The position numbers and the translations under genes are program-made. The notes under the pieces are model-generated. The model was not told where the DNA came from and ran no database searches. It worked only from the letters and a program-made list of their open reading frames with translations. A stretch of DNA of 64,000 nt from a virus, in the IMG/VR virus record IMGVR_UViG_3300026488_000010, one strand, 5' to 3'. The stretch's first letter is position 1, and every line of letters begins with the position of its first letter. Of the stretch, positions 1-64,000 are shown piece after piece.

Positions 1-38
1 ATAATGGATATAAAGATTGGATAATTATTGCAGATACT

Positions 39-221
39 TTGGAAAATACCACATTATCACCAACTGAACATTTTCCTGAAATGGTTGATAAACAATTAGA
101 AATTGACAGAACAAAATTTGATGTTACTATTTTGAATCATTCAATAACTGATTCAAATAATAAGTTCTGGATAACATTAACTTTAGGTATAACACCAATT
201 AAAAAACAAAGAAGGTTTTAA
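39..221 (+). CDS. hypothetical protein (60 aa)
   Basis: ORF in the tightly packed + strand run; no recognisable motif. Confidence 0.5.
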   Translation: MENTTLSPTEHFPEMVDKQLEIDRTKFDVTILNHSITDSNNKFWITLTLGITPIKKQRRF

Positions 222-222
222 A

Positions 223-495
223 ATGAATGATTATATAGATTGTGATGAACGTAATCGCACAATGCAGTTACGAGATGGATCAAATATAAATCAAGGAGAA
301 ACTGATTTATATTTTTGGCAATATAATAAATTAGGAGGATTCTTAACAAAAATATTTGATGCGATGGCAGTGGCCGACACGACAAATTTAAATAAGATCG
401 CAAAAGGGTTCCCACAACAAGTACAAGCATATAAAGATTATGGTAATCTTAGCGGCTTTTGGGAACAAGTTAAAATAAATATGGAATCAGATTAG
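223..495 (+). CDS. hypothetical phage protein (90 aa)
   Basis: ORF packed 1 nt after the previous stop; no motif recognised. Confidence 0.65.
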   Translation: MNDYIDCDERNRTMQLRDGSNINQGETDLYFWQYNKLGGFLTKIFDAMAVADTTNLNKIAKGFPQQVQAYKDYGNLSGFWEQVKINMESD

Positions 496-503
496 GAGTC
501 TAC

Positions 504-719
504 ATGGGAGACACAAAAACAACAAGACGAAAGACATTTGAATATTATATGTTTTCAACATCAAATTCTGGTGAGATGAATAAAGAGATCGAAAGACGTT
601 TAAAAAAAGGTTGGGAAATTAGTGAAAAACAATTCAAGATGAGTAATGGTGGCAATAATAGAGCATACGCAATATTATTTGAAAAAGAAAAAAAGAAAAA
701 GGATAATTATGTATTTTGA
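504..719 (+). CDS. small DUF1737-like protein
   Basis: AGGAG RBS; pattern EY..F......EM.KEI...LKKGWEI resembles DUF1737-type small proteins. Confidence 0.5.
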   Translation: MGDTKTTRRKTFEYYMFSTSNSGEMNKEIERRLKKGWEISEKQFKMSNGGNNRAYAILFEKEKKKKDNYVF

Positions 720-1152
720 TAATATTATGAAAGATAATAAAGTATACTCATTAATATATGGATTTGGTATTGTTAAAAATGTTGTTGATACAAAAAGCAG
801 ATTAGACGGCTTTTATATATTTTCAGTACAATATGATAATCATAAAATTGTTCATTACACTGCAGATGGTATACCAAATTGGTGTGGGGATGATTGTGGA
901 ACTCAAACAGTATTTTATAAAAATGATATAGATTTTGACAGAGTTGATTTTAAAACATCCGAGGATGTTTTAAGTATTAAAAAAGTAAAAAAACTTAGAG
1001 GTACTGGTAAATTGGAGATGAAGTGTCCATCAGGTCTTTGGCGAAATGCTGATGAATGTCCTATAAAAATTATCACAGATGCAATATCTAAATCAAAAAC
1101 TTATCTATTCAGAATGGTTGAGTATATTGGAAAAGAGCGCAGAGATAGATAA
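709..1152 (+). CDS. hypothetical protein (start corrected to ATG 709)
   Basis: AAGGA RBS precedes ATG at 709; the longer track start at 646 overlaps the previous gene. Confidence 0.65.
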   Translation: MYFDNIMKDNKVYSLIYGFGIVKNVVDTKSRLDGFYIFSVQYDNHKIVHYTADGIPNWCGDDCGTQTVFYKNDIDFDRVDFKTSEDVLSIKKVKKLRGTGKLEMKCPSGLWRNADECPIKIITDAISKSKTYLFRMVEYIGKERRDR

Positions 1153-1379
1153 TGAAAGAAGTAATTATTTTAGATTCTTGGACGGCTAAAGGCCTATCAG
1201 AAGAGATTAATGTATATTTAAAAAATGGTTGGAATATATGTGATGCTGTACCAGGAGTTGTACCTGGTAGTGTTCATGGTGCAACATCTGGACATTTTTA
1301 TATAATGCTTGAGCGCGAGATTGAAAATAAAGAAACTAAAGAAACTAAAAAAACTAAAAATGATAAAAAAGGATTTTAA
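1152..1379 (+). CDS. small DUF1737-like protein
   Basis: L.EEINVYLKNGWNI pattern, similar to 504..719; TAATG coupling to the upstream gene. Confidence 0.55.
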   Translation: MKEVIILDSWTAKGLSEEINVYLKNGWNICDAVPGVVPGSVHGATSGHFYIMLEREIENKETKETKKTKNDKKGF

Positions 1380-1448
1380 TGAAATTTACATTTAATAAAA
1401 AAGATTTTAATGAAATTTACATTTAATAAAAAAGGATTTTAATGAAAT
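1363..1448. repeat. 31-32 bp tandem repeat, about 2.7 copies (ATAAAAAA(G)GATTTTAATGAAATTTACATTTA)
   Basis: Copies at 1363-1394, 1395-1425 and partial 1426-1448, read directly. Confidence 0.9.
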
Positions 1449-2254
1449 CTAGCATACCATCCAATGCAAAATCCTCTGTCAGATTTTATAGCTCGTGTCT
1501 GCCAAGATTTATTTTCATATAATATTGTATTGTTTATATATGTTTTACACATTGCACCGTATGGTAAATTTAATTCGTAACATTTTGATTTAAAATTACC
1601 ATTACATTCACATACAACATTATCATTATTATCAAAAATTATTATTTTTTTCGAGTTTGGATTTTTATTTCCTGAAGTGTTTCTATTTTTACATCCTTCT
1701 TTTATAGATGCTCTAATCTTAGCATTAATGATTGGATCAGATTTTGTTCTTCGTTGCTTTTCTGAAGCAGTTTTATAAATATTAGAAGCATCATGGTGGG
1801 TTTTAGACCAATGTTCATTCTTATTATAATATTCTTTTAATGTTTTTGATATTTTTTGAGAGTTGTTTTTATAAAACAACTCTTTTTCATCGATTGACAT
1901 CTTACTGGTAAAATGTTCATCACCTGAATGTATTAGATAAAATGTTACACATTGATTTGCCTTATTTAAAAATTTTGGATGATATCGAACATCAAAATAA
2001 TGATGATATTTAGATTCAAATTTTATAGCATCTTTGCGATTATTAAAAATATATAATATTTTATATTTAAATCTCGGATGATCTTTTTTTTGATCAATTA
2101 TAAATTGTTTATTAGTCGAAGAAGAATAATATACATTACCTAGATCATCAATGGGTAATATATTACAACTTCTTGAACCAACATAATGCATTGAATTGTG
2201 TTTATCAGTTATTCGATAAACATAATGATATTGTTTCGTTGTATTATTTGACAT
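1439..2254 (-). CDS. free-standing GIY-YIG homing endonuclease (Seg-like)
   Basis: N-terminal HYVYRIT...HYVGSR GIY-YIG motif, E in AIKFES, basic C-terminal DNA-binding repeats (SGNKNPNSKKI); AAGGAG RBS. Confidence 0.85.
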   Translation of the reverse strand: MSNNTTKQYHYVYRITDKHNSMHYVGSRSCNILPIDDLGNVYYSSSTNKQFIIDQKKDHPRFKYKILYIFNNRKDAIKFESKYHHYFDVRYHPKFLNKANQCVTFYLIHSGDEHFTSKMSIDEKELFYKNNSQKISKTLKEYYNKNEHWSKTHHDASNIYKTASEKQRRTKSDPIINAKIRASIKEGCKNRNTSGNKNPNSKKIIIFDNNDNVVCECNGNFKSKCYELNLPYGAMCKTYINNTILYENKSWQTRAIKSDRGFCIGWYARFH

Positions 2255-2278
2255 TTTGGTCTCCTTATGTTTTATAAT

Positions 2279-2286
2279 TATTTGTT
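2279..2286 (-). promoter_or_regulatory. candidate late promoter AACAAATA
   Basis: Motif 25 nt upstream of the GIY-YIG start; the same motif precedes several structural operons. Confidence 0.5.
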
Positions 2287-2303
2287 AATATAGTGGAGTT
2301 GTT

Positions 2304-3806
2304 ATGAAAGAAAATATTAAAGTTAAATATAAAGGTATAGATATAGAGATTATACTTATACATGTCGCTGGGTCAAGGTTATATGGCACATCAAATAGTG
2401 AATCAGATTGGGATTATCGAGGAGTATTCATATCTGATATAAAATCAAAAGTTGGCTTATTAGAACAATTAGAAATAATCGAATCTCGTAATGATAAAGA
2501 ATTTTTTATTAAATTAAATAATGATTATAATTTAGGTATGAAAGATTGCGATGATATCGTTTTATGGGAAATTAAAAAATTTACAGAAATGTTGTCAAAT
2601 GGGAATCCAAACACATTAGATTCAATAACTTTTGATAGCCTTTCAGATGCAAATATTTATTGTAATGATCAAGGACATTACTTGCTTAGTCATAAACAAT
2701 TGTTTATGACAAAAAAATTAAAACATACATTCTCAGGTTATGCTATGTCACAGCTACATAAGATCAAAAATCATAATAGATGGATTGAAAAATATCCAAT
2801 GTCAACATTAGTTTTACAAATGTTAGTTACTCATAGAAACAATCGAAGAATTGATCGTACATGGGTTTCTGATAATTTTGGTGGAAGAGTAGCATCTGAA
2901 TTATTTGATGATCATATTTTTCCAGCATTAGCCGTTGATGAAAAATTGCCTACTAATATGAGTGTTGACACATTCTTTAAATGTCATGATGTAGAATATC
3001 CTCAATTCGCTTTTCCTAAAGTAGATATTACTGAACTTAAAAGATATATGATTCCTAGAATGATTGATTATGTAAAAGCATTCGATCAAAAAGCCAAGAG
3101 ATTAGATTTGGATGCACCTTTTGAAATGAGTATAGGAAATGATATCGAAGTATTAACGATTAGAGATTTATTATTAGAATCTGGTTCTTTCAGAGCACTT
3201 GGTGGATCAATATTAAATATTTTTACTGATGGTTCAGGCATCTTTGATAGACAAGGTTCTGTTAAGAAACATCCTCCTGAAGAAGTTGGAGATTTTGTGT
3301 GTTCTATCATTATCGATAAAGATCGTTATAAAGCTGACTTCGACGAAGTCTCTAAAATGTGGAAATGGAAGATTGAACGAAACATTGCAAGATCTGTACT
3401 CGAAGATAAACATGGTTATGATACAAAACATGCAAGTCATTTATATCGATTAATGATTGGAGCTGAACATACTCTTAGAGATTGTTTATTTGACCCTGTA
3501 TTAACAGATGATGATTTACAAATGGTAAAAGATGTTCGATATGGAAAATATGAATATGATGAAATTATAGCATATGCTAAGAAATCAGAAGAGTTATTAG
3601 ATGTATTATATGAATCATCAACATTACCACAAAAGGTAGATATTCATAAAATAAATAAACTATTACTTGAACTTCAAGGTGTGTCGTCGAGTGTGTCGAG
3701 TGTGTCGAGTGTGTCGAGTGTGTCGAGTGTGTTGAGTGTGTCGAGTGTGTCGAGTGTGTCGAGTGTGTCGAGTGTGTCGAGTGTGTCGAGTGTGTCGAGT
3801 GTATAA
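2304..3806 (+). CDS. nucleotidyltransferase (Pol beta superfamily, PF10127/RlaP-like) with (SSV)n tail
   Basis: GSRLYGTSNSESDWDYRGVF signature, GNPN motif, FSGYAMSQL and KHASHLYRL motifs. Confidence 0.85.
   Translation: MKENIKVKYKGIDIEIILIHVAGSRLYGTSNSESDWDYRGVFISDIKSKVGLLEQLEIIESRNDKEFFIKLNNDYNLGMKDCDDIVLWEIKKFTEMLSNGNPNTLDSITFDSLSDANIYCNDQGHYLLSHKQLFMTKKLKHTFSGYAMSQLHKIKNHNRWIEKYPMSTLVLQMLVTHRNNRRIDRTWVSDNFGGRVASELFDDHIFPALAVDEKLPTNMSVDTFFKCHDVEYPQFAFPKVDITELKRYMIPRMIDYVKAFDQKAKRLDLDAPFEMSIGNDIEVLTIRDLLLESGSFRALGGSILNIFTDGSGIFDRQGSVKKHPPEEVGDFVCSIIIDKDRYKADFDEVSKMWKWKIERNIARSVLEDKHGYDTKHASHLYRLMIGAEHTLRDCLFDPVLTDDDLQMVKDVRYGKYEYDEIIAYAKKSEELLDVLYESSTLPQKVDIHKINKLLLELQGVSSSVSSVSSVSSVSSVLSVSSVSSVSSVSSVSSVSSVSSV
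3687..3803 (+). repeat. 9-bp tandem repeat TCGAGTGTG x13 encoding Ser-Ser-Val
   Basis: Directly visible; one copy has TTG and the last ends GTA. Confidence 0.97.
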
Positions 3807-3822
3807 AGCATAAGGAACAAAA

Positions 3823-4059
3823 ATGTTTAAAATGTTTGATATAAAAGATCGATTATATGAGAAAGGTGTTTATAGAATCACATATGAATTATCAGATTCT
3901 AGTACAAAATTGGAAACTTTAATTGAAAATAATGAAAATTTCACATTAGATAATTTAACAGCATTTTTAAAAAAAGTTATCCCAAATTTGGATACAACTG
4001 CTGATAGAATTAATTTAAAGAAAACAGAATTTGAAAGTGTAGCTAAAAGGAGCTTTTAA
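3823..4059 (+). CDS. hypothetical protein (78 aa)
   Basis: AAGGA RBS; TAATG coupling to the helicase gene. Confidence 0.65.
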   Translation: MFKMFDIKDRLYEKGVYRITYELSDSSTKLETLIENNENFTLDNLTAFLKKVIPNLDTTADRINLKKTEFESVAKRSF

Positions 4060-5390
4060 TGATAAATACCGTAAACGGGGCAAATGAAAAACAGTTAGAA
4101 ACATTCAATGGAATTGTTTCAGCAGCAATGACTTTAAAAGATGATGGTGCACCTTTGAATAAGGTGTATTCACTAGTTGGTTCGGCTGGAACAGGAAAAA
4201 CTTGGATATTGACGCAGATAATAAAAGAAGTGTTATCACAGGGTATTAAAGTAGCAATGACCACACCGACACATAAAGCACTATCTGTTGTAACTGATAT
4301 GTTAACCGAAGCAAAAATCACAGATCCAAATTTAATTACTGGAACAATTCATTATTTTTTAAATTTAAAACTTGATTATGGTTTTGGTGATGATGGTTCC
4401 GCTGATAATGTAACAACTAAACCAAAGTTGGTAATTAATAAATTTAATGAGTGTTTACAATATACTGATTTATTAATTATTGATGAGTCTAGTATGGTAT
4501 CAGAAGAGTTATATAAATTAACAATGGAAATATTAGATGATAGATGCAAGATGATATTATTTGTAGGTGATAAATACCAATTACTTCCTGTTGAGGGTGG
4601 AGAAAATATTATTTATGATCATCCAGAGATCATGCATTATCAATTAACAGAAACTGTTCGACAAAAAGAAGGTTCATCTATAATTGAAAAAGCAAATGAA
4701 ATACGAGATTATATAAAATATGGGAATCATCCAGATAATATTTTTGAACTATTTCATGAAACAGATGAAATTAAACTTCTACAAGAAAATGAATTTTTGC
4801 CGGATTATTTTGAAAATGAGCATATTAAAATGATTGGGTCATTTACAAATGTAATGGTTGATCAATATAATGTGTATGTTAGATATGTTGATACAAAAGA
4901 ATTAAATTACTTAGCTGCTGGGGATGAGGTTGTATTTCAAAAACCTTATTCAAATGCATCAGGTGAATTGATTTTTCAAAATGGTGAAACAGTAGAAGTG
5001 CAATCAACAAAAAAAGTATTTGATGATAAAAATAGTGTATGGTATTGGAGATGTAAAGGAAACTCTAGAATGTTTAATGTTTTAGATCCTGAATCAACAT
5101 CAGTGTATAAAGACAAGTTAAAAGAGTTATTAGATTTTGCAAAAACTCAAAAAGGTTACAATAAATCAAATGCTTGGAAAGCATATTTCAAACTTATGAA
5201 TCGTTTTGGAATAATAAAATATTCGTATGCAAGTACATTGCATAAACTTCAAGGTTCAACTACTGAATCAATGTATTTTGATATGAGAGATTTAAAAAGG
5301 TTTTATACTCGTGATAAAGAAGGCGTATTGAGATTAATATATGTTGCAATTACTAGACCAAGTTTAAAGTTGCATATTTTAGGAATGTAA
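4059..5390 (+). CDS. dda: Dda-like SF1B DNA helicase
   Basis: Walker A GSAGTGKT, IIDESSM, VGDKYQLLPV, YASTLHKLQGST, YVAITRP. Confidence 0.9.
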   Translation: MINTVNGANEKQLETFNGIVSAAMTLKDDGAPLNKVYSLVGSAGTGKTWILTQIIKEVLSQGIKVAMTTPTHKALSVVTDMLTEAKITDPNLITGTIHYFLNLKLDYGFGDDGSADNVTTKPKLVINKFNECLQYTDLLIIDESSMVSEELYKLTMEILDDRCKMILFVGDKYQLLPVEGGENIIYDHPEIMHYQLTETVRQKEGSSIIEKANEIRDYIKYGNHPDNIFELFHETDEIKLLQENEFLPDYFENEHIKMIGSFTNVMVDQYNVYVRYVDTKELNYLAAGDEVVFQKPYSNASGELIFQNGETVEVQSTKKVFDDKNSVWYWRCKGNSRMFNVLDPESTSVYKDKLKELLDFAKTQKGYNKSNAWKAYFKLMNRFGIIKYSYASTLHKLQGSTTESMYFDMRDLKRFYTRDKEGVLRLIYVAITRPSLKLHILGM

Positions 5391-5391
5391 C

Positions 5392-5889
5392 ATGATTCCT
5401 AAAAAATTATCAGATACACATGTTTATAAAATTAACGTTGATTTAAATTTCATAAAAGATTTAAAAAAAACAAAACTTGAAACATCAAGTGATCCTCAGT
5501 ATTATTTAAATATATCGAGTACTGAAAATGAAGACTCATATTTATATTTAACACAAAAAGAATATAACTATGCCATGAAGGGATTATTAAATCCCGAGCA
5601 TGCGTTTAATGCTGGAACACTATCAGCATATATTCCTGATAATAAAAAAGATTATATTCATCTAGCATCAGAATTAGCATTTCCTAAAGAATGGTTTGAA
5701 ATTAAAAAATTTAAATATGAAGAAGAATATGATTTTTCTGAAGTGCAAAATCATTTTTTTATGCAATGTGATAGTATGAATGAATTAAATAAAATAGTAA
5801 ATTTGGCGGAAAGTAAAGGATATAAATTAATACAATTTACATTTGATACTTTCTATTTAGAAATGAAGATTACCAAAAAAGGATTCTAA
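5392..5889 (+). CDS. hypothetical protein (165 aa)
   Basis: Packed ORF in the operon. Confidence 0.65.
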   Translation: MIPKKLSDTHVYKINVDLNFIKDLKKTKLETSSDPQYYLNISSTENEDSYLYLTQKEYNYAMKGLLNPEHAFNAGTLSAYIPDNKKDYIHLASELAFPKEWFEIKKFKYEEEYDFSEVQNHFFMQCDSMNELNKIVNLAESKGYKLIQFTFDTFYLEMKITKKGF

Positions 5890-6056
5890 TGAAAACACAA
5901 AAACAGATATATGATACGATTTATAAAAGCAAATTATTTGAGTATAAGATAAGTTGCACTGATGATAAGGCAAGTCGTAAAGCTAACATGTATGCTGTAA
6001 AACATACATGGAGGCTATTCAATGAACAAAAAACTCAATCCAAAATTCGCGGATGA
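5889..6056 (+). CDS. small hypothetical protein (55 aa, not in ORF track)
   Basis: AAGGA RBS, TAATG coupling; reads MKTQKQIYDTIYKSKLFEYKISCTDDKASRKANMYAVKHTWRLFNEQKTQSKIRG. Confidence 0.55.
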   Translation: MKTQKQIYDTIYKSKLFEYKISCTDDKASRKANMYAVKHTWRLFNEQKTQSKIRG

Positions 6057-6447
6057 ACCATTCAGAACTTTTACAGCAATTGTTGAGAATAGAAACACTT
6101 CAGATTTAAATAGATTCGGATATATTCGAATACTTTTAAGAGAAGTTCGCTTAAATGGTAGATTACTATTTAGAGAACATATGTGGATAAAAGATTCAAA
6201 ACATACTAAACATTTAAAAAAGAACACTGTTATTAGATTTAGAGGCAAGATTGAAAAATATATAGATATTGATAACGCAAATGGATACAAAGTCACAGTT
6301 GCATGTATTAGGAATATAGATACTTTATATATTCAAAACACATTAAAAATGCGAAAAGAAATGTATTTACCTAGAAGAATATATAACAGAAGATTAAAAA
6401 AATTTAAGGCTTATAATGATAGGAACACAAATAAAAAAAGCAAATAA
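6022..6447 (+). CDS. basic hypothetical protein, possible OB-fold
   Basis: GGAGG RBS; FTAIV...FG...ILL...EHMWI...VIRFRGKIEKY beta-rich pattern. Confidence 0.6.
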   Translation: MNKKLNPKFADEPFRTFTAIVENRNTSDLNRFGYIRILLREVRLNGRLLFREHMWIKDSKHTKHLKKNTVIRFRGKIEKYIDIDNANGYKVTVACIRNIDTLYIQNTLKMRKEMYLPRRIYNRRLKKFKAYNDRNTNKKSK

Positions 6448-6739
6448 AATCCCGTTTATACAAGCAGTTAGAATTGCACTCGGATTAACAAGCGCTATGA
6501 TATATAACGACATTCGTTGGAAATATAAAAAAGGAGAACCTAGAGTTAGAATTGGTAGAGCTCTTAAAGTTCAGCTACATGATTGGATACCAACACTACA
6601 AGAAATTAGAAATTTGGAAGAAATTCTTGTGAATTATAATTGTAAACTTGTATCACATGGTGTCCCAACTTCTAAAAGTTATAGAGGAATATTAAGAAGT
6701 TACAGATTTAAATTAGAGTTTATTGATAAAAATTTGTAA
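6416..6739 (+). CDS. hypothetical protein (107 aa)
   Basis: ORF filling the operon; start uncertain. Confidence 0.55.
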   Translation: MIGTQIKKANKIPFIQAVRIALGLTSAMIYNDIRWKYKKGEPRVRIGRALKVQLHDWIPTLQEIRNLEEILVNYNCKLVSHGVPTSKSYRGILRSYRFKLEFIDKNL

Positions 6740-6746
6740 TAAAATA

Positions 6747-6788
6747 TTCTATCTTTAAAGATAGAAATTATTAACATAGAAATAATAA
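6747..6788 (+). promoter_or_regulatory. palindrome TTCTATCTTTAAAGATAGAA plus ATAGAAATAATAA element
   Basis: 20-bp perfect palindrome 6747-6766; motif at 6776-6788, 13 nt after the 12-bp core; recurs at other intergenic sites. Confidence 0.75.
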
Positions 6789-6816
6789 CTATAAAAGAAT
6801 TCAAAAAAGGAATTAA

Positions 6817-7737
6817 ATGTATATTAAAAAATTAAAAGAAGAAACTAATATTTTCGGAGACGATATTGCATATGTGCAGCTTTGGGATTTTTCAAAAGCA
6901 AATACAAATGATGAATCAAGAATTGAAGCGATAACAACAGTTGCTAGTATCTGTTATGATAATCCAGGAGTTGTAGGCAAAGAAAGTTTATATAATAGAC
7001 TCGCAGCTGAAGCTAAAGGGCTTCCTAGTTCAAGTTTTGAATTTGTGCCAGTTTTGTTAGACAGAGATAGATTAGAAGATATTGAATTAGCTGCAATTCA
7101 ATATCATAGAGAAGATGCAGGTGATGATGATTTCATTTTAGATGTTGAGAAGTACGGAGAATTTATAACTGTATATGAAGGTAAAGAATCATATCAATAT
7201 CTACTTACAAACTATAGAGCATTGTATCATGATAATGAAAAATATGGTAATCCTAATGATAGTTTTTTAAATTTTTACAATATTAGTAAAATCGAACAAA
7301 AAATTATCTCTGATAATTGGGCAACATTTTTAATGAAGATGGATATGAATACATCAAAGCAACATAATCGTCACCGTATTGTTCTTCAAGAACTTTCACG
7401 CAGATATGTGTCTGGTAAGAAAAACGCTTTTGAATTTTATGTTTCTGAAAAGATGAGAAGTGTTATATCAGAACATTCTGATGATGAATCTAATATTTTT
7501 ACAGATACTGATGAATTAATTCAAATGATGGTTGATCATTACGATGCAGCAATCGCTAAAGGTATCAAACCACAAGAAGCAAGACGAATATTACCGCAGT
7601 CAATGTATACAACTATTTGGTCAGGGTTTTTACCTTTCCAATTAAAGAATTACTTTGCACTTCGTGATGATGATCATGCACAGCATGAAATCAAATGGAT
7701 TGCACAATCAATGAAGAGATTATTAAATGTTTCTTAA
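6817..7737 (+). CDS. thyX: FAD-dependent thymidylate synthase
   Basis: QHNRHR...QELSRRY ThyX motif and PQEARRILPQS. Confidence 0.9.
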   Translation: MYIKKLKEETNIFGDDIAYVQLWDFSKANTNDESRIEAITTVASICYDNPGVVGKESLYNRLAAEAKGLPSSSFEFVPVLLDRDRLEDIELAAIQYHREDAGDDDFILDVEKYGEFITVYEGKESYQYLLTNYRALYHDNEKYGNPNDSFLNFYNISKIEQKIISDNWATFLMKMDMNTSKQHNRHRIVLQELSRRYVSGKKNAFEFYVSEKMRSVISEHSDDESNIFTDTDELIQMMVDHYDAAIAKGIKPQEARRILPQSMYTTIWSGFLPFQLKNYFALRDDDHAQHEIKWIAQSMKRLLNVS

Positions 7738-7993
7738 CGGAATGTTTAATGCATCATTAAGTGATTCAAAAATTACAACAGAAGCTCGAAATGATAAAAT
7801 GATAGTTAATGCTTTATATAATCCCGAAATTATATCAGAAATGGCTTCTGATATATCAAAACAATTAAATGACTCAGAGAATCATTTAATATTAAAACAG
7901 TTAGATGATGATGCATTAGATATTTTAATTAATTTGTGTCAAAAAGAAAAAACAAATCGGGAATTAAATGATCCTGATAGAAATAGGTCTTAA
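7727..7993 (+). CDS. hypothetical protein (88 aa)
   Basis: Packed ORF. Confidence 0.6.
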   Translation: MFLNGMFNASLSDSKITTEARNDKMIVNALYNPEIISEMASDISKQLNDSENHLILKQLDDDALDILINLCQKEKTNRELNDPDRNRS

Positions 7994-7994
7994 T

Positions 7995-8309
7995 ATGGAT
8001 GCTAATAAAACAGAAATTGATATAAAAAATAATTCAGTAATTTTTGAGTTTAAACAAGATGATAAATTTGATGCTGATATTTTAATTAAGATGGAAAAGT
8101 CTTTTTTAGAATTAGATCCAACTAAAATATTAGAAGTTCAACTAAAAGGTCCAGCACCTATTGAAACAGTTGCATACTGCGCTGAAGTATCTTCACATTG
8201 TGATATGATTCTAACGGTGAGTTCAACAGAATCTTTTAAGTTCATCAAAGATTTACAACAAACAAACCCTACAACTATAAAATTAATTCAGGAGAATGAA
8301 AATGGCTAA
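7995..8309 (+). CDS. hypothetical protein (start likely ATG 7995)
   Basis: In-frame ATG just after the previous stop. Confidence 0.55.
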   Translation: MDANKTEIDIKNNSVIFEFKQDDKFDADILIKMEKSFLELDPTKILEVQLKGPAPIETVAYCAEVSSHCDMILTVSSTESFKFIKDLQQTNPTTIKLIQENENG

Positions 8310-9096
8310 AAACGAAATTCAAGTATATGAAGGCGTAATGCTTTGGAATGATACAAATTTTTATGCTAATGGTAAAAAGAAAATGAGTACTGGGACCATT
8401 ACAATGTTTGACACAAATGGTAACCCGAATGAATATAGATATGTATCTTTCAGATCACAAGTATGTATTCAATCTGATGCTATGGGTAAAAATGGTATGA
8501 AAGGTATCAAATGTCAAGTTCATGGATATTTTGAAGAGAATACATACAAAGGTGAAACAACTATGCAAATTATGGTTGATAAACTATTCTTAGAAGGTTA
8601 TGAGCAGCTTGCAGCTGATGCAGAAGCAGCGGGAACACCTTTACCTCCAGTACCCTCTGGTACTCTTCCGAGTACTCCAATTCAACCAATTGTTTCAAAT
8701 GGTATGCCCGCTGCACCTGGAGTTGTTAATGCTCCTCAGCCGAATATTCCTACACCAACTGTTCCAACACACACCTTACCGGCAGCACCTGCAGCACAGT
8801 CTCAATCGGTTCCAGGAGTAGTTGCGGGTGGATACGTTATGCCTATGGGTGGTAATGTTACTGCTCAAGTATTGCAGCCAGTTGCTCAGGCTCAACTGGC
8901 AGTGGGTGTGCCTCAACCAGTGCCTACAGCTCCTGCCGCAGCTCCTGTAATTAATCAGGTGCCTGTGCCACAAGTACCAAAAACACCTAAACCTGCTGCA
9001 TCTTTGCAGCCCCCCGTAATACCAAATCTACAACAACCAATTGTTGTAGAACAGACAGGTCCTGCTTATATACCAGCAGGAGATTTACCAGAATAG
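8302..9096 (+). CDS. ssb: single-stranded DNA-binding protein (OB fold) with long Pro/Ala/Val/Gln-rich tail
   Basis: G.KCQVHGYFEENTYKG...QIMVDKL OB-fold strand pattern, low-complexity linker, GDLPE tip reminiscent of DDIPF; GGAG RBS before ATG 8302. Confidence 0.65.
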   Translation: MAKNEIQVYEGVMLWNDTNFYANGKKKMSTGTITMFDTNGNPNEYRYVSFRSQVCIQSDAMGKNGMKGIKCQVHGYFEENTYKGETTMQIMVDKLFLEGYEQLAADAEAAGTPLPPVPSGTLPSTPIQPIVSNGMPAAPGVVNAPQPNIPTPTVPTHTLPAAPAAQSQSVPGVVAGGYVMPMGGNVTAQVLQPVAQAQLAVGVPQPVPTAPAAAPVINQVPVPQVPKTPKPAASLQPPVIPNLQQPIVVEQTGPAYIPAGDLPE

Positions 9097-9120
9097 GTAG
9101 CTTAGGCTACCTATTTTTTT
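9092..9120 (+). terminator. rho-independent terminator
   Basis: AATAGGTAGC-TTAG-GCTACCTATT followed by a T run. Confidence 0.85.
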
Positions 9121-9233
9121 ATTGCTTATATTTATGATTTTGCGTGTACTCGACGATTAGTATGTATAATACAATAACGCTTGTTATACGCGAAGTATAT
9201 GTGGTATAGAGGTATTAATTTTAAAGGAAAAGA

Positions 9234-9926
9234 ATGAAAAATAAAAAGATCATAATGATTAATGGTAAGAAACGAGCAGGTAAAGATTTCTTCGCAGACT
9301 CAATCATTAATAAAAACTTTACAAAAATTGCTGTCGCATTTAAATTAAAAGAAATCGCGTATGAAATAGCGGGAAAAGAATACGATGTAATGGAAGAATA
9401 TAAAAATAACAATGTTCCATTTGAGATTGATATTGAAGACTTTGATATCAAATTCAGAAAAGCTTTGATTAAACATTATAGATATGCAAAATATGATGAT
9501 AACAATATTATTGAATTTATTGAAAGCTTTAATGTTCGATCACTACCTATATTTGTAGATGGTTATGAAAAAGTTGATGCAAGATTGTTTTTACAACATA
9601 TGAATATATTTAAAAATATATTCTTCAATGATAATATTTGGATTGATTACACAGTTGATTTAATTAAATCAACTAAGGGAAATATTGTTATATCAGATTT
9701 TAGATTTCCATATGAATATGAAGCACTGTCTGATAATTTTACAAAGGTAATAACTGCTAAAGTTATTGGTAAAAATTACTATGATGTTGATGAATATGAT
9801 AATCATTCATCAGAAACTAGTTTAAATGATTTTGAATTTGATTATCATATAAACAATACAATATGGAATGAAGAACTATTGGAACTTCAAGCATCTTTAT
9901 TGATACAAGAATTAAAAGGTAAATAA
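9234..9926 (+). CDS. deoxynucleoside monophosphate kinase (T4 gp1-like)
   Basis: P-loop NGKKRAGKD, IVISDFRFPYE, HSSE motifs. Confidence 0.85.
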   Translation: MKNKKIIMINGKKRAGKDFFADSIINKNFTKIAVAFKLKEIAYEIAGKEYDVMEEYKNNNVPFEIDIEDFDIKFRKALIKHYRYAKYDDNNIIEFIESFNVRSLPIFVDGYEKVDARLFLQHMNIFKNIFFNDNIWIDYTVDLIKSTKGNIVISDFRFPYEYEALSDNFTKVITAKVIGKNYYDVDEYDNHSSETSLNDFEFDYHINNTIWNEELLELQASLLIQELKGK

Positions 9927-10807
9927 TGGATACAGCAGATACAGCAGATATAAAATTTAAGATGCCAACACAAAATGAGATGACGAACCAACAGTTTGAT
10001 GCAATAAAAAATAAGACTGGTTTTGATATTGAAGAATTCAATCGAATAGTTGCATATCAAAAAAGTTTAAATAACAAAATTAGCAACACATGGGAAGCCG
10101 AAGGGTTGGATTGGCAATTGGCAATCATTTTAGAATGTGCAGAGATGTTAGATAGCACTGATTGGAAGTGGTGGAAAAAAGGTAAAACGGATTGGGCAAA
10201 TTTAGAAATTGAAATGATTGATTTATTACATTTCATACTTGCAAAAGGTATTGAACTTAATCAGATCCCAATGATGAGCACTTTATTAATGTCTCATGAG
10301 ATTATGAGTATGCAAACAGATCAACCAAAAATAACGTTCGATGATGAACTTGCTAAAAAAATAAGAGTTGATACAATAAACAATTTCTTAAATATGGTAC
10401 TAATGAAAAATTATTTAGGAGCATTTACAGCATGGCTAAAAATATGGTATTCTTTAGGAAAATCAGCTAATGATATGTATAAATTATATCAAATCAAATA
10501 TTGTTTAAATATTTTTAGACAAGATCATGGATATAAAGAAGGAACATATTCGAAGATTTGGAATGGTGCGGAAGATAATGTCGCTGCTCAGCGAATTGGG
10601 TACGGATTAGAACTCGGTGATAAATTTCATGATACCCTTTATAAAGCATTAGAAGATGTTTATAATGAAATCGAAGTTAAAGATTTAACTGTTCAAGGTT
10701 TTATCAAATCAAATGAAAAGTGGAAAATGTTTATCGATCAGGTGCCCGAACAGAATAAAAAATTATTCATTGATTTTGCATCAGAGTATAAAGAGTACTT
10801 AAAATAG
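9926..10807 (+). CDS. dut: dimeric all-alpha dUTPase (dUTPase_2)
   Basis: ECAEMLDS.DWKWWK, EMIDLLHF, LNIFRQDHGYKEGTYSKIWNGAEDN. Confidence 0.9.
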   Translation: MDTADTADIKFKMPTQNEMTNQQFDAIKNKTGFDIEEFNRIVAYQKSLNNKISNTWEAEGLDWQLAIILECAEMLDSTDWKWWKKGKTDWANLEIEMIDLLHFILAKGIELNQIPMMSTLLMSHEIMSMQTDQPKITFDDELAKKIRVDTINNFLNMVLMKNYLGAFTAWLKIWYSLGKSANDMYKLYQIKYCLNIFRQDHGYKEGTYSKIWNGAEDNVAAQRIGYGLELGDKFHDTLYKALEDVYNEIEVKDLTVQGFIKSNEKWKMFIDQVPEQNKKLFIDFASEYKEYLK

Positions 10808-10810
10808 TTT

Positions 10811-10853
10811 GGGAAATATAATAGTTAATATAGAAATATTAACTATTTTTCCC
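10811..10853 (+). terminator. hairpin, probable terminator
   Basis: AATAGTTAATAT-AGAA-ATATTAACTATT stem with GGGAAA/TTTCCC outer pairing, after the dut stop. Confidence 0.65.
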
Positions 10854-10897
10854 TACTTTTCTAGTTAACTTTTAATATTTTTTGATAATTATTGAAA

Positions 10898-10937
10898 CTA
10901 TCTTTAAAGATAGAAAAAGTTAATATAGAAATAATAA
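10898..10937 (+). promoter_or_regulatory. palindrome CTATCTTTAAAGATAG plus ATAGAAATAATAA element
   Basis: Core 10900-10911; motif 10925-10937 (13-nt gap); upstream of the nrd operon. Confidence 0.75.
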
Positions 10938-10966
10938 ATTACATAATAAATATAAGGAATTAAAAA

Positions 10967-11380
10967 ATGGAAAAAGAAAGTTTACAAAATATGACAACAG
11001 AGACTCAAGTAGGAGCAGGTATGCGCGATGTTATTGGTTTAGATGTATTAAGATTAACTCGTAAAGTTGATACAGTTGAAGAAGCAAAAGCAGTTTTAGC
11101 TGAAATGGTTAGTGAGTCTTTTGATATTATTAACTCAGATAATAGCACATTCATATTAAGAACATCAGTTGCTGATCTAAATCATGTTAATGGTGTAGTA
11201 CCTGAAGACCTAGAAGCCGCAGAAGCAATTCCAATTCAAGTTAAAATTTCAGAAATGTTGAGTGCACAAGGATTAGATGTTGGTATCAATGAAGATGCAA
11301 AAGAAGAGATTTTAGCGGCTGCTGAGAAAGCAAAAGATGAAATTTCTGAAAAAGATGTTAACACAGAAACAGAAAAATAA
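10967..11380 (+). CDS. acidic hypothetical protein (137 aa)
   Basis: AAGGA RBS; first gene of the nrd operon. Confidence 0.7.
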   Translation: MEKESLQNMTTETQVGAGMRDVIGLDVLRLTRKVDTVEEAKAVLAEMVSESFDIINSDNSTFILRTSVADLNHVNGVVPEDLEAAEAIPIQVKISEMLSAQGLDVGINEDAKEEILAAAEKAKDEISEKDVNTETEK

Positions 11381-11389
11381 AGGCTTACG

Positions 11390-12685
11390 ATGATTGCAGG
11401 ATTTAACAATGAAATGGGTATCGACCCAGAACATGAAGATGATATTGTTGCTATAAAAGAAGACAATATTGCTGATATTTTAAGTGCAAATCGATTAGCC
11501 GAATTTTGTGATCATGATAATAATGCAGGTTCATTATATAATCCTAATCATATTGATTTTAAACATGAGCCAATGTTTTTAGGCTCAGGTAGAAATACTC
11601 AACGTTTTGATGATCCAAAATATAGTTTCTTTGATAAATCAAATGATACTCAACAAGGGTTCGATTGGAAACATGATGAAATACCATTAATAACTGATAA
11701 AAAAGATTTTAAAAGCATTTTAAAAAATGCTGAGAAATATATAGTTACTCGAAATCTGCAAAAGTTAATATTTTTAGATTCAATTCAAGGTCGTGGACCA
11801 TTAATGATATTTGGTCAAATTACAACTTTACCTGAATTAGAAAATGTTATTTTAACTTGGGAATATTTTGAAGGTGCTAAACATTCAAGAACTTATACTG
11901 AAATGCTTAGAGCATATTATGAAAAACCTGATGAAATATTTGATGAATCATTTACTTTACCAGCGCTTATGAAAATTGCTTCAAAAATTAGATCGGTTTA
12001 TGATAGAGCATATTTTAATGTTATTAGCTATATTTATAAAGAGCAGCGCGGATTAGAATATACACAAAAAGAACTTTATGATTTAAAAGCATCAATTGTT
12101 ATGTTATGGGTTGAGATCAATATCTTAGAAGGTATGAGATTTTATCCAGGTTTTGCTGCGATGTGGGGACTCAAAGAATCGCAAGATTTAATGTCGGGAT
12201 TATCTGAAAATTTACAATTTATTTGTAGAGATGAAAATGAACATTTAGCATTAACTCAATTTGTAATCAAGCTTTTAAAGAAAGATGAATCAGAAGGGTT
12301 CACTCAAGTATTTAAAGATTTAGAGTCTGATATTGAAGCAAGATTTTATGAAGCTTATTTTGAAGAAGTTGAATGGATTAATTACATGTTTAAAGAAGGT
12401 TCTTATATTGGTATGAATGCTGATATTTTAATTCAATATTTAAATTATGTTACAATTCGTCGCATGAAAGCTGTTGGATATAAGCCAACTAAAGAATTAC
12501 TTGGAAATTTATATATCACTAAGAATCCTATTCCTTGGGTCCAGAACTATATTAATATGGACAAGAATGAAAAACTTCCACAAGAAGAAAAAATTCTAAA
12601 TTATGTTACAGGTGCTGTTGATCAAAACATGGACGGGCTTACTAACTTAATGAAAAAATTATTAAAAAACACTTGTAAAGTATAA
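11390..12685 (+). CDS. nrdB: class Ia ribonucleotide reductase beta subunit
   Basis: LDSIQGRGP, EGAKHSRTY, LEGMRFY.GF, RDENEH di-iron ligands. Confidence 0.95.
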   Translation: MIAGFNNEMGIDPEHEDDIVAIKEDNIADILSANRLAEFCDHDNNAGSLYNPNHIDFKHEPMFLGSGRNTQRFDDPKYSFFDKSNDTQQGFDWKHDEIPLITDKKDFKSILKNAEKYIVTRNLQKLIFLDSIQGRGPLMIFGQITTLPELENVILTWEYFEGAKHSRTYTEMLRAYYEKPDEIFDESFTLPALMKIASKIRSVYDRAYFNVISYIYKEQRGLEYTQKELYDLKASIVMLWVEINILEGMRFYPGFAAMWGLKESQDLMSGLSENLQFICRDENEHLALTQFVIKLLKKDESEGFTQVFKDLESDIEARFYEAYFEEVEWINYMFKEGSYIGMNADILIQYLNYVTIRRMKAVGYKPTKELLGNLYITKNPIPWVQNYINMDKNEKLPQEEKILNYVTGAVDQNMDGLTNLMKKLLKNTCKV

Positions 12686-12694
12686 GGGAATAAT

Positions 12695-15600
12695 ATGAAA
12701 GAAAAGAATATTAAGAAGCGTGACGGTCGAATTGAACCATATAAAGCTGAGAAGCATCAAAAGTATGTTAAATATTCAGTTGAAGGGTTGGTTGATGTCA
12801 GTGCTTCTGAAATTGAAATGGGGGCAGCAGCTTCTATTTTGGATGGTACGACTTCAAAAGAGATTCAAAAAGCATTAATTAAATCTAGTGCTGATAGAAT
12901 CTCTCCAGAGACACCTGATTATCAAATTGCTGCTGCTCGTCTTCTAAATCAAGATATTCGTTCAGAAGTATATGGTACTTATACACCTGAGCCATTTTTA
13001 GATAGAATTAAACTTGGTGTCAAGCAAAAATATTATGATGGTAAATATCTATTTGAGCATTATGATGAATGGGAGATTGAACATTTTGGTCAATCGATTA
13101 AATATGATCGTGACGATCTTTTTGTATATTCTGGACTTAAAAAGACAGCAGATTCATACCTAGTTAAACAATATGGTAAAATTAAAGAAACACCACAAGA
13201 AATGTTTATGCTTATAGTCATGTTTGCATTTGCAAAATACGAACCTAAGGCTAGAACAAAATGGGTTAAAGAAGGCTATAGAATTCTTTCAACATTTGAA
13301 GCATCTTTACCAACTCCTATTATGATTCAATTAAGAACATTATTTAAAAGATTCATTTCTTGTTTCAGAGGCGATACAAAAATTCGTATAAATGATCTAG
13401 ATTTTAAATTAATTAAAGAGATTGTAATAGGCGACAATGTTCAAACAATTCAAGGCAACTTGAAAAAAGTTGTAGCTATAAAAACTAAAATTCATACAGA
13501 TGAATTTGTAACAATTAATACGTCTTATGGATTAAATGATGAATTTACATCAACTGATAATCATCCAATTAAAAGTATTTTATGGGAAGATGTAAAATGT
13601 ATTAGAAATCAAACACCGTCTAATTCTAGACCTATTTGTATCACTAGTCAACACCATACTAAGCATTGTTTAAAATCAAAAAATCATTATAAAAAAGATT
13701 GTGAGTTATTGAGCAAAGATTGGTTAGATGTTTCTAAATTTGTAGACGCAAAAGACTTATCAGTTTATGACTACGTTGCAATTCCTTTTGATAAAAAAGT
13801 ATTAAATGATAACATATTTGATATGAATGATTTTATCAATGACGATAAATATAAATTAATCAATGGTTATATAACTAAAGACGATGTTCGTGTATTTGAT
13901 TTAAATCGATTCATTGAAGTTGATAATGATTTTATGTATATTCTTGGGTGGTTTGTTGCTGAGGGGTGTGTTGTAAATAATCATATTAATTTTTCTTTAA
14001 ATATTAACGAAATGGATTATTTATTAGATTTAAAATTAAGAATTAAAAATGTTTTTAATATTGAAGGCAAAATATATGATAATGGTGATAATTCAATATC
14101 TTTAAATGTGTCTCATAAGATATTAGCAAACTTTTTTAATAAAGTTGTTAATGATGCTAAAGAAAAAAGAAATAAATCAACAATTCATGAAAAAATATTA
14201 TATGCTGATTATGAATCACAAAAGTATTTTCTAAAAGGTATTTTCTTAGGAGATGGTTTCTTATCAAACAATTATTTAGGATTAGACATTGTAGATAAAA
14301 GATTTATAGATTTTACAAATCATTGTTTATTGAGAAATGGTTTTATTTCTCAAAATTCAAAATATATCAACTCGAATAATACACAATGTTATCGAGTAAA
14401 TGTAAGATTTGGGGGAAATGCTCAATTTATTAAATTTGTAGATAAACGAACTACAAATAAAGCAATTATAAAACAATTAAAAAATATAGATAATATTAGA
14501 TCTCCAAAAAATATTGGTTTTTTTCAAGATAATATTTTATATAGTAAAATATTAAGTGTTGTTAAATTTAAAGAAGATGTTGAAGTTTTTGATATTGAAG
14601 TTGAAGATGATCACACATTTATTGCAAATGATTATGGTGTACATAATTGTAACATTATTCATCCTGGTGATTCAAATGAATCGTTAGCTGCAGCATCTCA
14701 AATGATTATGAAATTAGTTGCTGCTGGTGCCGGTCTTGGAATAGGTAATACTGTTCGAGGAGAGGGTGCTGATATTGATAACGGTCGTATTGAACATACA
14801 GGTTGTTTACCAATATATAAAGGTTATGAAAAATTAACTAAAGCTTTTGTTCAACCATCAAGAGATGGTTCAAGTACAGTTTATCATCCTTTCTTTCATG
14901 TAGAGATTGAATCTATGATGGTTTGGGGAAATGCTAAAGGTACAGAAGAAACGCGTATTCGAGAAATGGATCATAATATTATGTTCAATTCTTTATTCTT
15001 TGAAAGATATACCAACGGTGAAGATATCACATTATTCTATATGAATGATGTTTTAGATATTACAAACTACATGGGTGATGATGAAGAATTTAAAAGACGC
15101 TACGAGTTAGCTGAACAAAAAATTCCTAAAAAACGTCAACGTAAAATATCTGCTCAAAAGATATTTGATACTTTTATTGATGAACGTTTTTTACAATCTA
15201 GAGAATATACAACATTTGTTGAAAATTTAAACTCTCATGGTTCATTTCTTATTCCATTAATTATTAGTAATCTTTGTACTGAAATAGCTGTACCAATTTT
15301 TCCATTAAATGGTCAAGCATCTATTAAAAGAAATATAATATTTAATTCTGATGAAGATAGAAGACTATTTTATTCATTAAGAACTCAAGCATATTTTCAT
15401 GGTGACAATACAAAAGAATTGTTAAAGTTACAAAAAGATATGTCAGAATTATACACATTCACAACAAAAGATTTAGTTGCTGATGTTGATGAATCAGAAG
15501 ATTTTGATTATTTCACATTATATGGTTTAGTCAATTTAGCTGAAGTTGGAGTTTGTATATTAGCTGGTATCAATATGGGTTATTGTACTGATGATAGATT

Positions 15601-16450
15601 ACCAATTGTATCTGAATTTTTAGTTCGATTCTTAGAAGAATTAATCAAGTATGGAGAATACTCAGCACCAGAGGTAGAGAAAGCCGCTATTATGAGAAGA
15701 ACTTTAGGTATTGGGTTTAGTGATATATTTCATTTAATGGCAATAAATAAAAAGTTTTATAATACTAGAGAAGGTCGACAATTTCTATCTAATAGAATAG
15801 AATTATGTTCATATCATATGATTAGAACATCAATTGATTTAGCTGAAGAGTTTGGACCTTGTCAACTTGTATCTGATACAAAGTATAGTAAAGGTATATT
15901 ACCTATAGATACATATGCTAAAACTGTTGATGAACTTGTTGGATCAAATGAAGAATTTGAACTTGATTGGGCTCTTCAAAGATCTAGAGCTAAGAATCAC
16001 GGTATTCGACATTCAACTCTAATGGCAAATGCTCCTTTCGGTAGTTCAGCAATGGTAAGTAATTCGACATCTGGTATTGAGCCTCCACGTGGTATAGCTA
16101 CTTCCAAAAAGGGTAACTTAAAATTAGTTCCAAATATTAAGAAGTACAGCAAATATTATACTACTGCATGGGGAGATGATTTTAATAATATTGATTATTT
16201 TAAATTTGTAGCAGTTGCTCAGAAATGGATGGATCAAACATTATCTGTTAATCAATACCATAACTTGTTAAAAAGTGGTGGAAAAAAGAAAAAGACTGAA
16301 TTAATCGAAGAAATTTTAACTCACCGATATTTCGGTGGAAAAACTTTATATTATTCAAATATTCGAAGCACTGATCAAGAAGATGGTGATGATGGAATAA
16401 TTGAAGAAGAGGAAGCAGATGGTTGTGCTGGGGGTGGTTGTATTGTATAA
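12695..16450 (+). CDS. nrdA: class Ia ribonucleotide reductase alpha subunit, intein-containing
   Basis: N-terminal ATP cone, SLPTPIM, SNLCTEI active site, APFGSS, C-terminal CAGGGC cysteine pair. Confidence 0.95.
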   Translation: MKEKNIKKRDGRIEPYKAEKHQKYVKYSVEGLVDVSASEIEMGAAASILDGTTSKEIQKALIKSSADRISPETPDYQIAAARLLNQDIRSEVYGTYTPEPFLDRIKLGVKQKYYDGKYLFEHYDEWEIEHFGQSIKYDRDDLFVYSGLKKTADSYLVKQYGKIKETPQEMFMLIVMFAFAKYEPKARTKWVKEGYRILSTFEASLPTPIMIQLRTLFKRFISCFRGDTKIRINDLDFKLIKEIVIGDNVQTIQGNLKKVVAIKTKIHTDEFVTINTSYGLNDEFTSTDNHPIKSILWEDVKCIRNQTPSNSRPICITSQHHTKHCLKSKNHYKKDCELLSKDWLDVSKFVDAKDLSVYDYVAIPFDKKVLNDNIFDMNDFINDDKYKLINGYITKDDVRVFDLNRFIEVDNDFMYILGWFVAEGCVVNNHINFSLNINEMDYLLDLKLRIKNVFNIEGKIYDNGDNSISLNVSHKILANFFNKVVNDAKEKRNKSTIHEKILYADYESQKYFLKGIFLGDGFLSNNYLGLDIVDKRFIDFTNHCLLRNGFISQNSKYINSNNTQCYRVNVRFGGNAQFIKFVDKRTTNKAIIKQLKNIDNIRSPKNIGFFQDNILYSKILSVVKFKEDVEVFDIEVEDDHTFIANDYGVHNCNIIHPGDSNESLAAASQMIMKLVAAGAGLGIGNTVRGEGADIDNGRIEHTGCLPIYKGYEKLTKAFVQPSRDGSSTVYHPFFHVEIESMMVWGNAKGTEETRIREMDHNIMFNSLFFERYTNGEDITLFYMNDVLDITNYMGDDEEFKRRYELAEQKIPKKRQRKISAQKIFDTFIDERFLQSREYTTFVENLNSHGSFLIPLIISNLCTEIAVPIFPLNGQASIKRNIIFNSDEDRRLFYSLRTQAYFHGDNTKELLKLQKDMSELYTFTTKDLVADVDESEDFDYFTLYGLVNLAEVGVCILAGINMGYCTDDRLPIVSEFLVRFLEELIKYGEYSAPEVEKAAIMRRTLGIGFSDIFHLMAINKKFYNTREGRQFLSNRIELCSYHMIRTSIDLAEEFGPCQLVSDTKYSKGILPIDTYAKTVDELVGSNEEFELDWALQRSRAKNHGIRHSTLMANAPFGSSAMVSNSTSGIEPPRGIATSKKGNLKLVPNIKKYSKYYTTAWGDDFNNIDYFKFVAVAQKWMDQTLSVNQYHNLLKSGGKKKKTELIEEILTHRYFGGKTLYYSNIRSTDQEDGDDGIIEEEEADGCAGGGCIV
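13361..14647 (+). mobile_element. intein with LAGLIDADG homing endonuclease (429 aa)
   Basis: Begins CFRGDT, ends VFDIEVEDDHTFIANDYGVHN followed by C+1; LAGLIDADG motifs YILGWFVAEGC and FLKGIFLGDGF. Confidence 0.93.
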
Positions 16451-16520
16451 TTATCGCGAACAATTTATAAAAAATATTAATAATATCTTCCGTGAAGAGC
16501 GGGAGAAAAAGGAAAAAGAA

Positions 16521-17300
16521 ATGACTGAATTACAACAAGCAAAAGCTCAAGAACTATTAAATAATGTTTTTGGAAAAATGGACCAACTGATTGATGAATT
16601 GATCCCAGGTATCGTTCCAGCAAATAATGAAGATTATAAAAAACGTGATATGCAAGATGAATTTAATGAATTTATTAAGTCTATGAAATCACAGGCACAG
16701 CAGGCACGTCAGTCTGGAAAACTAACTGAAACTGACAATAATGATGCAAATGATGCAAATGATGCAAATGATGCTAATGATGCAAATGATGCAAATGATG
16801 CTAATGATGCAAATGATGCAAATGATGCTCCTAAAAAGATTGAACTATCATATTCAGTTATTCAAGCACAAATGAACAAAGCGGCTTCAGTTATATCTGA
16901 AGATTACGATGTTATTTTATGTATTACACGCGGGGGATTGATTCCTGCTGGAATGCTTGCTTATCAACTAGGAATTAAAGATATTGTATCAGTTAAAATT
17001 GTATCATATGATGACACAGATACACTAACCGGTTCAGTTGTTGATAAAATGTCTAAAAAAGATATTAAAAAATTAAAAGCTGCTAAAAAAGTTTTAGTTG
17101 TTGATGATATTGTTGATTCTGGTAGTACTTTAATTGCATTGCATCAATATTTAAATTCAGCTCTTGGTTTAAGCGCTGATGATTTAAACAAAAAATATTC
17201 AACATTCTCAATCGTCACAAAAGACATTGCGTTTAATGACTATTCAATTTATAATATGACTGGCGATGAACGTTGGGTAGTATTTCCTTGGGATAAATAA
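16521..17300 (+). CDS. type I purine phosphoribosyltransferase (Gpt/Hpt-like) with N-terminal extension
   Basis: ITRGGLIPA, PRPP motif VLVVDDIVDSGST, WVVFPW; AAGGA RBS before ATG 16521. Confidence 0.85.
   Translation: MTELQQAKAQELLNNVFGKMDQLIDELIPGIVPANNEDYKKRDMQDEFNEFIKSMKSQAQQARQSGKLTETDNNDANDANDANDANDANDANDANDANDANDAPKKIELSYSVIQAQMNKAASVISEDYDVILCITRGGLIPAGMLAYQLGIKDIVSVKIVSYDDTDTLTGSVVDKMSKKDIKKLKAAKKVLVVDDIVDSGSTLIALHQYLNSALGLSADDLNKKYSTFSIVTKDIAFNDYSIYNMTGDERWVVFPWDK
16740..16829 (+). repeat. 9-bp tandem repeat AATGATGCW x10 (Asn-Asp-Ala)
   Basis: Read directly; third codons run GCA,GCA,GCA,GCT,GCA,GCA,GCT,GCA,GCA,GCT, giving a 27-bp super-period. Confidence 0.95.
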
Positions 17301-18704
17301 ATGGCAAAAGAGATTGGTGACAAACGGGAAAAGAAGCTTAAAATTTCTGTAGAAGCAGTAGAAGCCCAAATTAAATTTCTACTCGCAGAATCCGATCTTG
17401 ATTTTATCGTTGATTCCTTTGTGGGATCAAAATTAGATGCAACATTGAATGAGACTGAAATTCTCAAAAACAATGAATTAAAAAATGAACGAAACTATAA
17501 ATACCAATTTGATAATAAATTGTTTCAAGAAATTTTTGATTTTGTAAAACCAGCTGCCGAAAAAGCAGTTAAAGATGATTTAGATAATCATCTTGCATCT
17601 ATTGGTGAAGATGAAGATTACCTCAGAAAAGTTGAGATATATGATAATATCTTTCAGACAGTTGAACTAACAATGTATAAAACAGGAATTAGTAAAATTA
17701 AACTTATCGCGTTTCACTACCTATTAAAAGGTTTAGAAAAGAAAGCGAATGTTATTATGCAAAATAGAAAAGTAAAAATCATCAGAGGTTATAAAACTTC
17801 AATTGAAATATTTTCACATGAATTATTAATGATCATTGCACAGAATCCAGAATTAGAGAAGTTTACTTTAACTCTTAGATCACTGATTGAACAATGGCTA
17901 ATAAAATACAACAATAAAACTAAAATCGGACAATTCTATTATTCTATTTTAATGATTAACCAAGAACAAGTTGTGGAAAAAATTCTGAGATATATGATGT
18001 TTACAGCAATTAAAAATATGAATCCTATTTATTTAAGGGCAATCTTTAGTACATATGTAACGTTGATTCATAAAAATATTTTCTCTTTTTATGCTCAAAA
18101 ACTTACTGATGTTAAAGTTGGATATTTTAAACAACTTGAATCATTATTTGATGATTCATTATCTGATAATGTTCAGAGAGTACAAGTGAATGAAATGATT
18201 GTTCAAAATAGAATTATGTCTTATGCTATGAAAAATAAAAAATATTTTAAACACAATTATGAATTTTTAATGGATGAATATTCTAGTTCATTTATGGATT
18301 TAAATTATTTTGATATGTTATATTCTTATAAAAAAGAGATACCGATATTGGACTATTTCTTTTATTATTCAAAATTTCTAAAACTTACTAGAAATTCTTT
18401 TAGATCACAATCTAAACTTTATAAAATCAAATCTGAATTCTTTAAAAGTACAAATAAAAAAACTTTAAAAATTTATATTAATGATTTAATTACTGATAGA
18501 TTTTATGAATATTTTTATGAAATATTTAAAGATCGCGAAACAGTTGAAATTATATGTGAAACTATTGGACATAATCTTCTTAAAAAGATTAATCAAAATA
18601 ACTTTGTAACATCTGATTTTGAGAAAATGATTTTATCATCAGATGATTATTTAAATCAATTGTCTCAAATAATTGTTTCAATGCAAAAACTCATGAGTAC
18701 ATAA
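17301..18704 (+). CDS. hypothetical protein (467 aa), possible divergent sigma-like protein
   Basis: Long ORF; segment AIKNMNP...IFSTYVTLIHKNI weakly resembles sigma region 2.3-2.4. The ORF is well supported, the function is not. Confidence 0.6.
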   Translation: MAKEIGDKREKKLKISVEAVEAQIKFLLAESDLDFIVDSFVGSKLDATLNETEILKNNELKNERNYKYQFDNKLFQEIFDFVKPAAEKAVKDDLDNHLASIGEDEDYLRKVEIYDNIFQTVELTMYKTGISKIKLIAFHYLLKGLEKKANVIMQNRKVKIIRGYKTSIEIFSHELLMIIAQNPELEKFTLTLRSLIEQWLIKYNNKTKIGQFYYSILMINQEQVVEKILRYMMFTAIKNMNPIYLRAIFSTYVTLIHKNIFSFYAQKLTDVKVGYFKQLESLFDDSLSDNVQRVQVNEMIVQNRIMSYAMKNKKYFKHNYEFLMDEYSSSFMDLNYFDMLYSYKKEIPILDYFFYYSKFLKLTRNSFRSQSKLYKIKSEFFKSTNKKTLKIYINDLITDRFYEYFYEIFKDRETVEIICETIGHNLLKKINQNNFVTSDFEKMILSSDDYLNQLSQIIVSMQKLMST

Positions 18705-18756
18705 GCTCGTGAGTTTTCTTGCGCTTAGAATTAACATGCCTCTTTTATACAAGACA

Positions 18757-18764
18757 AACAAATA
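18757..18764 (+). promoter_or_regulatory. candidate late promoter AACAAATA
   Basis: 17 nt upstream of the spike gene start, in the intergenic gap. Confidence 0.5.
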
Positions 18765-18781
18765 ATTAAAAGGATGTATCA

Positions 18782-20134
18782 ATGTTAATGACAATTACAG
18801 AAAAAGAATATATTGGTGTTATTCGAAGCGGTGTTCAAACTGCAAGTGCTGAAGGGAAGTATTTAGTACATATTGATGAACTAACAGCAATTGCTGGTGA
18901 TAATGCTATTTGGGCAAGAAATGAGATATCTGGAAATCGCTTTAGTCGATGGGTAGAAATTGGCTCAGGTAATATTAAATCATCAGGACAGTATTCACCT
19001 TTAAAAGAAGGCATGAATGTTAATGTTAGATTTAGATCTAATGCTTTAACATCTGCTTATATTACAAATATTATTGCTCATAGCCCATTACCAGATACTC
19101 CTGAGAATAGAGATACTTTTCACTTAATAAACAAGACTGAAAAAGGTTCATGGATATACCAAGATGATTCTAGAGATATTACTCACATTGCACATAATGA
19201 TGGTGCGTCAAATGTTACTCTAACATCAGATAAAGTTTTATTACATGTTGGTTCTCCAATTAATGGTGGGTTAACAGGTGTATTAAAACAAAACGCTATT
19301 GAAGTTTCAGAAAATGGTACAACTATGGAGTTTGGTCAAAATTCTATAACAATGGATGATACTGGAATATCTTTTAGAGTTGGTAAGAAAAATGCGATTA
19401 TTATAACTGATAGTGGGATAAAATTAATTACTGACGGTTTATTAGAAATTGAGACAGATAAAGATATTCGGATGAAGAGTGCAACATATTATAACACTGC
19501 AAGTAATGAGATTAATCTCAGTTCAAATGTTATAAGAAGTACCGGAAATACTAGAAACATCATGACTGGGAATGAAGTTCAGCTATCAGCTAAAACATTA
19601 ATTTATTTAAAATCTGATACTAATGTTCAGATCGATGCGTTAGCACGAACTGCGATAACCGGTTCGTTAATTGAAGTCGTTGCTGATTTAAATGTTTACA
19701 TGACTGGACAAGTAATTGATTTATCAAGCACATCTTTAGTTTTAGAAGGAGATGCTGTCGCAATTGGTTCATCCGTTATTCAAATGGATGGTTTAATTAT
19801 GGCTGGGATGGGATTAGGTTCTGCTGTGGCATCTGCAACATTAGCATTGAATAAAACTATGTCTGCTGGACTAGATTTAGGCGGTATGGGAATTGCTGCG
19901 GCAACTGGTTTTAATGATCCAATTACAGCAACGATGACTTCAGCAATGGCTGCATCTATTCCAGGATCAGCAAACCCTTGTCCAAATATAGTTGAACCAA
20001 TATTTGTACATGCTAAAATAGGTTCTGAAATATCTGAAACTATGAGATACATAACAGCTGTTGATGCATCATATGGTTTAGTTATACAAGAACAATTTGA
20101 AAATTTAAGGAGCACACATGAATTCTACTCTTGA
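18782..20134 (+). CDS. baseplate central spike (gp5/VgrG/GpV-like)
   Basis: OB-fold pattern W.....G...SGQYSPLKEGMNVNVRF, followed by Gly/Ile/Thr beta-helix repeats; PAAR gene downstream. Confidence 0.75.
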   Translation: MLMTITEKEYIGVIRSGVQTASAEGKYLVHIDELTAIAGDNAIWARNEISGNRFSRWVEIGSGNIKSSGQYSPLKEGMNVNVRFRSNALTSAYITNIIAHSPLPDTPENRDTFHLINKTEKGSWIYQDDSRDITHIAHNDGASNVTLTSDKVLLHVGSPINGGLTGVLKQNAIEVSENGTTMEFGQNSITMDDTGISFRVGKKNAIIITDSGIKLITDGLLEIETDKDIRMKSATYYNTASNEINLSSNVIRSTGNTRNIMTGNEVQLSAKTLIYLKSDTNVQIDALARTAITGSLIEVVADLNVYMTGQVIDLSSTSLVLEGDAVAIGSSVIQMDGLIMAGMGLGSAVASATLALNKTMSAGLDLGGMGIAAATGFNDPITATMTSAMAASIPGSANPCPNIVEPIFVHAKIGSEISETMRYITAVDASYGLVIQEQFENLRSTHEFYS

Positions 20135-23100
20135 TTTTGCTGCCGCTTATAGTGGTGGTTATAAAGGTCAGAAACGTTCATTATTAGATAGTGAGGCACA
20201 AAATAGCCTTAATGAGCAATTAGATGCCGCAAGTTCTGCAGCTAATGATAAGTTACAAGATATGGGTCTACCTGCATGTCATTTAGATTTTAGTGCTCTC
20301 GGCAATTTAAATTTTGATTATTTTGATGTTCAAGCTTCGCCTATAAATTATAAACTTTTTATAAAACTTAGACGAATTGGTGATGAGATTAGAATAATCA
20401 ATGATACATTTATTGATTTAATTGAGGAATTCAAATGTTGTAATACCGCAGAGTATTACAATGATAAAGTTGTGGATGGAATATTTAGATGGGTAGTTGA
20501 AGATTTTTTAGGCTCACTTGTTGATACAGTCGAAGGTATTATTAAAGCTGGACATGCTATTAAAATTATATTATGTACTGTTCGACCAGTTCCTGGTAAC
20601 CCTTGGTTAGGTGCTGGTGGTTGGGATTGGATGAATACATTATATTCTGCAGTTAATGGTTTTGATGCAATTGTTGATTGGATTCTAGATGGTAACCCAT
20701 TAGATGCCTTTTTAAAACCTTTAGTTTCGTTTAGAAAGAAATTAAAATCATGTACAAAAGCATCTGCTCTTTTTGAGAATCAAGATCCAAGTGCTATCTC
20801 TGATGGCATGTTAAGAAAGTTGATTGACAATTATGAAGCAACTGATACTAAACCAAAAGATAAAGAGAAAGATGCTTATGCTAAGGCAACAACAGAACTG
20901 AAACAGAGTTCTGATAAGCAAACTTTATTAATTCGTGAAATTTCGCAACTTGAAAGAGATCGCAGATCTGCTTTAGCTTATGAGGATGTTAATGAAAATA
21001 CTGGGCCTATTATAGGTGCAATTGATATTGAAATTCAAGAAAAAACTGACGCCTTAGCAATTGCTCAAACGTCAGTTGCTAAGGCACAGGATGAATACGA
21101 TGTTGCCGTTAAGCCTATTGAAAAAGCAGCCGAAAATGATATACAGGCAAGATACACATCAGATGCTTTAGTTCATAAAAATTTAGATCAAATAATTCTT
21201 GATAAATATGAGCCAAGTTGTACATGTTTAGCAGGATTTTTGGGATTAACTATTAATCAACCATTTGAATTTGTAACTGTTTCAACATTTAATGATATTG
21301 AAAAATTATTATCAAAGCGCGTGCATTCATCTGATGATGGTGCGTGGGCAAATATTGTTGATATGGTAGAAGATGGGGGATTAGATGGCTCAGTTGATGC
21401 AACGACCATTAAAGATTTATATATCAATAAAAATAATATTGAAAAGAAATATAAAAAATTAAATTCTTCGATTGATCGAGATAATCTTAAAAATTTAAGA
21501 TTATGGACTGATGCATTATTTAACCATGATTATGATAGTACTGTTATAAATTATACATATACAAATCACAATGGTGCATATGTAACTGAAGAGTACAATA
21601 TTGAAACTGATTCATTGTTGCTTTTTAAAGATAAAGAACCTACTGATACATTAGTAAGTTTATATAGTGATGATACAGATCAAAGCACAACTGATATTAC
21701 AAAACAAGTTTTTGAAAAAAATGAGTCAAGATTGAGAGAAAGATATAGAGTTGCTCAAGAGCGGTCAATATTGGCTCAACGCCGTTATAGAATTGAAGAT
21801 CAATTAAATCAAGTATGGAATACTCTTAGACGTAATGCTTTACAACAGTTAAAATATAATCGTTATTATGCAGCTAAGGCTGATGAATCTTTTGTTGATT
21901 CTGTAATATTAAAAACATTTAATGTTCTTGCAAATTCATATGATTATTTATATGCACAAGCAACTTTAGATAGACTTGGTCCAAGCTTTGATGTTGTTTA
22001 TTTTCTACAAAATTTTACATCAGCAACCAATGCTGAAATAAATGATTTTACTGATCCAGTTGGCGCATTATTTGATCCGAATTTTATACCAGAGGAATTA
22101 TATTTGGTATATGATGAAACAGATGATTCTAGACCATTTATTGGAAATTTTCAAACTCTTCAAAGTTCGTGGGTTGAACTAGATGAATCTATTGGAATAT
22201 TAGATGCGGCAATTAATAAATTAGATATTTTAACAGAAATGAATAATGTTGTTATTCAGGTAGTTGGTACAGCATTAACTGAATGTGGTTGTGATTTATT
22301 ATGTAAGATAATTCAATGGGTTGTTGATTTAATTATATCAACAGCAAAAGGTCTAATCACAATGATTATTAAAAAACTTGTTCAAGCAATTATGAATGAA
22401 CATGTTAGTTATATAATTAAAATGGTAATTGATAAATATAAATGTTTTCTTGATGGAAAAGAATTTAATGATAATATGGATATTTTAGAAGAGCGAGCAG
22501 ATGCTTTAAAACTTATGTTTGATACAGGGACTGTTGAAGAACCAGGCGAGGCACCTCTAAATTATATGAAAGCTGCTGCGTATTGTAAGGTTGAAGAAGA
22601 TGCTAAAACAAAAGATGCTGCTGCATTAGAAGATGATACTGTAAACTTACCATTAGATGAACAAGTTTTACAAGATGATGGTACAACAATATCTAATCCA
22701 CAACCAGCATATGGTGTAGATGCGGGTCCAGAAGAACCTGGTAATCGTATTATAAATAATGGTGGTAGTGTTAAAGAATCTAAAACTGAACGAAATATTC
22801 CAGAAATTGTTTTAGATTGTTCAGTATTAAAACCATCTATTGAAGTGGTTTTAGAACATAGAGATTCATATGAATTTATGGTTGCTTTTAAACCTAGCGA
22901 TTATATATTGACAGCGGATATTCATTCTATTCCACAAGATCAAGCTCAAAATAATATCGATATTTTAGACGGTGATGGTAATGTAATTGATGATTCAGAT
23001 GCAAAATCAAAAGTTGATGATATATCAAATATTATGAATAATGTTCAAACACAATTAGCGCAAACATTAATTGAACCTATTTATATTGAACCTGATTGTG

Positions 23101-25160
23101 ATGATATTACTGATGATAAAGAAAATCTTTTACAATTATGTTCATTAAATAATTTATTAATCAATGAGTTTAAAATTATAGATAATGATTTAGAAGTATC
23201 TGATGCTACAGTTTATGGTACATTAAGTACACAATTAATAAATTATGCAGATGATGTTTACGAGAATTTTTCTGATACTGAACCTCGATTATTAAAAGAG
23301 AATGAAAAGTATTTTACTTATACAATTCCTGAAAATGTTGAAACAGTAACTGGTCCAGCTATATCTTCTCAAACTCGTGATGCAGTTGAGGGTGCGGATA
23401 ATACTCCTAGAACTGTTACGAGCACAGATGTGTCTTCAACGGTAGATGAAATAATAACTGTTTACACATCAATTGAATATTCTTATGAAGAAGTTGATGA
23501 CGTATTGAAAGAAACTGCTGTCACATCAAAAACAACAACAGTTAATAAACAATTCAGATATCCCAATTTGGAAATATTGGTTGAGTTTAAAAATAAAGTT
23601 AATAGATTACAAGTTCGTGTAACTTTAGATGTTTTAGCTGATCGAACTTTTGAACAGCCAACCGAATATGATGTTGGTTCATATGATGGTCGATATTTAG
23701 ATGTCGCTGATTTAGGTTCAGTAAATGCTTCAACTGGTATATTAATTATTAGTGTTGAGCGTATCTATAAAGCTTGTCAAAATCTTTTAACCGAAAGTTT
23801 TATGATAAAGAATCCTGAAGAGATTATTGAAAATATTAATAAAGATCCAATTGATACATGTTTACTTGGAGATACTGAAAAAGCAAAAACTTTAGAAGTT
23901 CAAGGAATTGTAGATTCAACAACTGCTGTAGTTGATAAATTTAGCGATGATTTAGAAAATGTAATTGATAAATTAGATTTGCCAAATCCAGTTGTTGATG
24001 CAACAACTAATCCAATAGTTATACCAGATATGAAATATTCAATACCATTTATAGTATTGAATAAAGAATTTAATTTGATGATTCAAATTGTTGATCGAAA
24101 GATTTATTTACAATTTCCAAGTTCATCAATGGTTAATGCTGAGCCGGTTATCATTGATTATGAATTAGTCCCTGATGATATATACATGTTCTCTTTTAAA
24201 TTTAGTGGGCTATTATTTAATATGTCTCTTATTACTCCAGATAAAGAAGTGATAAGTGTTAAAGGTATCAACATTGATGGTTATCAATTATTCCCTACAA
24301 TTCTAGGTGGAAATGTAAATAAGACCGCATCATTTTGTGGAACATTTTATGATATCATAATGTCAAAATCGGGTAACTATATGTTACCTCATAATAAAAA
24401 ATCATTGTTGAGTTATGTTCCTAGAACATCTTCTATATTATTTGATTTTGGATTATTTAAAGATGGTCGAGTATTAAACACTATAGGTAAAGCTGGTGAT
24501 AGATTTATAAACTCAACAGATGGAGTAACAGATGATTTCGCATCACCTATTGCACCTGCTGAACAACAAGCAAACGCGATAGGAAAAGTTATAACAAAAA
24601 GAGGTTTCTATCAAGTCTTCGAAGGATATATGGATAGTTTCTTTTGTAAGAATAATCTTATTGGAAAAGACTTTACTGTATCATTATGGTTGTATAATTT
24701 AAAAAATACAAAAACAAAACATGTTATCATATCTGATGATATCAATGATATATATGTTTATTATAATGCTTTTGAACAAAAAATGGTTTTAGATATTCAA
24801 GGGGTTGAAAACTTCGTTTATATTGAATTGGATTATTGGACACATATAACTTTTAAACATGTTTTATATGCTAATAGTTATCAATTAATTATTCATAAAC
24901 TTCCTGATTTGGAAACAAATGTTCAAGAAGAAAAATTAGTAGTTAATGTTTTATCAAAAGTTCAGTTCGCATTAATGGGTATATTTGCTGAATATAATAA
25001 AGAAGATCGTAGATATGATAATAAATTTAATGGACTATTATCAACATTATCTATATTCTTTACACCTATAGATGATGCAACATATGATGATTTACATACT
25101 AATCAACAACGATTAGTTCGAGGTATGGAAAATGTTGAAAGGATAAGTTATGTATACTAA
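20118..25160 (+). CDS. large acidic virion-associated protein with C-terminal LamG/concanavalin-like domain
   Basis: 1680 aa between spike and PAAR genes; DFTVSLWLY...WTHITF...FNGLLSTL LamG-like pattern. Confidence 0.6.
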   Translation: MNSTLDFAAAYSGGYKGQKRSLLDSEAQNSLNEQLDAASSAANDKLQDMGLPACHLDFSALGNLNFDYFDVQASPINYKLFIKLRRIGDEIRIINDTFIDLIEEFKCCNTAEYYNDKVVDGIFRWVVEDFLGSLVDTVEGIIKAGHAIKIILCTVRPVPGNPWLGAGGWDWMNTLYSAVNGFDAIVDWILDGNPLDAFLKPLVSFRKKLKSCTKASALFENQDPSAISDGMLRKLIDNYEATDTKPKDKEKDAYAKATTELKQSSDKQTLLIREISQLERDRRSALAYEDVNENTGPIIGAIDIEIQEKTDALAIAQTSVAKAQDEYDVAVKPIEKAAENDIQARYTSDALVHKNLDQIILDKYEPSCTCLAGFLGLTINQPFEFVTVSTFNDIEKLLSKRVHSSDDGAWANIVDMVEDGGLDGSVDATTIKDLYINKNNIEKKYKKLNSSIDRDNLKNLRLWTDALFNHDYDSTVINYTYTNHNGAYVTEEYNIETDSLLLFKDKEPTDTLVSLYSDDTDQSTTDITKQVFEKNESRLRERYRVAQERSILAQRRYRIEDQLNQVWNTLRRNALQQLKYNRYYAAKADESFVDSVILKTFNVLANSYDYLYAQATLDRLGPSFDVVYFLQNFTSATNAEINDFTDPVGALFDPNFIPEELYLVYDETDDSRPFIGNFQTLQSSWVELDESIGILDAAINKLDILTEMNNVVIQVVGTALTECGCDLLCKIIQWVVDLIISTAKGLITMIIKKLVQAIMNEHVSYIIKMVIDKYKCFLDGKEFNDNMDILEERADALKLMFDTGTVEEPGEAPLNYMKAAAYCKVEEDAKTKDAAALEDDTVNLPLDEQVLQDDGTTISNPQPAYGVDAGPEEPGNRIINNGGSVKESKTERNIPEIVLDCSVLKPSIEVVLEHRDSYEFMVAFKPSDYILTADIHSIPQDQAQNNIDILDGDGNVIDDSDAKSKVDDISNIMNNVQTQLAQTLIEPIYIEPDCDDITDDKENLLQLCSLNNLLINEFKIIDNDLEVSDATVYGTLSTQLINYADDVYENFSDTEPRLLKENEKYFTYTIPENVETVTGPAISSQTRDAVEGADNTPRTVTSTDVSSTVDEIITVYTSIEYSYEEVDDVLKETAVTSKTTTVNKQFRYPNLEILVEFKNKVNRLQVRVTLDVLADRTFEQPTEYDVGSYDGRYLDVADLGSVNASTGILIISVERIYKACQNLLTESFMIKNPEEIIENINKDPIDTCLLGDTEKAKTLEVQGIVDSTTAVVDKFSDDLENVIDKLDLPNPVVDATTNPIVIPDMKYSIPFIVLNKEFNLMIQIVDRKIYLQFPSSSMVNAEPVIIDYELVPDDIYMFSFKFSGLLFNMSLITPDKEVISVKGINIDGYQLFPTILGGNVNKTASFCGTFYDIIMSKSGNYMLPHNKKSLLSYVPRTSSILFDFGLFKDGRVLNTIGKAGDRFINSTDGVTDDFASPIAPAEQQANAIGKVITKRGFYQVFEGYMDSFFCKNNLIGKDFTVSLWLYNLKNTKTKHVIISDDINDIYVYYNAFEQKMVLDIQGVENFVYIELDYWTHITFKHVLYANSYQLIIHKLPDLETNVQEEKLVVNVLSKVQFALMGIFAEYNKEDRRYDNKFNGLLSTLSIFFTPIDDATYDDLHTNQQRLVRGMENVERISYVY

Positions 25161-25425
25161 AGTTGGTTCAGTTGCAATGGGGACGTGCGTTTGTGTGGTC
25201 CCACCAGTAACTCCTTTTCCTGCAACAGGTGTTGTTATATCAGGCGATCCTAATTTTTTACAAGAAGGTTTACCAGTAGCAGTTGCCGGTACGTCTATGG
25301 TAATGTTCCCATGTGGAACATCAACAATTATTCCAACAAAAACTGATTTTTTACTTGGTGGAGTACCAGTAAGTTCTCCTGGTGATACAACTATAGGTTG
25401 TGGTATGGGAACAATAACTTTATAA
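25150..25425 (+). CDS. PAAR-like spike-tip protein (gp5.4-like)
   Basis: Repeated SG...FL.EGLPVA..G / FLLGGVPVS..GD motifs with Cys ligands. Confidence 0.8.
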   Translation: MYTKVGSVAMGTCVCVVPPVTPFPATGVVISGDPNFLQEGLPVAVAGTSMVMFPCGTSTIIPTKTDFLLGGVPVSSPGDTTIGCGMGTITL

Positions 25426-25434
25426 GGAAATTAA

Positions 25435-27540
25435 ATGTCGCACAAAGCAACTGAAGATTTAAAAATAGCACTTATATCAGGTGATGCACTTATTGGTGCA
25501 GCGGTTGGTGCTGTTCAAACTGCAATCACAAATATGAATAATGAGATTGCAAATGATGGTGGTAGCACTGGAATAACTATATCAATGTTAACACCTGCTC
25601 TTGGAGGTATGGCTTCACCAAGTGGAGACATCGATTCAAGTATTGGTCAATTTACTGACTATATGATCAATCATGGTAAAGATATGATCATGGTTTCAGA
25701 CCAAGCAGATCAATTTGTATGTATAGCGAATGATACATTTTCCAGAATTGTTGATGTATATGGTACTCTTCAATCAGATTTTGTAACACCATATGTAACT
25801 GCGATTTCAACAATAGTTGAAAAGTTGTCAGATATACAATCATATGTTGAATCAAGACAAGGATATACATCAACATCTGAGGTCGCTGAAACTCAAAATC
25901 AAGTTGATATATTAAATCAAGTATCAATAGATAATTATAATTCTTTTTTAGCAACATTGAATGATGCTCAAGCATTGTATGAAATGAGTACAACAACTTT
26001 GAATCAATTTAAAGAGATTCTTCAAGTTAATGCTGTGGTAGGTATTGCATTATCATTATCAAAACAAGGTTATCAAGAGTTAGTTGTTATGAATCAATTA
26101 TATTATAGAATTGATACTGATAATCCTGATGATGTTGTTGTTACTGATTCAGGCGATTCTACAATTTTTAATAGTAATGATACATCATTTAAAGAAGATC
26201 AAAAAAGATTGTTAAAATTGTTAACTGCTTCGTTATTAGAAAAACATGATTATATTGATAATACTGGAACTGTTCGCGTTGATCATACATTAGATGGTTC
26301 ACCAGCAGATATTATTGTACCTAAGGCATTACAAGAATTTCAATTGGTTCCATCAGATATTGTTGCAGATAAACCATCTTTTAATTTATTTGATGATTTA
26401 TTTAAGGCTATAACTTTTGCTGAACATTTAAATAATGAATCAAAATTAACTGATACAATATTACAATTACATTATGATACAATAATTGACCCATTAGTTT
26501 CATTTGAAGTTTTTAAAGCTGAATTTGTAACAATTAATGAAGTACTCTTAAAATTTATAGGTGGTATAGATGCACCTATTATATCAGAGTCCAAGGACGA
26601 TTTTAAGCTTCATCAAAATTGGAAAATATTAAAAGATTTAATATCATTAAGGGATTCACAAGCGATACCAAGTGAGCCAAAAACATTTAAAGGTATTGAA
26701 TTATTTAATGGGACGAGTACTGAAAACTCAGAATATTATAATGATTATATGAGTCAGTTATATAACACATATTCAGTTAGTACTGAATTTTTTGATACAT
26801 CTGAACAATACATTGCAGCATTCAATTATGTATATCAAGAAGAAGATTTAACAGTTACTTCTAAATCTGGGAATTGTGTAGTTTCAGTTTTTGAAGGATT
26901 TGGCGCAGATGAGAAGTTGATAGAATTGGTAGCTAAATTTCCATTTAAAACTAAATATTATTCTGATTCAATAGGTGTTGTTTATGTTGAGGCACAGATT
27001 GGGGATAATGTTATTATTTTGAAAGATAATGTTTTATACACCTTTTATAAAACATTAGATGTTGATCACCATTCATTTACATCTGTAAACACTTCACATA
27101 AAGATATAACTCTTGGTTATAAAATGTCAGGTTATTTATCAAATGAAGATTCTAGTTTATCATTAACTAAACAATATTTAAAAATTGATGATAATAATGT
27201 TTTAAATAAATCTGCTTTGGGTATTATAGAGAAATCAAAGATTTCTACAAAAATTATATCAGATGATGCAAGTGCCACAACATTTACTTTAAATAAAAGA
27301 ACCGTATCAGAAATAGATAATATTATTTACACTAACGATTATAATCAAATTGAGCGAATAGTTACTAATATAACGAATGTATATAGAGAAAAACTTATAA
27401 ATAAAGAAATTGATTTTACCGAAGCTCGTTTGAAATCAATTTTAGGTTCTCTAGAATATTTAGATTATCAAAGAAAATTTGATAACTATATTGATTATAC
27501 TTGGACAGCTGGGGTTCCTAGAGTTGTTCGTGAACATTAA
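25435..27540 (+). CDS. hypothetical protein (701 aa), probably virion-associated
   Basis: Long acidic ORF in the spike operon with AAGGA RBS. Confidence 0.65.
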   Translation: MSHKATEDLKIALISGDALIGAAVGAVQTAITNMNNEIANDGGSTGITISMLTPALGGMASPSGDIDSSIGQFTDYMINHGKDMIMVSDQADQFVCIANDTFSRIVDVYGTLQSDFVTPYVTAISTIVEKLSDIQSYVESRQGYTSTSEVAETQNQVDILNQVSIDNYNSFLATLNDAQALYEMSTTTLNQFKEILQVNAVVGIALSLSKQGYQELVVMNQLYYRIDTDNPDDVVVTDSGDSTIFNSNDTSFKEDQKRLLKLLTASLLEKHDYIDNTGTVRVDHTLDGSPADIIVPKALQEFQLVPSDIVADKPSFNLFDDLFKAITFAEHLNNESKLTDTILQLHYDTIIDPLVSFEVFKAEFVTINEVLLKFIGGIDAPIISESKDDFKLHQNWKILKDLISLRDSQAIPSEPKTFKGIELFNGTSTENSEYYNDYMSQLYNTYSVSTEFFDTSEQYIAAFNYVYQEEDLTVTSKSGNCVVSVFEGFGADEKLIELVAKFPFKTKYYSDSIGVVYVEAQIGDNVIILKDNVLYTFYKTLDVDHHSFTSVNTSHKDITLGYKMSGYLSNEDSSLSLTKQYLKIDDNNVLNKSALGIIEKSKISTKIISDDASATTFTLNKRTVSEIDNIIYTNDYNQIERIVTNITNVYREKLINKEIDFTEARLKSILGSLEYLDYQRKFDNYIDYTWTAGVPRVVREH

Positions 27541-27548
27541 GGATATGT

Positions 27549-28055
27549 ATGAAATATAAATATGACATAACTGCTGAAAAAGAATTTAAAAGAGTTGCAA
27601 CTTTTAAAGGTAAACCGAAAGGGTTTATAATTTTTGATAGTTATAATAATGAATGGTTTCCTTTAAAAATGGTTACTATTGATAAGATTGATTTTAATCT
27701 TAGAGTTATTAAAGATGAATTTCACCGGAAATATGGTGGAGCATCTTCAACTGAATTGTTTATGCCCTGGCATTATACAATTGAATTTATAGGAAAAAAT
27801 TATTTTCCTATTTTAACTAGACCGATTATGTATAAATCGTTGATTCCTGGTTATGAAGATTACATTAGTATTTGTATAACAGGTGATACAAATTTAGATA
27901 TTTATTCACCAGATTTTTATAAAGTAATTGCTCACCAAGTAATGAATTCTGTTCATTATGTTCCAGGGTGGAGATTAAACCCATCTGATTATACAACATA
28001 TCATAATTTGGGTAGTGGTTTTAAAGAGCTACAATTAGAAAAAAACTTTAGGTAG
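27549..28055 (+). CDS. amidase_2/PGRP-fold-like protein, probably degenerate
   Basis: PWHYTI...TRP...ISICITGD pattern; the N-terminal Zn-ligand His is not evident. Confidence 0.45.
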   Translation: MKYKYDITAEKEFKRVATFKGKPKGFIIFDSYNNEWFPLKMVTIDKIDFNLRVIKDEFHRKYGGASSTELFMPWHYTIEFIGKNYFPILTRPIMYKSLIPGYEDYISICITGDTNLDIYSPDFYKVIAHQVMNSVHYVPGWRLNPSDYTTYHNLGSGFKELQLEKNFR

Positions 28056-28063
28056 GTATTACT

Positions 28064-28183
28064 ATGACGAAAGAATTTATGCGCTGTAATAGCGAGGTAT
28101 GTGCGATTAATGAGGGTGGAAGCCTATGTAAAGAATGGCCTGATATGGATAAGATGCTTAATGAAGAAAGAGGAGATATATAA
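28064..28183 (+). CDS. small Cys-containing protein (39 aa, not in ORF track)
   Basis: AGGT RBS-like; reads MTKEFMRCNSEVCAINEGGSLCKEWPDMDKMLNEERGDI. Confidence 0.4.
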   Translation: MTKEFMRCNSEVCAINEGGSLCKEWPDMDKMLNEERGDI

Positions 28184-28254
28184 TGTTTGATTATTTTGAA
28201 TATGTTGAGTCAACATATATGGAATGGGGGAATATTTAATATGTGGAGGTTTAC

Positions 28255-28740
28255 GTGATTAATCAATTAGAAAAGGTTAGGCCTCGTATCAATCACTTTG
28301 ATTATAAAATTTATCCTTTTTATACCTATGTTTATTTGAATCCTTTTGAAGAGGTTCAATTAAAATATAGATTGCCTAATCAGTATTTAGAGTTTGCATA
28401 TGAACCATTTTATGTTGGTAAGGCTACAGGTGCAGGATTTAGACATAATCAACACATTGCTGAATATTTAAAATCTGGTAAAGAAACAGTTAATCATAAG
28501 ACAGTTCATGATCCACATAAGCGAGAAATGTTTAAACGTTTAGAGCAGAATATGAAACAATATGGTTCTTCAAATGTTAAATATCCTAGAAATTGGGAAG
28601 AGTATCAACGTGATTGGATTATTGTTATCAAAGCTAGTTCGAATGCTGATGCATTATCTAGATTTGAGAAAACTGTTATAAGTACAATAGGTACTTTAAA
28701 AAATGGTCGTGGACCATTAGTTAATATATTATTAGGTTAA
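28255..28740 (+). CDS. GIY-YIG (LEM-3-like) nuclease domain protein
   Basis: FYTYVYLNP...PFYVGKATG..FRH.QH and E..VI..IG....G.GPLVN; GGAGGT RBS before GTG 28255. Confidence 0.7.
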   Translation: MINQLEKVRPRINHFDYKIYPFYTYVYLNPFEEVQLKYRLPNQYLEFAYEPFYVGKATGAGFRHNQHIAEYLKSGKETVNHKTVHDPHKREMFKRLEQNMKQYGSSNVKYPRNWEEYQRDWIIVIKASSNADALSRFEKTVISTIGTLKNGRGPLVNILLG

Positions 28741-28752
28741 TAAGGATAATAA

Positions 28753-29115
28753 ATGAAAGAAAGATTACAAAATGGATCAGTGCATATAAACTATGCAAAT
28801 ATTGATTATTTAGAAGCTCGTGAAGTTGATGGTATGTTTAAATTATTTTACCCATCGAAGCCAAAAATTAAAACAGAAATGTTAGAATTACCAAAATCGT
28901 TTACAAATATGTTAAATGTAAATAAATTTATGAAAGAGATTGGATACATAAAGACTCAAGGATTTTATATAAATAAAAATCGTTTTTGTGTTGTATCAGA
29001 AGGTGAATTATCAAAAACAAAAAGAGAAGTCACATTTCAAATGATGACTTCAAAATTAATTGTAAATATTCCAGAAACTGAATGGTTGCAAATTAAGAAC
29101 TCTCAGCTTAGATAA
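28753..29115 (+). CDS. hypothetical protein (120 aa)
   Basis: AAGGA RBS; last gene of the + arm. Confidence 0.65.
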   Translation: MKERLQNGSVHINYANIDYLEAREVDGMFKLFYPSKPKIKTEMLELPKSFTNMLNVNKFMKEIGYIKTQGFYINKNRFCVVSEGELSKTKREVTFQMMTSKLIVNIPETEWLQIKNSQLR

Positions 29116-29150
29116 GCAAGAGAGTTCTTCTCTTGTGGCAAAATTCAAGA

Positions 29151-29193
29151 GATCGTTTTATAAAGAATAAAAAATATTCTTTATAAAACGATC
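29151..29193. repeat. 19-bp perfect inverted repeat with 5-nt loop
   Basis: GATCGTTTTATAAAGAATA-AAAAA-TATTCTTTATAAAACGATC. Confidence 0.9.
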
Positions 29194-29416
29194 TTTAAAG
29201 ATCGTTTTTATTTTTGAAGGTCTTAAAGTGTTGTATATTAGTCACTTCTGTGCAATTTACAAAACGATCTTTAAAGATCGTTTTTATTTTTACAAAACGA
29301 TCTTTAAAGATCGTTTTTATTTTTACAAAACGATCTTTAAAGATCGTTTTTATTTTTACAAAACGATCTTTAAAGATCGTTTTTATTTTTACAAAACGAT
29401 CTTTAAAGATCGTTTT
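29185..29416. repeat. array of the 24-bp palindrome AAAACGATCTTTAAAGATCGTTTT: one copy at 29185 plus five at a 33-bp period
   Basis: Copies start at 29185, 29261, 29294, 29327, 29360, 29393; linkers in the tandem part are identical (TATTTTTAC). Confidence 0.97.
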
Positions 29417-29427
29417 TGAGGACAAGA

Positions 29428-29455
29428 AAATATAGCAGAGAAATCTGCTATATTT
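29428..29455 (-). terminator. hairpin terminator at the end of the - strand arm
   Basis: AAATATAGCAGA-GAAA-TCTGCTATATTT. Confidence 0.75.
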
Positions 29456-30776
29456 ATAAAATTCTCCAATCGTTATTGATTGCTATAAAACGAGTAGCTT
29501 TATTAGCAGCGATTAAATGATAATCTGCTCCTGAACCCATAATATTATTTACGGATTTAAGTATTGGTCCTTTAGAACCAAAAGTATTTGTATAATCAAA
29601 AATTCCAACTTCTGCAAAATCATTGGGGTTTGCTGGAAATGTTATTGTACATGTTCCATCAAAGTTTGGTGTCGAATTTGAGTTACTTAAATTTGACCCA
29701 GTGCTTAACGTAAAAGCATCTCCAGCATTTGAAGCTGTAAATGTTATAGTGTTTGCATCTGATGTTAAATTTACAGGTTTGCCTAAAGCATTGACTTGTG
29801 ATTTAATACCTGTTATAATTTCATCTTTTGTGTCAGCATGATTTGGTATAGTATTTGATTGTGTGAAATTAGATCCAGCACTTAATGAAAATGATGTTCC
29901 TCGAACATTTGCAGTTACTGTAATACTTGACGCATCATTAATGATACTAACAGGCTTGCCTAATGCAACCATTGCATCTTTTAACCCTGACACTATTTGC
30001 GAGATTGTTGCAGATGTAGCTGCTGTTATTAATGCTGCTGACATTTGTCCAGATGTAACAGATAATGAAAAAGCATCTCCTGATACATCACCAACAATTG
30101 TTATTTTATCGGCTGCTGCAGTTGCGGTTACTGCAGCAGCCGAACCATTTATTTGTGAAGTTAAATCATTAATTATATTTGTAATATCATCTCCAGCAAT
30201 TGATGTATATGATAGTGAAATACCATCTACAGATATCTCATATATATCATCATCAACTTGGGTAAATGAATTGAGCTCACGTGTCTCAACGTTTCCACCT
30301 GATGTGTAATCAGCATTGGTCCCTTCAAGTGTTGCTCTATATAATGTTTCATTTACAGCTGTAAATGAATTTAATTTATCAACTTGTTTTGTCCCTGATA
30401 TATAATTAGCAGTTGACGAATTTAAAGTTACAGCATATGTATAATTCTGAGCAACAGTCACCGATGTAATTTTATCTACTTGTGCTATGCGATCAGATGT
30501 GTCTACAAATACAAAATCATCTACTTCTAAAGTACTATGTGTATTTATAACTTTATAATTTGCAGCTTTCCCTCCAGCATTTTCCATAATGAATGCTAAA
30601 TTATAATTTAACTTATCATTTAATCTTTCATCACCTTCTGGGATAAAATATATTCCAGATTCTTCTGCTGCACCGAAATCAGCATTTAACGTTCCGGCTG
30701 CTAGTGCTGCCTTATCTGATGCAGCACTCGATGCATTTCCTGCATCAATATTATTAAATATTGTATCTAAACCCAT
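29454..30776 (-). CDS. tail fibre/appendage-like structural protein with nested repeated domains
   Basis: VFVDTSD...TITFPANP.D..EV.IFD...W fibre-type domain split by three A half-repeats (QVDK...Y...G..YTS) and three B half-repeats (I..GL...NA...IT.TA..G..F.LS). Confidence 0.65.
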   Translation of the reverse strand: MGLDTIFNNIDAGNASSAASDKAALAAGTLNADFGAAEESGIYFIPEGDERLNDKLNYNLAFIMENAGGKAANYKVINTHSTLEVDDFVFVDTSDRIAQVDKITSVTVAQNYTYAVTLNSSTANYISGTKQVDKLNSFTAVNETLYRATLEGTNADYTSGGNVETRELNSFTQVDDDIYEISVDGISLSYTSIAGDDITNIINDLTSQINGSAAAVTATAAADKITIVGDVSGDAFSLSVTSGQMSAALITAATSATISQIVSGLKDAMVALGKPVSIINDASSITVTANVRGTSFSLSAGSNFTQSNTIPNHADTKDEIITGIKSQVNALGKPVNLTSDANTITFTASNAGDAFTLSTGSNLSNSNSTPNFDGTCTITFPANPNDFAEVGIFDYTNTFGSKGPILKSVNNIMGSGADYHLIAANKATRFIAINNDWRIL

Positions 30777-30790
30777 TTTAATTCCTTATA

Positions 30791-33208
30791 TTATATACGT
30801 ACTGGTACGCGTATTTCTTTATGTTGTCCAAAAACATCAATAGTTCCAATAATTAATTCAATTGATGAATTTTCACCATTCAAGTCGACAACTGCGCCAT
30901 CATCTGATTGATCAGAAGTTAAATACATGTTTGATATTATATTGACTTCTAATACACCAGATTGTAAAATTAGTCTCCCGAGGGCATCTGTACTCGTTGG
31001 TGTAAATACTGTGTCTCCATATGCAGTTTTTGTTGAATCGCCTGGAGCTGTTCTATATATTAGAACATATGTATCTGCATCTTCATTCTCAAGTTGATCA
31101 AATTTTAAATCTTTATCAAGAATAACACGTACTTTAAACTCACCGGTATCTGGTAAAATTAATAGGTCGTAATCTAATTGTTTAATACCACTATCAATTG
31201 CAACTTGTTCAACTTTAGTTGTAATCTCTGTGAATATTTCATCAATTTGATCATCTGTTATCGAACCTGGAGTATTTAAATATTTAAACATTTTTTGCAT
31301 GAATGGTAACAATGTATCATATCTTGCATGTTCAACTTTAACCTCATCTAACTGCACATCAGTGTCTGTTTTTAATGTTGATATCAAATTTGTGTTTGCT
31401 ATAATTTTTTCATCAATAGCTGGAAATTCTGCAGTAGCTAATGATGTTGCTAAGGCATCTGCATGTGTTTTTGCAATTGAATTTATTGATCTACTCTCGG
31501 TAGGGTCAGTAGATTCTAAATATGTCAATTTTTGATTTATTGGTTGTGTTGCATCATAAACATCTTTAGCAATTGAACCAGTGGTTGTTGCATCAGCATT
31601 CAATGTTTCAATTGCTAATCTATTTGTTTCAATTTGTGATAATGAATAAGCGTGTTCTGATAAATAATCAGTAATAAAACTATATGTCTTTGGTTTGAAT
31701 CCATCTGCACTTATATCATTAATGAATAGTGTTAAATGTTCTTTACCTATTTGGTCAATATTAATATATGCTCCGCCTGATTCAAAATATGTTTTAAATT
31801 GTGCAATTACATCTGATGTATCAACCAATTGTGTTGTATCATACATTGCTTTAAGTATTGTTGTGTTAAAAGTTAAAGACGTTGAATATTTTAATATACC
31901 TTCTTGAATAGTGTTAGGCATATTAGATATATCAGTTTTATTTGTTTGCACTTGTCCGTTAGTTAGAGAAACTATTGCATCAGCATTATCTTTTACTTTA
32001 CCTGTTTCTAATAAATTAAGATCTGATGCAACAGTTGCAATTGAGGATGTATTTGCAGATATTGCACTATTAGCGTCACCAATACCACTCTCTAACGATG
32101 TTGTACTTGTAGAAGCAGCTGCTTCTAATGTATCAATATTACCCTTTGCTGTATCTAATTCAGTTCTTAATGCTGAAATTAAATCAGTGTGGCCAGTTGT
32201 TGCCCCAGACACTACTTGTTTTAAAGCTGGAACATCTTGTTGTTCTAAAATAAATACTCTTTGGCGAACTCCAGAGTTATCATCAGTTCCTAAATCATTT
32301 GAAATTCTATTTATATCTTCGGTGAATTTTTGAATTTTTGTCTCAATGATTGGAAGCTTAGGTTCCAATGTGTCTAATCTATCATCACTCAGTGCTATTT
32401 CAAAATCTAAGTCTTGACGAAGAACTGCAATATCATGTAGCATACCTGAATCAGATACTGTACCAATTATTGGGATAATACCGTCAAAACCTCCACCACC
32501 AAAAATACGGTTGGTATTTAAAGTTATTTCTTGAATTAACCCAGAAGATTCATTTCCAATAGTATTCTCAATTGCTGTTATTCTAGGAGGTAGTTCTGCA
32601 ACAGTTCCTTGCAGAACGGTTAATGTATTTTGAAATCCTGAACTCACAGCAGCTAGATCAGTAATCCAATCTATATAACTATTAACTTGTTGCACAAGTC
32701 CTGAGTTATCATCACCCACAACTGTATATAATGTTTGAACTTTTTTAGTTAAACCATAAGTTGCTGCATCGTCACCCACCGTTGCTCGGAGACTTGTTAC
32801 TTCAGGTACAACACCAACAATAGTATTGTTGTTTATATCAATACCACCATCTAATTTAATAGTGAATGCTGCAATTGATTCTCTAGTTTCAGTTACTGCT
32901 TCATCTGTTAATGTTACTATTTTTGCAAGTATTCCTGACTCAAGTCCTTGAACCTCATCAGATATTAACTGCATTGATTGTGATACTAAAGCATCTAAAT
33001 CAAAGGTTGCTTGCGCTAATCCACCATCTTGTAATGATTTAATATCATCAACAATATTTGCAAGATTCTGCGACATCACTTCATGATATTTATAATATTG
33101 ATAACCTAGTAATTGTATATTTAAATATTGTACTTGTTCTTTAACTGGTACAATTATATCACCAGTGGTCTGTGTGTTAACAATATATGATTCGTTTGTT
33201 AAAGCCAT
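30791..33208 (-). CDS. fibritin/Wac-like coiled-coil fibre protein
   Basis: Heptad segments punctuated by VGDDNSGLVQQV, IGNESSGLIQEI, LGTDDNSGVRQRV loops. Confidence 0.6.
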   Translation of the reverse strand: MALTNESYIVNTQTTGDIIVPVKEQVQYLNIQLLGYQYYKYHEVMSQNLANIVDDIKSLQDGGLAQATFDLDALVSQSMQLISDEVQGLESGILAKIVTLTDEAVTETRESIAAFTIKLDGGIDINNNTIVGVVPEVTSLRATVGDDAATYGLTKKVQTLYTVVGDDNSGLVQQVNSYIDWITDLAAVSSGFQNTLTVLQGTVAELPPRITAIENTIGNESSGLIQEITLNTNRIFGGGGFDGIIPIIGTVSDSGMLHDIAVLRQDLDFEIALSDDRLDTLEPKLPIIETKIQKFTEDINRISNDLGTDDNSGVRQRVFILEQQDVPALKQVVSGATTGHTDLISALRTELDTAKGNIDTLEAAASTSTTSLESGIGDANSAISANTSSIATVASDLNLLETGKVKDNADAIVSLTNGQVQTNKTDISNMPNTIQEGILKYSTSLTFNTTILKAMYDTTQLVDTSDVIAQFKTYFESGGAYINIDQIGKEHLTLFINDISADGFKPKTYSFITDYLSEHAYSLSQIETNRLAIETLNADATTTGSIAKDVYDATQPINQKLTYLESTDPTESRSINSIAKTHADALATSLATAEFPAIDEKIIANTNLISTLKTDTDVQLDEVKVEHARYDTLLPFMQKMFKYLNTPGSITDDQIDEIFTEITTKVEQVAIDSGIKQLDYDLLILPDTGEFKVRVILDKDLKFDQLENEDADTYVLIYRTAPGDSTKTAYGDTVFTPTSTDALGRLILQSGVLEVNIISNMYLTSDQSDDGAVVDLNGENSSIELIIGTIDVFGQHKEIRVPVRI

Positions 33209-33209
33209 T

Positions 33210-34370
33210 TTAACTCCTTAGTCTATTAATTTCTTCATCTATCCATCTTAGTACTTGTACTCTAGTTACTGATGGAAATTCATTATCTAGAAAGTTTTGT
33301 ATGAGATTTGCAATTAAATTATCTGATCCTTCAAATAATTCTTGCTTTAAAATATTGAAATAACCTTCAATTATATTCTGCATATCTATTGCTATGAATT
33401 CATCTTTAAATTTTTGGAAAGATGTATTTATAGCATTTTGCATTAGTGTATTATAATTAGATGTCATATAATTTTGAACTTGTTCAATAATTAACCCATC
33501 ATAGTTTAAATCAAATATTTCATCTCGCAATTCATTAAATTTATTAATCACCATTTCATCAATTTGAATCGCAATTAAATCATCTTTAAATCTGTCAAAC
33601 ATCTCTTGAATTTTATCAGGAGTTAATGCTCTTAAAATTAGATATTTCAATTCTATTTCTTTATCGATTAATATTTTAATTTCATTAATTGAAAACACTT
33701 GTTCAATATCTTTACTATCATTATCTAATAGTACCTGAACTGCAGCGATATCATCATCACATAAAAAATCTATATATGGTTTCAATCTATGTAAAATACT
33801 CAACATTTCATCATATGTTAAAATGTGAATCATATCTTTTGGTGAATCTAATATTAATTCTGCTTTTTGAAATGATATGAATCTATGAATCTGCATTAGC
33901 TCCCATAAATAATCATCAGTGTAATTGGTAACTGTTTTATTATCAACTATCAATTCTGGATTCTCATGAATAACTTTTATAATTGAATCTAATAATCCAT
34001 TGCGCTCCAAATCAATAATATCTGGAACTTGCATTCTATATAAATAATTTTTTAATAAAAGTTGTTGTATTTCGTTCATTAAAATATAATCATATATTTT
34101 AGTCTTATCGTTTAATAATCTTTGATATTTGTAATCACTAATATATTCCATTTCCAGAGCTTGTTTAAAAAATATCTGAAATTCATAATCCGTAAAAATA
34201 TTTAACAAATCTGCTGGATTATCTATACCAGCTTTAACATGCTCTTGATTTAGAATGATATATTCACGGTCATATTTGATACGCTCATCAATTATTAAAT
34301 TAATGGAATTCTGATTATAAAATGTTACAGTATCTCTTAACTGAAAATCTAGTTCGTGTCTATATGCCAT
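33210..34370 (-). CDS. hypothetical helical protein (386 aa)
   Basis: Long ORF in the structural operon with AAGGA RBS. Confidence 0.65.
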   Translation of the reverse strand: MAYRHELDFQLRDTVTFYNQNSINLIIDERIKYDREYIILNQEHVKAGIDNPADLLNIFTDYEFQIFFKQALEMEYISDYKYQRLLNDKTKIYDYILMNEIQQLLLKNYLYRMQVPDIIDLERNGLLDSIIKVIHENPELIVDNKTVTNYTDDYLWELMQIHRFISFQKAELILDSPKDMIHILTYDEMLSILHRLKPYIDFLCDDDIAAVQVLLDNDSKDIEQVFSINEIKILIDKEIELKYLILRALTPDKIQEMFDRFKDDLIAIQIDEMVINKFNELRDEIFDLNYDGLIIEQVQNYMTSNYNTLMQNAINTSFQKFKDEFIAIDMQNIIEGYFNILKQELFEGSDNLIANLIQNFLDNEFPSVTRVQVLRWIDEEINRLRS

Positions 34371-34390
34371 TAGTCATTCCTTATCTTATT

Positions 34391-36748
34391 TTATTTTATT
34401 TTGATTTCTAATGTGATTGAGTTATAATCGAAGAAGAAATATGGTGGTACGAAGTTTACAATATCTATAAGATTGATAGATGAACCTAACTCTTTATCCA
34501 TTTTATCATAAATAACTGTGGCATTGTGGGTACTAAAAACTTTAGGACTTAATACATCAATATTTTTAACCATTGAATAGTCAATAGATATTTCTTTTTC
34601 TAAAATTGTTTCATAAAACTCTGTCTCAAACCCTTCAGCTTTTCTCAACGTTTTATAAATGGTGCTTTTCAGATCAAATTCCAATTCTTCAACTGTTTCA
34701 TAATCTGATAATTGGTATTGATGTTTATCAACAATTATATCAATTATAATTTGATTTCTAGTTGTGAGTAGATCCCCATTTGCATTCTGATCAATAATAA
34801 AATCTTTGTATAATGGATCAATAAAAATAGTATTATAAAAAGATTGCGTAATTCCAATATTGAATGCAACATTTTTTACATCTTCTTGTACTCTAAAGAA
34901 CTTATCTAATTTTGTAAATAGTCTCGAAATATTTGAAAGTTTAAGATAATTAATATCTAAAAATGGTAAATGCAATATGTGTCTAATTTCATTAGTTGTA
35001 TCCAATCTATCAAGTTCCGTATAATAGAAATGATCTTGTTTAAATACTAATTGGTTATATGAACCGACTGAAAAATATGTTAGGATAGGTAATTCATTAT
35101 GTAATATTTCAACAGTAAAGTTATTAATATCTTCTTCTAATAAACAATACTCATCTAAAAAACGTTGATTGATAACTGCTTTGAACTGATTATGAATGTT
35201 TAATTCAACGTCAAATAAATTATTTGAGATTCTATAAGTGTATAATGTGTTATAATTCAATAATTCAATACGAGTTTTTCTTTCAAAATAATCATATGTT
35301 ATGTATAACCCAATCGCGTTTTTTAGTTTTAATAATCTATCAACATTTGGCGATGTTTTTAATTCTATTTTTATATCAGGTTTAACCATATATGCTGAAT
35401 AGTGATTGAACTTCTTTTTAAAATAAAAAGGAGATATTAAATCCTCACCATGATAATTTATAGTTGGCATAAATAGTTCTTTTTGAAAATCAGTCTCTTT
35501 CATATTAAAAGTACATGTTGGTACAATTTTTTGATTTTTATCTCTAATGATATTATAAATAAAAAGATGATTCTGAGAGTTAAAGAATTTTGCATCTATA
35601 AATGGTTTACCTGAATCAAGGTTATACATTACTTCAAAATCTGAAATAGTTGTAATTGAATCTCTTGTACTATTCTTTGCAATCATCTCTGATTTTATGA
35701 CTTCGATATCTTCAATATCTTGACCAAGTTCACCACCTGTTAATGATAATACTTTTAAATTTGTTTTAGAATCTGTAGTGTATCCACCTTCATCTTCAGA
35801 GATCACTAAAATATCTTCTAAGTTAAATTCTGCAGATGCAACATTTCCTTGTTCGCCTTTTGTTAATTTGGTCTCAACGATAATTTGATCACCTGGTTCA
35901 AGTTTACGACCATTGATGCCATCACCAATTGTAAATATTAATTGATTTTCTGAAATTTTTAAATATAAGTTATCTTCGAACTGACTTGCATTGAATTTAT
36001 TATATTTTATATTCATCGATTTTAAATCGATATATGAATTAATGTTATTAGTTGATAAACTATGTAGTTTGCTGATCTGTATGGGTTCTTTTAAATGAGC
36101 TTCTCTACGGATCCAGGCATTGATTTGAAATATATCATCAATTGATGGAATATCAATACTAAATGTAAAATTTTCTCCAATATTGTAGTCTGGAATATTG
36201 ACAGTTCTAAAAGCTCTTTTATATTGTCTTAGTCCAGTGTACTCCACTAGATACATATTCAATGTATCATTTAAAGGATTTTTTACTTTAGTAACTTCTA
36301 GATCATTAATCTCTGTATCCGAATATCGTTTTGCGGTAACAACTGTATTATTAACATAAATTTTGATATCTTCTTCTAATGTGTATTCAAAACCGTTCGC
36401 GTCGGCAAAATCTGTCTGTCTACCAATATCATAAGTTAATACTTCTGATTCTCTTAATCTAAATTCTGGAATCAAGAATGATATTTGCATATATGCTGGT
36501 GTTCCGAATGTGATATTGTAATTTAATATTGATGAATGAAATAGTAACGAACTAAATTCTGTTGCTGTTGCTGGATTCATTTCTCTGAGAAGTTTATTAT
36601 AATAAATAGCATTATCATATTTTATATTTGCAAAAATATTTACAAGTGTTCCTAATGCTCCAGTCTTGAGTAATGCTGGATTAGAAACCTTCAAATGCTC
36701 TCTGAAAATCTCTTCATAATCTGTTAATGTATCAGTAATACTTTTCAT
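34391..36748 (-). CDS. gp6: baseplate wedge subunit (gp6/baseplate J-like)
   Basis: LREMNPATATEFSSL...LNY, GDGINGRKL.PGD.I.V....TKGEQGN, GG...EDIE.IK, R.SITTISDFE. Confidence 0.8.
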   Translation of the reverse strand: MKSITDTLTDYEEIFREHLKVSNPALLKTGALGTLVNIFANIKYDNAIYYNKLLREMNPATATEFSSLLFHSSILNYNITFGTPAYMQISFLIPEFRLRESEVLTYDIGRQTDFADANGFEYTLEEDIKIYVNNTVVTAKRYSDTEINDLEVTKVKNPLNDTLNMYLVEYTGLRQYKRAFRTVNIPDYNIGENFTFSIDIPSIDDIFQINAWIRREAHLKEPIQISKLHSLSTNNINSYIDLKSMNIKYNKFNASQFEDNLYLKISENQLIFTIGDGINGRKLEPGDQIIVETKLTKGEQGNVASAEFNLEDILVISEDEGGYTTDSKTNLKVLSLTGGELGQDIEDIEVIKSEMIAKNSTRDSITTISDFEVMYNLDSGKPFIDAKFFNSQNHLFIYNIIRDKNQKIVPTCTFNMKETDFQKELFMPTINYHGEDLISPFYFKKKFNHYSAYMVKPDIKIELKTSPNVDRLLKLKNAIGLYITYDYFERKTRIELLNYNTLYTYRISNNLFDVELNIHNQFKAVINQRFLDEYCLLEEDINNFTVEILHNELPILTYFSVGSYNQLVFKQDHFYYTELDRLDTTNEIRHILHLPFLDINYLKLSNISRLFTKLDKFFRVQEDVKNVAFNIGITQSFYNTIFIDPLYKDFIIDQNANGDLLTTRNQIIIDIIVDKHQYQLSDYETVEELEFDLKSTIYKTLRKAEGFETEFYETILEKEISIDYSMVKNIDVLSPKVFSTHNATVIYDKMDKELGSSINLIDIVNFVPPYFFFDYNSITLEIKIK

Positions 36749-36772
36749 GAATCTCCTTTATTTTTTATTTAG

Positions 36773-36780
36773 TATTTGTT
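36773..36780 (-). promoter_or_regulatory. candidate late promoter AACAAATA
   Basis: 25 nt upstream of the gp6-like start, between terminator and RBS. Confidence 0.55.
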
Positions 36781-36790
36781 CCGACAAGAA

Positions 36791-36822
36791 ATTTCCCTAA
36801 GGCTTATAAGCCTTAGGGAAAT
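36791..36822. terminator. 32-bp perfect palindrome, probable terminator closing the two-component cassette
   Basis: ATTTCCCTAAGGCTTATAAGCCTTAGGGAAAT just after the stop of 36835..37167. Confidence 0.75.
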
Positions 36823-36834
36823 GTTTATATATCG

Positions 36835-37167
36835 TTATTTTCCTCGAATTGCGGCGATAGTTCCACCACCAAAATAAAAGGATGTGACAGCTAGCATAAC
36901 TAACCCAACGTTAAACGCTGTAGCTATAGTTATTAGCTCTTTTATACTAATACCGTAATATTGATATACCAACGATAAAATAATTGCAAATATGTATGTT
37001 ATTATGATGATTAGCGCCATTAGTCTTTGTGCAATTTTAAATGATGTGTACTCTTCAAATAGTGATACAATCATTTCTTCTTTTTTTTCATCTGATATTT
37101 TCAATTCCTGAATAACTTTAAGTTGTTCAGTCATATATTTTTTTGTACCAAATATTTTATTAAACAT
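36835..37167 (-). CDS. small membrane protein, holin-like
   Basis: Two hydrophobic helices, terminal FYFGG and a basic C-terminus. Confidence 0.55.
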   Translation of the reverse strand: MFNKIFGTKKYMTEQLKVIQELKISDEKKEEMIVSLFEEYTSFKIAQRLMALIIIITYIFAIILSLVYQYYGISIKELITIATAFNVGLVMLAVTSFYFGGGTIAAIRGK

Positions 37168-37178
37168 TATAATCCTTT

Positions 37179-38375
37179 TTAAAATAGATAATCTAATCTA
37201 AAGTATATTTTATGGGCATATGTATTAACATCTTTTACGGAGTTACCACCTTTCAATTTTTGATAATCAAATATTGAATATTTATAATTTATAGATGCTT
37301 TAATCTTTGGAGTAATAGTGATACCAGTATAAACCTTATATGATGATCCTAAATCTCCCCATGAATATTCATTAGTTGATATTTCATCTGTTACTAATGA
37401 TACCCAGTACTTCGAGGCATAAAAGAATTCAGTACCAATAAATAATTCGTTATTTATTATATCTATATCCTTTTTTGCTCCCAATAATAATGAGTGTCCT
37501 AATCTATCATCTTCTTTTGAAATTTTAACACCTGGTGCAGATACCTCATGTCCTGATGTTAATCTTGTACCATCAAATTTTGTCTGACTCAATGCAAATA
37601 TACCATAGAATAAGTTTCCTGAATATTCACGATTATCATATACATATCCAACACCAATGTTATCCAATGTTCCTAATTCTGCATGCTCTACTGATGACAA
37701 ACTTTCAACTGTATCGTAAATTATCTTTGCATGTGATGCATTAAATCTTACAGTGTGTTTATCATAAGTTTTTGATGCAAATAAAAACGATATATCCGAA
37801 CCTTCTTGTGAGTGCTCATATCGATTAGTTGGTACCAACTCTAGCCTTGTATGTGACGCATATCCTACTTGTATTTTATAATCATTAATATATTTTGTAT
37901 AAAATATACCTGGCATGTTTATATAATATAAAGTCATTAATCCTTCTGATTGTCTTAGACCCGATTTGGTATATTCTGAAAATGCACCTTTCTTAAAAGA
38001 TAATATACCAATTGTTGCGATATCATTTTCTGTTAATTTATAATTAATAGTTGCTTCCGAAACCTCAACAAAATGTTGCTCAAGGACGGGTGCATTATAT
38101 GTTCTCGAGTATCTATCAGTAATAGCAGTAAATGCTACTGCTGATGTCATATAAAAATTATCCATATAATAATCATTATATGATGTTAGATGTATATTAT
38201 ATCCTGAACCTTCTAAGTCTTGTTCACTGTTAGTTTTATAGCAAAATTTGTTTCCAGTTGCGGAACCAGTTACAAATTCAAAATAATTTGTATTTTTATA
38301 ATCATTAGCAAAACTAATTGACGATAGAAATGTTAAGTTTGCCAAGGTTATAAAAACTAAAAATAATTTTTTCAT
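37179..38375 (-). CDS. outer-membrane beta-barrel (porin-like) protein
   Basis: Sec signal peptide MKKLFLVF...SISFA, alternating amphipathic aromatic-rich strands, C-terminal beta-signal KIYFRLDYLF. Confidence 0.75.
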   Translation of the reverse strand: MKKLFLVFITLANLTFLSSISFANDYKNTNYFEFVTGSATGNKFCYKTNSEQDLEGSGYNIHLTSYNDYYMDNFYMTSAVAFTAITDRYSRTYNAPVLEQHFVEVSEATINYKLTENDIATIGILSFKKGAFSEYTKSGLRQSEGLMTLYYINMPGIFYTKYINDYKIQVGYASHTRLELVPTNRYEHSQEGSDISFLFASKTYDKHTVRFNASHAKIIYDTVESLSSVEHAELGTLDNIGVGYVYDNREYSGNLFYGIFALSQTKFDGTRLTSGHEVSAPGVKISKEDDRLGHSLLLGAKKDIDIINNELFIGTEFFYASKYWVSLVTDEISTNEYSWGDLGSSYKVYTGITITPKIKASINYKYSIFDYQKLKGGNSVKDVNTYAHKIYFRLDYLF

Positions 38376-38695
38376 TTTTTAACTCCTATCCCTCTTGTTA
38401 ATTTGTCAATGTTAAATCCTTTGCTGATTAAACATTGACCTACAATTTTTTTATCATATATTGAAATATCTTTTATATATAATGATAACTGATCATTATT
38501 TATTGTTCGCTTCCAACCTCGTATCGATCTAATTGACGGATCAATATCATATTTCTTCATCATCTTATCACATCTATTTGCAACAGCGTAATAAGATTCA
38601 ATTCTTCCATCAGCATATGAATCAGCATTTAATGTTATTGATGTCATTGATAATGTGAATATTATATTAGCGATTATAAAAAATAATTTCTTCAT
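38372..38695 (-). CDS. small secreted/periplasmic protein with two Cys
   Basis: Signal peptide MKKLFFII...ITLNA|D; two mature-region Cys (NRCD, GQCL). Confidence 0.7.
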   Translation of the reverse strand: MKKLFFIIANIIFTLSMTSITLNADSYADGRIESYYAVANRCDKMMKKYDIDPSIRSIRGWKRTINNDQLSLYIKDISIYDKKIVGQCLISKGFNIDKLTRGIGVKK

Positions 38696-38722
38696 TTGTG
38701 CCTCTCCTACTCCTAATTTTTC

Positions 38723-40054
38723 CTATTTTTTTATTGCTCTCTCAGCTGGTATAATAATTTCAAATACAGTACCATTTGATGAAGTTTCTCTTAATTGTAA
38801 ATCACCATTGTTTTCACGTAATAATTCTTTATTTAGATATAAGCCTACTCCACGAGCATTTTTATTTTGTTCATTTTTTGATTTAAAATTAAATGTCTTT
38901 TTAATCATTAATATTCTATCATTTAACCAACCTTGTGAATCCTGAACAAACGACTCACCCATATCATTCTTAGATGTATAATATTCTCTAAAAATATCGT
39001 TGTATTTAGATGGCTCTAATGCTAACCCTGTATCTGGGTCGCGCAATCCTGTTCCATTATCAACAATAAATATGTGTAAATTTTCAGATATATCATTATA
39101 TTTACATTGAATATTAATTCTAGTCGCAGATGCTTCTAATGAGTTTCGACAATGATTTGAAACAACATTTAATAAATCGCCATTTTTTAAATTATTTAAT
39201 CCATGTTTAAGTTTGAAGTTTTTAAAAGAATTATCAATATCAATTTTAAAATTTGAGGCTTTATATATAGACATTGAATTTGCACTATAACTAATAATAT
39301 CCATTATTGTTTTATTGCCATTACTATATTTAAGATTCTTAAAATTACTCATACGCTGCAACACTGTATCTATCTGTTCAATACTTGAATATATTAATCC
39401 AAAATCAAAATAATAATAATTTGAACATTTTTCACATGGTATAACTTGTTCTTCCATTAATATTTCTAATTGTTTTATATTTCCTTGAATGATTGCAACA
39501 GGTGTATTTAATTCATGGTGTATGTTTTCAGTCAGTATTTGCATATTCTTTTCTCTTAGCGAATTTGATGTGCTCATCATATCCAACATCTTGCGTTTAC
39601 GCTCTTTGAAATCTATCATTATATATGCTAATGTAAACACTATTAAAAATAGGCCTATAATTCGCACATAACCCATCAATACTTCGCTGATCAACTCAGA
39701 GGTGTCTAAGACTGCGAATATATTATACTCTACTTCATACGCGACGATATTAAAGTCATCTGTTATAAATTCAGCTGGTACAATATAATCTGATCGTTTT
39801 AATATGCCATCTTGTAACACATATCGTGAATCATTAATTATACCAATTTCAGTACAAGAAACTACAGCACATAAGTGCTGTAAATCCAATTCATTATATT
39901 CTTCAATTGTTTTAGTAATCGTTTTACTTGCATTTTCTTGATGAATTTTGTTGATCGTGTAAAAGTTTTTATATAATACGAAACATATTAAACATATATA
40001 AAAGATAGTAAGAGTAAGATATTTTAGAATTGATCGTTTATTTAGATCACTCAT
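38723..40054 (-). CDS. membrane sensor histidine kinase
   Basis: Two TM segments; H-box ENIHHELNTP, N-box NVVSNHCRNSLEA, G1 DNGTGL, F-box IFREYYTSK, G2 RGVGL, GTVF. Confidence 0.93.
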   Translation of the reverse strand: MSDLNKRSILKYLTLTIFYICLICFVLYKNFYTINKIHQENASKTITKTIEEYNELDLQHLCAVVSCTEIGIINDSRYVLQDGILKRSDYIVPAEFITDDFNIVAYEVEYNIFAVLDTSELISEVLMGYVRIIGLFLIVFTLAYIMIDFKERKRKMLDMMSTSNSLREKNMQILTENIHHELNTPVAIIQGNIKQLEILMEEQVIPCEKCSNYYYFDFGLIYSSIEQIDTVLQRMSNFKNLKYSNGNKTIMDIISYSANSMSIYKASNFKIDIDNSFKNFKLKHGLNNLKNGDLLNVVSNHCRNSLEASATRINIQCKYNDISENLHIFIVDNGTGLRDPDTGLALEPSKYNDIFREYYTSKNDMGESFVQDSQGWLNDRILMIKKTFNFKSKNEQNKNARGVGLYLNKELLRENNGDLQLRETSSNGTVFEIIIPAERAIKK

Positions 40055-40710
40055 AATAAATCTTTGTCCATAAATTCTTGAATAGTTGAACCTAATGCTT
40101 CAACTCTATTACCATTTTTATTTATCACATGTTTATATACATGTTGTTCTTCACCCTTGTGTATCAATAGTTTTGTTTCATCTATTTTTACATCGAAAAA
40201 ACTTTCAAACTTTTTAATAAATTTAAATATTTCAGGATTATGTCGATTCAAGGTATGTCCGGTTACGAATCTGATTACACAATCAGGATTATATTTCTTT
40301 AAAATTATAGCAATATCAACTCCATCATATTCAACGCCTTCGATAACACCACCAAGTGTTATATCAAGTAATGCTATATCAATTTTTATATCTTCATTTT
40401 CTAAAAATTGTTTTACAGTAAACCCTGCAAATGATCCAGTACTCAATATAATATTAAATGTTTTATCTATGTCACAACATTGAACGCGTTTTAATTCATC
40501 TTTAATCAGTAAAGCCATTCCTTCAAAATCATCCATGATTAGAATGTTTTTTTTGCTTGGATCATATGTTAATTTAGTAACTTCTGGAATAACAGTTTTA
40601 TAATCAACTTCCCCTAAATCAATAGGTGAATCATATGTCATTGCAGGATTACATAACTCTTTTGTTGTAAATAAACATTTAAATTTTCCAAATATTTTTT
40701 TAAAATTCAT
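40051..40710 (-). CDS. receiver-only response regulator
   Basis: NILIMDD acidic pocket, LLDITL phospho-Asp, DGVDIA, FVTG, candidate conserved Lys in INK; no output domain. Confidence 0.88.
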   Translation of the reverse strand: MNFKKIFGKFKCLFTTKELCNPAMTYDSPIDLGEVDYKTVIPEVTKLTYDPSKKNILIMDDFEGMALLIKDELKRVQCCDIDKTFNIILSTGSFAGFTVKQFLENEDIKIDIALLDITLGGVIEGVEYDGVDIAIILKKYNPDCVIRFVTGHTLNRHNPEIFKFIKKFESFFDVKIDETKLLIHKGEEQHVYKHVINKNGNRVEALGSTIQEFMDKDLL

Positions 40711-41174
40711 TATTTTCCCTTTAAACTTTTTTGCACAGATTCTAATACTGATCCAGTATCTTTTGAGATCGCAGAATACGCTTCTTTATCAATCTCATAT
40801 ATACCAAACATGATAGTTATAATAAATAACCATACTCCCAATATTCTAACAGTATTCTTCCATGTCATAGCATTATATAATTTAGTGCTCCAGGTACTAT
40901 GCTTCTTATTCTCAATTATCATTTTATTAATTGTTTCTGTTTTGATTTGTAATGCTTTATCAAGCATCTGAACAAACTGTTTTTTATTATGTTTATTCGT
41001 CATTTGAAATTCATTATATATCAGTACTAACAATTCATATGTGCTTTCGTCATGTTCTTTTACTTTAATGAAATAGCTCATTAAATCTTGTTGTTCAAAA
41101 TTTGAATTTGTATAATTAAGTATTTCTTGACGTAGCTCAATTAACATTTGTTTCATTCTAATATAGTCTTCCAT
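40710..41174 (-). CDS. single-pass membrane protein (154 aa)
   Basis: AAGGAG RBS; helical N-terminus and TM ILGVWLFIITIMFGIY. Confidence 0.7.
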   Translation of the reverse strand: MEDYIRMKQMLIELRQEILNYTNSNFEQQDLMSYFIKVKEHDESTYELLVLIYNEFQMTNKHNKKQFVQMLDKALQIKTETINKMIIENKKHSTWSTKLYNAMTWKNTVRILGVWLFIITIMFGIYEIDKEAYSAISKDTGSVLESVQKSLKGK

Positions 41175-41193
41175 GAATCTCCTTTATAATATT

Positions 41194-41262
41194 TTGTTTT
41201 AAATTGTATATTATATGGATTATAATATACAATTTAAAACAAGATGCATCTTGTTTTAAATT
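41194..41262. promoter_or_regulatory. overlapping, mutually exclusive hairpins upstream of the two-component cassette
   Basis: 22-bp stem 41194-41215/41221-41242 and 32-bp perfect palindrome 41231-41262 share the middle arm. Confidence 0.7.
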
Positions 41263-42188
41263 TTACCGTTTCGAACATTCTTCATATCACGCATGAACTC
41301 TTCAAAAAAATTACACTTATCTTGATCAGAATCATTTTCATAAAATTTATAAATCATATCATTTGATTTATAACTTTGATTAATTGTTGTTAATGCATTT
41401 TTACCTCTATCACCAATTATCTGCTTAAATGGTAAATTGATCGGAGATACACCCATAATCTTAATTAACAATCTAATGTTTGTTGTAAAAGGAGCATACA
41501 CTGCTACCCATACAGCATTAAAATATGGTACTTCAATAAAGTCATCTGCATCATGATTCTCATCTTGTTGAATAGGAGGCATTTTAATGAATCCTTTTTT
41601 CAAAGCATCTATATATTTGAACCAGGCTTCATGATATCTAAAGATATCATTATTATAATTCTCTAAAAAATTGATACTAAAATCACCAGCGAAGTGAACC
41701 TTAGATGCATAATTCAAGTTCCGATTCTTTCCAGATACTGATTCATATTCAATGTTTATTTGTGGTATGTCTATATCTGTTGCTAATTGGCCAAATTGTA
41801 GAAGCACACGTTTAAATCCTGTTTCTTTGAATGTGCTCAAATCACTGTTTTTATAAGTATATGAATCATCTAATTTTGCAATATCTTTATCTTCAATTTC
41901 CGATAATGTTTGTACCCATGGGCCAGACACCATATGAATATAATAGTAACCATTAATATGTGGCGACATTTCGCCATATTTTGTAGTTACCTGTTCATTC
42001 ATAAATTTTAAGATATCAGAATTTCTAAGGCCATCAACCTTAGAATCCATCATTTTGTTAATTAATTTTTTATGAGTATTGTTCTCTACTGTTTTTGCTT
42101 CTGGTGAATCAGGTAATTCAATGTCTGAAATATTTCCTGATTTTGATACTCTTAATTTTTGCTGGTCTGTAGACTCAATTGTTTTCAT
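41256..42188 (-). CDS. tail-tube-fold baseplate protein (gp54/gp48-like)
   Basis: ATDIDIPQI.IEY...NRNLNYASKV.F.GDFSINFLE....IFRYHEAW tube-fold pattern. Confidence 0.6.
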   Translation of the reverse strand: MKTIESTDQQKLRVSKSGNISDIELPDSPEAKTVENNTHKKLINKMMDSKVDGLRNSDILKFMNEQVTTKYGEMSPHINGYYYIHMVSGPWVQTLSEIEDKDIAKLDDSYTYKNSDLSTFKETGFKRVLLQFGQLATDIDIPQINIEYESVSGKNRNLNYASKVHFAGDFSINFLENYNNDIFRYHEAWFKYIDALKKGFIKMPPIQQDENHDADDFIEVPYFNAVWVAVYAPFTTNIRLLIKIMGVSPINLPFKQIIGDRGKNALTTINQSYKSNDMIYKFYENDSDQDKCNFFEEFMRDMKNVRNGKI

Positions 42189-42197
42189 AAAATACCT

Positions 42198-43373
42198 TTA
42201 TTTTTCAAATTCTGCTTTACAAAATGCGCCCTTACCTCTTAAAGTGATAATAAGTAATAATACCTTTCTTAACTTTAATTTATTAGATGAACTACCGGTC
42301 TTCATAAGACCTTTATACATTCTCTCAAGCATTTTGTCAATATATGATTTTAAATTTTGTACTTTTGTATCAGTACCTTTTGATGATGTTATCTTAGAGA
42401 CTGTTTGAACAACATTTAATCCACACATTTTAGATTCTTCTGTTTTTGTGATACTAAATAACAATTCATATATATTTTTTAAATCTTCTTCATTTTTATA
42501 ATCATCCAAAAATGTTTTTACACCATCTAAAAATTTATCAGACACTGCAAATGGTTCAGCTTTGAGATATTTTCTATCTTTATCAGTAAGTTTTAATTGA
42601 TGATTAATTAAATTCTTTTGTAATTTATCAACTAAAGTCACAACTTTAGTTGCATCAATTTCTGATACCTCTCTACCGTTTCCCTCAGACCCTGCTGACA
42701 TAATTGAACGATTCCCATTATTATGTGCTTCATAATAATGATCTTTTACGCCTCTAAATATTTGATCCATTCTTCCCCAAGATTGCATTAATAATACAAC
42801 TAGTCCCATCGTAGGATGTGCTGGATCTTTTTCAATATATGAAAAATATTTATTATCTAATGTTGGTGCAAAATAGTTAGCAATAGCATTAAATGGATTT
42901 GGATGTTTTTTAAAAGTATGTGAACTTCTAAAAACTGATTGTATCAAATATTGAGCAATTTCTTCTTGACAACCATTTGGCATGTATTTATATTGTCTAC
43001 CATTAAAAACTTTAACATATATAAGGGCAACAGCAAACTGACGTAATACATCATCTTTTGATCGAACTCCAATATAATATACTAATGATAATGTTTGATA
43101 ATATAAAGAACTATACATTCTAGATTCTGGGTGAAATCCAATTTCTGCGAATGCTGCAATCATCTGTCTATCAGATATACCGAAGATTTTTAAAAGTTTT
43201 TTATCTATTCCATTTGGTGTACGTAAAGCGTTACAAAAACTAGAATGGCCCAATGAGTCATTATTTAGCTTTGATACTACTGCGATGAGAATCTTTTTGA
43301 TCTCATCATATAGATTTTTATTAGCAAGTATTTTATCTGCAACAAACTCTATCTCTTTCGGCATTTTATGCAT
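42198..43373 (-). CDS. hypothetical protein (391 aa)
   Basis: Long ORF; no motif recognised. Confidence 0.65.
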   Translation of the reverse strand: MHKMPKEIEFVADKILANKNLYDEIKKILIAVVSKLNNDSLGHSSFCNALRTPNGIDKKLLKIFGISDRQMIAAFAEIGFHPESRMYSSLYYQTLSLVYYIGVRSKDDVLRQFAVALIYVKVFNGRQYKYMPNGCQEEIAQYLIQSVFRSSHTFKKHPNPFNAIANYFAPTLDNKYFSYIEKDPAHPTMGLVVLLMQSWGRMDQIFRGVKDHYYEAHNNGNRSIMSAGSEGNGREVSEIDATKVVTLVDKLQKNLINHQLKLTDKDRKYLKAEPFAVSDKFLDGVKTFLDDYKNEEDLKNIYELLFSITKTEESKMCGLNVVQTVSKITSSKGTDTKVQNLKSYIDKMLERMYKGLMKTGSSSNKLKLRKVLLLIITLRGKGAFCKAEFEK

Positions 43374-43397
43374 ATTAGATTCCTTATCCTCTTTAGT

Positions 43398-44162
43398 TTA
43401 TACGAGGGCTCTAGAGATCCCCGCAAATTTATCACAACCTGATTCTTTTAACCCTGTTGATTCTTCAAATAGTTTTGGTGCAACCATTGAAACCATTGCA
43501 ATAACTGATTCTTGAATTTCATCTTTAAGTACTTGAGCATTTTTAGTAAACACATCAAAATATTCAGCATCTTGTTGATTGATGAATGCATCAGTTCTTT
43601 CTTCAAGTACTTCTGGAAGAATAATATGTTTACAATTTTGAACTAAAGTGTTCTCAAATAGTGCATATTTTAAAAATAGTTCCGTATCAACTTCAGATGT
43701 AACACCAGCAGCGATTGCAGCTTCAGTTAATAGACGAGCTTCTGATTTATAAACTTCTAAAAGTGTTCCCTCAAATAATGGCAGGGCAAAATCTTTATTA
43801 ACAGCGTCTGTAAAATTCTTAGAATAAATTTCAGAAATTGTAGACTCAGTTAGTTCTTGAGTATCAACTGCTTGTGAACAAGTACGAGGTTTCATATTAA
43901 CTTCTTTAAATATTCCCATAGTCGATTCAAGTAATAGACCAAGCTTTTCAAAATATGCTTCTTTCTCTGATTCTTCTAATACTGAAGTTAATCCAGCGAA
44001 AAATCTACCATCATTTTCTAATTTTGCTTCAAGTTTATCAGCATTAAATACATCTGCACCAATTGTTGGTTGATTATATTTTGTAGACTCTTCTAAAAGG
44101 TCAAGACTCTTTCTACCTGCATTAGCAGCTTCGAACATAAATTGATTAGTTCCTAAATTCAT
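43398..44162 (-). CDS. probable prohead core/internal head protein
   Basis: About ten hydrophobic-X-E(S/A/N) motifs (LLEES, VLEES, LLES, LTES, LTEA, LFEN, IQES, LFEES, LKES) typical of gp21-cleaved proteins. Confidence 0.5.
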   Translation of the reverse strand: MNLGTNQFMFEAANAGRKSLDLLEESTKYNQPTIGADVFNADKLEAKLENDGRFFAGLTSVLEESEKEAYFEKLGLLLESTMGIFKEVNMKPRTCSQAVDTQELTESTISEIYSKNFTDAVNKDFALPLFEGTLLEVYKSEARLLTEAAIAAGVTSEVDTELFLKYALFENTLVQNCKHIILPEVLEERTDAFINQQDAEYFDVFTKNAQVLKDEIQESVIAMVSMVAPKLFEESTGLKESGCDKFAGISRALV

Positions 44163-44175
44163 TATACTTTCCTTC

Positions 44176-44190
44176 GGTAGCTAAGCTACC
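44176..44190 (-). terminator. short hairpin, possible terminator
   Basis: GGTAGC-TAA-GCTACC; same stem as the hairpin at 9092. Confidence 0.4.
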
Positions 44191-44227
44191 AATTTGTTTT
44201 AATTTTATCGATCAGATTGACCGTTAT

Positions 44228-47023
44228 TTAATAAGGTTTTTTATAACCATTATTTCTATCATTTCTATCATTACCTCTATAACCATTTCTACCATTTCTA
44301 TCATTTCTATCATTTCGATAATTTGGTTTACTATGCTTATGTTTATTGTATTTGCTATCTTTAGATTCATTATCTTTTTGATTATTATACACTTTTTTAT
44401 CTTTATCATTTTTATCATTTTTATTGCGTTGTTCTACTTGAGGTTGATATGATGATGTACCATATTGTTGGGTTCTTAGAATTTCTTCATCCCCGCCAAG
44501 TTTTTTAAAATTATCATCATATTCTTTCACTTTGCTTGCATGTGCTTTTAATGATATATTCATAGCAGATTTTACTTTTTTCAAATCATCTTCTGCTTTT
44601 CGTTTATCTTCATAAGATGTTTTCTTATTCTTGATTGTATTTTCAAGAACCTTAATTGCAGTTCTATGATTTTTCAGATTCTGTTCGATTGCTACAAATA
44701 ATTTTCTATAATCATTATTATTAACTTTAATTGCGTCTCTAGTAGCTTGTTTAAACATTTGATTATTGTTCCATAAGTCGCGACCATAATCAATTTCACA
44801 TATATTTTTTAGAGCTGACATTTCAATTTTGCTAAAAATTGATGTTCCAGTTAATGATAAAAAATCTGGTTGAGATAATATAACAGATCCATTACTAACT
44901 ATAAATACTGGATTGTTTTCCAATCCTAATCTTTTGATAATGTATTTAATTTTATTTAAATCATTACCAATCTTAGATGGAGGATAAGCAATTAGTCCAG
45001 CAATATATTTTTGAGTATCAACATGATTTAACATATCATATAAGTTTGTCATCACTTCTTCTGATAAAATATAAGTTTTAAAATTATCATTATTTGTAAC
45101 AGTTTTTCTAATAATAGGATTCTTTTCTGTTCTAAGGTTTGCATATTGTTGAGATTTAATTAATGATTCATCACCAAAATCTCTACCAAAGCGTTTGAAC
45201 ATTAAAAATAATTGATTATCAATTACTAATTTAATTTCTGTTTCGATTTTTCTACGATTAGCTGAGAACCATTCGGGTACATCAGAACTATAATCAATTG
45301 CATCTGATCCGAATGTATTATTCGTTGCATCTATTTTAGATAAAATAGTGTCTTGTAATGAATCATATATTTGTGCAAGTAATTGATCACTTGCAATCGT
45401 TAACATCTGATTTTGTCTAAATAAATCTTGTAATTCAGAAATTGTAAAATTTCTTTTATTGCCAACAATATCAAAAATGTTTTGTAACTTTTTAGGATCA
45501 TATAATGATGATTCTATATCAAATAATACTCCTGTTAACTCATTTTGAATACCTTCAATATTATAAGTTAAATTAGTAGTTAATGCTTCATTTTCGATGC
45601 GTTTTTTATCAGCAGCTTGTTGAGATACATCAGAAAACATCATCATTTGTCTCGCCTGATTTAACCCTTGTTGTAGCGTATTTTTATCAGCAGTTAATCT
45701 ATCAACTTCTGCACGAGCATCTGGTGTTGCTCCTTCAGAGTTATTAATAATTCGATTAATTTCCATATCTTTAGAAGCAATCTCTAAAGAATAATACTCA
45801 ACTGATTCAGCAGGGCTAACTGAATCTTTTTTCGCCTGTTTTCGTCTACCCATTACTTTATTTTCATAACCATCTTGCATGTTATTTAACTTTTGAACCA
45901 AGTTTACAACAAATGCTTCAAAATATTCATTACGAAGACGTTCAATCATTTTATCATAATTAACATCAATATCAACATCTTGATTATTTGAATCTTTAAG
46001 TTTTACAACTGAATCAGATATAGCTGAATCAACATCTTTCATTATATCAGTACTCTTATTAAAGTTAATTAATGAATCAACCATTGATAATATTTTATTA
46101 TAATTTTGGGTCTTTTGTGCCATGTACTGTCTCTCAACTGTACTTGATACATCATCAACTGAATTAATTCCGTTTCTACCAACATGTGAAAATTTATTAT
46201 TTATGTGTTGATCGTCGAAGAAGTCTGCAATATCTAAATGTTTAATTTCATTTAAAAGAAAATTAATATCTTTGATTTCACCGTTCTTTCTATCTCCACC
46301 AAATAATTTAAAAAACTTTGATGATACTGATTGATTCAATGCTTTATTTTGAGTTACAAATGATTGCAATCCATTATACTTTGTATCACCATTCTTCTTT
46401 TTAAGACCAGCAATCTTAATAAGTTTTATCATTGCTGATATAGGATCAGTATTATTTGATTTACTAAATTCTATAAATTTAGCAATATCGCTTCTAATTG
46501 TAAATGAATCATTATTTCCAATTTGTGATAATGGTACTCTAGGGTATAGCATATCTTTAATAAATAAAAACGTTAAAGATAACGTATCATCATATTTGAT
46601 TTCATCTAACATCTGCTGCTGAACTAAATCATTTGCTAATAAAATAAAATCATAATCATGTGAATTGTTTTTATTTTGGTGCTCAATGTAAATTGGATAT
46701 GTTACTTTATCTTTATAGAATGGATTACCTGCGATTGTCTTTGAAAAATTCTGCAAAGATTTAAATGCTCGTTTCATAGTTAAGCTTTTATCTTTTACGT
46801 CTGGGTTTGTTCTAGCAGGTAGATTATCAATTCTATTTGATTTAAAATATTTTAGTATAACATCTGGTGTGATATATTTTTCTAGATCTGATTGAGTGCT
46901 TTTCATCTGTGTATTCATTGTAATTAAATCAGCAAATGATTTAATACTATATGTATCAATACAGTGTCTATTAGATTGTGACATATCAATTAGTGGAAAG
47001 CTTCCAAAACTAATTTTTTTCAT
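44228..47023 (-). CDS. large hypothetical protein (931 aa) with coiled coils and an Asn/Asp/Arg low-complexity tail
   Basis: Long ORF, AAGGAG RBS; C-terminal NDK/NDR 9-bp repeats. Confidence 0.7.
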   Translation of the reverse strand: MKKISFGSFPLIDMSQSNRHCIDTYSIKSFADLITMNTQMKSTQSDLEKYITPDVILKYFKSNRIDNLPARTNPDVKDKSLTMKRAFKSLQNFSKTIAGNPFYKDKVTYPIYIEHQNKNNSHDYDFILLANDLVQQQMLDEIKYDDTLSLTFLFIKDMLYPRVPLSQIGNNDSFTIRSDIAKFIEFSKSNNTDPISAMIKLIKIAGLKKKNGDTKYNGLQSFVTQNKALNQSVSSKFFKLFGGDRKNGEIKDINFLLNEIKHLDIADFFDDQHINNKFSHVGRNGINSVDDVSSTVERQYMAQKTQNYNKILSMVDSLINFNKSTDIMKDVDSAISDSVVKLKDSNNQDVDIDVNYDKMIERLRNEYFEAFVVNLVQKLNNMQDGYENKVMGRRKQAKKDSVSPAESVEYYSLEIASKDMEINRIINNSEGATPDARAEVDRLTADKNTLQQGLNQARQMMMFSDVSQQAADKKRIENEALTTNLTYNIEGIQNELTGVLFDIESSLYDPKKLQNIFDIVGNKRNFTISELQDLFRQNQMLTIASDQLLAQIYDSLQDTILSKIDATNNTFGSDAIDYSSDVPEWFSANRRKIETEIKLVIDNQLFLMFKRFGRDFGDESLIKSQQYANLRTEKNPIIRKTVTNNDNFKTYILSEEVMTNLYDMLNHVDTQKYIAGLIAYPPSKIGNDLNKIKYIIKRLGLENNPVFIVSNGSVILSQPDFLSLTGTSIFSKIEMSALKNICEIDYGRDLWNNNQMFKQATRDAIKVNNNDYRKLFVAIEQNLKNHRTAIKVLENTIKNKKTSYEDKRKAEDDLKKVKSAMNISLKAHASKVKEYDDNFKKLGGDEEILRTQQYGTSSYQPQVEQRNKNDKNDKDKKVYNNQKDNESKDSKYNKHKHSKPNYRNDRNDRNGRNGYRGNDRNDRNNGYKKPY

Positions 47024-47055
47024 TAATTCTCCTTAGTTATATTTTATTGCATTTT

Positions 47056-47748
47056 TCATATCTTATTGCATGTACTATTGAATTCACAGTACATGCAATG
47101 CTTAAGATTTGGCTGCAATAATTCTAATTTTTTTGTTGGTTTTATATCTCTTATCAATTGTTGGATATTTAATAGTTGAATATACTTAATATCAAGATCA
47201 ATATTATTTAAAATAAAATCTATAATATTATCATATGCTTCAGGTATAAACACTGTTGAATCTTTATGATATAAGGTTCCTTCTAATATGTGTGATGATA
47301 TTTCCATATCACCTTGAATAGATACATTCAATTTAAACGATGCAATGTTATAATTACATTTCTTTAAATAATCCAATAAGTTATGAATTGATGATAAACT
47401 ATTCACTCTATGAATTTGTTCTAGTTCAGTACTAAAATGATTCAAATATTTTTTATCTAATTTTACAAGATTAGAATTATGTTTAATATATAAATTACAC
47501 ATCGGGTAAAATTCCAATATTGTAAAATTGTTTGTTATTTCTGATACTTCTAACGTGTCAAGATTTATAACACTTTTTGAAGTAGGATTAGGAACATCAG
47601 AAACTTTTTTGAGTGTTTCTGATGTTTCTGATGTTTCTGATGTTTCTGATAGTTGCTCAGAAACTGATATATCAACAACAGGTGCTTTAGCAACAACTTC
47701 TAAATTATTAACTGTTTTTTTTGGCTTAATCTGTTGCAATATATTCAT
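47056..47748 (-). CDS. degenerate Cas4/PD-(D/E)XK-like protein with putative Fe-S Cys staple
   Basis: YPMCNLY plus C-terminal HCMYCEFNSTC; no clear catalytic D/ExK. Confidence 0.45.
   Translation of the reverse strand: MNILQQIKPKKTVNNLEVVAKAPVVDISVSEQLSETSETSETSETLKKVSDVPNPTSKSVINLDTLEVSEITNNFTILEFYPMCNLYIKHNSNLVKLDKKYLNHFSTELEQIHRVNSLSSIHNLLDYLKKCNYNIASFKLNVSIQGDMEISSHILEGTLYHKDSTVFIPEAYDNIIDFILNNIDLDIKYIQLLNIQQLIRDIKPTKKLELLQPNLKHCMYCEFNSTCNKI
47614..47649 (-). repeat. 9-bp tandem repeat TCAGAAACA x4 (Ser-Glu-Thr)
   Basis: Read directly. Confidence 0.9.
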
Positions 47749-47756
47749 TGTACTTC

Positions 47757-48029
47757 CTATTTTGGTTTATTATCAGGCGTATTTTTAGGAGCTTTTGCAG
47801 GCTTAGCTGCATTCGGAATAGTTCCTTGTTTCTTAGTCCATGCTACTTTTGCACGAGGACCATACTTTCTAAGAATTGCTTCTTTTGCCGCTAAGAATAA
47901 TTTTTTAAATCTTGCAGCTTTCTTTTGTTGAATATCATCTGCATCTTTTGCTAATTTCATCGCGATAACTGCAACAGCTGCATTCTTTTTAGCTTCTCTA
48001 GATCTTCGAACCATTGATGTTTGTGTCAT
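47757..48029 (-). CDS. small Lys/Ala-rich basic protein, possible DNA-binding
   Basis: AAGGAAG RBS; K/A/R-rich, C-terminal AAKPAKAPK histone-like tail. Confidence 0.65.
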   Translation of the reverse strand: MTQTSMVRRSREAKKNAAVAVIAMKLAKDADDIQQKKAARFKKLFLAAKEAILRKYGPRAKVAWTKKQGTIPNAAKPAKAPKNTPDNKPK

Positions 48030-48231
48030 GTGTTCTTCCTTTATAAATTTTTGATTTAATTTTTGTACGTGTCATAAATTCTTTAATGATTGAATATAAA
48101 TATTGATCGTAAAAATCAATTATGCATTCATTAAATTTGCATTCAAACATCATATCTAATTCTTGAATATGATGTTTAATAATTGCACAGTCCTGATCAT
48201 TTTGTATAATGATCGATTTAAAGACTTTCAT
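47998..48231 (-). CDS. hypothetical protein (77 aa)
   Basis: Fills the gap in the operon; its 3' end overlaps the next RBS. Confidence 0.5.
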   Translation of the reverse strand: MKVFKSIIIQNDQDCAIIKHHIQELDMMFECKFNECIIDFYDQYLYSIIKEFMTRTKIKSKIYKGRTHDTNINGSKI

Positions 48232-49620
48232 TTAATTTACTTTATCAGATGTCCCGAATAAATTTCTTTTAAGATTTCTATCTGGAATTTTGTTATGTTT
48301 AAAATCTTTTCGTCTGAAGTCATCATGTGATTCAAATGCTGTTTCGATTCGTTTCTGATTTTTAGATAAATAATCTTCTATCTCATTATCTACTTGTGAT
48401 AATCGTTGAGTAAGATATATACTTGCTTCTCTATCAACATCAAATGTGCCTTTTTTAAGATCAGCTGCCATTTCATCCAAAAATAATCTAAACTTCATTA
48501 ACGTTATAATATTTTCTTTATTGATTTGATCTGACTCAGTATCAGTATGTATAAATGTTAATAGTTGTTCAGGATTCGTATGAAACCCTTTTTTCATAAC
48601 TCTAATGATTTTTTTATATTCTTTTGATTGACTGATATTTGCAATCATTAAAAATTTGTACATATCTACTAATTTCTCAGATAAACATCTACGATATTTA
48701 ATTAATGTTCCAAATTCCTCATCTGATTTAGATGCTGATTTTTTGAATAATGATTCAACGAATACTGTAAATACTGAATTATTTTTAGGAGAATATTGAC
48801 CTCTAAAATAACCTGCCTGTGAAGGATCTATATCACCAGCTTCTAACGCATTATTATTTTCTAAACAATTAGCAACGATTGTATTGATGCCATCAATTGG
48901 TGCTTTCTTATTATTTGATCTAGCTAATGTATTAAATAGTTTTCTAACATCTGGATTAACGTCAATGTTATCAAAATTTAAAATATTGTTATTACTTGCA
49001 GCCAATGATGTATTACCCATCGATAATAGTGATTTGGTTCCAAACACTGCTGTACCTAATAATCCTAACGATTTTTCAAAGAACATATCAGATGCTCTTG
49101 CGTATCTACTTGGAAATAATAAATTCATTCCAAGAAAAGTTATACCAGCGAATGCTGTTGCAGGTAAAGCTCCAAACATTGCGCCAACACCCAATGTTGC
49201 ACCAATTCCAGCTAAGCTGAATTCCTCAATAATATCAACATTATTATCATTATTAGCATTATCACCTTTATATCTTACACCAAATTGCTCTTGTGTGTTC
49301 TCTAGAATAATTTGCTGAGAAAAAGATAATTCATTATCTGTTGATTCAAATATTAAATGATCATAGGTGCTAGTATAAATATCACTAAGCACTTCATTTT
49401 CAATAAATGATTTAATAACTTTATTCTTTTCATATGTTGATGATTCTTGAAAGAATAACTTAGAGTATTGTGACTCCATAAACTCGCTATAATGTGTTTG
49501 TACTTGTTCAGCGATAGAAACATCGCTGAAGATAGTTTCTGTTGATTCTTCTATCTTATTACTCATTTTAACGTATAGGTCGTTAAACAGTTCTTCTGAT
49601 TCTGATTTTGTAATTTTCAT
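48232..49620 (-). CDS. probable head-internal/ejection protein
   Basis: Acidic N-terminus with many hydrophobic-X-E motifs (IEES, FMES, FQES, IFES, ILEN, IIEEF), then a Gly/Ala hydrophobic segment. Confidence 0.5.
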   Translation of the reverse strand: MKITKSESEELFNDLYVKMSNKIEESTETIFSDVSIAEQVQTHYSEFMESQYSKLFFQESSTYEKNKVIKSFIENEVLSDIYTSTYDHLIFESTDNELSFSQQIILENTQEQFGVRYKGDNANNDNNVDIIEEFSLAGIGATLGVGAMFGALPATAFAGITFLGMNLLFPSRYARASDMFFEKSLGLLGTAVFGTKSLLSMGNTSLAASNNNILNFDNIDVNPDVRKLFNTLARSNNKKAPIDGINTIVANCLENNNALEAGDIDPSQAGYFRGQYSPKNNSVFTVFVESLFKKSASKSDEEFGTLIKYRRCLSEKLVDMYKFLMIANISQSKEYKKIIRVMKKGFHTNPEQLLTFIHTDTESDQINKENIITLMKFRLFLDEMAADLKKGTFDVDREASIYLTQRLSQVDNEIEDYLSKNQKRIETAFESHDDFRRKDFKHNKIPDRNLKRNLFGTSDKVN

Positions 49621-50157
49621 TTAATACCCTTCTAATTTTAATTGTTCTTTAACAGAATCTAACAATACAGGACTACTTCCTGGGGACTGTGTCTGTGTAT
49701 TTATTAGTTCATGCATTTGACCCATAAGTTTTTCATATGAATCTTCATTTTTATTATCTTCTTTCTTAGCATTCGTTAATTTAACGTGTGCATTGATTTT
49801 ATGATTTTCTATATCAATTGTCATCTTAATATATTTTTGTATCATATCTTCATATTTGATTAACATCTCTTGTACTTGAGCTAATGTTTCAAATTGTGTT
49901 AAAATGTGTGAGGAATGGATTCCTGCTAATTTAAAATTCTTCTCAGCTGTATAATGTTCAACTGATTCATTACTTCGAACAATCATATCATCTATAATTT
50001 TTTCTTTAGTTTTTAATGAAGTTATTTTAATCTCTGCAGCTTTAATTTTATCAGATATATAATTTAATTGTTTATTTAAATTAAAACCATAGTTGATAAT
50101 ATTAAATTCTGAATCGCTTGTGATAGTTTCATGATCTACTACTTTTCCTGTTGCCAT
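49621..50157 (-). CDS. coiled-coil hypothetical protein (178 aa; start corrected)
   Basis: AAGGAG RBS before ATG 50157 (MATGKVVD...); the track's extension to 50421 crosses a terminator and intergenic motifs. Confidence 0.7.
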   Translation of the reverse strand: MATGKVVDHETITSDSEFNIINYGFNLNKQLNYISDKIKAAEIKITSLKTKEKIIDDMIVRSNESVEHYTAEKNFKLAGIHSSHILTQFETLAQVQEMLIKYEDMIQKYIKMTIDIENHKINAHVKLTNAKKEDNKNEDSYEKLMGQMHELINTQTQSPGSSPVLLDSVKEQLKLEGY

Positions 50158-50172
50158 AATAATCTCCTTGAA

Positions 50173-50188
50173 TATTTGTTCTCTGTAT
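50173..50188 (-). promoter_or_regulatory. candidate late promoter ATACAGAGAACAAATA
   Basis: 16 bp identical to 53340-53355; 16 nt upstream of ATG 50157. Confidence 0.6.
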
Positions 50189-50221
50189 AATAATTTGACT
50201 ATTTCTATACTAACTATCTTT

Positions 50222-50260
50222 ATCGATAAAGATCGTTTTGAGTTAACATAGAAATAGTAT
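50222..50260 (+). promoter_or_regulatory. degenerate copy of the palindrome plus ATAGAAATAATAA element
   Basis: ATCGATAAAGAT (10/12 match), 14-nt gap CGTTTTGAGTTAAC, ATAGAAATAGTAT (11/13 match). Confidence 0.6.
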
Positions 50261-50291
50261 GATTTTATTGATTTTTGATTTTGCGAACAAG

Positions 50292-50321
50292 AATATCTAA
50301 GAGCAATTGCTCTTAGATATT
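50292..50321. terminator. 30-bp perfect palindrome, probable terminator after the tail tube gene
   Basis: AATATCTAAGAGCAATTGCTCTTAGATATT. Confidence 0.75.
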
Positions 50322-50332
50322 TATTTTTCCAT

Positions 50333-51112
50333 TTATACTGGAATTGATGTTGTAGATGTTGCGAAATTGTCATATAACGTTTCAACATTTTTAAATGTAT
50401 TTGCTCCGTTAAGAATAACAACTGCTTTATCCATTACTTGTTGGTTAGTCTCATCAAGAGGGAAACCGTCAAATTTATATTGAACTGTTGGTTTAACAAA
50501 AGAGTTATCTGTAATGTTCGCATCATATGCTGACTTGAGGTCAGTTGTTGGTTGAACACCATCAAAGTAATCGATTTTGATAATATCATCAGGACTCCAT
50601 TCTCTATTAGCATCACCTACTTGTCGTACAACTGGTTTTGTTTGGATAACCATACAAGCACCTTTGTATTCAGAAGCTGAGAATTTATCAGCCATAGTAG
50701 ATCCACCTAAGAATGGATTGATATAGTTTGTCCACTGACGATGAACTCTAAAAATAGGAGCTCCCCAATAATCTTTGTATTGAATACTAAATTCTCTAGA
50801 GATTGTTTGACCAGTGATAAATGATGCATCAACACCACCTTGACCTTGTACATCTTGTAAATTGATCTGACGATCACCTGGTGGAGTATAAGACTCCGCT
50901 GAAACTAAAAGAAAATCTTTAGCTTGTGTTCTAGTGATATTTGAATTAACGTCACTAAAAATTGTAGACGGTACACCAAAGAATACATAGAAGTAACCTT
51001 TTACGAACGGGTGATCACCTTCAATTCTTGAAGATCCGCCTACATATCTAGAGGCATCGACTCCCGTCCCTACCCCTTTATTTTTTAAACTTATTTTATC
51101 CATAAATGCCAT
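50333..51112 (-). CDS. gp19: tail tube protein
   Basis: Follows the sheath gene; AESYTPPG...GQTISREFSIQYKDYW...IFRVHRQW tube-fold pattern. Confidence 0.75.
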   Translation of the reverse strand: MAFMDKISLKNKGVGTGVDASRYVGGSSRIEGDHPFVKGYFYVFFGVPSTIFSDVNSNITRTQAKDFLLVSAESYTPPGDRQINLQDVQGQGGVDASFITGQTISREFSIQYKDYWGAPIFRVHRQWTNYINPFLGGSTMADKFSASEYKGACMVIQTKPVVRQVGDANREWSPDDIIKIDYFDGVQPTTDLKSAYDANITDNSFVKPTVQYKFDGFPLDETNQQVMDKAVVILNGANTFKNVETLYDNFATSTTSIPV

Positions 51113-51122
51113 TTAGTTCTCC

Positions 51123-53276
51123 TTATACAACAATAATTGGAATATCAATTGATTCTAATGTTCCAACCGGATTAACCGTAATTGTTAAACGTAGTTTATA
51201 AGTTTCCTCATTAAACGTTGCTTTAACATCTGCGCTTTGGAAAATACCATCAATTTCATTTTCTGGTGTGATTACCCATTTCGCTAACTCTGTTTCTGTA
51301 CGAGTAACTGCTGTATCAATAACTGATCCAACTGCTTTCGTTTGTAATAGATCTTTCAATAGTTTTGGAAGATTTTTACGAATACGGTGTAAAACTTTTA
51401 CAACATTTATGCGACTAAGTTTAGAAGCTTTCTTATACATTGTTAATTGATCAATGATATAAGTACCATCTGGTTCAACAATAACCGTATTAACTTGTTG
51501 GTTACGAAGTTTCTCAATCTCTAACGATGTAGGTGCATAAGTTAAATTAAGTTCTGTACTAGCTAGAGTACCTTTTAACATATTAGCAACTGGTTCAGTA
51601 ATTGAAATTTGATTATCAATTCTAAGGTGTGCTACCATAGCATAGTATGATAACGGCATATATAATCTTAAATTATTAGCAGTTCTATGAGTCTTATTCA
51701 TTTGTCCAGAATACATTGCAGAGTTATAACTTGATTGGAATAATTTCTCTTTACGAGTTTTTAAATCTTTATCAGTTAAATCTTTAGTTACTATTGTAGG
51801 GTTGTATTCAAGTGGTAAACTAAGAATTGGCATAGTTAAACCAATATCATCAGCTAAGTCAATAATAGATACTTGTACTTGGGCATTACCTGTCCAATCA
51901 GGGATATAATCAAAATCATATTTAGGATATAATACTTCTCTGAGAGACTCAGTATTGTTGTAAAAATCTAGTAACAATTCTTTACCATTTTGTTTACCTG
52001 GTTCAGATGTCCCCATAAGATTAAATGTGTTATTGATGTGCATATTCATACCATCAGACCCACTATATAATTTCATAGAATAATCCATAAGTTGTTGGTA
52101 AATTTTTTGACGAAGTACTTGTACTTCTGCAAGTTTAATATTACCTGTTACACCATCAACAATAAGTTCAGGATCATATGAGATTTCATAGAACGCTTCT
52201 TCACCATCAACTTTATAAGTATTTGGATGTGCAGCATCAAAAGCAGCATCAACAAAAGTAATTACACTTGAGTTAACAACGATACGTTTAGCTAAATCTG
52301 GAAGATCATCAGCATCAGAACCATCATAGTTGAGAACACCTGTCATATCTGCAGATGGGCGATCAGTTGTAATAATTGCAGATAATCTTTGAGCAGGAAC
52401 TCTTTGTTTAACACCATTAGCATCAACAATAATACGATCATATGTTTCAACTTTAATTTCATAAAATTTATCATCAACTATTTCGTCTTTAACAATTAAT
52501 CTTTCATATACTAAATCATCAATAGTTGCATATTTTGCAAGCTCTTCTGTAATAGTAGGGTTAATATTAATAGTTGCAAAATCATTAGCATCTTTGAAAA
52601 TACTATTTACAAATAAATCTTGACCAGAAATTTTATCAGTGATTGGTTCATTTGTTTTTTCATCAACTTCAATTAATGAGAATACTACTGGGTCACCAAG
52701 CGATTTAATACCAGTGTTTGTTTCTTCAAATACTTCTGCTTGAACAAAGTTAAATTTATAATTTGTCTCGCCATTGATATCTGAATCCATTTTCTCATGA
52801 GCTGATGCTGGAGTAAATGTTACAAAGATTGAATTATATCCTTCACCACGTGCAGATGCAAGTGCAGATAAAACAATATTATCATCAACAATTGATTGTG
52901 CTCCGAGATAAGTCATATCAGCTTTAGAATAAATTCCAGCATATGTTTTAAAATCTACTACTGGTTCATCAGTAGTTCCTACATTACGCATAACATTATT
53001 TGCATAAGTTGCATCATCTGGTAATAGTCTATAAGTTAAAACATTATCAGTTCTTGCAGCTGCTTCACCATAAAGATAAGCATTACCATATTTTTTAATA
53101 TCTTGACGACCAAGATTATATCTAAACTCGTCTACTGATTCGTGTCTAACGAATCTTTCTCTACCGTATTTTGAAAATATTGGTAATAGAATTGTTCTTG
53201 ATCCATTTAATTGAATCTCAATTGAACTACGATCAATTACTGATGTAGTTACACTTGGAATAATTGGAGTGTACAT
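51123..53276 (-). CDS. gp18: contractile tail sheath protein
   Basis: N-terminal PSVTTSVIDRS, FSKYG; C-terminal NQQVNTVI..PDG, LSRINVVKVLHRIRK, ITVNPVGTLESIDIPIIV. Confidence 0.9.
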   Translation of the reverse strand: MYTPIIPSVTTSVIDRSSIEIQLNGSRTILLPIFSKYGRERFVRHESVDEFRYNLGRQDIKKYGNAYLYGEAAARTDNVLTYRLLPDDATYANNVMRNVGTTDEPVVDFKTYAGIYSKADMTYLGAQSIVDDNIVLSALASARGEGYNSIFVTFTPASAHEKMDSDINGETNYKFNFVQAEVFEETNTGIKSLGDPVVFSLIEVDEKTNEPITDKISGQDLFVNSIFKDANDFATININPTITEELAKYATIDDLVYERLIVKDEIVDDKFYEIKVETYDRIIVDANGVKQRVPAQRLSAIITTDRPSADMTGVLNYDGSDADDLPDLAKRIVVNSSVITFVDAAFDAAHPNTYKVDGEEAFYEISYDPELIVDGVTGNIKLAEVQVLRQKIYQQLMDYSMKLYSGSDGMNMHINNTFNLMGTSEPGKQNGKELLLDFYNNTESLREVLYPKYDFDYIPDWTGNAQVQVSIIDLADDIGLTMPILSLPLEYNPTIVTKDLTDKDLKTRKEKLFQSSYNSAMYSGQMNKTHRTANNLRLYMPLSYYAMVAHLRIDNQISITEPVANMLKGTLASTELNLTYAPTSLEIEKLRNQQVNTVIVEPDGTYIIDQLTMYKKASKLSRINVVKVLHRIRKNLPKLLKDLLQTKAVGSVIDTAVTRTETELAKWVITPENEIDGIFQSADVKATFNEETYKLRLTITVNPVGTLESIDIPIIVV

Positions 53277-53339
53277 TTAAGTTCCTTTTTGTTTTTTCCA
53301 TAATAAAATTTTTAGATTCCATTAAAATCTTTTTCTAAT

Positions 53340-53355
53340 TATTTGTTCTCTGTAT
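53340..53355 (-). promoter_or_regulatory. candidate late promoter ATACAGAGAACAAATA
   Basis: Intergenic, upstream of the sheath gene; identical to 50173-50188. Confidence 0.6.
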
Positions 53356-53385
53356 GTTAAATTTCTATATGAATTCAACCACAAG

Positions 53386-53407
53386 ATAAGAAGCCTTAGC
53401 TTCTTAT
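53386..53407 (-). terminator. hairpin terminator
   Basis: ATAAGAAGC-CTTA-GCTTCTTAT overlapping the stop of 53404..54234. Confidence 0.65.
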
Positions 53408-54234
53408 ACTAGAATATACCATTCGATTCTGAGTGAATCATTTATTTCTAACCATTTAGTTAGAGTTGTGAATCTTGCAAACATTCTAGAATTTGCAGTG
53501 TATCTTGATACAGCAGTACCAGCTGAACCTTTAGGTACAGAATATTCGATACCATCTGAAATAATATCTTCATACTCAACAGCATATAATGCTGCTTCAT
53601 TGAATGCGAATGGACCTTCTTCATCAACTTCTTTATACAATTCATCTTTACGAACAATCATTGTATATTTTACAGTTGTATATGCTTGAACCGTAATTGT
53701 CTGACCATTGATAACAATATCATGATCTTCTTTTATAATCTCAATTGAACCACCAGTGTCTGATTGAATCTTTTTATATTTACCATCATGAATATATTGA
53801 AATCTTTGGTTATAATCAGGTGATGTATCCGTATCAGAACTATCATCAGCAAATTTTCCAGGAAGTCTTAAATCTAAATCATTATCAAATGGTCCAACTT
53901 TATTTGGTTGCTCAGCTGTATCAGCTCCACCTGTTCCGACTCCAAAATATCTAATCTTATATTTAGTTAAATCATCAGTGCTTGATGGTAATAAAGATTG
54001 ACCAGCAGTGTCTGCTAATTTTTGAGCTAGAAATTCTCTACCTGATAATAATACAAGGTTTGGAGTTTCTAATACTTCACCTGTTTCATTATCTGTAATT
54101 ACAGCATAACCTCTTACAGGTTTAGCATAATGTTTTCCAATATCAGCAGGGGATAATCCTCCCTCGCCTAATTGTACAGTTTGAGCTTCATCACAAACTG
54201 TTTTTTCATCAACATGTGCAATTGTTTTTATCAT
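53404..54234 (-). CDS. baseplate/tail structural protein
   Basis: NLVLLSGREFLA...YFGVGTG...FNEAALY...MFARF pattern of myophage baseplate-associated proteins. Confidence 0.6.
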   Translation of the reverse strand: MIKTIAHVDEKTVCDEAQTVQLGEGGLSPADIGKHYAKPVRGYAVITDNETGEVLETPNLVLLSGREFLAQKLADTAGQSLLPSSTDDLTKYKIRYFGVGTGGADTAEQPNKVGPFDNDLDLRLPGKFADDSSDTDTSPDYNQRFQYIHDGKYKKIQSDTGGSIEIIKEDHDIVINGQTITVQAYTTVKYTMIVRKDELYKEVDEEGPFAFNEAALYAVEYEDIISDGIEYSVPKGSAGTAVSRYTANSRMFARFTTLTKWLEINDSLRIEWYILV

Positions 54235-54243
54235 TGTATTCTC

Positions 54244-56745
54244 CTATGGTTTCGTGCCATAATAGGCATCATTTGTTTCTGTAAACTCTGTTACAGTATT
54301 ATCATTTATTATTTGAATATTAAAATTATCAGTTACCTGAACAGTACTATCAACATCAAATTTAATGTCCATTTTTTGATCATCTTTAATGGTTATTTCT
54401 GCAAATATACCGGAAGTGCTCATCTCGAATGATACATCATCACCCGCGGTTACTTGTTGCATCTTATCTCGAATAATCTGAATCGTTGCATCAGTATTTT
54501 GATAACTTAACTCTGCTTTGAAAAAATACTTTTGAAATAAATCAACAACTGGATTAAAAAATTCATCTTTAAATGTACTAGCCAATAGAAATCTTTTAAA
54601 GGTATCATTAACAAAATATGTAATGAAGTTATCCATCTTAACAACTTCAACTAGCATCCGTTTATAATTTTCTAAAAATAATTCTACAAATTTTGCAGGC
54701 TCAGTTATATTTTCAATTTTATCAACTATTCTTGGAAATCTATCAATAAAATGTAATTTTAACATATCATATAAACCATTATTTAATTCAACATATTCAT
54801 CATCATTTAAAGCAATAATATTAAATAATTCTTTAGGTGTAGATGGTTTATATGAATCATAAAATACTTTGATCTTTTCTTTCATGATTAGATTCTGATC
54901 CTTACCAGCAATTACTAAATAGTTATCTTCTTGTAAATTAATAGAACCTGTTGGAGCGTTCGGATAAAACTCGTCCAATTTCTCAAAAAATTCATCAAAT
55001 GTTAAAGGTATGTTACCTGCTAAGTACTCATGGAATTGTGCAATATTAAATATTTTAGTTTCTTGTAATTGATTAGCTGAACCTAATAATATATTTAAAC
55101 GTTTCTTAAATTCTAAAAACACTTTATGATCATGTTTCATATCTTTATAATATAATATCAGTTTATATATTTCATCTAATTGTGACTCTGGGAACAACAA
55201 TGAATTATAATTCATTGTTGTTGCACCTTCAAATCTCCAACCAGGTGTTTTTACTTCTAATTCTTTTAATTTTACAAACATTAACATATTCATATAGTCA
55301 GACATTGTTAGTTTAACAACTACTCCATCAATACTAAAAGTGAATATATCGTTTTGAGTTTTAGTCATTGCAAACATTCGAACCAGGTCTGGTAAATATT
55401 CCATATTATCCATTGTTTCAGATGTCCCGAATTGAATATATAAAACATTAGTAGCAATTGGGAACACGTTTTTTGGTCCCTGGTTTCTGATATCTGTATC
55501 AAAGAAATCGAATCGTCTCATTAAATATTTAGAAGTTCTTAAATCACTAGCATCAATTTCGTCCATTATTGCTAAAGGATCATTTATTAAAACTGGCTCT
55601 AACATATAACGTAATTCATATTCTGAACGCTGCGTAAGATTATAGTTTCTAATTTCTAAAGAAACAGTTGTAGTTGGTTCACCGTCTGTTTCTTTAGAAA
55701 TAAAATATTCTAAATTGTTTAAAACGATTCTTACATCATCAGTTATAGAATCTGGAAAATCCATTCTATAATTAATAGTATCTGTTTTGTTATCATGCAC
55801 TGGAGTTAGTCTAAAAGTTCTTTTAGGCACACCTGTACTAGTATTTATAAATTCTTGATCAATAAATGTTTTAAATTCTGCATTACTTAAACCATAAGAT
55901 GCTAAAGGAATTTGATCAGAATCAACATAATACATAGATTCAATGATCGCATTATTAACATCCAAGTATTCATTAATCTCAGCGTATGTTAGTTTTCTAT
56001 CAACATTTGTACTGAGAATATCATATTTCTTTTCAGATATTAAATATTCTGATTCACCTTTATTAATAGTTATTTCTTTTGAATAGTCCAGTTGTAATCT
56101 AATAGGTTGATCAGCAGGCTCGAATAATCTTACTAAAAATTCAACTCTATTTTCAGTCTCAAATATTTTAGGGAATATTTTATAACCAATATCACCATCT
56201 TTTAAATTTGATGTATCAATACCTTCTGGATATTTATTGGATGTGTCTCCATCTATATCTAAATAATATATTTTAATAGTTGTTGGGGAATTGTATTTAG
56301 ATATAAATTGTCGCTGCTCTATTCGAACATTATAAAAATTTAAGTTATGATAAAATTCACTAATTATATCATTAAAGAATGCAAATGATTTATTTGATCC
56401 TTTTGTTTCAAATAATTGAGCAAGTAAGTATGCAGTTTTTGTTTTTAACATATCTGGAAACGCTTTACTTATTCTTCTAGAAATACCAAACTGATCAAAT
56501 AAATTATTAATTAACTTTTTACTAGGTTTTTGATTTACAAAGTTGATTACCTCTTCAGGTTCTTTAATATATAAATCTTCTAAAAATGTATATAATAGAC
56601 TTTTTATGTCTTCAGTATTATTGTTATGATTGAACATTGGGCTAGAAACTATAATATCTGCATACTCTTTGAGGGCACCTTTTAAAACTTTTACGTCTGG
56701 TGCATCTAATTGATTCGATACTGATACTTTAACAGAACCTGCCAT
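54244..56745 (-). CDS. baseplate wedge protein (gp7-like)
   Basis: LAQLFETKGSNKSFAFF resembles the Y..KGT..S motif of gp7/tail I proteins; context. Confidence 0.55.
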   Translation of the reverse strand: MAGSVKVSVSNQLDAPDVKVLKGALKEYADIIVSSPMFNHNNNTEDIKSLLYTFLEDLYIKEPEEVINFVNQKPSKKLINNLFDQFGISRRISKAFPDMLKTKTAYLLAQLFETKGSNKSFAFFNDIISEFYHNLNFYNVRIEQRQFISKYNSPTTIKIYYLDIDGDTSNKYPEGIDTSNLKDGDIGYKIFPKIFETENRVEFLVRLFEPADQPIRLQLDYSKEITINKGESEYLISEKKYDILSTNVDRKLTYAEINEYLDVNNAIIESMYYVDSDQIPLASYGLSNAEFKTFIDQEFINTSTGVPKRTFRLTPVHDNKTDTINYRMDFPDSITDDVRIVLNNLEYFISKETDGEPTTTVSLEIRNYNLTQRSEYELRYMLEPVLINDPLAIMDEIDASDLRTSKYLMRRFDFFDTDIRNQGPKNVFPIATNVLYIQFGTSETMDNMEYLPDLVRMFAMTKTQNDIFTFSIDGVVVKLTMSDYMNMLMFVKLKELEVKTPGWRFEGATTMNYNSLLFPESQLDEIYKLILYYKDMKHDHKVFLEFKKRLNILLGSANQLQETKIFNIAQFHEYLAGNIPLTFDEFFEKLDEFYPNAPTGSINLQEDNYLVIAGKDQNLIMKEKIKVFYDSYKPSTPKELFNIIALNDDEYVELNNGLYDMLKLHFIDRFPRIVDKIENITEPAKFVELFLENYKRMLVEVVKMDNFITYFVNDTFKRFLLASTFKDEFFNPVVDLFQKYFFKAELSYQNTDATIQIIRDKMQQVTAGDDVSFEMSTSGIFAEITIKDDQKMDIKFDVDSTVQVTDNFNIQIINDNTVTEFTETNDAYYGTKP

Positions 56746-56756
56746 CTATTCTCCTT

Positions 56757-57794
56757 TTATGTATTAATTACGTTACCATCCAAATCTCTAATAATTTGTG
56801 TAGCATCTTCATCAAATACTTTTTCTTTTGTTGTATGTGGATGACCATCCACAGGTGGTATATAATTTACAAATTTTAAATACGTGTTTTGTAAATCAAA
56901 AACTTTTTTCATAATATTCGATTGAACTTGTCCAGCATATTGATCATAAGGAACACTTGGATCATATGGTGGCGCAACATATCCTTCTATAGGCATATAT
57001 GTATCCTGCTCAGTCATAGCATTTAAAGGCACAAATGTTTTTACATCTAATGGGTAATTCATAATTATCTTAATAGGTAATTTTACTATAGTGTTTAGAT
57101 AAATAAGTGTCTCATTCAGCTTCGCTATTTTAGGATCAGTTAATTCTAATTCATAATCAATGTATCGACATTTAATACAATCATATGATTTATTAATATC
57201 TTCTAATATTGTATTTCTATCTTCTAATAACATAGCGTAATCTTCATATAACTCAGAGCTATAGAACTTTCTAAACTCTTTCATATAGTAGTAGTGTTCT
57301 ACTATATTGAGCTGTTCTACTGAACTACGAGACCAGTTTGCTGTTTCAAATGTTATTTGATATATATTGAGATCTTTAACTGAATGCACAAAATTTACTT
57401 CTTGAACTTCAAAATATTCATTAGTGCTACCATGTTGATAAAAATTTAATATATCACCAGGCAATGGTTCAACAACTGCTAATAGAGTTAATACCCCATT
57501 AGTCTTTCGAATAACACCTTGAGTTGATTCATCATTCATATTTTGATAAGTTAATGGTTGCATCTCAAGCACTGGTGAAAAATCGAAAATATCATATGCT
57601 CGATTATACCACGCAGTTGATATAACATCTAGCTCATCATGTATACCTTTAGTTAAAGGTATATTTTGTTTATAATATCTAACACTTAATGCATTAATTG
57701 TTGAGTTTAATGCATAGTGTTCAATCTTATTTAAATATTCAGCATATACATCATAAACGTACATATCCTGATGTAGTGTATCTGCTACCATCAT
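56757..57794 (-). CDS. neck/head-closure protein (gp14-like)
   Basis: PLPGDILNF...YFEVQEV...YQITFE pattern. Confidence 0.5.
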   Translation of the reverse strand: MMVADTLHQDMYVYDVYAEYLNKIEHYALNSTINALSVRYYKQNIPLTKGIHDELDVISTAWYNRAYDIFDFSPVLEMQPLTYQNMNDESTQGVIRKTNGVLTLLAVVEPLPGDILNFYQHGSTNEYFEVQEVNFVHSVKDLNIYQITFETANWSRSSVEQLNIVEHYYYMKEFRKFYSSELYEDYAMLLEDRNTILEDINKSYDCIKCRYIDYELELTDPKIAKLNETLIYLNTIVKLPIKIIMNYPLDVKTFVPLNAMTEQDTYMPIEGYVAPPYDPSVPYDQYAGQVQSNIMKKVFDLQNTYLKFVNYIPPVDGHPHTTKEKVFDEDATQIIRDLDGNVINT

Positions 57795-57799
57795 ATCTC

Positions 57800-58618
57800 C
57801 TATTTTAACACAAACGTTATTGGGTCTTCATCATTTGCTTGTAAAGTAATTTTAATAATAATCTTTACAGCTATTCCAACTTCTTCTTTATAATCTATCC
57901 CAACTAAACTAAAATTATCACTATATATATTTGATAATGATACAACAAAATCTGTAATCTCTTCTAATATAATTTTCTTAGAAAAGAATGTTGCTTTTGT
58001 CTGCAAAGATTCTTTTATTGATGAGCCGAAATCATTTGAAAATGGTATAGCTCCTCGAGGTGTCCTTACAAATCTATCAAACATATCAGATAAAAATTCT
58101 GTCTGATTAGTAACTTTAGAAAAATAACCTTTATTAATATTAATATCAAAAAGATTATCTGTTGCTTCCACATGTTTTTTAATTGATCTAAAGTTTCTAT
58201 ATTTTGTACTAAACCAGTTTAATACAAAATCGTTTAATTGTTCAGTACTAAAAATTTCTAATACTAAAGCATCTTTAACATCAGTGGGTGCAAGATTCAT
58301 CGAACGAGTTATATAACTCATCATAATTTCAGAATCAGAAAAAATCTCAATAAATTTAGATTTCTTTAAATATATGCGACCTTCTACTTCTACAGTGAAT
58401 CCATAATATTCAAAAAATATTACACCGATTTCATTTTGTTCTTGGATTAATAATGAATCTAGTCTCAAAGATTCTTCAAAGTGTATATGATGAGAATAAA
58501 AATATTGCATCAATCTTTGAATATCTATCACATCTCGACGTGTCAATATTACTTCATTATATGATACTCTTTGATTTTTTACATCAATCATATCTTTTAC
58601 GGATATATCTAAAAACAT
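57800..58618 (-). CDS. gp25: baseplate wedge protein with C-terminal gp25 domain
   Basis: FVRTPRGAIPFSNDFGSSI matches the gp25/GPW motif. Confidence 0.75.
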   Translation of the reverse strand: MFLDISVKDMIDVKNQRVSYNEVILTRRDVIDIQRLMQYFYSHHIHFEESLRLDSLLIQEQNEIGVIFFEYYGFTVEVEGRIYLKKSKFIEIFSDSEIMMSYITRSMNLAPTDVKDALVLEIFSTEQLNDFVLNWFSTKYRNFRSIKKHVEATDNLFDININKGYFSKVTNQTEFLSDMFDRFVRTPRGAIPFSNDFGSSIKESLQTKATFFSKKIILEEITDFVVSLSNIYSDNFSLVGIDYKEEVGIAVKIIIKITLQANDEDPITFVLK

Positions 58619-58687
58619 TATTCCTCCTTGGTTTTGGTTCTTCTACATGTTGTTATCTCAAATACAATTTTGAATATTACATCATAT

Positions 58688-58897
58688 TTACATCATATCT
58701 TTCATGCGCGAATTTTTCTGCTGAGCTATCTTCTTTTGAGAATCTAGCATTGCTTCGCGCATATATATTGGTAATGAAAAATATTCAGAAAAGGATAATG
58801 TTAGTCCATCATAAGCCACCGCTGACTGAAATCGAACTAACTCATACTCATAAATTGAGTGATGATCCTCATCAGTTGTAAACAGATAACGCTTTAC
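58688..58897 (-). CDS. startless ORF, predicted frameshift extension (gp51/GT-type tail or hub assembly chaperone)
   Basis: Frame open 58918-58688 with no early ATG; encodes VKRYLFTTDEDHHSIYEYELVRFQSAVAYDGLTLSFSEYFSLPIYMREAMLDSQKKIAQQKNSRMKDMM. Confidence 0.7.
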   Translation of the reverse strand, partial: VKRYLFTTDEDHHSIYEYELVRFQSAVAYDGLTLSFSEYFSLPIYMREAMLDSQKKIAQQKNSRMKDMM

Positions 58898-59762
58898 GAA
58901 AGAAGTCTTGTTCAGGGTTCACATTTTCCCATTTGAATACAGGTGATTCACAGTGAATATTATCACATTGGATATTTAAATAAAAATTAGGAGAATAATC
59001 AACCAATGGTTTAACTGTTGTATCTTCTAATAATTTTGATTGTAATTCAAGAGGCATCCCTTTTATAGTTGGAATAATATCTTTAATTTTATTCTCAAGG
59101 ACCAAAAGTTCATTACCTGTTTGAATCTCTAAACGTTTGATATAAACACAAAACATTTCAAGAGTGTTTAAAATATCATTGTTGTTTTCAACTGAATCAC
59201 GCATTTCAGAAGTTTCTTTTTCTAATAGAATTTGCATTCTATCTGCTTCAGTTGGCATCTTATATACCACTTTAAATCCATCAATAATAACGGATTCAAT
59301 TTCATACTTATCAAAATCAGCAGATTCATCCCAACCCTTTCCAATAGTATCTTCATGTACTAATTCAGACGGTGGTAATTCATATGTATTTTTTGTTCCA
59401 CAGCTTGGACATGTAATTACTTTTTCTGGTAATTTAGTAAACGTTGAATCAAGTAATGCGTACACAAGTAAAGCTTTATCAGGTGGTGTTAAATGATTAA
59501 TAAAATCATCAGCTGATGAAAATTGTAAAGAATCAAATGATGTATGGTTATATAATAGTTCATTGAATGCTTTGATGAACTTTGAACCTGATGTTCGCAT
59601 AGTTTTTTGAACTAAATCTTCTGCACCTGTTACTGGTGTAACTGTTGCTTTTGTCTGAAGAATTGGTAAATCAACTTCAACCTCTCGTGTGCCTGCTAAT
59701 AAAGCCAATGCTGCAATTGCATTTGAGCTACCGGTTTTCGGTGCTACAATATCGTCTAACAT
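58872..59762 (-). CDS. baseplate hub/tail assembly chaperone (gp26-like)
   Basis: VTPVTGAED, LTPPDKALLVYAL, CPSCG and C...C Zn motifs, C-terminal DFF. Confidence 0.7.
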   Translation of the reverse strand: MLDDIVAPKTGSSNAIAALALLAGTREVEVDLPILQTKATVTPVTGAEDLVQKTMRTSGSKFIKAFNELLYNHTSFDSLQFSSADDFINHLTPPDKALLVYALLDSTFTKLPEKVITCPSCGTKNTYELPPSELVHEDTIGKGWDESADFDKYEIESVIIDGFKVVYKMPTEADRMQILLEKETSEMRDSVENNNDILNTLEMFCVYIKRLEIQTGNELLVLENKIKDIIPTIKGMPLELQSKLLEDTTVKPLVDYSPNFYLNIQCDNIHCESPVFKWENVNPEQDFFRKALSVYN

Positions 59763-59806
59763 ATATATTCCTTTTAAATTGTAAATTGTTGTATAGTTTT
59801 ATTAAT

Positions 59807-59814
59807 TATTTGTT
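59807..59814 (-). promoter_or_regulatory. candidate late promoter AACAAATA
   Basis: 45 nt upstream of the gp26-like start. Confidence 0.5.
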
Positions 59815-59835
59815 ATAACCTAATCAATACTATAG

Positions 59836-59995
59836 TTATTATTTCTATAGTAACTCATAACGATCTTTAAAGATAGAAAATAAACGATCTTTAAAGATCG
59901 TTTTATAATTCGCCTTATAGTGTTGCATAATAGTCACTGTAAGAGATTCAAAATATTTTTCTATCTTTAAAGATCGTTTTTGAAACGATCTTTAA
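59836..59995. repeat. cluster of ATCTTTAAAGAT palindromes with conserved 25-nt core and ATAGAAATAATAA motif
   Basis: Cores at 59863, 59887, 59963 and partial 59988; - strand motif at 59836-59848; 59914-59938 is 22/25 identical to 29222-29246. Confidence 0.9.
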
Positions 59996-59996
59996 T

Positions 59997-61526
59997 CTAC
60001 ATTGTTTTAAAATATTTATAATTACCAGAATCATAAATAACTCGATAACCGTTAATTAACATATTTTGTGTAGCAGTTTTAGATTGATCAAATATCAAAC
60101 CTAATTTTTCTATTTTATGTTTTTGATATTTGAGTCTTGATTCAACGCGATCTTTAATATAAAACATATTTGGAGGCGAGATATTAATAAATTCAAAACC
60201 TATAGTATTATATAAATTTCCTTTGCTCCATCTACGATTTGCATACGAAACCATTAAATTGTATGAATAATTATTATCATAATATTTTAACATTTTGCTT
60301 GCTCCACCTACTACAACAGTATTAAGTTTTGAACACATTCTATATAGTTCAACATCTGCATCTTTATCCATTCTCGGTTTTCCAAATGTCATTATGCTTA
60401 CTAATTCATCATTATAATATAAACCTATTTTTGTCGCAGCATTTATATATCCTTGTAAATGATTCATTTTTAAAAAATCTCTTGCTTCAGAAATAGAGAC
60501 CACTTTAGTTTGACATTTTCTAGCATGTATTTTCTTTGATAATCCAAAAGCGTTTTTTAGAATACTTTTCCATAATATCTTATTTTCTATCCATTCATTT
60601 TCAAATATATGAAATAATTGATAACCATGTTTCAAACACTCTTCCGTTTTAATTAAATGTCGCTTACTTTGATAATATTTATCACCTTGGTTCTGATTGA
60701 CGTTATTTGTTCCAAATGAATGCCAATACAAACCATTAAATTCAATTGCGATTTTATGTTCTGGAATTAATATATCAATTTCTAAAGGTTTAATTAAAGT
60801 TCTATCACTTTGGATAATATCGATTCCAAGTGATAGAATGTATTCTGCAATCTCTTGTTCATATGATGAAACCAACCTCTTTTTATATGATATCCCAAAA
60901 TATGCCATTCGTTTATTAATATTTGAACGTGATATATTAAAAAAACTGATCAACCCATTTATGTCTAAAATATCATTTTTTAAAAAATGTTTAATTATGT
61001 ACTCTTTATTATATTTATCTATATTTTTAAAATGTTTATATGTTGATGAACAGGCTCCATATTTTGACATATTTGTCGCTCTAACCTTTTTTCTAATTTC
61101 GTTATTCTTCATTGGATTGTCAACACCATATTTTATTATATTTGTTTCTTTTGTTTTTTTAACTTTTTGTTTAATTTTATTATCATCCCAAGTATTTGAG
61201 ATCTGACGTCTAATTTTAGAATCTTTGTTTCGACATCTGACAGAACAGAACATTCTAAAGATATTTTTATCATTATCAAACTTAACATTGTTTTGACATT
61301 CAACATTGTTACATTTATGTATAACTTTGCTTTCATATTTTTGAAGAATATATAAATAGATCCTTGCTTTATCTGAATATTCTGCCGGTGTTGATATATG
61401 AATATCATTTAATAGTTTATCAGATATGTTTTTAATATTGATTTTTCGTATTTTTAAAACGGTGTCTCTTGTGTCTATACTTGATGTATAACTTCTAATT
61501 AATTGTATAATTTGTGTAATTTGCAT
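59997..61526 (-). CDS. Hef-like homing endonuclease (Vsr/DUF559-type nuclease domain)
   Basis: SSYEQEI...PLEIDILIP..KIAIEFNGLYWHS, FCSVRC, KYGVDNPM repeat, C-terminal FL..NHLQG...GGASK domain; AAGGA RBS before ATG 61526. Confidence 0.8.
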   Translation of the reverse strand: MQITQIIQLIRSYTSSIDTRDTVLKIRKINIKNISDKLLNDIHISTPAEYSDKARIYLYILQKYESKVIHKCNNVECQNNVKFDNDKNIFRMFCSVRCRNKDSKIRRQISNTWDDNKIKQKVKKTKETNIIKYGVDNPMKNNEIRKKVRATNMSKYGACSSTYKHFKNIDKYNKEYIIKHFLKNDILDINGLISFFNISRSNINKRMAYFGISYKKRLVSSYEQEIAEYILSLGIDIIQSDRTLIKPLEIDILIPEHKIAIEFNGLYWHSFGTNNVNQNQGDKYYQSKRHLIKTEECLKHGYQLFHIFENEWIENKILWKSILKNAFGLSKKIHARKCQTKVVSISEARDFLKMNHLQGYINAATKIGLYYNDELVSIMTFGKPRMDKDADVELYRMCSKLNTVVVGGASKMLKYYDNNYSYNLMVSYANRRWSKGNLYNTIGFEFINISPPNMFYIKDRVESRLKYQKHKIEKLGLIFDQSKTATQNMLINGYRVIYDSGNYKYFKTM

Positions 61527-61586
61527 ACTGGTCCTTTTGCGATTATTTTTGACCATAAACTATTCCGATACAGTTTAAAAAAGCCG

Positions 61587-61615
61587 AAAAAAAATATGAG
61601 TCCGAAGACTCATAT
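61587..61615 (-). terminator. rho-independent terminator with cUUCGg tetraloop after the capsid gene
   Basis: - strand ATATGAGTC-TTCG-GACTCATAT followed by a U tract. Confidence 0.9.
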
Positions 61616-61617
61616 AA

Positions 61618-61662
61618 TTATTATTTCTATAGTACGATAAACTATCTTTAAAGATAGTTTAT
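61618..61662 (-). promoter_or_regulatory. 26-bp palindrome ATAAACTATCTTTAAAGATAGTTTAT plus ATAGAAATAATAA element
   Basis: Palindrome 61637-61662; motif 61630-61618 on the - strand, 13 nt from the core. Confidence 0.75.
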
Positions 61663-63239
61663 TAGTTTAGACCTAAAGCAGTTTCATAACCTTCAAGTTC
61701 TATTGTACCAATAGCTTCATTTCTAACAATACCAATCCAGTTACGAGATTTAATGAAAGAACGTTTTACACTATCAGTTGTCTCAGTAATCACATAAAGT
61801 GGTTTGTGAGAGATTTCAACGATTGAACTCTGAGCTAAAGACTCTGATTTCGGAATAAGGTGAATGTAAGCATCACCAACAGCGTGAGAAGTAATAACTT
61901 CTAGTTTTGAGAATGAACCCATTTCACCACTAAATCCAGTTTCACCTTCATAACCGTCAAATTTAACAGCGAAGTTTTGCATAGATTTAAGAACTGCAGC
62001 AGAATCAATACCAGTTACTAGATATTTGATTTCAAAACGAGTTGATTTACGAATTTTCTCTTGAAGAGCAATAAGTACAGGAATGATATTTTTGAAGATA
62101 TCTTGTACGCTTGCAGGTTTAGTACCATTTTGATCAACAATACCACCAACAGTAGCAAGGTTAATTTTACGATAGTGACCATATGCCTTAGCAGCTGGAA
62201 TATTAGACTCAAGTAAATCAGCGATTTCGAAATCTCTGTTAAGTTTGATTTGATCTTTAACATAACCTTTAAGTTGTGCAATGATATCTAAGTTGTAAAG
62301 AGATTTCCAATCTTGGATAACTTCTTCAATATTTTCAATTTCAAAAGAATCTTCAATATCACAGTTGATATCAAGTACATCTTGTTTTGGACGAGCTTTA
62401 GTTACAGCAAGACCATTACCAACACCCATAATACGAAGCTTAGCATCAATACTAACTGAAGCAGCAGCAACACCACTCATAGAGATAGCTGACCATGTAA
62501 TATCACCAGATTCAAAGTTAATTTGACCTTGGATTTTAAAAGTTGCAACAACTGCATCACCAGCAGTATTTTTAACAATAATATCTTCAGCAGCAAAGTT
62601 ACCACGTGCATCAGCAACAGCGATTAAAGGAACAACTGCATCTTCTGCACCATTACCATTAAAGTCACCATTAACAACAACAGAAACAACTTTGAAGTTA
62701 CGTTTATTAAGACGGAATTGACTAAAGTTAGTAGTACCTGTACCAGCAAAAAGCTCAGTAAATGCATTACCAGATTGTGCAACTGTAATTACTTCATGTC
62801 CAGTACGGATTGATTTAGTAGCAGTTGGAAATTCATACTCAGAAACATTACCTTTGTGATCGATAACTTTAGAGATCCATTTAAGACGTGGAATAGTCAT
62901 AGTTGGAACATTTGATGGGAATACAGAGATAACTTTACTTAAAAGAGGATCAGAGTAAATATCAACTAACATCGGGAATGATGTAACAGCATAAGTAATA
63001 GCATCAGGAGAACCTAAAAGACTAGCAGACTCTTCTAATAGAGACTCACGTTGACGATCGAACATAGACTTGATTCTACGAGAATCAGACTCTTCAAGAC
63101 CTTCTAAAAGTTTGTTTGCATAAGAATCATAAGTAACTTGATCAGTTACGATTGACATTGCACTTGTAGCTTCTTCGAATAGCTCACTGTTTTCTGTGAT
63201 GTATGCGTTGAAGTTTTCTAAAATAATATTTTCATTCAT
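61662..63239 (-). CDS. gp23: major capsid protein (T4 gp23-like)
   Basis: Downstream of the prohead protease; cleavable E-rich N-terminus, EIENIEEVIQDWKSLYNLD...IKLNRDFEI HK97-fold spine pattern; strongly biased codon usage. Confidence 0.85.
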   Translation of the reverse strand: MNENIILENFNAYITENSELFEEATSAMSIVTDQVTYDSYANKLLEGLEESDSRRIKSMFDRQRESLLEESASLLGSPDAITYAVTSFPMLVDIYSDPLLSKVISVFPSNVPTMTIPRLKWISKVIDHKGNVSEYEFPTATKSIRTGHEVITVAQSGNAFTELFAGTGTTNFSQFRLNKRNFKVVSVVVNGDFNGNGAEDAVVPLIAVADARGNFAAEDIIVKNTAGDAVVATFKIQGQINFESGDITWSAISMSGVAAASVSIDAKLRIMGVGNGLAVTKARPKQDVLDINCDIEDSFEIENIEEVIQDWKSLYNLDIIAQLKGYVKDQIKLNRDFEIADLLESNIPAAKAYGHYRKINLATVGGIVDQNGTKPASVQDIFKNIIPVLIALQEKIRKSTRFEIKYLVTGIDSAAVLKSMQNFAVKFDGYEGETGFSGEMGSFSKLEVITSHAVGDAYIHLIPKSESLAQSSIVEISHKPLYVITETTDSVKRSFIKSRNWIGIVRNEAIGTIELEGYETALGLN

Positions 63240-63270
63240 AAATTTTTCCTTGGGGTATGTTTTTATTAAG

Positions 63271-63278
63271 TATTTGTT
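63271..63278 (-). promoter_or_regulatory. candidate late promoter AACAAATA
   Basis: 32 nt upstream of the capsid start. Confidence 0.55.
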
Positions 63279-63334
63279 ACCAGCAAGTTTTTTTTGCTAG
63301 TTCAAAACTTATTTTTTGAATTCTTTTAAAATAA

Positions 63335-64000
63335 TTATATTTTAAAAGAAAAAGTTTTAATTGTGTTTTTAGTTAATGATAAATCTATTAAGTAATCAAT
63401 TGACTCTTCAATTGTTCCTTGAATACATGAACCATCTAATGTACAAGCTCTAACCTGTTCACCATCTAGATTGAATTGTGCATAACCTGCGCCTTCAGAT
63501 TCCATAATGATTTCTGTGATTTGAGATTTGTGTTCTTTTAGTTCTTTTACAAGAGCTAAAGGGTCTGTGCTTTCATTAATGAATTCATAGATTACTGCTG
63601 AGGAGTGTGACGGATTAGAAACAACATCAAATGTTAATGCTTTTAATCCTACAGGGCTAACCATTGTAACACCAGTTGGTGATTTAGTACTTGCTCCAAA
63701 TGCTCTTAATGAAAAACCTATTGTAACTTTATCTTTTAATAAACGGAAGAAATTAATTCCTTTATCATTAGTTAATGTTTCACATTCGGCTGTGATAAAC
63801 TTACCATCATATTCAAGTTTTGTATATAATACACAAGAATCTTGAAGAGAGATGGTGCTTGATCTTTTCATTTTAGCTGCAGTGTCTCCTTGAGGAGACG
63901 GATGATCCATTTCACCTAATAGTTTTCTTTCAGAAGCTTTAGGTCCAAGTTGAGCAACAATTGTTCTGAGAACCTCATCAGAATAAGATCTACCGTTATT
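63335..64000 (-). CDS. gp21: prohead core protease (5' end outside window)
   Basis: Frame open to the window edge: NNGRSYSDEVL...LLGEMDHP, IGFSLRAFG, TFDVVSNPSH. Confidence 0.9.
   Translation of the reverse strand, partial: NNGRSYSDEVLRTIVAQLGPKASERKLLGEMDHPSPQGDTAAKMKRSSTISLQDSCVLYTKLEYDGKFITAECETLTNDKGINFFRLLKDKVTIGFSLRAFGASTKSPTGVTMVSPVGLKALTFDVVSNPSHSSAVIYEFINESTDPLALVKELKEHKSQITEIIMESEGAGYAQFNLDGEQVRACTLDGSCIQGTIEESIDYLIDLSLTKNTIKTFSFKI

Follow-up and report, generated by a model that had tools for sequence, protein, structure and literature searches.

Comparative evidence for a probable +1 frameshift at the 3′ end of a gp26-like baseplate gene in uncultured giant phages

A gene for a protein resembling the T4 baseplate hub protein gp26 is very probably decoded in two ways in a clade of uncultured phages: conventional translation would yield a protein of 296 amino acids, and a +1 slip at UUU followed by C, close to the 3′ end of the gene, would yield a second product of 357 amino acids. 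The gene lies in a 64,000-nucleotide stretch of DNA from a virus record (IMG/VR, IMGVR_UViG_3300026488_000010), hereafter called the window, for which a sequence-only reading had proposed a hidden open reading frame (ORF) reached by a +1 shift at UUC-UUU-CGU. This proposal gains support from a comparison of 15 loci, i.e., the window and 14 independent related loci from metagenomic and viral contigs with 35–88% protein identity. Several of the related contigs are 130–295 kb long and are therefore assigned to giant phages. The features on which the argument rests are listed below in window coordinates.

58872–59762, minus strand: gp26-like frame-0 gene of the baseplate hub/assembly-chaperone type, 296 amino acids, as judged from the ORF list, homologues and fold

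58893–58904, minus strand: proposed +1 shift site UUC UUU CGU AAA, an invariant 12-mer with the putative P-site UUU at 58901–58899

58688–58897, minus strand: +1-frame extension of 69 codons plus a TAA stop (58690–58688), with a coding signature in relatives

58875–58897, minus strand: predicted dual-coding overlap, read as (R)KALSVYN in frame 0 and as VKRYLFTT in the +1 frame

57800–58618, minus strand: next gene, 272 amino acids, probably a gp25-like sheath initiator or wedge protein, with a strong Shine-Dalgarno motif (AAGGAGG) and weak Atlas leads

59997–61556: homing-endonuclease-like gene (window ORF), with a 37% identical copy in the related locus L017

Direct reading of the minus strand gives GAC TTC TTT CGT AAA GCG TTA TCT GTT TAC AAC TGA as the 3′ codons of the gp26-like gene, with the TGA stop at 58874–58872. 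Residues F287, F288 and R289 are encoded by TTC (58904–58902), TTT (58901–58899) and CGT (58898–58896), exactly where the sequence-only reading had put UUC UUU CGU. The +1 frame has a TGA at 58921–58919 and, from 58918 on, meets no further stop until the TAA at 58690–58688, which confirms the minus-strand frame that had been described as overlapping the last codons of the gp26-like gene at an offset of +1. Its first ATG comes 24 codons before its end, as had also been claimed, and the earliest canonical start within the extension is a GTG at 58819 (extension codon 27) that lacks a Shine-Dalgarno motif. The predicted fusion through the shift site has 357 amino acids, and the computed sizes of both products agree with the earlier ones. 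Neither a promoter nor a terminator was found between the gp26-like ORF and the +1 ORF. At the off-frame stop frequency of this window with 29% GC, about 0.08 per codon, a run of 61 open codons has a P of about 0.006 in this single genome.

The case for translation of the +1 frame comes from the relatives. In all 14 related loci the offset is +1 and the frame stays open for 53–64 codons beyond the frame-0 stop, yet the synonymous sites are saturated. Counted from the GAY (Asp) codon in front of the TTY TTT pair, the frame-0 stop itself comes 10–12 codons later in all relatives, and the translated +1 peptides can be aligned without gaps over 61 columns. Over the 53 columns after the frame-0 stop in 14 loci, the proportions of synonymous (pS) and nonsynonymous (pN) differences and the numbers of stop codons were:

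+1 ORF frame: pS 0.69, pN 0.31, 0 stops

Second frame: pS 0.34, pN 0.39, 63 stops

Third frame: pS 0.24, pN 0.42, 89 stops

In both control frames pN exceeds pS. The same coding signature is present in extension codons 9–26, which lie 5′ of any possible internal start. Judged by this substitution pattern, the +1 ORF encodes protein.

The point at which the reading frame changes can be located from the way in which constraint shifts along the sequence. All 15 loci carry the 12-mer TTYTTTCKTAAA without change, even the most distant of them (L017), and the window contains it once; the check on motif conservation that had been suggested thus came out in favour of the site. The longer motif GAY/GAG TTY TTT CKT AAA is likewise present in all 15 loci, and TTT is followed by C in every one of them. 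The UUU-CGN motif named by the earlier reading therefore holds for its UUU_C core (15/15 loci) and fails for its CGN part, as the codon after UUU is CGU in 12 loci and CUU in the other 3. On the 5′ side of TTT, frame-0 codons vary synonymously (CCT/CCA/CCC, GAC/GAT, TTC/TTT), a variation that ends at TTT, and the +1 frame contains stops at codon −5 (five loci) and codon −1 (L014); the +1 codons 5′ of TTC are replaced non-conservatively (S/F, T/I/S). On the 3′ side, the third positions of frame 0 are frozen (CGT, TCT and TAC, and GCG except for GCC in L017), and TAC and AAC in the frame-0 tail never appear as TAT or AAT despite an A+T content of 71%. It is here the +1 codons that vary synonymously (CGT/CGC/CGG, CTG/CTA/CTT, ACA/ACT/ACC/ACG), beginning two codons after TTT. 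The sole frequent frame-0 replacement, R to L or the reverse (CGT/CTT), amounts to a conservative V/L exchange in the +1 frame and leaves the third base invariant, which fits +1 decoding that begins before this codon. Nucleotide diversity in the overlap is 3–8 times lower than in the downstream sequence, as expected for dual coding. Because the change of constraint falls at UUU followed by C and because TTYTTTCKTAAA is invariant, the switch is placed there.

Under the proposed mechanism, the majority of ribosomes would stay in frame 0 and terminate at 58874–58872, giving the 296-amino-acid protein. In a fraction of ribosomes, peptidyl-tRNA-Phe on UUU (F288) would slip forward by one base before the C, re-pairing from UUU (58901–58899) to UUC (58900–58898), after which reading would resume in the +1 frame with GUA AAG CGU and continue to the TAA at 58690–58688. 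The 357-residue product would then consist of the shared first 288 residues and a new tail of 69 residues, and the extension would be translated solely as the C-terminal part of this fusion. For tRNA-Phe, whose anticodon is GAA, UUC is a better pairing partner than UUU. When Phe-Arg(CGT) pairs were counted over 37,155 codons of these phages, the site itself being left out, TTT-CGT occurred 2 times and TTC-CGT 6 times, though TTT outnumbers TTC 4:1 (Fisher p 0.0013); this scarcity is consistent with avoidance of a slippery pair. UUU_C is found in frame 64 times within the window, which counts against a simple UUU_C picture. The A-site codon does not fit a simple picture either, as three loci have CUU and CGU is only moderately rare in the codon use of the window (6.1 per 1000, with AGA at 18.7 per 1000). 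RNAalifold gave no consensus RNA structure around the site (positions −30 to +100), no upstream Shine-Dalgarno-like stimulator was found at the shift site, and the window contains no tRNA genes. The ribosomal nature of the event, the exact codon of the slip, its efficiency and the role of the tail are what we infer; the efficiency may be low, as for lambda gpGT.

A frame change at some other point of the 11-codon overlap, or one that comes about differently, is an unlikely explanation of the same data. A slip of tRNA-Lys on AAA_G (58895–58892) would give a product of the same length (...FFRK-RY...) and has its sequence in 13 of the 15 loci, but L011 and L013 have a T after AAA. Re-pairing by −2 on the T-run would be permitted by TTTTTT in nine loci, whereas the TTCTTT of the other six, the window included, would make it land on UCU. 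An event at the frame-0 stop would be in line with the position of that stop, which is the same to within one codon in all relatives; against this, the last sense codon before the stop varies (AAC in 11 loci, otherwise AAG, CAG, AGA, TAC or TTA), and so does the stop codon itself. Finally, the invariant third base of CGT/CTT, together with the equivalence of the R/L and V/L exchanges, has +1 decoding begin before this codon.

Still less probable, at a level that we would call slight, is that the +1 ORF is a separate overlapping gene with independent or coupled initiation at CUG, AUC or AUU, or at an AUG within the overlap in some relatives. Candidate starts can indeed be pointed to. The +1 frame has an ATG 3 codons 5′ of the GTA codon in L009 and L012 and a TTG in the same position in L017, and six more distant ORF calls (P0040–P0054) of 74–85 amino acids begin just ahead of FFVK. 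T4 gene 26, moreover, reportedly has an internal AUU start from which its second product 26′ is made, as described by Nivinskas et al. in 1992. However, no start codon of any kind is conserved: no ATG, GTG or TTG in the +1 ORF is shared across the loci, and L007, L010 and L013 lack all three codons between the point where the +1 frame opens and extension codon 35, that codon included. The ATG of L009 and L012 has its source in a Q-to-N change in frame 0, in a stretch where the +1 codons 5′ of TTC are unconserved. The window offers a single near-cognate codon, CTG, and the +1 frame of L014 becomes open just 3 codons (ATT TCT TTC) ahead of GTA and the conserved part. Shine-Dalgarno motifs are strong in front of the neighbouring genes but absent from every candidate start in all loci. 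Coupled genes would also not be expected to have an overlap of about 30 nucleotides that is fixed in one frame and carries an invariant slippery motif. From the sequences compared, the +1 ORF has no usable start codon of its own; for the minority of relatives with an ATG or TTG near the site, independent initiation is somewhat less unlikely.

Database searches likewise failed to turn up the extension in any conventional form. An exhaustive search with a profile of the extension against 1.84 billion representative proteins returned 14 short ORF calls (42–85 amino acids) and three spurious repeat proteins, with neither an in-frame fusion nor a conventional stand-alone gene among them. A search of 5.8 billion proteins yielded 38 homologues of the gp26-like protein, 242–316 amino acids in length, none of which is a fused form of about 357 amino acids; their C-terminus is almost invariant, ending at most one residue from the same YN. 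Among 50,697 genomes of isolated phages, searched at both the DNA and the protein level, nothing matched the gene, the extension, P0054 or the homologue from L017, and no relative was detected in the GTDB genome contigs that were scanned.

An artefact or gene decay is extremely improbable, whether as an indel from sequencing or assembly, as a gene broken recently or as RNA polymerase slippage on the T-run. Frame changes by one base beside a T-run are what errors typically look like, and six consecutive T are present in nine loci, but sequencing error and recent decay are excluded by the identical frame change in 15 independent assemblies from different samples at 35–88% protein identity and by the lack of an intact in-frame version in the homologue and profile searches. 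Selection acts on both frames in the overlap. Slippage of the polymerase is unlikely, as the TTCTTTC present in the window and in five other loci is far too short for it. The observations that the sequence-only reading had set against a frameshift accordingly did not materialise, i.e., a conserved independent CTG or GTG start was not seen in the 15 loci, no sequencing indel was found in an arrangement common to 15 independent assemblies, and the homologue and profile searches revealed no normal start codon or in-frame fusion in relatives.

With a +1 slip at UUU followed by C as the preferred reading, the nature of the protein that carries the shift site becomes relevant. Sequence similarity to gp26 is faint. 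The Pfam family PF12322 (T4 baseplate protein gp26) matched the window protein with 19.6 bits, under the cut-off of 24.5; it was matched by 11 of 27 family members with a best E-value of 9.7e-5, none of them shown above the cut-off, and BLASTP of the window protein against T4 gp26 gave no significant match. An AlphaFold2 (AF2) model of the 296-residue body, built with 27 homologues, has a pLDDT of 84.8 and a pTM of 0.82. Compared with the predicted viral structures of BFVD by Foldseek, it had 60 matches at E≤1e-3, which include "Baseplate hub assembly protein, T4-like", "Baseplate hub subunit" and "Gp26 base plate hub subunit [Aeromonas phage 25]" (E 1.7e-5). Fold relatives of 389–553 amino acids from cultured jumbo phages were also among the matches. 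On this comparison, in which both sides are predicted models, the gp26-like body shares its fold with annotated gp26 and baseplate hub proteins. Foldseek of the body model against the PDB gave no match, nor did a PDB profile search. A PDB-wide VIA-align comparison with 48,161 chains ranked the HK97 tail assembly chaperone 2ob9 first (Z 6.0, rmsd 5.1, 94/104 residues) and YqbN 3klu second (Z 5.5, 97/119 residues), where a Z below 8 may mean merely a common arrangement; both align to model residues 4–112. The modelled N-terminal domain of the gp26-like protein may thus resemble the tail assembly chaperones of HK97 and YqbN, which we regard as a lead and not as proof. In T4, gp26 and gp51 are given as hub assembly chaperones in a review of the tail (PMC3004832). 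The frame-0 tail, residues 283–295, forms the final helix of the body model, and the proposed shift therefore falls within that helix.

The extension itself is without recognisable relatives outside the clade. The sequence-only reading had likened it to gp51- or GT-type chaperone tails, a likeness for which Pfam, PHROGs, PDB sequences and profile searches offered no credible match. A match to phrog_7580 (E 1e-3) was taken as a chance hit because only 1 of 11 relatives shares it, and an internal repeat, indicated when MAFFT placed the extension on body residues 150–190, was rejected at an hhalign probability of 0.5%. The extension also showed weak BLAST similarity to the N-terminus of T4 gp26 (E 1.9). 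A single-sequence AF2 model of the fusion reached a pLDDT of 33.

Downstream, the 272-amino-acid gene marks the 3′ boundary of the putatively recoded unit and is the next gene in 13 loci. Its Atlas leads, GPW_gp25 and Sheath_initiator, cover residues 149–272 and are weak (score 0.89, TM 0.36/0.59); they are a lead only to a gp25-like identity. The gp26/gp51 pair assumed by the earlier reading is not supported: on these weak leads the downstream gene looks like gp25 rather than gp51, in keeping with the T4 order of 26 followed by 25. Farther downstream lie a 345-amino-acid ORF and an 833-amino-acid ORF with a weak Baseplate_wedge lead, and no tape-measure gene was recognised near the gp26-like gene. 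In L017, the homing-endonuclease-like gene sits past the extension stop and not between the gp26-like ORF and the +1 ORF, which therefore stay together despite the mobile gene.

The frameshift in lambda-type tail-chaperone genes was reportedly treated by Levin et al. in 1993 and by Xu, Hendrix and Duda in 2004. The lambda pair of tail assembly chaperones made in this way, gpG and gpGT, has counterparts in most long-tailed phages (PMC5009743). As in G/GT, the gp26-like gene would give a short major and a C-terminally extended minor product by a shift near its 3′ end, and the arrangement is conserved regardless of sequence similarity. A conserved frame change near the 3′ end with a predicted C-terminally extended second product, the mark of G/GT, is what the compared loci have in common; full membership of the G/GT class is not claimed, because no recognisable tape-measure gene adjoins the gp26-like gene. 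Unlike G/GT, where a −1 shift occurs on an X XXY YYZ heptamer, the shift proposed here is +1 at UUU_C, the body is larger (296 amino acids) and has a four-cysteine site, the gene is not immediately 5′ of a tape-measure gene, and the extension has no detectable similarity to T domains.

The site itself has precedents of a different kind. UUU_Ynn is a documented +1-prone site in bacteria, known from E. coli argI and the Yersinia YopN-TyeA fusion, and UCC_UUU_CGU is the minimal cassette of influenza A PA-X (PMC5009743). With these the present site shares a P-site UUU followed by a pyrimidine and no required RNA structure, and the UUU_CGU hexamer is present in 12 of the 15 loci. The differences from PA-X are an E-site UUY in place of UCC, an A-site CUU in three loci, and a setting that combines a bacterial ribosome, a DNA phage and a predicted structural-assembly fusion product. 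Among tailed viruses, +1 shifts occur in genes for the capsid and the tail of Listeria phage PSA and probably in the chaperone gene of the myovirus HSTV-2 (PMC5009743). The shift proposed here would resemble them as a programmed +1 event in a structural or assembly gene, differing in gene family and host. That of PSA is said to take place at a proline codon adjoining a stop codon. Literature searches for frameshifting or recoding in gp26 or a baseplate hub gene found no report.

T4 gene 26 (NC_000866, 115802–116428), with its second internal product 26′ and with gene 25 next on the same strand, offers the closest comparison by fold. On the model comparison, the two systems would share the protein fold family and the derivation of two nested polypeptides from one gene, as well as, on weak leads here, the succession of a gene 26-type and a gp25-like gene. 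They differ in that the T4 products share their C-terminus through in-frame initiation, whereas here the N-terminus would be shared through a frame change, and in that T4 has no +1 ORF after gene 26, the stop of which is overlapped by gene 25; the sequence similarity to T4 gp26 is under the Pfam threshold.

Both products would carry the N-terminal domain that resembles tail assembly chaperones, and by analogy with lambda gpG/gpGT the rare long form would tether an extra binding module to the hub or to a tail assembly intermediate. The minor extended form may in this way recruit or position another baseplate or tail component, a role suggested by the chaperone-like N-terminal domain, by the part of T4 gp26 in hub assembly and by the two-product logic of G/GT and 26/26′.

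Few features of long-tailed phages are as conserved as the programmed frameshift in the tail-chaperone gene. To our knowledge, T4-type phages have so far been an exception to this, and what T4 gp26 does has yet to be settled. The arrangement seen in every sampled relative points, on the comparative sequence data, to a T4-type counterpart of the lambda tail-chaperone frameshift, and a conserved +1 site in a gp26 homologue with a chaperone-like N-terminal domain links both systems in a testable manner. The finding also adds a natural, structure-free bacterial UUU_C +1 site with an unusually clean comparative signal, and a coding region of 69 residues that gene callers have systematically missed across a clade of uncultured giant phages. 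A farther-reaching interpretation, which we put forward tentatively and consider possible but rather doubtful, is that the tail assembly chaperones so long missing from T4-like phages and related giant myoviruses are in fact the gp26-type hub proteins, and that this clade has kept the ancestral two-product logic of G/GT by means of the +1 slip at UUU_C; T4 would then arrive at a similar two-product outcome by internal AUU initiation of 26′. If this were true, nested products would be the conserved requirement of these assembly systems, and the recoding mechanism by which they are made would be interchangeable.

Four cysteines of the gp26-like protein (gene at 58872-59762 of the window), C118, C121, C266 and C271 (CPxC ... 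CxxxxC), do not vary among 27 homologues, a pattern which suggests that they constitute a zinc site linking the middle of the body to its C-terminal part. The T4 gp26 protein carries a CPxC motif close to its C-terminus. The closest fold relatives of the AF2 model of the body (mc885834098c5) among the predicted viral structures of BFVD, at TM 0.70-0.73, are 389-475 aa long and unnamed. Many BFVD homologues from cultured jumbo phages, i.e., Erwinia Special G, Ralstonia RSF1 and RP12, Klebsiella Eowyn, and Aeromonas PS1, have 507-553 aa, and these relatives may carry in-frame C-terminal domains equivalent to the frameshift extension.

The gp26-like gene and its extension are flanked by the following features.

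Features around the gp26-like gene and its +1-frame extension (window coordinates)
54244-56745, minus strand: 833-aa gene with a weak Baseplate_wedge lead
57800-58618, minus strand: gene 3' of the extension; residues 149-272 have weak leads, by structure and by feature, to gp25 / sheath initiator
59859-59980, leader 5' of the gp26-like gene: palindromic element AACGATCTTTAAAGAT(CGTT) in three copies
59997-61556, minus strand: 519-aa ORF; its DUF7487 and restriction-endonuclease-like matches are weak

On the strength of the two weak downstream leads, the local gene order resembles 26->25->wedge of T4, and not the 26/51 pairing of the sequence-only reading. The 519-aa ORF is placed between a capsid-like gene and the gp26-like gene. 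Since a copy in the related locus L017 (L017:2771-4171; 37% identical, E 3e-76) lies on the opposite side of the gp26 plus extension unit compared with the window, we suggest that this ORF is a mobile, homing-endonuclease-like gene targeting the gp26-like region. In the leader, the three palindromic copies form perfect inverted repeats of 16-22 nt, one of which (59903-59882) scores as terminator-like; this makes it a possible regulatory or terminator cassette separating the putative mobile ORF from the baseplate genes.

Across all long ORFs of the window and loci L001-L017, Phe-Arg(CGT) pairs away from the shift site are encoded six times by TTC-CGT and twice by TTT-CGT, opposite to the overall codon preference, in which TTT exceeds TTC fourfold. 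These codon counts hint at a general avoidance of UUU_CGU in this phage clade. Two related loci have PENDFF in place of PEQDFF in frame 0, by which an ATG is gained in the +1 frame, three codons upstream of the +1-frame GTA.

Positions of the gained +1-frame ATG
L009:3844-3846
L012:3811-3813

No Shine-Dalgarno motif was found at either ATG. Gaining a start codon in this way could allow the extension to turn into a gene of its own in some lineages.
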